From Promethearchaeota archaeon (lineage in GTDB: Archaea > Asgardarchaeota > Lokiarchaeia > Sigyniarchaeales > SOKP01), in NCBI GenBank assembly GCA_030606485.1, contig JAUWGH010000004.1, positions 419,003 through 451,002 on the forward strand: a stretch of 32,000 nt of DNA, given 5' to 3'. Position 1 is the stretch's first letter. Each line of letters starts with the position of its first letter. Position numbers and translations under genes: made by a program. Positions 1 through 32,000 of this stretch are shown piece after piece. The notes beneath the pieces were generated by a model, which saw only the letters and a list, made by a program, of their open reading frames with translations, was not told the DNA's origin and did not search any database.

Positions 1-59
1 TTTTTAGAAAAGAAAAAAATTAAACAGTAAGTTTAAATATATAAATATAAAAAATTTTT

Positions 60-1592
60 GTGCCTTATCTTAAAAAAATATCACTAATAATTCTTATTTT
101 GCTTTTTTTAGCACAATTAATAATAATTATTCCAAATATAATTGCAGTACTTCAAATAAATATTTTGAATTTTAACACTGATAAAAATGAATATTTTACG
201 GATGAGAATATAATAATAGAAGCTTCTTGGGATTTAAATTACAATCCGATTGAAGAATGGGCATATGTTCAGATACAACTCTATAATAATCTTGATCAGA
301 TATTATGGTGCTCAGAGCAAAATGATAGTATGGGAATAATTAATAAAACTTGGGATATCAATATAATAGATTTGAATTTTAATTTTTCGGAAAATTCTAT
401 CAACTTTAGTGTTATTTTTTATCTTTTTCATATAGTTGGTGAGGAAATTATTTTTTCTGGTCCTATTGCTATAAAATCTATTCAAATTTCGAAAAAATTA
501 ATTTCTTGCTCTTTATTCAATTATACAGAAAAAATCAATTACGGTGAATCCATAAGTTTTCAAGCTCTATTCTATAATATCACAAAAAATGAAACTTATT
601 ATCCTGATAATCTTTCAATCACTTTAGAATTATATAAGGCAAATAAGTCTATTTTTAGTCAAAACTATAATACTGTAAATGGATCGATTAATATTACTAT
701 CTCAACCTCAACATTTTTAATTGTTGGTCAAATTGAATTAAAATTAATAGCTTCTGAGAATTTCTTTTATTTTGGCAATATTTTCAGTTATGATTTAGAA
801 GTCGAGAAATTGAATTTATTATGTTCTTTATCGAATTATACAGAAAAGATTAATTACGGTGAATCCATAAGTTTTCAAGCTCTATTCTATAATATCACCA
901 AAAATGAAACTTATTATCCTGATAATCTGTTAGTAACCCTAGAAATCTATAAACAAAAGGAATTAGTTTACGATGAACAATATAATACTATAAATGGGTT
1001 AATATATATTACTATCTCAACTTTAACATTCCCAATTATTGGTGAATTTAAATTAAATTTAATAACCCCTAATGATAATATTTATTTTAATCAAATTTTT
1101 ACTTACAGTTTAAAAGTTCAAAGGTTGGGAATAAATTATTCTATAAATGAATATAATCATAATGTAAAATATAACGAAGATACAACAATTAACATAAGAT
1201 TTTTTAACCACAGTAATGGTCAAATTCGATATTTAGAAATCATTAACATAAGTGTGAGAATTTTTTCAAATAATACTCTGATTTACAAAAGTTTTTATAA
1301 TAGTAATAAAAATGGGACACTTATTATAGTAATTCCAAGCGAAATATTTGAAGAAAGTGGAGAAAAATTAATTTACATCGACATTTACAATAATTTATAT
1401 TACAAAGATCTATCAATCAACTTAACATTAGTTTTTAATAATAACCAAAATGAAAATAATTTAATCTTTACTTTTGGTAATGTAATTTTAGTTTTTGTTA
1501 TAAGTCTTATTAGTGGTGCAGGAACTTTATTTATTTTCCAAAGAAAGAGAAAATTTAATAAAAATATATTTGAGATAACATTCAAACATTAA
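60..1592 (+). CDS. Putative surface glycoprotein: N-terminal signal/TM segment, about three 105-aa beta-rich repeats, C-terminal TM anchor with basic tail
   Basis: Hydrophobic N-terminus (ISLIILILLFLAQLIIII); C-terminal TM followed by QRKRK; many N-x-S/T sequons; near-identical internal repeat NYTEKINYGESISFQALFYNITKNETYYPDNL. Confidence 0.6.
   Translation: MPYLKKISLIILILLFLAQLIIIIPNIIAVLQINILNFNTDKNEYFTDENIIIEASWDLNYNPIEEWAYVQIQLYNNLDQILWCSEQNDSMGIINKTWDINIIDLNFNFSENSINFSVIFYLFHIVGEEIIFSGPIAIKSIQISKKLISCSLFNYTEKINYGESISFQALFYNITKNETYYPDNLSITLELYKANKSIFSQNYNTVNGSINITISTSTFLIVGQIELKLIASENFFYFGNIFSYDLEVEKLNLLCSLSNYTEKINYGESISFQALFYNITKNETYYPDNLLVTLEIYKQKELVYDEQYNTINGLIYITISTLTFPIIGEFKLNLITPNDNIYFNQIFTYSLKVQRLGINYSINEYNHNVKYNEDTTINIRFFNHSNGQIRYLEIINISVRIFSNNTLIYKSFYNSNKNGTLIIVIPSEIFEESGEKLIYIDIYNNLYYKDLSINLTLVFNNNQNENNLIFTFGNVILVFVISLISGAGTLFIFQRKRKFNKNIFEITFKH
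507..928 (+). repeat. Intragenic direct repeat, period 315 bp (105 codons)
   Basis: 537-613 and 852-928 are identical except one synonymous base (584 vs 899); similarity extends back to 507/822. Confidence 0.9.
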
Positions 1593-1628
1593 AGCAATTA
1601 TAAATTTTCGAATTAATTAAACCAAAAT

Positions 1629-3431
1629 TTATGAGACATAATAAAATTCATTTATTTTTTTCTGATATTCATCTTTTGTACTTCCTAGTTTATTTACTCT
1701 GGGTCGTTTCGTTAAATTATCTCGTCTAAATGTAATATCCATAACTTTAAGAAATCTGTTAAAACCATCTCTCAACCCCAATGGAACTGAAGCATGTCCT
1801 TTTATTCCTGGGACACCCTCAAAAATCAAAATTGAATCTGCAATGAAATCTTGCGTAACTATATCATGTTCGACAACAAAAGCTGCTTTTTTCAGTTCTT
1901 CAATAACTTTTCTAATTAATTGAGCAACATTTAATCTCATTTCAACATCTAAAAAAGCGCAAGGTTCGTCCAGTAAAAATATATCTGCTTTTTCAGCCAA
2001 GCATTTTGCGATTTCAACACGTTGTAGCTCACCTCCACTTAATTCAGTAATCTTTCTTTGTTCAATATTTCGTAAATTGAGGTTATTGATTAAACGTTTT
2101 ATAATAGGTGGAGATAAATGAGGTTTTGATTTAATATTAGATATTATATTGCCAACCGTTAAATCTTGTTCTGGTTTAATATATTGTGGTTTTATTGATA
2201 CGATAAGTTCAGTAGATTCTTTTTGAGAAATAACTTTCTTAAGATTCATCTGATTGGCTATAAGATTAATGAATGTAGTCTTCCCAATAGCATTTGGGCC
2301 TAAGATCCCTATAACTTCACCAGCATGTATCTCACTACCTGATACTTTTAAATGAAACTCTCCTCTGTGTGTTTCTAAATCATTATATGAAAAAATAATT
2401 TTTCCTTTGTCAAAAGAAGAAATTTGTGGAGGACGGACATGAAAAATTATCGAGTCTTCTCGAATGCGCATATTTTCATCTTTGATGTAACCTTGTAAGT
2501 AAATGTTTATTCCATTACGTACACTTTGAGGGTGTGAAATTATTCCATATACTCCGGGTTTTCCGTAAAAAATTGCTACGTAATCACTTAAATAATCTAG
2601 GATAGCTAGATCATGCTCAACAACTACGATTGTTTTCCCTTTTTCTGCTAAGGATCTAATAATTCTTGCTATTTTAATTCGTTCACTTACGTCTAAATAT
2701 GATGTTGGCTCGTCTATCAAATATACATCGCCATTTCTTAAAACTGCAACTGCTATTAACATTCTTTGTAATTCTCCTCCAGATAAGACAGAAATCTCTC
2801 TATTCAAAATTTTACTTAAGTTTAATTTTTTAATGATTTCGTCTAAATAATAATTATTACATATTCCTTTCAAGATATCTCCCACTTTTCCTGAAACCCT
2901 TTTAGGAGTATCAGTAATATTTTGGGGTTTATGGATTATCTTAATATTTTTTTCCCTTAAATCAATAAAATATCCTTGTAATTCTGAACCTTTAAATTGA
3001 TTTATAATTTTATTCCAATCTGGAGTATCATTACCGAATTTGCCTAAATTAAGAATTATTTCTCCTGCTAAAATTTTTAACATAGTACTTTTTCCACAAC
3101 CATTGGGTCCAATTAATCCTAAAACACTTCCCTTCTTAGGTATTGCCATACGAAATAAAGCAAAGCCATCTATAGCATATCTATGGGAGATTTCATTTCT
3201 CAACATATCAGGTAGATTTACTATGCTGATACTATTAAATGGACACTTTTTAACACAAATTCCGCATCCAGAGCACAAATTTTCAAAAATTTCAATTTTT
3301 TTCTCATTTATTAAATTTATTGTTTTAACACCTGTTCTCACCATAGGACAATATTTTATACAAGGTTTTTGACCAAATGGACTACATTTATGTGGTTTAC
3401 AAGTCTCTCTATCAAGAACGGCTATTCGCAT
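1629..3431 (-). CDS. rli: Ribosome recycling ATPase ABCE1/Rli1
   Basis: N-terminal Fe-S domain (CKPHKC..CIKYCP..CSGCGICVKKCP); two ABC domains (GPNGCGKS/LSGGELQR/LIDEPT and GPNAIGKT/LSGGELQR/LLDEP); conserved ITFRRD...RPRVNK C-terminus. Confidence 0.97.
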   Translation of the reverse strand: MRIAVLDRETCKPHKCSPFGQKPCIKYCPMVRTGVKTINLINEKKIEIFENLCSGCGICVKKCPFNSISIVNLPDMLRNEISHRYAIDGFALFRMAIPKKGSVLGLIGPNGCGKSTMLKILAGEIILNLGKFGNDTPDWNKIINQFKGSELQGYFIDLREKNIKIIHKPQNITDTPKRVSGKVGDILKGICNNYYLDEIIKKLNLSKILNREISVLSGGELQRMLIAVAVLRNGDVYLIDEPTSYLDVSERIKIARIIRSLAEKGKTIVVVEHDLAILDYLSDYVAIFYGKPGVYGIISHPQSVRNGINIYLQGYIKDENMRIREDSIIFHVRPPQISSFDKGKIIFSYNDLETHRGEFHLKVSGSEIHAGEVIGILGPNAIGKTTFINLIANQMNLKKVISQKESTELIVSIKPQYIKPEQDLTVGNIISNIKSKPHLSPPIIKRLINNLNLRNIEQRKITELSGGELQRVEIAKCLAEKADIFLLDEPCAFLDVEMRLNVAQLIRKVIEELKKAAFVVEHDIVTQDFIADSILIFEGVPGIKGHASVPLGLRDGFNRFLKVMDITFRRDNLTKRPRVNKLGSTKDEYQKKINEFYYVS

Positions 3432-3534
3432 ATTTAATTTACATTTAATTATATTTAAAAACTAAAAATTAAATTTGTCTAAAAACTTTTATCTTTATAT
3501 TAATAAAGAATATTTAATTTTTAATTAAAATATA

Positions 3535-5253
3535 TTGAGGACTTTGCACAAAGAGTACCCTATTCACTGGCTTGAAAAAATTATTAATAAAATTTTAAAC
3601 AAAAATTTATTAGAAATTACTTTAGCTACTGGTAAAACACCCTCTGGACATATTCATATTGGGATTTTAAGAGAGCTAATAATATGTGATTCAATTCGTA
3701 GAAAATTAGAGGAATATGATAAAAAAGTAAATTTTTTCTTATTTATCGATAGTTTAGATGCTGCTAAACGCTTTCCTGAATATATTGAAAAAACTTTTAC
3801 AAAAAAATATTTAGGAAAACCATTCTCGAAAATTCCGTGCCCCTTCGATGAATCGGATTGTAAAAGTTATTCTGATTATTTTGGAACAGAACTCATCTCA
3901 ACTTTTAAACAATTTGGAATAAAAGTTGATATAATTTGGACTCATGAATTATATCAGGATTCGATAATGAAGGATAAGATAAGAATCTCGTTAAATAATA
4001 CTGATAAAATCAAGGAGATAGTTAGAAAAAATATTTTACCAACTTTAGACGAAAAAAATAGGAAATTATTTATAGATACTCAAAAGGACTGGTTTCCAGC
4101 GATGGTTATTTGCGAAAAATGTGGTAAAATGCAAAAAATAGATGATAATAATTCAATACAACCTAATCGTGTTTTATCTTATGACAAAAATAAAGATACT
4201 GTTTCCTTTTCTTGCACATCATGCGGTAATAGTGGAGAAATTCCAATTAATAAAGGAGAATTAAAATTAAATTGGCGAGTTGATTGGCCTGCTAAATGGG
4301 CAATATTTAAAACTACTTGTGAACCTGCAGGAAAAGATCATAGCGTTAAAGGAGGATCTTATGACACTGGTTTGGAAATATGTAAAACTATTTTCAATTA
4401 TGATGGACCAATCAAATTAAGTTATGAATGGTTAAGATTGGGAGATCAGGATATGAAGACATCAAAGGGAATAATCTTTACACCAAAAAAATACCTTGAA
4501 ATAGCTAATCCCGAAATTTTACGCATGTTATTTTTAAGAACACTTCCAAATAAACATATTTCATTTAGACTTGAAGAATTATATCAGCTTTACGACTATT
4601 ATGAAAAAATGGAAAACGTTTATTATAATATTGAACGTGTTAGTTCAGAAACAGAAGAAAAATTTCTAAAATATATTTATCCACTATGTCAAACAAATAG
4701 TATTTCAACGAAAAAACCTCTTAGATTACCTTTTAAGTATTTAACTACTATAGTACAATTAAAAAACATTCTAAAAATCGAGGAAATATATGAAAAAGCA
4801 AGAAAAATTTTAAAATATAAAGGTTTTGATGAGAATCTTCCTTTTAATGATTTTGAAACACAATTAAATAGGGCGGAAAAATGGATAAATGAAATAAAAT
4901 ATATTTTGAAAAATGAAAAAAATGAATCCATTAAAAGAAAAATAATGAATAAAGTAACAATATTTGAAGTTCCTGATACCGTTTCAGAAGATATTAAAAG
5001 TAATTTAAGTCCCACTCAAAAATTAGGAATAAAAATGTTAAAGATGTTTTTAATCTCAAATAAGGATTTAATTGATGAAGTAATTCAAAATAAAATTTTT
5101 GATATAGCTAAAAATGAATTAAAAATCAAACCCCAGAAATTTTTTAAAGTAATTTATTTAATATTAATAGGAAAAGAATTCGGTCCAAGATTAGGGCCAT
5201 TTCTTCTAATGTTGGATAAAGTTTGGCTAATAAATCGTTTATCTATTGAATGA
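3535..5253 (+). CDS. lysS: Lysine--tRNA ligase, class I
   Basis: GKTPSGHIHIG (HIGH-like), WRVDWPAKW, EPAGKDH, DMKTSKG (KMSKS-like), C-terminal GPRLG; TTG start. Confidence 0.95.
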   Translation: MRTLHKEYPIHWLEKIINKILNKNLLEITLATGKTPSGHIHIGILRELIICDSIRRKLEEYDKKVNFFLFIDSLDAAKRFPEYIEKTFTKKYLGKPFSKIPCPFDESDCKSYSDYFGTELISTFKQFGIKVDIIWTHELYQDSIMKDKIRISLNNTDKIKEIVRKNILPTLDEKNRKLFIDTQKDWFPAMVICEKCGKMQKIDDNNSIQPNRVLSYDKNKDTVSFSCTSCGNSGEIPINKGELKLNWRVDWPAKWAIFKTTCEPAGKDHSVKGGSYDTGLEICKTIFNYDGPIKLSYEWLRLGDQDMKTSKGIIFTPKKYLEIANPEILRMLFLRTLPNKHISFRLEELYQLYDYYEKMENVYYNIERVSSETEEKFLKYIYPLCQTNSISTKKPLRLPFKYLTTIVQLKNILKIEEIYEKARKILKYKGFDENLPFNDFETQLNRAEKWINEIKYILKNEKNESIKRKIMNKVTIFEVPDTVSEDIKSNLSPTQKLGIKMLKMFLISNKDLIDEVIQNKIFDIAKNELKIKPQKFFKVIYLILIGKEFGPRLGPFLLMLDKVWLINRLSIE

Positions 5254-5290
5254 AGAATTCTTTTATAGATTCATTTTGCCTGTGCTTTTT

Positions 5291-5512
5291 CTATAATTTT
5301 TTAGAAACACTCTTTTTAATTTTATTCTTAAATCGTTTAAATATTGATCCTTTCATTTCTTTTTCTTTTTTTTCTTGTTGGATTTTTTGGAAGCATTTAT
5401 CACAATATTCTTTAGTTTCTGAAATCATGTTGTTGCATTTTAAACAATGCTTATGTGGATAGATCAATTCAGTTTTTTTTTTATACTTTTCAAACTTACT
5501 CAACAGATTCAC
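5291..5512 (-). CDS. Small Zn-ribbon protein, DUF2116-like
   Basis: PHKHCxxC...YCxxC motif; GTG start inside an AGGTGA SD-like string. Confidence 0.6.
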   Translation of the reverse strand: MNLLSKFEKYKKKTELIYPHKHCLKCNNMISETKEYCDKCFQKIQQEKKEKEMKGSIFKRFKNKIKKSVSKKL

Positions 5513-5585
5513 CTTATCACAAAATTATTTAGATAATTAAAAAAATTATTGGCTTTTTAAAGGATTTATTAAAAATAATGAATAG

Positions 5586-6209
5586 ATGATTGAAAAAAAA
5601 TTATTTCAGGATATCCGGTTTTCTTTTATATTAATTTTAATTTTTTTCATTATATTACTACCTTTTTTACTTTTTAAAAAAAATATATATATAATTACTT
5701 CAAATTCAATGTCTCCTTATCTAAACATTGGAGACCTTATTTATGTAGAAAAAAAAAATAGTTCAAGCATAAAAGTTGGATTTAATGAGGGAGATATCTT
5801 AATTATCCGAGGTCCTAATTATTACTATGAAAATGGTTTAAATCCTTTTTTTTTTAACAATTTATTGAATAATACACCAATCATACATAGAGCTATTGAT
5901 AAAAAAATAATTAATGAAAAATATTATTTTTTAATGAAAGGAGATAATAATCTTCTAGTCGATGGAGCCTATAAAATAATTAATAGTTCTGAAGATTATA
6001 GTTATTTTTTCATTGAATATAACAAATCAGATGCTATATATGTTAGCGAAGATGAAGTTTTAGGTGTGTATATATTCAAAATTCCTTATATTGGGTATCT
6101 AAAAATATTTTTCCCTTATATTCTAATTTTTATTATCTCCATAATCATAATATTGATCTGTTTGAAATTAACTGGTTACAAAATTATAATAATTAAAACT
6201 AAATCTTAA
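5586..6209 (+). CDS. sec11: Signal peptidase I, archaeal/Sec11-type (S26)
   Basis: N-terminal TM; SNSMSP (catalytic Ser), GDLI, IIHRA (His), KGDNN; C-terminal TM. Confidence 0.88.
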   Translation: MIEKKLFQDIRFSFILILIFFIILLPFLLFKKNIYIITSNSMSPYLNIGDLIYVEKKNSSSIKVGFNEGDILIIRGPNYYYENGLNPFFFNNLLNNTPIIHRAIDKKIINEKYYFLMKGDNNLLVDGAYKIINSSEDYSYFFIEYNKSDAIYVSEDEVLGVYIFKIPYIGYLKIFFPYILIFIISIIIILICLKLTGYKIIIIKTKS

Positions 6210-6268
6210 TAAAAAATCACTAAATTCTTCGGAATTTAAAAATTTCTATCAAAATTAAATTCAGCAAA

Positions 6269-7453
6269 ATGATAAAAAAAGGAAAATATAATCTTTTCTC
6301 TTTTTCTATAGAAAATGAAATGATTATATATCATAGTAAAAATAGAATGAAAAAAATAGTTATTTTTAATCTTCTGAAGACAAATAACTTAGAAAAGATG
6401 ATTCCGCTTTTAAGCACATTATTAAAGAAAGGTTTGATAAAATATTATTCTATTCAATTTTTAAATAAAAAACATCTAAAAACTCTTATTCTATTGAATT
6501 ACCAAGATAAGAAAAAAGAGAATATTTTGATGTCTCTAAGTAAAATTAAGGAAGAAATAAAAGAATATTCAATAAAAGAATCTTTACATATAATATTTTT
6601 GACTGATAATGAATTGAAAAGAGAGTTTATTAATATTATTGTTGAAGAGGATTTAGATAAAACTATAAAAATAAATATTAGAAATAAATTCTGTGTTATA
6701 AAAAATAATAAAAATATTCAATCAATTAAATTATATTCATTATATCTTATTCAAGATACATTAATAGATTCTATTTTAAATATATTTTTCAACCTTATTA
6801 CTGATTTAGGAATAAAAGGAAATTTAATTTTAAATTTTAAATTAAAGAATGGAAATATCATTTTTTCCTCATTTTTTTTAAAATATTTTTATAATAAAAA
6901 TACGGCCTCTAAAAATGTTGAAACAATCAATGAATTTATTTCTAATGAATTATACATCAAGGAACAGAAAATCAAAATAAATATGATTGGATATATATTA
7001 TGGAGATTAAATTTTAATAAAAATTATTATGATTATGATAAAAATAAAGACTTAGTATTCTCTCTATGTAGTACTATTAAAGAAAATGAAAAATCGTTTG
7101 TCTTAAATGGCAAAAAAAGTTCATTATCACCAATTACTAAAAATTTTATGCATCTTCTCATAGAATTTCTAAAAAGAAATAATATTGAGTTTAATAAAAA
7201 AGATTCCCACTTAATAGAAATAAAGAACCAATATATAATTTTATCAATTGATGATTTTAATCCATCAATAATTAATAATATCGTCCAAAAATATTATCAA
7301 AATCGAATTATCTATATAATATTACATGATGCACTTTTTTTTAAAAAGTTAGTATTAGAAACTAAAATCACCAGTCTTTTAGGAGTTAAAATCTTCAATC
7401 CAATAAGCTTCATTAAATTCTTGAAAAAAGCAAATTCGTTAATGATCTATTAA
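6269..7453 (+). CDS. Hypothetical protein (394 aa)
   Basis: Long uninterrupted ORF with genome-typical composition; no motif recognised. Confidence 0.6.
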   Translation: MIKKGKYNLFSFSIENEMIIYHSKNRMKKIVIFNLLKTNNLEKMIPLLSTLLKKGLIKYYSIQFLNKKHLKTLILLNYQDKKKENILMSLSKIKEEIKEYSIKESLHIIFLTDNELKREFINIIVEEDLDKTIKINIRNKFCVIKNNKNIQSIKLYSLYLIQDTLIDSILNIFFNLITDLGIKGNLILNFKLKNGNIIFSSFFLKYFYNKNTASKNVETINEFISNELYIKEQKIKINMIGYILWRLNFNKNYYDYDKNKDLVFSLCSTIKENEKSFVLNGKKSSLSPITKNFMHLLIEFLKRNNIEFNKKDSHLIEIKNQYIILSIDDFNPSIINNIVQKYYQNRIIYIILHDALFFKKLVLETKITSLLGVKIFNPISFIKFLKKANSLMIY

Positions 7454-7522
7454 ATTAAGTGCTTTGTTCAAAACAATCAATATCCAAACTTGAGAAAAAG
7501 TGATATTTGTAATTAAAAATAA

Positions 7523-7786
7523 CTAAAAAATTCCCAAATCTATAGCTAGATCAGAGGCTGAGTTATCTGGGTGAAGTTTAATAAATGCTTTTTTTTTCCC
7601 ATCAGGTGTTATTAAAGTATTTACCTTTACAACTTTAACTTTATGTATTCTTTCAATTGCCTTTTTAATTTGATTTTTATTTGCTTTTCTTTCTACATAA
7701 AAAACAAGTTTGTTTTCATTTTCTATTAAATCAAATGTATTTTCAGTTATCAATGGCTTTTTAATAATTTTATAATCATTTTCCAT
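7523..7786 (-). CDS. rpl23: 50S ribosomal protein uL23
   Basis: IIKKPLITE..ENKLVFYV..ANKNQIK..VNTLITPDGKKKAFIKL. Confidence 0.97.
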   Translation of the reverse strand: MENDYKIIKKPLITENTFDLIENENKLVFYVERKANKNQIKKAIERIHKVKVVKVNTLITPDGKKKAFIKLHPDNSASDLAIDLGIF

Positions 7787-7790
7787 AAAT

Positions 7791-8579
7791 TTACACCAAT
7801 ATTTTAAATTGATTTAATTCATTGAAAGCATTATGTGCCCATAAAACTAGTCTCCCTGGAATTCCACCGGGAGCAAAATCAATGGTTGATATATTATTTA
7901 TATTTTTAATGTCTACTCCAGGAATATTTCTTGCAGCTTTATATATCCCAAAATCTTCCTTTATGATGATCAAAATTCCTTTTTTATTTTTATATTTCCT
8001 ACCTCTCCTTTTACCTTTACCAGCTCTAATCTTTTTTCCTTTTTTGAAACGTTTAATCTCATTCTCTAATCCTAATTTTATAAAGATTTCCATTATCTTT
8101 TTAGTATTTTTTATAGTTTGAATTTTATCATCTATAACTAATGGAATTTCAGGGATATCTTCAGTAACATACCCTCTTTTTTTGACCCAATTTATATCAC
8201 CAGAAGCAGAAATTGATGATATCAATGCAATTGATTTTTCTTTCTTGTTTATTTTTTTAACTATTTTTTTTGTAGGTCTTGGAGCATGTGGTAATCTACC
8301 TCCTTTTACAGAAGGAATAAATCCCGCATTTCTTGCAGTTAAAAACCCGGAACCTTGTATTCTGGGTACTCTAGCCATCCCAAACCCAGTCCCCCAGCTA
8401 CGAGCAGTATTTCTTTTACCGGCAAGGGGATCCCTTCCTTGTTTTTGTTTACTTTGACTAAAGTGGGCATTTATTGCTCTTTGAATCAAGTATAACTTTG
8501 GTTTTTCCTTAAATATTTGCGGTATCGAAACTGATCCTTTAGGTTTTCCATTTAAATTATAAATATTTATTTTTTCCAT
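7791..8579 (-). CDS. rpl4: 50S ribosomal protein uL4
   Basis: GRDPLAG..TARSWGTGFGMARVPR..GGR..HAP; RAGKGKRRGRKY; FAPGGIPGRL. Confidence 0.97.
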   Translation of the reverse strand: MEKINIYNLNGKPKGSVSIPQIFKEKPKLYLIQRAINAHFSQSKQKQGRDPLAGKRNTARSWGTGFGMARVPRIQGSGFLTARNAGFIPSVKGGRLPHAPRPTKKIVKKINKKEKSIALISSISASGDINWVKKRGYVTEDIPEIPLVIDDKIQTIKNTKKIMEIFIKLGLENEIKRFKKGKKIRAGKGKRRGRKYKNKKGILIIIKEDFGIYKAARNIPGVDIKNINNISTIDFAPGGIPGRLVLWAHNAFNELNQFKILV

Positions 8580-8592
8580 AATACATCAATTC

Positions 8593-9612
8593 TTATTTTA
8601 ATTGTTGGCTTTCTCGATTAATATATGTAATTTCTATTTGTGAATCAATAAATTTTTGAGTGCCTCTAATGGTTTTTCTTAATTGTATTAATCTTTTTTT
8701 AGGGCCAGGTACGGAACCTAAAATCATAATATAATCACCCTTTACAAGGCCATATCTAATAAATCCACCTTTTGGATTAATCTCTTCACCATTCTCACCA
8801 ATTTGCATAATTCTTTTATGGTACTCCGTTCTTTGGTGAAAACCCATTTGCCCTGCTCTTGGGACAGTATATAAAACTCTAGCGGGATGCCATGGACCGA
8901 TGCAAGCAACCACTCTCCTAGCTTTACTATTTTTCCTTGATAAAATAGTAATTCCAAATCGTTTAACAGGACCTTGGAAGCCTTTACCTTTTGTAATGGC
9001 AACAACATCAATTAATTCTCCAAGTTTAAAAACATCTCGAACTCTAATTTCCTTTCCCAAATTTTTAAAAGCTAAATTAAAAGCTTCATTTGGACTATCA
9101 CCATTAGAAATTTTTATTTCAATAATATCTGGTTTTTTCCGTGGTACTGAAGCTTTATGAGGTTGAGTTTGAAAAATTCCAAAAATCTCTGCTCCCTCTT
9201 GGATTTTCTTTTCAATTTCTTTCTTTTCTTCTTTTGGATTAAAATTTTCCAATTTAAAATTTTTAATCTTTCTTAGAAGATACTTATTAATTTCATTAGT
9301 GAAAATATCTCCAATTATATATTTACCATAGTTGTCTTGATTATATATTCTAATTCCAATCAGAATTAATGGAGGAGTATCAATGATAGTAACTGGTTTC
9401 ATTAACTCTTTACCAAATGTTGAACTATATTTATAATCATCGATATATGTAATATGTGTCATTCCTGCTTTAAATCCACTAAAACCCAGAAAGTTTGTTT
9501 CTCCCTCAAGATCTCTCCAATGTTTAATTTGTCCCTTTATTGAAGATGCTCGTTTTCTAGGTAAAAATGCAAGAGAGCCATGCCTTGGCGCGTGTTGCTT
9601 TCTATGTCCCAT
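8593..9612 (-). CDS. rpl3: 50S ribosomal protein uL3 (start moved to the ATG of MGHRK)
   Basis: HAPRHGSLAFLPRKRA, GFKAGMTH, TKGKGFQGPVKRFG, GQMGFHQRTE; AGGTG SD at 9622-9626 supports ATG at 9612 rather than GTG at 9624. Confidence 0.96.
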   Translation of the reverse strand: MGHRKQHAPRHGSLAFLPRKRASSIKGQIKHWRDLEGETNFLGFSGFKAGMTHITYIDDYKYSSTFGKELMKPVTIIDTPPLILIGIRIYNQDNYGKYIIGDIFTNEINKYLLRKIKNFKLENFNPKEEKKEIEKKIQEGAEIFGIFQTQPHKASVPRKKPDIIEIKISNGDSPNEAFNLAFKNLGKEIRVRDVFKLGELIDVVAITKGKGFQGPVKRFGITILSRKNSKARRVVACIGPWHPARVLYTVPRAGQMGFHQRTEYHKRIMQIGENGEEINPKGGFIRYGLVKGDYIMILGSVPGPKKRLIQLRKTIRGTQKFIDSQIEITYINRESQQLK

Positions 9613-9980
9613 ATTGTTTAACACCTAAATTAAATAGATAAAAGAAATAAAATAAATAAATTTTTTGATACAAGAAAAATTAAATAAGATTCAAATAAGA
9701 TTGAAATAAGAAAATATTGATAGATTGTTAAAATTAGAGAAAATTTATTACTTAATTAATTTTTTGATTAATCTTTAAGATTTTAACATTTTTATCTTAA
9801 AGCTAAATTTTCTTATCTCTTTTTTATATCAATTCATTTTTAATTTACTCCCTCTCTCTCTCCAAGGAATAGAATTCTTTTTAAAAAGAATCTTGTTCTA
9901 TTAGACGGTAGTTTCCTTTTCAAAAAAGGAAATAAAAGATTTAAGTCTTATTATTAATAAAAAAAAGGGTTCTATTTAAT

Positions 9981-11036
9981 TTGTATTATAGTTCAAATTT
10001 TAAAAGAAAAATCTCTAATAAGTTACTTACTACCTGCCCAGAATGTGGTTGTAAAATAATTAATTCTGATTTTGAAAGAGTTTGCATAAATTGTGGACTT
10101 GTTATCGGTGAAATTTTCAGTGATCATTCATATATAATGAGTAATATGATTGAATCATATAATTTATCAAATAAGCAATATGTTGCGTTAGGAGAACGAA
10201 TCAATTTTATTGGTGGATTGGGAACTTGTATAGATTTTGAGAATTCTTATTATCTTAAGGATAAAAACGGCAATTTATTACCTCCAAATAGTCAAAAATT
10301 ATTTCGTCGTTTAAAAAAAAATTATTCAAAATTTATTAGAATTAAAAATTTTGAAACAGAATATAGAATTTTAAAAATTCTAAATAATGTTGTTTCGTAT
10401 TTAAATTTAAATAATATTATTAGAAATAATGCTGCATATTTTTATAGGAAAATAATAAAATCTGCTCCTAGAGTTATTAACAATATTTCACTTATCGCTT
10501 TTTGTCTATATTATTCATTAAGGCAGGATAATGATTACGTTCCACTATCAATAAAAGAGATTTCCAAGATTTTTCAAATAATTGGTCACCGTGTCACACC
10601 TCGATTAATAATTCGTGATGGGATCATGTATAAAAAACATCTTGATAAAAAGGATTCCTCCCTTAAAAGTGAAAGATATCTACCAAGATTAATTAATGAA
10701 ATTATTACCCATAAATCTTTAAAAGAACGTTTAATTAAGAAGGGAATTAAATGGAATCTTAGTAAATATAAGAAGGAATTAACAATAATGGCAGAATTTT
10801 TACTAAAGAATCTTAATCGAAAACAAAGAGGTGGAAGAAATCCATTAATTCTGGCGGGAGCAATAATTTATTGTGCAGATAAGATTTTAGCAATTAAAAA
10901 TTCTCAAAAAAAGATTTTAACACAAAAATTAATATCGTCAGCTACAAAAATTGCAGAATATTCAATCAGGGATCATTATGTCTCATTATTAAAACCTATA
11001 TTTCTTAGAAATAATTTAATGAAAATTCCCAAGTAG
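9981..11036 (+). CDS. tfb: Transcription factor IIB (TFB) family protein, divergent paralog
   Basis: Zn ribbon CPECG..VCINCGLV; cyclin-fold repeats (AAYFYRK..AFCLY; GRNPLILAGAIIY; C-terminal HTH TQKLISSATKIAEYSIR). Confidence 0.8.
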   Translation: MYYSSNFKRKISNKLLTTCPECGCKIINSDFERVCINCGLVIGEIFSDHSYIMSNMIESYNLSNKQYVALGERINFIGGLGTCIDFENSYYLKDKNGNLLPPNSQKLFRRLKKNYSKFIRIKNFETEYRILKILNNVVSYLNLNNIIRNNAAYFYRKIIKSAPRVINNISLIAFCLYYSLRQDNDYVPLSIKEISKIFQIIGHRVTPRLIIRDGIMYKKHLDKKDSSLKSERYLPRLINEIITHKSLKERLIKKGIKWNLSKYKKELTIMAEFLLKNLNRKQRGGRNPLILAGAIIYCADKILAIKNSQKKILTQKLISSATKIAEYSIRDHYVSLLKPIFLRNNLMKIPK

Positions 11037-12320
11037 ATAAGATCCTTCCATTTTTTCAATTTTAATTTTAATAAAATTTCCAATTTTTCCTTCCTTAATA
11101 AAAATTGGGACATAATAAATATTTTTTCCAAAGAACAAGTTGTTTTTCATTTTTTTTGTAATTAAAATTTCACCCTTCCAATTTATCCACTTTCTAAAAT
11201 GCTCTAATTTTGTTCTATTATAAAGATTATGTAGTTCTCTCGTTCTTTTTTTAATAATTTCACTCTTAATTTGCGGTTTCTTTTTTGCAGGAGTTCCAGG
11301 TCGAGGTGAGAATTTTGAAATATTAAGAATTTCTGGCTTTAACCATTTAATGAACGACAGAGTTTCTATAAATTCCCGTTGATTTTCACCTGGAAATCCA
11401 CAAATAATATCTGTTACTAAAGTTAATTCAGGAATTTCTTTTTTTAAATTTTTTAATTTTTCTTTTAATGTCTGAATTTCATAATTTCTACTCATTTTTT
11501 TTATAATCTCATCACTTCCAGATTGAATTGGAATATGTAGAAATTTGTATAATTTTTTATTTTTATATAATTTGATAAAATCATCAAAAAAATCAATGAA
11601 AAATGTTGGATTTATCATTCCTATTCGTAAATAAAATCTTTGATTCAAAGTTAAAATTTTTTTTAGTAAATCTATAAAATTCAATCCATTATAAGAATAA
11701 CAACTGCAATCCTGAGCCGTTAAGAAAATCTCTTTTTTTTCTCTTCTTAATTGATATCTTACTTGATTTAAAATGTTCTCTACATCAAAACTATATGATA
11801 TTCCTCTACTATTTTTTACACAACAATAAGTACAACTCCCCAAACAACCCTCAGATATTGGGATTATAGCTGTAGTATTATTTTGTGGATAATTTAGAAG
11901 AAATTTGGATTTATCAATTTTTTTTTCAGATTTTATAATTAAGTTTGTTTTTCCCTTTAATATCTCCTCTAAAATTAAATTAATTTTATGAATGCTATTA
12001 ACATCAATTATAGCCGAAAATGATGGAACTAAGTCAATAATCTTTTTTAAAGTATTATTAGTGATTTGAGGTAAACAACCTGTAATAATTATTTTTTTTT
12101 TTAAAAATTTCTGAGAGAGAATTTTTAATTTATGCATAATTTTATTCTCAGTCACTCCCTTGACTGCACAAGTATTAATTATAATAAAATAAGAGTTTTG
12201 GAGGGGTGTTTCATTAAAATTGTTTTTCTTAAGGATTTCTCGTATTATTTGAGAGTCTACTTTATTATAGGCACATCCATAGGTTTTTAAGTAGAAAGTC
12301 TTTTTTTTCACAAAATTCAC
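11016..12320 (-). CDS. mtaB: tRNA methylthiotransferase, MtaB/CDKAL1-type (radical SAM, UPF0004 and TRAM domains)
   Basis: TYGCAYN..DS, INTCAVK, ITGCLPQ, SEGCLGSCTYC (CxxxCxxC), HIPIQSGSD, DIICGFPGE, FSPRPGTPA. Confidence 0.88.
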   Translation of the reverse strand: MNFVKKKTFYLKTYGCAYNKVDSQIIREILKKNNFNETPLQNSYFIIINTCAVKGVTENKIMHKLKILSQKFLKKKIIITGCLPQITNNTLKKIIDLVPSFSAIIDVNSIHKINLILEEILKGKTNLIIKSEKKIDKSKFLLNYPQNNTTAIIPISEGCLGSCTYCCVKNSRGISYSFDVENILNQVRYQLRREKKEIFLTAQDCSCYSYNGLNFIDLLKKILTLNQRFYLRIGMINPTFFIDFFDDFIKLYKNKKLYKFLHIPIQSGSDEIIKKMSRNYEIQTLKEKLKNLKKEIPELTLVTDIICGFPGENQREFIETLSFIKWLKPEILNISKFSPRPGTPAKKKPQIKSEIIKKRTRELHNLYNRTKLEHFRKWINWKGEILITKKMKNNLFFGKNIYYVPIFIKEGKIGNFIKIKIEKMEGSYLLGNFH

Positions 12321-12434
12321 AAAAAATATTTAAATCGTTTAAAAAAGTTTTATTACCTTTAAGGAGGAATCCGATGTATCTGATTTCTTTTTTTCCATTA
12401 TTTTGGTTCTCAACACTTTAAACAAATAAATTAA

Positions 12435-12531
12435 TGCTTCTGGGGGGATTTGAACCCCCGTCAGGAGGGTGAGAGCCTCCGATGCGTTGCCCTAATTTTT
12501 TATTAGTTTGACCGAGCTACACTACAGAAGC
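12435..12531 (-). tRNA. tRNA-Glu(CUC) with a 22-nt intron at position 21/22; CCA not encoded
   Basis: Acceptor GCTTCTG/CAGAAGC+A; anticodon arm GGAGG-CTCTCAC-CCTCC (anticodon at 12471-12473); T arm GGGGG-TTCAAAT-CCCCC; removing 12486-12507 restores D arm GTGT..GCAT and a 75-nt tRNA. Confidence 0.95.
12486..12507 (-). other. tRNA intron in the D loop (relaxed bulge-helix-bulge)
   Basis: Intron ACTAATAAAAAATTAGGGCAAC; inner hairpin CTAAT/ATTAG; central helix GGTC/GGCA (3 of 4 pairs); 3-nt bulges AA|A and AC|G. Confidence 0.8.
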
Positions 12532-12641
12532 ATAAATGACCTTTTCAATAGAACTTTTATCGAAATTGAATTTTTAAAAAATTTGGTATTGAATTTGAGA
12601 ATATTATATTATTATCCTTTATTTATAGAGAGTTCTTTCTT

Positions 12642-13046
12642 CTAAAGTTCATTTTTTCTAAGTTTCTCTATTAAATTTAGAAAATTTAATAATGTAATCG
12701 AATAAGATTCTAAATTCTTTATTTGATCCTCATCTTCTAACTTATTTAATAGCCAATTAAATTTCTTAATTAAAATCTTCTCTAATTTTTCAGTAACTTC
12801 AGAATAATTACTTAATATCGACTCATTTGTATATTTTAAATTTTCCACACTCATGTCATTATACTTCTTAATTATTTCTTTCCCCTCCTTAACAATTATT
12901 ACTTTCTTATTGCAAATTGGGCAGAAAACATCTTCACTTTTAAATTTAAACAAAGGAGAATTACAAACAGGACAAGCTTTATTTAACATTGTTGAGCCTT
13001 TTCTTAAAAGTTCCGCCATTTTTTTAAAATCTTTTTCTTTAAGCAT
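12642..13046 (-). CDS. UPF0148 / Sjogren autoantigen p27-like Zn-ribbon protein
   Basis: KMAELLRKGSTML..ACPVCNSPLF..VFCPIC. Confidence 0.85.
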   Translation of the reverse strand: MLKEKDFKKMAELLRKGSTMLNKACPVCNSPLFKFKSEDVFCPICNKKVIIVKEGKEIIKKYNDMSVENLKYTNESILSNYSEVTEKLEKILIKKFNWLLNKLEDEDQIKNLESYSITLLNFLNLIEKLRKNEL

Positions 13047-13072
13047 TTTCTTTAAAATTATATTCTCTTTTT

Positions 13073-13276
13073 CTAATTAGATTCATTTTTCTCTTTTATT
13101 TTAAGCAAATTTACAATATATCCAGCTATCCTATTTCTTAAGTGTTTTGAATCTATCTCCGCATATTTATTCAATAAATCTTTATTTTCATTAAAGTCAG
13201 TGGTAAATATATTCGGATATTTTTCAATTAATTCTTTTGAAATATTTTTTATCAATATAGTTCTAATTTTTCCCAT
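13073..13276 (-). CDS. rps17e: 30S ribosomal protein eS17
   Basis: MGKIRT..IK..FTTDFNENK..SKHLRNRIAGY. Confidence 0.96.
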   Translation of the reverse strand: MGKIRTILIKNISKELIEKYPNIFTTDFNENKDLLNKYAEIDSKHLRNRIAGYIVNLLKIKEKNESN

Positions 13277-13476
13277 TTTTTACAAAATTCCTCTAATTTC
13301 AATAATAATATGAATATTTTATTATAAATCTTAAATTTTTTGCTTTTAAGATAACTACTATTATTTATTTTACAAAAAATGTTGATGACAAATGAAATGC
13401 ATACCCACCCTTTAGTTTTATTTTCTGTCGCCAAAAAATAAATTCGGATATTTAACTAATTCAGCATACCTAAAGT

Positions 13477-13713
13477 TCAAATCCAAAATTTCATTACTTT
13501 AATTTTGCCTTTCTCCAAGATTTTATATCGTTTCAACATATCCCTACTAATAAATTTCCTTGAATTTTTGAATACTCTCAAATCATTAAAATCAAATAAT
13601 AGGGCTGTTCCGTTTCTATAATTTATAGATGATTTCTCATCATTTAATATCTTGTTTGGATATGAGGGGTGAAGTTCCTCATTGTATATACAACGTAAAT
13701 CCGAGCTTATCAT
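13477..13713 (-). CDS. Small hypothetical protein (78 aa)
   Basis: ORF co-oriented with its neighbours; no motif recognised. Confidence 0.35.
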   Translation of the reverse strand: MISSDLRCIYNEELHPSYPNKILNDEKSSINYRNGTALLFDFNDLRVFKNSRKFISRDMLKRYKILEKGKIKVMKFWI

Positions 13714-13833
13714 TTGTCATCATTTAATAAAAGAAAATCATTATTTTAAATATTTTTATAGTTGTAAAAAAAAAAGATATTTTTAATCCAAAAAAATTTT
13801 AATCAAAGGAATTTAAAACCTTTCAATTAATAA

Positions 13834-14163
13834 TTAAATCAAGCTCTTTATTTCAGAAAAAATTTCATCTCTTAATCTCTCAACATCTTGCAACTGGATT
13901 TCATCTGCTTGTTTAGCAGGAATTTTTAAATTTACAACTGAATTGATAGCTTTTATTTCTTCTGCGGAAATTGTAAATTCTACACCTAATCCCTTTACGA
14001 TTATTGAAATTTTTTGTGGAAAAAATTGAATTTTGACACTTCTTACGATTCCCACTTTTCTGGCATAGGAATCAATTACTTCAAGTCCAATTAATTTTCC
14101 TGGTGCAGGAAGTTCATATAATTCTGCTTCGATTGTAGTATTAAGCATTTTATCCAATTTCAT
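13834..14163 (-). CDS. PRC-barrel domain protein
   Basis: KLIGLEVIDSYARKVGIVRSVKI matches the LxGxxVxxxxGxxxGxVxDv pattern; IKAINSVVNL C-terminal strand. Confidence 0.65.
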   Translation of the reverse strand: MKLDKMLNTTIEAELYELPAPGKLIGLEVIDSYARKVGIVRSVKIQFFPQKISIIVKGLGVEFTISAEEIKAINSVVNLKIPAKQADEIQLQDVERLRDEIFSEIKSLI

Positions 14164-14594
14164 TATTAATCAATCTCACTATCAAAAAGAAATAACAATA
14201 TATCATGTGCATATTACAATTACACTGATATAATCTTCCAAAGAAAAAAAATATTAAATGTTTTAACAATATCCTCTAAAGAAATTAATATCCAATTACT
14301 ATCGATCAATTTCAATATTTAAAAATCTTTAATAAATTAAATAATATGGAAATTTATTACTTAAGAAAAATTCATTTAATAAATTCTCTTGCTTTAAAAA
14401 TTTATTCAATTTAATTCGACAAAATCTTGTAAATAAAAGAAGTATAGGATCGGATCTTTATATTTTTTTGATTAATACCAAATTATGATTTTTATGAATT
14501 ATGTTTTAGGAATTTTTATTTTTATTTAATAATAAATCAAAACTCTGTTTATTATTATTAATTTCAATATTTTCTAATAAATATATTAAAGGGG

Positions 14595-15809
14595 TTGATT
14601 AAAATAATTCATAATTTTATTGAGGATCAACTAAAAAAACCTACTCTATTCATAGATGAAAGCAAATTAGATATAAATTTTGTTCCCGAAGATTTACCTC
14701 ACAGAGAAAAAGAATTAATTCTTCTCTCGCAATTATTTCTTATACTAATAACCCAACCAAATTCAGCTTCGAGAAAAGTTTTAATAACAGGTGGAATTGG
14801 TATCGGAAAAACGGTAACTGTGAAACATTTTGGCCAAATAATTAAAAGCACAGCAGAAAAAAGAAAGATCCCATTTGAATATTTCCATATTAATTGTAGA
14901 AAAGAAAGAACAGGATATAAAATATTAGTCAAAATCATGAAACATTTTAATAAAAACTTTCCTTCTAGAGGTTTTTCATTTCAAGATTTACTCGATATGT
15001 TGAAGGATAATTTAAATCGACAAAATAAGCATTTAATTTTGGTTTTAGATGAATTAAGTTACATAATTATGAAAAATGATGACATAATCTATGCATTAAC
15101 AAGAATTAATGATGAGACGTTAAATACTCCTCAAAGACTATCAATTATCGGAATTATTAGAGATATTTCAAGTTTAAATAATTTAGATGAAAGTACGTTA
15201 AGTACACTTCAAAGCAACATTATTCATTTTAATAAATATAGTAAAAATCAAATAATTGACATCCTAAAGTCTAGAGTAAAGATTTCAATAAAACCTAATG
15301 TAATTGATTACAATATCTTTGATATGATCTCTAATTTAGTATATAAAAGCGGTGATATAAGAAAAGCGCTAGATATATTATGGGCTTCTATAAAGATTGC
15401 AGAGGAAAGAAATTTAAAAAAAGTTTCACCAGAATGTGTTCGATTAGCAAATAATAAAACAATATCAAATTTTTCACAAGATCTTCTAATCTCTATTGAA
15501 TCTCATAAATTAATCCTTCTTTTTTCAATCTTAAATGTCTTAGAAAAAAATAAAAAATCTTATGGACTTATTTCAAAAATAAAAGAAGAATTTCAACAAA
15601 TATGTGAATATTTAAAACTATCAATTTTTTCTTACTCACAAATAATGAATTATCTTCATGAGCTGGAAAAATATGGGATTATATCGATAAAAATTAAAAG
15701 TAAAAATATTAGAGGAAGACAGGCGCAAGTAAGTATAAATGATATTTCTCTCGAATTATTAAAAAAAAAATTATTATCGATTTTTGAAAGTCGAGGTTTA
15801 AATATATGA
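14595..15809 (+). CDS. cdc6: Orc1/Cdc6 replication initiator
   Basis: FVPEDLPHREKE; Walker A GGIGIGKT; INCR; Walker B LVLDE; sensor GDIRKALDIL; C-terminal winged helix. Confidence 0.93.
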   Translation: MIKIIHNFIEDQLKKPTLFIDESKLDINFVPEDLPHREKELILLSQLFLILITQPNSASRKVLITGGIGIGKTVTVKHFGQIIKSTAEKRKIPFEYFHINCRKERTGYKILVKIMKHFNKNFPSRGFSFQDLLDMLKDNLNRQNKHLILVLDELSYIIMKNDDIIYALTRINDETLNTPQRLSIIGIIRDISSLNNLDESTLSTLQSNIIHFNKYSKNQIIDILKSRVKISIKPNVIDYNIFDMISNLVYKSGDIRKALDILWASIKIAEERNLKKVSPECVRLANNKTISNFSQDLLISIESHKLILLFSILNVLEKNKKSYGLISKIKEEFQQICEYLKLSIFSYSQIMNYLHELEKYGIISIKIKSKNIRGRQAQVSINDISLELLKKKLLSIFESRGLNI

Positions 15810-16096
15810 AAAATAAAATCCAAAATGAATATAATATTGAAAATCTTTTCTGCTCAAGGGCGAGAGTTAAAATAATAAAAACTTTAGCTCTAAATAATGA
15901 ATTAAATATATCTAAAATTATAAAAAATACAAAATTGAATCATTCTAATGTTGTAAATCATTTAAACTTCTTAAAAAAAATTAATTTTATTCAAGAAAAG
16001 AATTTTGGTCGTATTAGGATTTATAGATATAAAGAAGAAAATATAAAAGCCCATTGTGTTAAAAAGTTAATAGAATTGATAGAAAATATTTACTAA
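15806..16096 (+). CDS. Winged helix-turn-helix protein (ArsR-like), translationally coupled to cdc6
   Basis: LFCSRARVKIIK..ELNISKII..LNHSNVVNHLNFL..GRIRIYRY; ATGA overlap with the cdc6 stop. Confidence 0.8.
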   Translation: MKNKIQNEYNIENLFCSRARVKIIKTLALNNELNISKIIKNTKLNHSNVVNHLNFLKKINFIQEKNFGRIRIYRYKEENIKAHCVKKLIELIENIY

Positions 16097-16195
16097 CCTT
16101 AAAGAAAAAAATGTTCTCTAATTTAATTAAATTCCTTAAACTAAACACCAATAAATTATCTAAATTAAAATATTTTTTTTAAATTAATATTTAAA

Positions 16196-16840
16196 ATGAT
16201 CTTTTTTATAATTCTGGTAATAATTTCTATTTACTTTTCCATTTTAGATCTTAGGAATCGAAGAATCCCATTAAAAAATTTTAAAATTTTATTTCTTATC
16301 AGTTTGTTTTTTATTTTTTTTCTATTTATTTCTCTTGATTTTACTTTAATCTTACTTTTTTTATCACATATGGTCCTTTTGTTTTTTTTTTGTTTTGTTT
16401 TTTATCTGCTAAATTTTATTGGGGGTGGAGATGCAAAATACCTCTTTTTTATTTCAATTTTCAATTTTTATTACTCATTGGAAATAATTAATTTAATTGA
16501 CTTCTTTTTTATTTTTATTTTTATTTATTTTTCCTTATTTATTCCAAATTTAATAAAGAATCAGCTTTATTTTCGTTCATTATATGAACAATTTTTAATA
16601 TTTCTTGATATAAGGATGAGGATCTTTTTTGATTTTTATCTAAAATTATGTTTTAAATTTTTTCCTTTAAAATCCATAAAAAAGTATGATGACATTAAAT
16701 ATAAAATAAAATCATTTTCAATTTTATATGATTTTAAAACCGGTGTTTTCTATGTTATTTCCCAATATAAAATGCCTGTAATAATTATAAGTTTTTTATC
16801 TTATCTTTTCTATTTAGCTCTAAATTTTTGTGTATTTTAA
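16196..16840 (+). CDS. A24-family prepilin peptidase (TadV/FlaK/PibD-like)
   Basis: Polytopic membrane protein with SILDLRNRRIP (first Asp) and IGGGDAKYL (second Asp). Confidence 0.8.
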   Translation: MIFFIILVIISIYFSILDLRNRRIPLKNFKILFLISLFFIFFLFISLDFTLILLFLSHMVLLFFFCFVFYLLNFIGGGDAKYLFFISIFNFYYSLEIINLIDFFFIFIFIYFSLFIPNLIKNQLYFRSLYEQFLIFLDIRMRIFFDFYLKLCFKFFPLKSIKKYDDIKYKIKSFSILYDFKTGVFYVISQYKMPVIIISFLSYLFYLALNFCVF

Positions 16841-16864
16841 ATAAATCAATTTTTAATAAAAGTT

Positions 16865-17173
16865 ATGTTATTAAAAAAAAAAACATTAGAAAAAGCTCTA
16901 GATTTTATCTCCAATATTGATTTTGATGATTCAGAACAATTAATGATTTTTAATAAAGTTAAGAATATAATCTCCAGTTTAAAAGATCCTGAAATTTCAA
17001 AAAAAATCAACGAATTAAATGAATTATCTTCAGATTTACCTTTTAAAGAGTTACTTATACAAATTTTAGAAAAATTAAATATTGAACAGTTGAATTCAAT
17101 TTTTAAATTGCTTATAAATAATGAGGAACTCATTGATTATTTACAAGATATACTTTTGGAAAAAATAATATAA
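16865..17173 (+). CDS. Hypothetical helical protein (102 aa)
   Basis: ORF 24 nt downstream of the peptidase, same strand; no motif recognised. Confidence 0.5.
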   Translation: MLLKKKTLEKALDFISNIDFDDSEQLMIFNKVKNIISSLKDPEISKKINELNELSSDLPFKELLIQILEKLNIEQLNSIFKLLINNEELIDYLQDILLEKII

Positions 17174-17348
17174 ACATCCTTGCTTAAATCGTTAAAATGA
17201 GATGTTATTAACGCAGATGTAGATGCATCGTATAACATTTTAAAAAAAGCATTCTCGAATGCTTTTTCAGCGGACGGGATAGGAAGTTGTCGGACTACAA
17301 CCATAATTGATTGCCAGTGAACACGCTGATGTTATCATGTGAGCTAGT
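17156..17348 (+). pseudogene. tnpB: Decayed 3' end of an IS200/IS605- or IS607-type tnpB with omegaRNA-like hairpins
   Basis: One frame reads LEKII*TSLLKSLK*DVINADVDASYNILKKAFSNAFSADGIGSC, then GLQP after a 1-nt shift; this matches the TnpB C-terminus pattern GKRIKRGLFKS..G..INADVN.SYNILRKA.PNAF.DGI.G.GL.P; hairpins at 17244-17267 and about 17285-17300; GC locally raised. Confidence 0.75.
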
Positions 17349-17472
17349 AATAATATTTTTTATAATTTATTATTTTTAATTTCCTTTATCTAAATAAAGA
17401 AAGGATATTTAAATTTTTGAGATAATTATTTTTTAGTTTTTTTTATAAATCATCTCATTTTAATATATTATA

Positions 17473-18222
17473 ATGACCATCTTAATGGATATTATTCTCG
17501 TTATTTGTTCATATCTTTATGTTTTAGCTGTGATTTTAATTCCCAAATATTTAAAAGAAAAGGAAAAGATATCAAAATTTACTGCACGTAAATTAATTCA
17601 CTTACTTGCTGGACTCTCAATATTTATAACTCCCTTCTTAGAATTTTATTGGTATTCAGTTATAATTGCTGGCTCCATGATGATTCTCACCTATTTTAGT
17701 TCTAAAGAGAGTAAAGTGAAACAACTCAAGAGTTTATTTGATGCAATTGGTGAAGAGGCCGAAGAGAAAGTTGGATATTTACAAGGACCATTTAATTACT
17801 GTCTCTCAATTTTTATTCTTATGTTATTTTTTTCAATATTTGCTCCAACAAGATTTTATTTTCCAATTTCAGGAATTTTAATTATGATTGTATCAGATAC
17901 TCTTGCTAGCGTTGTAGGGAAAAAATATGGAAAAATTAAAATAAAAATAAAATGGACTCATACAGAAAGGACAATTATTGGATCATTAACTCTTTTCCTA
18001 ACAGCTTTTATCGTGTCATTTTTTGCATATCTTTTCTTCGGCACCGTTATTCCAACTTCTCAGCAGGTTATTGATCTTCCTCAAGTTATCATTTTCTCAT
18101 TTTTAACAAGCATTATTGCAACAATTACAGAATTACTATCACCAAGTACATATGATGATTTAACTGTACCGATAATTACTACATTAATTATCTTTCTTCT
18201 TTCTTCTAGTTTTATTGCTTAA
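17473..18222 (+). CDS. CTP-dependent polyprenol/dolichol/phytol kinase family membrane protein
   Basis: ARKLIHLLAG, SDTLASVVGKKYG, RTIIGS, DDLTVP; multiple TM helices. Confidence 0.85.
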   Translation: MTILMDIILVICSYLYVLAVILIPKYLKEKEKISKFTARKLIHLLAGLSIFITPFLEFYWYSVIIAGSMMILTYFSSKESKVKQLKSLFDAIGEEAEEKVGYLQGPFNYCLSIFILMLFFSIFAPTRFYFPISGILIMIVSDTLASVVGKKYGKIKIKIKWTHTERTIIGSLTLFLTAFIVSFFAYLFFGTVIPTSQQVIDLPQVIIFSFLTSIIATITELLSPSTYDDLTVPIITTLIIFLLSSSFIA

Positions 18223-18316
18223 CATAACTTTAAATTATAAATTTGTCATTTTAAAATTAAAAGTTGTAATTTAATAAAATTTAAAAAAGATAAATTTGAA
18301 GCAACTAGGGATTTAA

Positions 18317-18736
18317 ATGGAAATTGAAAAAAAAAGAGAAACAGTATGGAAATTAAAGCAAAAAGAAAAACAAAAATATATTGAGTTAATATCTGTTGAG
18401 GAATCTGGAGAAGTTAATCAAATTAAATTGTCCTTAAAAAAAATGGAAGATGCAATAACAATTGAAATGAATAAAAGTGAATTTAATAATTTTTTATCAA
18501 TATTATTAGCTTTTAAAGATGTAGTAATTGGTTCAGAGATGAGTACATTGACTCCAGATTTCAAAGATTTTGATGCCATAAAATCCCAAGAAAAAGAAGA
18601 ATCTGTTTCTATTTCTGAAAAAAATGAGGTTATTGAAAAATTTACAGTACCAGAACTCACGGATGTTCAAAAAAGCGTTCAAAATGAAAAACAATATGAA
18701 GAGGAATTGAATCCTAAGGAATGGGATCCCTGGTAA
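18317..18736 (+). CDS. Hypothetical protein (139 aa) with acidic C-terminal tail ending EWDPW
   Basis: AGGGA SD-like upstream; last 5 codons overlap the SRP RNA in antisense. Confidence 0.6.
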   Translation: MEIEKKRETVWKLKQKEKQKYIELISVEESGEVNQIKLSLKKMEDAITIEMNKSEFNNFLSILLAFKDVVIGSEMSTLTPDFKDFDAIKSQEKEESVSISEKNEVIEKFTVPELTDVQKSVQNEKQYEEELNPKEWDPW

Positions 18737-19053
18737 TTAGAGTGATCTGATCCTTGAAAATAAAAAAGAAATTTTTATAGCATATTTCTATTCTTACCAC
18801 CCGTCACCAATAAGCGTAAATTTTTTGATTTACGACTGCTCCATCCCTGACCTGGTCGGGTTCATCATCAATTGAGTATATATCTCCTACAAGAAATATC
18901 TCAAAAATAACTTACCTAATTGGGCGAATGGATCATTGAAACATTAAATATGTATAAAAATCATTTTTAATTCCTCAGATCATTTTTCTGTCCGTTATAG
19001 AGCATTTACGGTCCACCCAGTATAGGGTTTCAGGAATTGCCCTAGATTCCCAC
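18722..19053 (-). ncRNA. ffs: Signal recognition particle (7S) RNA
   Basis: Helix 8 GACCAGG-TCA-GGGA-TGG-AGCAGTC (GNRA loop, SRP54-binding loops); helix 6 with GTAG (GNAR) loop; long helix 5 pairings TGATCTGA/TCAGATCA, TTTTTATA/TATAAAAA, CATATTT/AAATATG, CCATTCG/CGGGTGG; 5' TGGGA can pair with 3' TCCCA; about 330 nt; ends approximate. Confidence 0.88.
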
Positions 19054-19160
19054 GATCAATAATAATATTTTTATTAACAAATAAAAAGCTTATCATAAAG
19101 AGTAAAAAGTTTTAAATAAATAATTTTGAAAAATCAATGAAAATCAATAAGAAAATCTAA

Positions 19161-19664
19161 TTAAATTCTTTTTTTTTCAATTTTAAAAATACAGCATCTC
19201 TTTTCCATATCTATTATCATACACTCTATCTCTGAAACAGAAGCTCTATATAGTGCAAATTCTCCAAAACCTGATAATATTCCAGATATAAAATAACAAA
19301 TATATTTAAAATTATTCTCCATGTATGATGAAATATTATGATATAATTTTAAAATAATAACCTCCTCCGTAATTTCATGAGGTTCAATTTTTCCCCATCC
19401 CATATTGCTAAACATTTCACAAAATGCATTTGTTAAATCTTCAAGAGTCTTAGGTTTTAAATTTTCTTCCCAAATTTCTATTAAAACCCTGCCCATTTTT
19501 TTGCCTAACCATATTAGTAAAGGTTTTACTCCCTCGCCATATATAGATGATAATAAATCTATAATCTGAGGAGGAAAAAACACAAATCTCTTATTAAATA
19601 ATCTGTATATTCCATCAGAATATTCTAATCCCTTTAATTTCAAATCTTTCATCTTTTCATACAC
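19161..19664 (-). CDS. V4R (4-vinyl reductase) domain protein
   Basis: LGKKMG..MGWGKI..CYFISGILSGF..VSEIEC..CCIFKI. Confidence 0.8.
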   Translation of the reverse strand: MYEKMKDLKLKGLEYSDGIYRLFNKRFVFFPPQIIDLLSSIYGEGVKPLLIWLGKKMGRVLIEIWEENLKPKTLEDLTNAFCEMFSNMGWGKIEPHEITEEVIILKLYHNISSYMENNFKYICYFISGILSGFGEFALYRASVSEIECMIIDMEKRCCIFKIEKKRI

Positions 19665-19740
19665 AATGAGCTTTTTTAAAATAATTAATATGTTTTTAAA
19701 ATATTTTCACAAGTTTTTATAATTATTTATATGATATTTT

Positions 19741-20037
19741 TTGATTATGTTAAATTATCATCTGTCAATAATTATTATTTTATTATCTTTCTTGTTTATC
19801 ATCTTTATTTTTTCAATATTTACTACCGATATAGATGCATTGTTCATATTCATTATCTACATGATCTTAATTATCTATTTGAATCTAATCATTTTAAAAA
19901 ATTATATTGATTTAGTAAATTCTAATGATCTTCTCAATTTTAATTTATTAACATTTCTGGCAAATTTCTCTTTTATTTGTGAAGTTTTCATTGGAATCTT
20001 TATTTTAATTCAAATATTTTACAAATTTATTAGTTAA
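19741..20037 (+). CDS. Possible small three-TM membrane protein
   Basis: Very hydrophobic 98-aa ORF with TTG start; could be an AT-bias artefact. Confidence 0.35.
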   Translation: MIMLNYHLSIIIILLSFLFIIFIFSIFTTDIDALFIFIIYMILIIYLNLIILKNYIDLVNSNDLLNFNLLTFLANFSFICEVFIGIFILIQIFYKFIS

Positions 20038-21466
20038 AATTTAGGAGATATACAGAATTTAAACTAATTGAAAGAATGATTAAAAAAATTAACACAAAAA
20101 TTAGATTGGACGTAAATACAATAATTTTTTTAGATTCTATGCTGATAATTTTAGAGAAATAATAAACACTTATAATGTTGCTTAATAAAAAGGAACCAAA
20201 TATGAGTATCAGATCAAATAAATCAAAATTATTATAAAAAGGAATAGTTGTGATAAATTCTGGATCATTTAAAAGATTAATATAATAAAAAAAAGTTGGA
20301 AATACACCAGAAATAATCCCAAGAATAAATGGTAATAAAAAAACAAATATTAAACTTTTAAATTTTTCACCTTTAATAATGATTCTTTTTCTCTTTTCTA
20401 ATTTCTGATGTATTGAGATAATTTTTAATAGATCCCAAATTTTATTTGCAGTATGATATGTATCTTCATGGATCATTTTTTTTACTACATTTAAAATCAG
20501 TTTGCAGCGTTGTGATTTTAGATTAAAAAAAAATAAGTCAAGCATCTCTTTTAATGATATTGAATTTTTTATCAATAATGATACGGGGTGTTCCATTTTT
20601 TTCTGAAAAGATTTAGGAGTTTTTTTATACGCAAAATATAATGCATTCTCCGGCGATGTTTTCCTTGATAACATAATTGCAAAGCTCTTTAAAAATAATA
20701 GAAAATTATTAAACTCAATTCTTTTATTTTTAGACTCAAAGTTCAAAATCCCTAATAATTTTATATCCTCATTTAAAAATTTTGATGATAAATATCTAAT
20801 AATAAAAAAATATAGAGGTATAATAATGATTAATGAGAGGGGTTTGATTTCTTGAAGTATTATAAGAAAAATGCTTCCTATCGGAAAAAATAAACCTATA
20901 AAGAAGATTATACTTAATTTTGATTCAATGCTTCGAATAAATGTTTCAAATAAATCCTCTGAATAAGAGTATTCATTTATTTTAACCAAATTAATATCTT
21001 CAAAATTATTAGAGACTAAATCATTTAAAAAACTTTGAAAATTTTTAGAAATGATATTTAAATTTTTTAACTCATTTTCTGGATTTTTACCAAATTGAAT
21101 TTTTCTTATAATTGATTTAAATATTTTAGAAATTGGATAATCATAATTAGAAATAGACTCAATAAAATTAAGACATTTATCGGAAATTGATGTAAAAAGG
21201 GAATTAATGAGAGAGAAATCTAAAATTATTAATTTTAAGTAAGCATTAATATTTAATTCTTCATTTTTTAATTTTTTATATAAATATATATTAAATATGT
21301 AAGTGATTATTATAGAAAAAATAAAAGAAAAGAGGAAACTTATTAGAATTACAAGTTGTATCACCAAGATTTTAAAAATAATATTAAAATAAATAGAAAA
21401 AATAAAAAATAAGAAATAAAAAGTAAAAAAAACCAAAGTAGTTGCTTTATTTATATCGCTAATCAA
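20030..21466 (-). CDS. Pilus assembly platform membrane protein (TadB/TadC/FlaJ, T2SS-F-like); true start probably further upstream
   Basis: Duplicated pattern of soluble domain plus TM hairpins (GKNPENELK; TSPENAL); last gene of the secretion ATPase operon; frame open to 21595 with no start codon. Confidence 0.6.
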   Translation of the reverse strand: MISDINKATTLVFFTFYFLFFIFSIYFNIIFKILVIQLVILISFLFSFIFSIIITYIFNIYLYKKLKNEELNINAYLKLIILDFSLINSLFTSISDKCLNFIESISNYDYPISKIFKSIIRKIQFGKNPENELKNLNIISKNFQSFLNDLVSNNFEDINLVKINEYSYSEDLFETFIRSIESKLSIIFFIGLFFPIGSIFLIILQEIKPLSLIIIIPLYFFIIRYLSSKFLNEDIKLLGILNFESKNKRIEFNNFLLFLKSFAIMLSRKTSPENALYFAYKKTPKSFQKKMEHPVSLLIKNSISLKEMLDLFFFNLKSQRCKLILNVVKKMIHEDTYHTANKIWDLLKIISIHQKLEKRKRIIIKGEKFKSLIFVFLLPFILGIISGVFPTFFYYINLLNDPEFITTIPFYNNFDLFDLILIFGSFLLSNIISVYYFSKIISIESKKIIVFTSNLIFVLIFLIILSISLNSVYLLNFN

Positions 21467-21608
21467 TAAGTTATATCTAATAAAAATTATTTTTGAATAT
21501 CTTGAACTTAGCTTTTTAATTTTAAATTGTGGAAATTTTTTATTTCGAAAAAAATAACAAAAATTGCAATATAAATCAAGAAAACTAAAAATATATCACC
21601 TTTAATTT

Positions 21609-22010
21609 TTATAAAAAATTTAAGAAAATTACTTCTGAAATTATGTATATTTTTAAAATATGACAACCTGGTTTTTCATAAAAAATAGTTAAAAATTTGT
21701 AAATAAATTCGTAAGTAAAATCATATTCAATATTGTCTACGATAAATGTATACTTAATTTTATTTCCGGAAGCAAATATACTAAAATTTTCTCGCATCTC
21801 AATAACGCAACTGAAATTTAAAGAGGGATTTTCAATCGTTCTTGTTATTCCAGAGTTAATAATAGATATACATGTTAAATTATTTTTAAAATCCGACTCA
21901 ACATTGTAATTCTCAATTAATTTAAAAAAGGGACTAATCATAGAAAGAAAAATAACTAATAATGTTATTCCAAATCCAATCATAAGGGATTTCTCTAAAA
22001 TTTCTGGCAT
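21609..22010 (-). CDS. Minor pilin-like protein with N-terminal hydrophobic helix
   Basis: ILEKSLMIGFGITLL resembles LLEYGLLIGFSIFI of the Flp-like pilin; lies between ATPase and platform genes. Confidence 0.45.
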   Translation of the reverse strand: MPEILEKSLMIGFGITLLVIFLSMISPFFKLIENYNVESDFKNNLTCISIINSGITRTIENPSLNFSCVIEMRENFSIFASGNKIKYTFIVDNIEYDFTYEFIYKFLTIFYEKPGCHILKIYIISEVIFLNFL

Positions 22011-22037
22011 ATCCTAGTCTTATTATAATTTTTAAAT

Positions 22038-23798
22038 TTAAAATCCCCTTTTTTTAATTTTCTTTTTGGTTTTCTCCCAAAATTGAATTAATTCCAAATA
22101 ATTATTTTTAGATGCCAAAAAACCAATAATATTGAAAATTGAAACTAAATCTGCAATTTTATTGAATCTAAATCTGGAAAGGAATTCAAAAATTTCTTTA
22201 AATAGGTTTATCATAAGATTAAAATCTTCTTCTGGTAGATGTTCATACTTAATAATTTTTTTTATGATATTAGTATGATAAAGGTTCTTTTTCCTAACCC
22301 AATTATTTGTCATTGGATTATAATCAAAAATTTTTTCAACTGAAATTCCTTTATTTACACTAATTTCTGAAATTTCTACGATTTTTCGACCAATTGGCAA
22401 TTTTTTCATCAAAATAATTAGATCTAAATCATTTAGACATATTCTTTCAATATTAAAATGATAAAGGAACCGATTAATTAATGTGGAAATATCTTTTGAA
22501 TGGATTGTTTGAAACCCTCTTAATCCTGCGCTTAAACAATGAAATAAAGCTTTACACTCCTCCATTGTAAGAATCTCGCCCAAAAATATAATATCTGGAG
22601 TTCTATGTAATAAGGTTTGAATTAAATTACTTTTTGTAAATTGAGAATTTTCTATATTTTCTAATGATTGGGTTTTATATTTTACTTGATGCATATCAAA
22701 TTTTAATTCATCTAATGATTCAACAGCATTTTCAACATAAATCTTTCGAAATTCTTTAGGTGTTAATAGATCAAATGCATTAATTAGAGTTGTTTTTCCT
22801 GTATCTGTTTCTCCAGTTACTGTTAAATTTATCCTCTTTAGAATACAAAAGTATAAAAAAGAAGCAATTTCCGAGGATAGAGTTTGATAAAATATTAAAT
22901 CAGGAATTGAAAAAATATTTTTATTCAGTTTTCTTATGTCTAAACAAAAACCATTCAATTGTAATGGGGAAATATCAATTGAAAATCTACAATAAAAATA
23001 TTTATTTTTTATAACAGACTTAACACTAGGATGAATTATATCAAGCCTTTCTCTACTATATAATCTTAAAAATGTTTTAATTCTTTCAATTTCTTCCAAA
23101 TTAAAGCTAATTTCTGTTCGACATCTTCCATATATTTGATGATTAAGATAAATTTTATCATGTGGCTGATCCAAAAATATTTCTTCAATATAATCATCAA
23201 TTAAAAGCGGGAATAATTTTTTAATGTTAAGTATATTAATAGATGATAAAAAAGATAATTTGTGCATTTCTATAGAGGATAAATTTGGCATAATTTCATT
23301 CAAATAAGTTAGTGAATGTTTTAAAAGTAAATCTACTAATTCTTGAAAAGTGAGAAATTTCTCTATTTTTAATGATTTTATATAGAAACTAATTTTATTT
23401 ATTATTTCTTTATAATAATCTAATTTATTAGGATTCTCAAGAAAGATTTCAACTCTATATAATTTCTCAGTATGATATTTCCAATTATAAATAGATATCT
23501 GATAATTTTTACTTGATCCAATAAAATATGTTTTTAAAAGAAATTTATTTTCATTCAAATTTTTACAATTGAATAATTTACGATGAGTTTTTGAGTCTTC
23601 AATAAATCTTTCTCTTGTATGATCCAACTCAAATGTCTTTTGGGTGTTTATCAGATGTTTAATAAGATTTAAAGAATCTAAGATTAATAAGATTTTTTTA
23701 ATATTTTCATTTAACTCATTAATCCATTTTTGAAAAGAAAGATCATGATTATTTTTTTTTAAATATAACTTGAATTGCTTCCCCAATTTCTGATACAA
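22038..23798 (-). CDS. Type II/IV secretion (TadA/VirB11/FlaI-like) ATPase, main part; probably continuous with 23857-24192 through a frameshift
   Basis: IEEIFLD, Walker A GETDTGKTT, HRTPDIIFLGEI (Walker B), GFQTIHS (His box), DLDLII, RKIVEISEI. Confidence 0.85.
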   Translation of the reverse strand: MYQKLGKQFKLYLKKNNHDLSFQKWINELNENIKKILLILDSLNLIKHLINTQKTFELDHTRERFIEDSKTHRKLFNCKNLNENKFLLKTYFIGSSKNYQISIYNWKYHTEKLYRVEIFLENPNKLDYYKEIINKISFYIKSLKIEKFLTFQELVDLLLKHSLTYLNEIMPNLSSIEMHKLSFLSSINILNIKKLFPLLIDDYIEEIFLDQPHDKIYLNHQIYGRCRTEISFNLEEIERIKTFLRLYSRERLDIIHPSVKSVIKNKYFYCRFSIDISPLQLNGFCLDIRKLNKNIFSIPDLIFYQTLSSEIASFLYFCILKRINLTVTGETDTGKTTLINAFDLLTPKEFRKIYVENAVESLDELKFDMHQVKYKTQSLENIENSQFTKSNLIQTLLHRTPDIIFLGEILTMEECKALFHCLSAGLRGFQTIHSKDISTLINRFLYHFNIERICLNDLDLIILMKKLPIGRKIVEISEISVNKGISVEKIFDYNPMTNNWVRKKNLYHTNIIKKIIKYEHLPEEDFNLMINLFKEIFEFLSRFRFNKIADLVSIFNIIGFLASKNNYLELIQFWEKTKKKIKKRGF

Positions 23799-23856
23799 AA
23801 AAAAAGGATCGATTTTTCTTAAATTTATATTAAAATCTAACTCTAATTCAAAATAA

Positions 23857-24192
23857 CTATTTTTTTTTTCCCTTTTGCACTAATTTTTGAATCTTCTTAA
23901 ACAATTTGTTCAAATACTTAAAATATTTAATGTAATCTAAAAAATATGAAATATATTCATCTTCAATTATTTTATGATTTTGTTGGTCAAATATTGAATT
24001 TATTGTTGTATTTTGATATTTTATTAAACAATTTATCAAACAAATACGACATTTACTGTTAAATAAATGCGACCAATCTTTAGGATTAAAATTAGAGCAA
24101 TTAGAACAATTAATTTTAATATTCCACAGCTTTTCATCATAGTTTTCTGAAAAAATTGGGATTAAAACGTAATTTTTAAGATTTTTATACAT
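23857..24192 (-). CDS. Cys-containing N-terminal segment of the secretion ATPase (frameshift-separated)
   Basis: INCSNC...CRICLINC; ends at an A10 run, across which the downstream ATPase frame is open. Confidence 0.6.
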   Translation of the reverse strand: MYKNLKNYVLIPIFSENYDEKLWNIKINCSNCSNFNPKDWSHLFNSKCRICLINCLIKYQNTTINSIFDQQNHKIIEDEYISYFLDYIKYFKYLNKLFKKIQKLVQKGKKK

Positions 24193-24280
24193 ATTAAAGT
24201 TTTTTATAAAAAATAATTTAAATTTCTACTTTTTTCGGAGTTTTTAAGTTTAAAATTTTAAACAAAAAATGTGATATAAA

Positions 24281-24475
24281 ATGAAAATACAAATTAGAAA
24301 TATAATTCATAAATTGGGAAATTTTTTAAAAGATGAAAATGCAGGCTCTCTACTAGAATATGGACTATTAATTGGATTTAGTATCTTTATTTTCATTATT
24401 ATTATACAAATAATCTTATCAATGTTTGATTGGACAAGCACGCAGATCTCACAATTTTTTAATCAAATTGGATAA
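24281..24475 (+). CDS. Flp/Fap-like type IV pilin (class III signal peptide)
   Basis: FLKDENA|GSLLEYGLLIG aligns with the Flp motif FxxDExG|xxxxEY; hydrophobic helix follows; 64 aa; divergent from the ATPase operon. Confidence 0.8.
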   Translation: MKIQIRNIIHKLGNFLKDENAGSLLEYGLLIGFSIFIFIIIIQIILSMFDWTSTQISQFFNQIG

Positions 24476-24513
24476 TTTGAGGTGCCACTCTTATTTCACA
24501 AGACTTAAAATCT

Positions 24514-24708
24514 ATGAATTTAGACAAAAATCTTTTAAATGAAATACTAAATCAAATTAAAATTAAATTAGGAAATAAAAGACAAATAATGTATTGTGAT
24601 CTTATCAGTTATATAGCTAGATCAAAATTAAAAGGAAACTCTTATGATAAAATAATAATTTGGTGTACCTATAACATCCGATTAGGAAAATTATATATAA
24701 ATTTTTAA
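24514..24708 (+). CDS. Small hypothetical protein (64 aa)
   Basis: ATG ORF directly downstream of the pilin; protein-like composition; no motif recognised. Confidence 0.45.
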   Translation: MNLDKNLLNEILNQIKIKLGNKRQIMYCDLISYIARSKLKGNSYDKIIIWCTYNIRLGKLYINF

Positions 24709-24984
24709 AATCCTCCTTCTTAATATATCATCTTTCTAATTCTTTATTGTTTTTAAAAAAATTTCATAATAAAATTTGAAAACACTTTTGTAATGATTAC
24801 AATCTAAAAGAAATGAAGTTTAAACAAAAATATAAAAAATGAAAAACAATTCTTTTATTAATATCTAATCCATAATGAAATTATTAATAAAAAAATTAAT
24901 ATTAATGTTTATCTTTTTGTAATTTGATTATAATTAGTTATTATTAAATATTTTAAGAAAATCTTTATTTTTGGCAGATATTTT

Positions 24985-25644
24985 ATGGTGAGAGTTACAG
25001 CAGATCATCGCATTTATATAAAAATTTTATACTGGGGCATGGCTGGCTCGGGTAAAACTACTATAGTAGACACCTTATATCGTCTAACAAAAGAACAAAA
25101 AAAAGACATAGAACCTACAGGAAATTTAACAAAAATTGCTATGGCAAGTGGCTCTACTTTATATTTTGATAGAGGAATTTTTCAATCTACAAAAGAACGA
25201 AAAGTATATTATCATGTTTATACAGTTGCTGGACAAAGTCGATTTTCTCCATTAAGAAAAAAAATATTCAAAGGATCAGATGGAGTAATATTTGTAGTAG
25301 ATTCTCAAACTCATCTCTTCGAAGATAATATTGAATCATTAAAAGAATTAAAAAGCGTAGCTAAAGGTTCTTTAATTAAAGAAATTCCCTTGTTACTAAT
25401 GTTAAATAAGAAAGATTTAACAGAAACGATAAGTGCAAGTGAATTTGAGCAAATTTTAAAAGAAGAAGAATTATGGTATGATCCGCCTCATAAATTAACA
25501 TTCTGGGATCCTATAATCTACGAGTCTTGTGCATTATATAATAAAAAAAGAGAAATATATAGAAGTTTTTATGAATGTGCTAGGCGAACAGTATTGTATC
25601 ATATATATGGAAATGGAACAGCTCCATTAGATAATGAATCATAA
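24985..25644 (+). CDS. Small GTPase, MglA-like
   Basis: G1 GMAGSGKT, G2 STLYFD, G3 YTVAGQ, DGVIFVVDS, G4 NKKD. Confidence 0.85.
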   Translation: MVRVTADHRIYIKILYWGMAGSGKTTIVDTLYRLTKEQKKDIEPTGNLTKIAMASGSTLYFDRGIFQSTKERKVYYHVYTVAGQSRFSPLRKKIFKGSDGVIFVVDSQTHLFEDNIESLKELKSVAKGSLIKEIPLLLMLNKKDLTETISASEFEQILKEEELWYDPPHKLTFWDPIIYESCALYNKKREIYRSFYECARRTVLYHIYGNGTAPLDNES

Positions 25645-25899
25645 AAATACGATGAACAAAATTATAACTATTCCTTACAATTAAATTTTTTATGTTTTAA
25701 ATTCATCACCAAATTATAATTCCTTTAATAATTTAACTTATAATAACACTTTTATTATCGCCCTTAATCTGAGATCACCAATTTTTGCTTTAATTAAAAA
25801 ATTATAATTAAATTTATAATTTAATTAAAAATTATTGATGAAATCTTTATTTGTTTTCTCAAGATTTTTTAAATTAATATGCAAAGAAAAGAAATTTTA

Positions 25900-25967
25900 A
25901 TTCTCAGCGTAACTATTAACTCATCACTCGCCAAATGACATCAGATTTGTCTAGTCTCATCATAGAA
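25900..25967 (-). ncRNA. Box C/D 2'-O-methylation guide sRNA
   Basis: Minus strand TTCT-ATGATGA(C)-GACTAGACAAAT-CTGA(D')-TGTCATTTGGCGA-GTGATGA(C')-GTTAATAGTTACG-CTGA(D)-GAA: all four boxes perfect, guides of 12 and 13 nt, terminal stem. Confidence 0.92.
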
Positions 25968-25991
25968 TTATAAATTAATTAATTAATACTA

Positions 25992-26003
25992 CTTAATAAA
26001 AAA
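25992..26003 (-). promoter_or_regulatory. Putative TATA box of the C/D sRNA
   Basis: TTTTTTATTAAG about 25-35 nt upstream of the C box; T-rich tract TTTCTTTTCTTT downstream of the D box. Confidence 0.4.
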
Positions 26004-26282
26004 CTAGAATTTCTAATAGAAATTGAAAATCTTATCTTCAACTCTAAGATTTAACTTAAGTTCCAAAAATAATTGGTTTTTAACAAAAAAATTAATCTCT
26101 TAATCTCATTTTAAAATATTTAATTCTACTTTTTATCAATTTAGGGCTCTTATTTTTGAACTATGTAGGGAAACTAATATCAATTGGCTATAATTAAATC
26201 GGGATCGCAAATAACAATAACTTAAATATCAAAAAAATTATAAATTAAATTAATATTGATTAAAATTTATGTGATATAATTT

Positions 26283-27875
26283 ATGGAAAAAATCATACCA
26301 TTTATGATCGGAGATGTAAAATATGTCCCCTCTCAAACTAGGAGAACATTTATTGAAGAAATAGCCTTGTCATTATGTGTATTATTCGAAGAAAATGGTA
26401 GTATTATTAAAAAATGGGGCACAATTGAAACAATTTCCTTATGTTTTTGGCCAGTTAGATTAATTCCTTTAAATGAAAATCGTGCTTGTGTTAATAGTTA
26501 TCTATTTCATAATGCTCCTAAAATTCTAGTAGGTCCTTTTAAAAAAATACCACTAAATCCTGAAGCAGTTATTAAGGCTTCCGATTCTGAATCTTTTATT
26601 AATTCTTTAATCTCCTATAATTCAAAATATCTTTCTAATAAGGCAAATTTTTCACGTAAAACAATTATTCAAGAAGCCTTATTTGGTATTGATGAAATCA
26701 ATTTTTTTAAACCCTTTTTCTCTAATACCTATAGTTTAAAGACATTTGAAGCGAAACATTTTATTCTGTATGGAGATCCCATAACCAAAAGTGTCGATCA
26801 AATCAATATTCGTAAAGAAATTTATGATTTTATAAATTTTACAGATATTAATATGTTAGATCAATATAATGATAAAATCAATAAATTATGTGATAAATGG
26901 ATTGAAAAAACTTCAAAGGATGTTGATAATTATAAAATTAAAACAATAGATCACCAAAAGGAAGAGGAACAGTTAGAAAGATTAAATAAAGACTTAAGGG
27001 AAGAAAAAGAGAGAGGCTTGCATGATTCTGATGAAGAGTTATTGAATTCAGGAAAATTTAAGATTAATGATATTTCATCTGTTATTATTAATGAAATTGA
27101 ATCATTAAAAAAAGAAATATTAAAACTTGGCCAATCAACAAAAGAAAAAAATTTACCTCTAATTAATGATAACATTAAAAACTCATATAGAGAGTGTAAA
27201 ATGGTTGAAAATTCCATAAAACAATTCGATAATGAAATAACTGCATTAAAAAGAAATTTATTAAAAGAAAGAAATAATATTCAAAAAAATCATAACTCAA
27301 AAATTTCTAGTTTAGAATCCAATATTAATTCAATAAAAACAAAAATGGACTCTGATGAGAAAGATTATAATAAAGAATTTGTAGATCTTCAAAATATATT
27401 AAAACAAATTCAAAAACAAAAACAAAAAGTTAATAATAATTTTTTAATCATTAAAGAAATGGAGTTGGATAAAGTACAAAAATTTTTGCATGAATATACT
27501 CTAGAGATCAAAACAGATAATGTGATTGTTGGAATACCAATCTTTATTTTCAATTTTCGAAGTCCTAAGGCGGATAAAGTAAATAAATACATGCCTGTAT
27601 TACCTATATTAATTAGTGAAGGGAAAAAAAAGGGGAATGTTGCAAATGTAAAATCCAAAATAAAAACAATTTTTACAGATCGGTTCATTAAAATATTTAA
27701 TAAATATAAAGCAATGAAAGATTTGATCTCTGTAGAAAGTAAAAAGAATAATATATTAGAAATTAAAAATTTAACATCTTTATTATTAGAATCAATAGAT
27801 GAATTAAGAATGAAGGAGATAATCTCAAAAAAGATTTCAATAAATGTAAAAGATCTAATTGAATTATTAATATAA
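26283..27875 (+). CDS. Hypothetical protein with long central coiled coil (530 aa)
   Basis: Globular N-terminus (ISLCFWPVRLIP), E/K/N-rich heptads from about aa 200 to 400, beta-rich C-terminal part. Confidence 0.7.
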   Translation: MEKIIPFMIGDVKYVPSQTRRTFIEEIALSLCVLFEENGSIIKKWGTIETISLCFWPVRLIPLNENRACVNSYLFHNAPKILVGPFKKIPLNPEAVIKASDSESFINSLISYNSKYLSNKANFSRKTIIQEALFGIDEINFFKPFFSNTYSLKTFEAKHFILYGDPITKSVDQINIRKEIYDFINFTDINMLDQYNDKINKLCDKWIEKTSKDVDNYKIKTIDHQKEEEQLERLNKDLREEKERGLHDSDEELLNSGKFKINDISSVIINEIESLKKEILKLGQSTKEKNLPLINDNIKNSYRECKMVENSIKQFDNEITALKRNLLKERNNIQKNHNSKISSLESNINSIKTKMDSDEKDYNKEFVDLQNILKQIQKQKQKVNNNFLIIKEMELDKVQKFLHEYTLEIKTDNVIVGIPIFIFNFRSPKADKVNKYMPVLPILISEGKKKGNVANVKSKIKTIFTDRFIKIFNKYKAMKDLISVESKKNNILEIKNLTSLLLESIDELRMKEIISKKISINVKDLIELLI

Positions 27876-27944
27876 CATATTCAAAAAAATATTTAACTAA
27901 TCATTAATTCTTTCATTTAATTAAATTGATAGATAGCACTAATT

Positions 27945-28121
27945 ATGGGTCTGTATAGTAAGGTTAAAGGGAATTTATCTGAAAACTTTTCTATTTTTCA
28001 ATTAATGTCTTTATTAGAGATGGATGAATCAGATATAAGAGAGTGTAGGAACATTTTAAAACAATGGTATCTGTTAGGATATATAAAAAGAATCTCTAAA
28101 AATATGTATCTGAAATTATAA
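27945..28121 (+). CDS. Small winged-helix-like protein (58 aa), below the ORF-track cutoff
   Basis: MGLYSKVKGNLSENFSIFQLMSLLEMDESDIRECRNILKQWYLLGYIKRISKNMYLKL; helix-turn-helix followed by a G-Y-I-x-R wing. Confidence 0.7.
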   Translation: MGLYSKVKGNLSENFSIFQLMSLLEMDESDIRECRNILKQWYLLGYIKRISKNMYLKL

Positions 28122-28180
28122 TAATCTTAAAATCATTATTCTTAATTAAAACTATTCTTTTTTTCCATTTAAAAAATTAA

Positions 28181-28759
28181 TTAATTGATTTGAATACTTA
28201 TTTGCGGAAAAATGAAATTAAGCATGTTTTTAAAAGAGTCAAAAATTCCAATACCATCTGTTGCAATAGTAGTAATAATATCAACTTTTTCAAAAAGAGT
28301 GTAATTAATCTCATTTAAAAATTCTAATTTCTCTATTTTATTATCCAAATCCCATTTATTTAAACAAATTATAATAGGTATCTCATAAAGTTTGTTTGAG
28401 AAAAAGGTATATAATTCATTCCAAGACCTCAAATTCTGTTTTATACATGTATTTTGTGAATCTACAATAAAAATTATTCCATCAACTCCCATTAATGTTG
28501 CTGGTCGTGTACTTGCATAAAAATCTTGTCCAGTAGCTGAATATATTAAAAATTTAATATTCCACTCATAACCTTGAAAATTTAATACTCCAAAATCGAA
28601 AAATAATGTTCTTCCAGTCGTGCTTTCTATTGATTTTAATGTCTCTTGTTTTCCAAAATACTTAAATAAGCTTTTTAATGATGTAGTTTTTCCTGACATT
28701 GCAGGGCCATAGTATACAATTTTAATTTGAATTGTTTTATTACTATAATCAAATAGCAA
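28181..28759 (-). CDS. Small GTPase, MglA-like
   Basis: IKIVYYGPAMSGKTT, GRTLFFDFG, YSATGQ, DGIIFIVDS, NKWD, TIA. Confidence 0.88.
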   Translation of the reverse strand: MLFDYSNKTIQIKIVYYGPAMSGKTTSLKSLFKYFGKQETLKSIESTTGRTLFFDFGVLNFQGYEWNIKFLIYSATGQDFYASTRPATLMGVDGIIFIVDSQNTCIKQNLRSWNELYTFFSNKLYEIPIIICLNKWDLDNKIEKLEFLNEINYTLFEKVDIITTIATDGIGIFDSFKNMLNFIFPQISIQIN

Positions 28760-28763
28760 AATA

Positions 28764-29579
28764 TTACCCCCATAAAGATTCTAAATGATCTCCAATTTTT
28801 ACATGTTTCCCATTTTTTAATAATGGATCGAATCCTTCACCCCATTCATAATATATAAATGAAAGTATTCTCTCTATTGGCGCCCTTTGATAATCTATTG
28901 TATTTAAAAGGATCTTTCCGCTAATTGTTGCCTCTAAACCTAAAGTTGATAGCAAATTTAAACGATTTAAGATGAAAAAAGCTCTTTTTGATGCAGAAAA
29001 GAAATTTTGGATCTCTCTTTTAAAAATATTTTTTTGGATCTCTTCTTTTTCTATAGAAAAGTCTAAAAGGCTAATTAATGTTCTATCATCAATATTTGTT
29101 GTGTTTGTTTTTTGGGATAAAATCCTTTTCATTCTTATTATAGAATTTTCAGTATCTTGTGAACTTTTTCTAAGAATTCTTCTTTCTAATTTTAAATTAA
29201 TATCACTTGAATTATCACCTGTCAACTCTACTGATATCGAGTTATTTGTGAATATAATAGAAACAAATAAAAAATATTTCTTACGCATCAACTGTTTTAT
29301 CAATTTAATTTTCTGTTGATTTTTAATTTGGATCTCTATTCCAATTACCCAAGATTTAAAATTTTTAATATTGTTTAAAGCTTTTAAAGCAACACTTGAA
29401 GGGCATCTAATAATAATTCTTTGAGAATTATAATCAATTTCCTCATTTTTACATAGGTTTTGATATTCAATTTCCGATACAAAATCAGTATAATAGATTA
29501 ATTCTTTTCTAAAATGCATTAGATCACATAATTCTGCCGAAAAATTATCAACATCAATTTCATTTTCTCCAAATATCAT
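28764..29579 (-). CDS. Hypothetical protein in the roadblock-GTPase operon
   Basis: 271-aa ORF ending 4 nt before the GTPase start; no motif recognised. Confidence 0.65.
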   Translation of the reverse strand: MIFGENEIDVDNFSAELCDLMHFRKELIYYTDFVSEIEYQNLCKNEEIDYNSQRIIIRCPSSVALKALNNIKNFKSWVIGIEIQIKNQQKIKLIKQLMRKKYFLFVSIIFTNNSISVELTGDNSSDINLKLERRILRKSSQDTENSIIRMKRILSQKTNTTNIDDRTLISLLDFSIEKEEIQKNIFKREIQNFFSASKRAFFILNRLNLLSTLGLEATISGKILLNTIDYQRAPIERILSFIYYEWGEGFDPLLKNGKHVKIGDHLESLWG

Positions 29580-29686
29580 TATCGGTATTCTATTAAGAAG
29601 GCAATATAAGATAAGGGATAATTTTTTTTCACCTATCTTATCTGTTGAATGTATAATTTGCAGGATTCTATTCCCTCCTTGATTAT

Positions 29687-30721
29687 TTATTTTATAATTA
29701 ATTCTCCTAACAGCTTTTTAATGTCAAAATATTTTTTGTAATCTTCGATCACTAATGCTTTTTTAATTACTTGGTTTAATTTATTTGCATACTGAGGTAT
29801 TATCAACCTAAGCAGACCTAATTTATATTTTCCTTTATCAATGAGAGAGCTAAAAATTCCTTTATCAAGACCATAAATAAATTGAAAATTGGTCTCACAA
29901 TCTAAAAGAATTGTTTTAATTTGCATTTTTTTTAACAACCAAGCGCATCTATTCGAAGTTTGAAATAATGAGAAACTCATAGCTGCAATTGTTTCAAGTG
30001 GATTATACCAAAAAATTTCTTTTTTTATAATTTTTGAAGCGATAAAACCTCCTTCCAGCGTAACAAAAGAACATTTTAAATCAGGTATTGTAAAAGAAAA
30101 AGTTTTTAAAATTTCATCTAATTGATAAGAATCCTTTTCAGAAAACCCTAATGAATAAGCTGATAATTTAAAGTCTCTTGAAAAATCTTCTTTTACATCG
30201 AATTCTTCCATCATTTTCTTTATTTGTTCGTCATTAAACTCAATTAAAGGTGGTTTGAAAGATTCACCTGATGTAATCAATGTTCTCTTAATTTTCATAA
30301 GACTATCTCCTGTTTGTAAAAATATGCTTCCAAGATTAACTGTTGGAAGTGTAGTAATTGCTATGAAAAACTCATTATCATTTTCAAAAATACCTTGTTC
30401 TTCTAAAATTTTATTTAGTGGAGAATCATATGAGTTTTTAAGTGGGGCGATTAAAATTTTTGCCTTTTTACCCTCAATTAATATATATTTTAGTTCTTTT
30501 GGATGTAAATGAATACCGATATTATAAATTGCACTTGTGGCTGCAGAAACGCTAAAAATTTCATCTTTTGAAAACCAAACCCCACTTGATTGAATGGGAT
30601 TACCGTCCCTCTGAGTTAAGACAACATTTTCTACTCCTTTTAGATTTTTAATTTGATCTAAATGTTTTCCTATTCTTTCTCTAATTATCATTAAATAACC
30701 TAAAAATTGGAATTTAACCAT
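29687..30721 (-). CDS. Tandem roadblock/LC7 (MglB-like) domain protein
   Basis: Domain 1: GVENVVLTQRDGNPI..SAATSAI..LIEGKKAKILIAPL; domain 2: LKCSFVTLEGGFIAS..IAAMSFSL..ILLDCE..KLGLLRLII. Confidence 0.8.
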   Translation of the reverse strand: MVKFQFLGYLMIIRERIGKHLDQIKNLKGVENVVLTQRDGNPIQSSGVWFSKDEIFSVSAATSAIYNIGIHLHPKELKYILIEGKKAKILIAPLKNSYDSPLNKILEEQGIFENDNEFFIAITTLPTVNLGSIFLQTGDSLMKIKRTLITSGESFKPPLIEFNDEQIKKMMEEFDVKEDFSRDFKLSAYSLGFSEKDSYQLDEILKTFSFTIPDLKCSFVTLEGGFIASKIIKKEIFWYNPLETIAAMSFSLFQTSNRCAWLLKKMQIKTILLDCETNFQFIYGLDKGIFSSLIDKGKYKLGLLRLIIPQYANKLNQVIKKALVIEDYKKYFDIKKLLGELIIK

Positions 30722-30808
30722 TTTTTTAAAAATAGATTTTTAAACTCCATTATTTTTAAAACTGGTAATTTTTGGTTCCAAATCATAAAAAAAATTTACC
30801 ACTAAATG

Positions 30809-30830
30809 CAAAAATTTAAAATATATAAAT
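30809..30830 (+). promoter_or_regulatory. Putative BRE/TATA of the 16S rRNA promoter
   Basis: CAAAAATTTAAAATATATAAAT about 210 nt upstream of the 16S 5' end, before a GC-richer leader. Confidence 0.4.
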
Positions 30831-31037
30831 TGATTATTAATAATGTATTTAAATCGTAAATCAATCGGCGTGAGCTCGGATAACGGTATAACTTCCAAAA
30901 AATGATGAGTTCCTTTCAAATTACGATAAAAAAAATGTGGTTTTAATTAAAATTAAAACTGAAAAAAGTATAATTAAAAAAAATAAAAACATCTGCCAAA
31001 TAATTTAAGAAAGTCTTAAAAACCGATTCCAATTAAT

Positions 31038-32000
<963 letters not shown>

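Follow-up and report, generated by a model that had tools for sequence, protein, structure and literature searches.

The window, by which we mean the whole 32,000-nucleotide stretch of DNA analysed here, contains a 638-bp gap without any open reading frame (ORF) of at least 40 amino acids. This gap is bounded by a gene for a small Arf/Ras-like GTPase (positions 24985–25644, plus strand) and by a gene for a protein of 530 amino acids that has no Pfam match (26283–27875, plus strand). Inside the gap, on the strand opposite to both bounding genes, we observed an element with the anatomy of a box C/D sRNA. Including its terminal stem, it has a length of 71 nt and covers positions 25899–25969 of the minus strand. 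A T-rich and a TATA-like flank are present beside it. The candidate TATA-like promoter element, UUUUUUAUUAAG (25992–26003, minus strand), is found ~23–34 nt upstream of the stem and lies inside a block upstream of the sRNA (25993–26052) that, in a comparison of three genomes of the genus, is more conserved than any other part of the gap.

Read from 5' to 3', the element begins with the first half of the terminal stem, AAUUC (25965–25969), which pairs with the second half, GAAUU, at the other end (25899–25903). A single spacer U separates the stem half AAUUC from the C box AUGAUGA (25957–25963). This is followed by the D' guide GACUAGACAAAU of 12 nt (25945–25956), the D' box CUGA (25941–25944), a D'–C' spacer of 13 nt (25928–25940), the C' box GUGAUGA (25921–25927), the D guide GUUAAUAGUUACG of 13 nt (25908–25920) and the D box CUGA (25904–25907). 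All four boxes agree exactly with their consensus, which for the C box is RUGAUGA. The D' guide is antisense to UUGUCUAGU in the 23S rRNA and the D guide to GUAACUAU in the loop of 23S helix 69 (H69). The element thus has a C box near its 5' end, a D box near its 3' end, internal D' and C' boxes and guides of 12 and 13 nt where about 12 nt are typical of C/D sRNAs. Of the ~9–12 nt of antisense that are expected to place the target at the fifth guide position, the D' guide has 9 bp and the D guide 8 bp, the latter being borderline.

An earlier note on this DNA had placed, in a '640-bp' ORF-free gap, an intergenic box C/D sRNA whose four boxes are perfect and whose guides of 12 and 13 nt are accompanied by a terminal stem, and all of this is confirmed. 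The note placed the element at 25900–25967 and gave no strand; with the stem, the extent and strand are those stated above. It had furthermore pointed to TATA-like and T-rich signals of the sRNA's own. The flanks do exist and the upstream block is conserved, but in DNA of 71% A+T they are weak indications of a putative promoter and terminator.

To see how unusual this arrangement is, it can be compared with the rest of the genome. A genome-wide scan with the strict four-box C/D pattern resulted in a single occurrence in 3.75 Mb (29% G+C), compared to a chance expectation of ~0.002 per genome as estimated from the composition. With relaxed boxes and a 5-bp stem, we obtained four matches in the real genome and one in a shuffled genome, and among these matches only the sRNA at 25899–25969 has at least 9 bp to rRNA. 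From these patterns, we regard the four-box element with its stem as a genuine box C/D sRNA and not as a product of chance. At the Rfam gathering thresholds, no family was found at the locus. When E-values of up to 10 were allowed, the 30 matches were weak and generic to C/D RNAs, the best being snoU2_19 with 27.3 bits at a cut-off of 39. A naive genome-wide scan for 9–11-nt rRNA antisense followed by NUGA was uninformative and was set aside, as at 10 nt it gave 758 matches and the reversed-rRNA control 751. We note separately that the whole genome yields a single strictly canonical C/D sRNA and, when the boxes are relaxed, only four candidates; the lineage seems to have either very few methylation guides or guides that are too degenerate for simple patterns.

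We compared both guides to the rRNAs and tRNAs of the host, a check that the earlier note had proposed. The single 23S gene is located on another contig (G000:C6:71617–74798) and its H69 reads GGGAGUAACUAUAACUCUC. This H69 contains GUAACUAU, as the note had assumed from conserved sequence, and D guide positions 2–9 pair with it over 8 contiguous bp. Three more pairs form when one guide A is bulged, as had also been noted, which brings the total to 11. Position 5 of the D guide falls on A2140 of the 23S rRNA, the second A of GUAAC, which corresponds to E. coli A1913. The register that led the note to A1913 is thus right; however, the pairs are A/U-rich and an 8-bp match in the 23S rRNA is equalled by 15% of shuffled guides (P=0.15), so that it is not significant alone.

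The D' guide, whose target had been missed by the earlier note, finds its best match in all assembled rRNA in UUGUCUAGU, with 9 contiguous Watson–Crick pairs at guide positions 3–11. Its position 5 falls on G2172 in the host sequence CCUUGUCUAGU, which corresponds to E. coli G1945. [quoted passage not shown] It is located 32 nt downstream of A2140, and the best 23S matches of both guides are thus close neighbours. A 9-bp match of the D' guide in the 23S rRNA is equalled by 3% of shuffled guides (P=0.03), and D and D' matches within 60 nt of each other occur in 0.02% of the shuffles (~2 in 10,000). The second guide thereby strengthens the case for a double-guide sRNA. Among tRNAs, the best runs were 7 bp for the D' guide and 6 bp for the D guide. 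The window ends inside the 16S gene (31039–32000) and the 16S screening covers only the first ~960 nt of this gene, the 3' part being unassembled; in the assembled part, the D' guide has no partner of 8 or more contiguous bp, and its best run through position 5 is 5 bp, whereas the D guide has a match of 9 bp that is discussed below. We conclude that the element is probably a double-guide C/D methylation sRNA of a Lokiarchaeia-type Asgard archaeon, which would act on domain IV of the 23S rRNA.

The sRNA was found by BLAST in four other genomes of the genus, and near-identical copies are present in metagenome-assembled genomes (MAGs) whose titles name Promethearchaeota or Promethearchaeia, the kingdom of Asgard archaea in NCBI taxonomy. 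Among the distinct sequences of the genus, of which there are four, three agree at all 13 positions of the D guide and one departs from them at position 13 only. The D'–C' spacer is the most variable part within the genus. In G004, it is completely different and both guides are retained; here, the D' guide carries GG at positions 1–2, which extends its complementarity to 11 nt when judged against the 23S rRNA of the window genome. A covariance model built on the genus sequences (R1) detected homologs in 30 of the 81 genomes of the family. Outside the genus, these homologs have degenerate boxes (C approximately AUGAAAA, D UUGA, D' AUGA and C' AUGAUAA). Their D guide has 12 nt with UUAUAGUUAC at positions 2–11 and is complementary to H69 AGUAACUAUAAC over 10–12 nt; in G014, all 12 nt of the D guide GUUAUAGUUACU are complementary to H69. 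Their D' guide forms 11 pairs with CCUUGUCUGGU, one of which is G-U. H69 itself is identical among all 23S genes of the family that were recovered. Since the relatives have a D guide of 12 nt and the same H69, we read the 13-nt guide of the window as the family guide with one extra A, that is, as a 1-nt insertion in this genus, which had also been overlooked before.

The homologs differ in further respects that do not involve the guides. Copies from other genera of the family (L075–L100 and L267–L278) contain a 5-bp stem, CCUAC...GUAGG, in the D'–C' spacer, a conserved outer helix GGUU ... AACC with AUAAA on each side before the terminal stem and an upstream GGAUUUCCC-like element. The spacer stem, the outer helix and the upstream element are all absent from the window's genus. 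The outer helix may be a processing or circularisation stem. Throughout the family, the sRNA gene is located a few kb upstream of the 16S gene, and many homologs are found ~3.4 kb from a contig end. The sRNA and the 16S gene are on opposite strands in the window's genus (G001:C27 and G002:C111) and on the same strand in G009:C76 and G013:C229.

As the insertion cut the contiguous pairing from 10–12 bp to 8 bp, H69 methylation may be weaker in this genus than in its relatives. A more extreme reading is that the D guide no longer methylates H69 in the genus, that only the D' guide works, on G1945, and that the D guide is kept for the symmetry of the ribonucleoprotein (RNP) or as a chaperone. This would agree with the loss of contiguous pairing down to 8 A/U-rich bp and with the energy of the free duplex with H69, which is –10.2 kcal/mol with the bulge allowed, compared to –14.6 kcal/mol for the ancestral guide. 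However, the D guide is near-identical within the genus while the spacer changed freely, which fits continued selection on the guide, and positions 2–9, including the methylation site, are intact. We thus consider a complete loss of the H69 function improbable, and retain the reading in which both guides would direct methylation. The genus-specific insertion of one nucleotide provides a natural test of the pairing length that the RNP needs.

Still less likely, in our view, is that the insertion retargeted the D guide or added a second target, namely the second A of CUUAAC in an apical hairpin of the 16S rRNA. The possible site, CUUAACUAUUAGU (31614–31626, plus strand), comprises the hairpin loop and the 3' strand. 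We take this hairpin to belong to h21, and by hand alignment the target would lie near E. coli A622. The D guide forms 9 contiguous Watson–Crick pairs with this site at positions 3–11, plus one at position 1, and in the assembled part of the 16S rRNA such a match is equalled by only 1.2% of shuffled guides (P=0.012). Moreover, the match exists only when the guide insertion is combined with the 16S stem specific to the genus (UAUUAG instead of UAUCUG). On the other hand, position 2 is mismatched, the site is buried within the molecule's own hairpin, and the free duplex is weaker than that with H69 (–7.9 compared to –10.2 kcal/mol). In addition, UAACUAU is common to H69 and the 16S site, so that a near match is expected by coincidence, and the D' guide finds no comparable partner in the assembled part of the 16S rRNA. 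The 16S hairpin is thus a minor possibility as a D guide target, and H69 remains our preferred target for the D guide.

Beyond the family, the covariance-model search of Asgard genomes that the earlier note had suggested gave further homologs. Model R1 had no match in 14 genomes of the sister family f2. With a second model (R2) applied to five chosen genomes, we found copies in two genomes of this sister family, G042 (L296) and the 6.0-Mb closed genome G055 (L297). Both keep the H69 D guide UUAUAGUUAC, and their H71 D' guide is lost or changed, so that the H69 and H71 functions can occur apart. For G044, a closed genome of 4.4 Mb, model R2 gave no convincing copy. The double guide was detected by model R2 in four more Asgard families (f21, f24, f26 and f27), with weaker matches in two others.

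We also scanned all GTDB species with a pattern that required a C' box, UUAUAGUUAC, one free base and YUGA. This resulted in at least 120 loci, and in 100 of 120 a C box and a D' box are found upstream as well. Among the matches listed, 80 titles comprise 52 Asgard names, 14 entries of 'uncultured archaeon' and 14 bacteria. The Asgard names among the matches listed are Promethearchaeota, Heimdall-, Hod-, Hermod-, Thor-, Jord-, Frey-, Borr- and Sifarchaeota; these lineage labels, including those of MAGs labelled Heimdallarchaeota, were assigned by the submitters and may in some cases be incorrect. Two loci from the first pattern scan, one titled Bathyarchaeota (L056) and one Euryarchaeota (L059), were discarded because they have no second box pair.

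The comparison of homologs reveals compensatory changes at several levels. In an alignment of 27 homologs that was fitted to the model, all five pairs of the terminal stem show double changes, 93.7% of the cells are paired, and this covariation was reached by none of 500 shuffles. The kink-turn pair between C box position 6 and D box position 1 is G:C in the sRNA of the window and in four other Asgard families, and A:U in the remainder of the window's family. The D' guide tracks the 23S rRNA: UUGUC faces GACAA in the window's family and UUGCC faces GGCAA in f21, where the 23S rRNA was read. Within the D guide, positions 2–11 are invariant across Asgard families and positions 1 and 12 vary. Archaeal C/D RNPs use ~10 bp of substrate, which would fit the invariant positions. 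The covariation between guide and target, in guide length and in the kink-turn and stem supports a working RNA. That box-like words merely happened to line up in A+T-rich intergenic DNA, without an RNA gene, could be argued from the single-sequence fold of the element, which is no better than that of shuffles (z = –1.2). However, C/D sRNAs usually behave in this way, the strict pattern is found only once in the genome at an expectation far below one, and homologs with covarying stems and conserved guides across the phylum contradict this reading, which we hold to be extremely improbable.

The genome also encodes proteins with which the sRNA could function. Adjacent genes on contig C6 encode fibrillarin (PF01269, 259 bits) and Nop5 (PF01798, 215 bits), and two L7Ae-family genes are present on contig C5 (PF01248, 94 and 51 bits). 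Once transcribed, the sRNA would be assembled as in the archaeal C/D RNPs that have been studied: L7Ae would bind to both the C/D kink-turn and the C'/D' motif, and two copies of fibrillarin would be brought in by a Nop5 dimer. Each guide would then pair with the pre-23S rRNA, and a 2'-O-methyl group would be added to the rRNA nucleotide that faces guide position 5, counted upstream from box D or D'. The D guide would in this way select A2140 (E. coli A1913) in the H69 loop, which forms bridge B2a, and the D' guide would select G2172 (E. coli G1945) in the first pair of H71. The equivalent of G1945 in the first pair of H71 belongs to the region of bridge B3 (PMC5027482). Because the D guide addresses the upstream site and the D' guide the downstream site, 32 nt apart, both guides could pair simultaneously with one rRNA strand. 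It is thus possible that the sRNA also helps the H69–H71 region to fold.

Double guides of this kind are known from other archaea. Helices 68–71 are a hotspot of methylation in which numerous predicted sites surround E. coli A1912 (A2178 in the alignment of that study) (Dennis et al. 2015, BMC Genomics 16:632, PMC4644070). In Ignicoccus hospitalis, the sRNA sR91 is predicted to target A2179 and G2211 of the 23S rRNA, which correspond to E. coli A1913 and G1945, and both sR91 and the Sulfolobus acidocaldarius sRNA sR113 were detected by RNA-seq, with sR113 being abundant (PMC4644070 supplement). When comparing sR91 to the sRNA of the window, we find the same layout, that is, a C box, a D' guide that addresses H71 on its 5' strand, D' and C' boxes, a D guide against the H69 loop and a D box. 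The D guide of sR91, CAGAGUUAC, addresses H69 GUAACUCUG, and its D' guide, CGGCAAG, addresses H71 by pairing with GCUUGCCGAGU in the same register as the D' guide of the window. The letters of the guides differ between the two sRNAs because the rRNAs differ. Furthermore, the boxes of sR91 are less canonical (D' CCGA and C' GUGAGGA), and the D guide of the window has an extra A relative to sR91. In Sulfolobus acidocaldarius, the D guide of sR113 puts the A1913 equivalent at position 5, like the sRNA of the window; its D' guide has no predicted rRNA target (PMC4644070), so that sR113 is not an H71 double guide.

A scan with the crenarchaeal form of the guide, UCAGAGUUAC, detected the double guide in further genomes of Desulfurococcaceae, Desulfurococcales and Ignisphaera. 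The earlier note had presented the sRNA as an Asgard guide for a modification conserved in eukaryotes and had itself stated that broad guiding of the same target in other archaea would weaken the link to eukaryotes. As the target is predicted to be guided in non-Asgard archaea as well, by a double guide in Ignicoccus and further Desulfurococcales and by sR113 in Sulfolobus, the link is weakened and an Asgard-specific form of it is not supported. It is plausible that the Asgard and Desulfurococcales copies are homologous. Model R2 reached none of the Desulfurococcales loci at an E-value of 0.05 or better, and the shared order of the guides could also come from topology alone, as favoured by simultaneous pairing to one rRNA strand. 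All in all, we think it likely that the sRNA is a new Asgard member of the published archaeal double-guide family, and that this family is old and shared with Desulfurococcales. Our literature search for C/D sRNAs of Asgard archaea found no description, and a RiboMeth-seq paper on P. furiosus gives no list of sites; the entry in the catalogue is therefore new, although its kind is known.

In eukaryotes, the H69 nucleotide addressed by the D guide is, by position, also the target of yeast snR63 (25S Am2256) and human SNORD46 (28S Am3739). Yeast Ψ2258 and Ψ2260 correspond to E. coli 1915 and 1917 (PMC2794176), and Am2256 thus corresponds to A1913. The human number 3739 follows from Ψ3741; the table in that paper prints 3749 (PMC2794176). 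The positional equivalence put forward in the earlier note thus holds. For the second target, human 28S G3771 forms the first pair of H71 with C3787, 16 nt away, and Gm3771 corresponds to yeast Gm2288 (PMC5027482); the spacing is the same as that between G2172 and C2188 of the host. Human SNORD15A guides Gm3771 from upstream of its D' box, as the D' guide of the window would do for the equivalent nucleotide. The second site of SNORD15A is A3764 and not the H69 adenosine, unlike in the sRNA of the window, so that eukaryotes use different snoRNAs for the two archaeal targets. In yeast, 25S Gm2288 is presumably guided by snR75.

The earlier note had also suggested that the sRNA could be ancestral to SNORD46 and snR63. 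These eukaryotic snoRNAs have a different overall layout from the sRNA of the window, and the antisense letters that they share with it are forced by the shared target, so that descent cannot be inferred from them. The Rfam models of SNORD46/snR63 and SNORD15/snR75 do not match the sRNA even at E-values of up to 10. A descent of SNORD46/snR63 from this RNA is thus conjecture and cannot be shown. In a broader scenario, the double guide would predate the split of Asgard and TACK archaea, would have been inherited by the archaeal ancestor of eukaryotes and would then have been split between the SNORD46/snR63 and SNORD15/snR75 lines. We regard this scenario as rather doubtful; if true, the double guide would be one of few methylation guides that can be traced from archaea into eukaryotes.

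Distant archaeal lineages mostly do not share precise methylation sites; only the clustering of these sites is conserved (PMC6009581). The H69/H71 double guide is an exception, as its targets are found again in many Asgard lineages and in Desulfurococcales, and correspond to modified sites of yeast and human. Because the double guide is the only clearly recognisable C/D sRNA in a genome of ~29% G+C, this suggests that the predicted methylations of A1913 and G1945 at the subunit interface are those least easily lost.

Lastly, we describe additional observations made on the 23S genes of relatives and in the window. A hairpin-forming insertion of ~30–34 nt is found directly after H69, between CUCUUAA and AAGGUAGCC, in two members of the same genus, L244 (G003:C20) and L245 (G002:C87), and also in L261 (G076) and L263 (G027). 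It is absent from the window genome and from G001, lies between the two target sites of the sRNA and could be a mini-intron or a micro-expansion. In L262 (G071:C16), an insertion of 30 nt is located inside the H69 loop, between GUAACUAU and AACUCUC. As this loop forms bridge B2a, the insertion most likely represents an intron removed by splicing. In the 23S rRNA of family f24, the H69–H71 halves are ~820 nt apart in G180:C44 (L290/L291), with the break right after H69, which looks like a large rRNA intron. In the window itself, a tRNA of 97 nt at 12435–12531 (minus strand), which was missed by ARAGORN in both the window and the genome-wide run, was found by Rfam with 50 bits and probably contains an intron.
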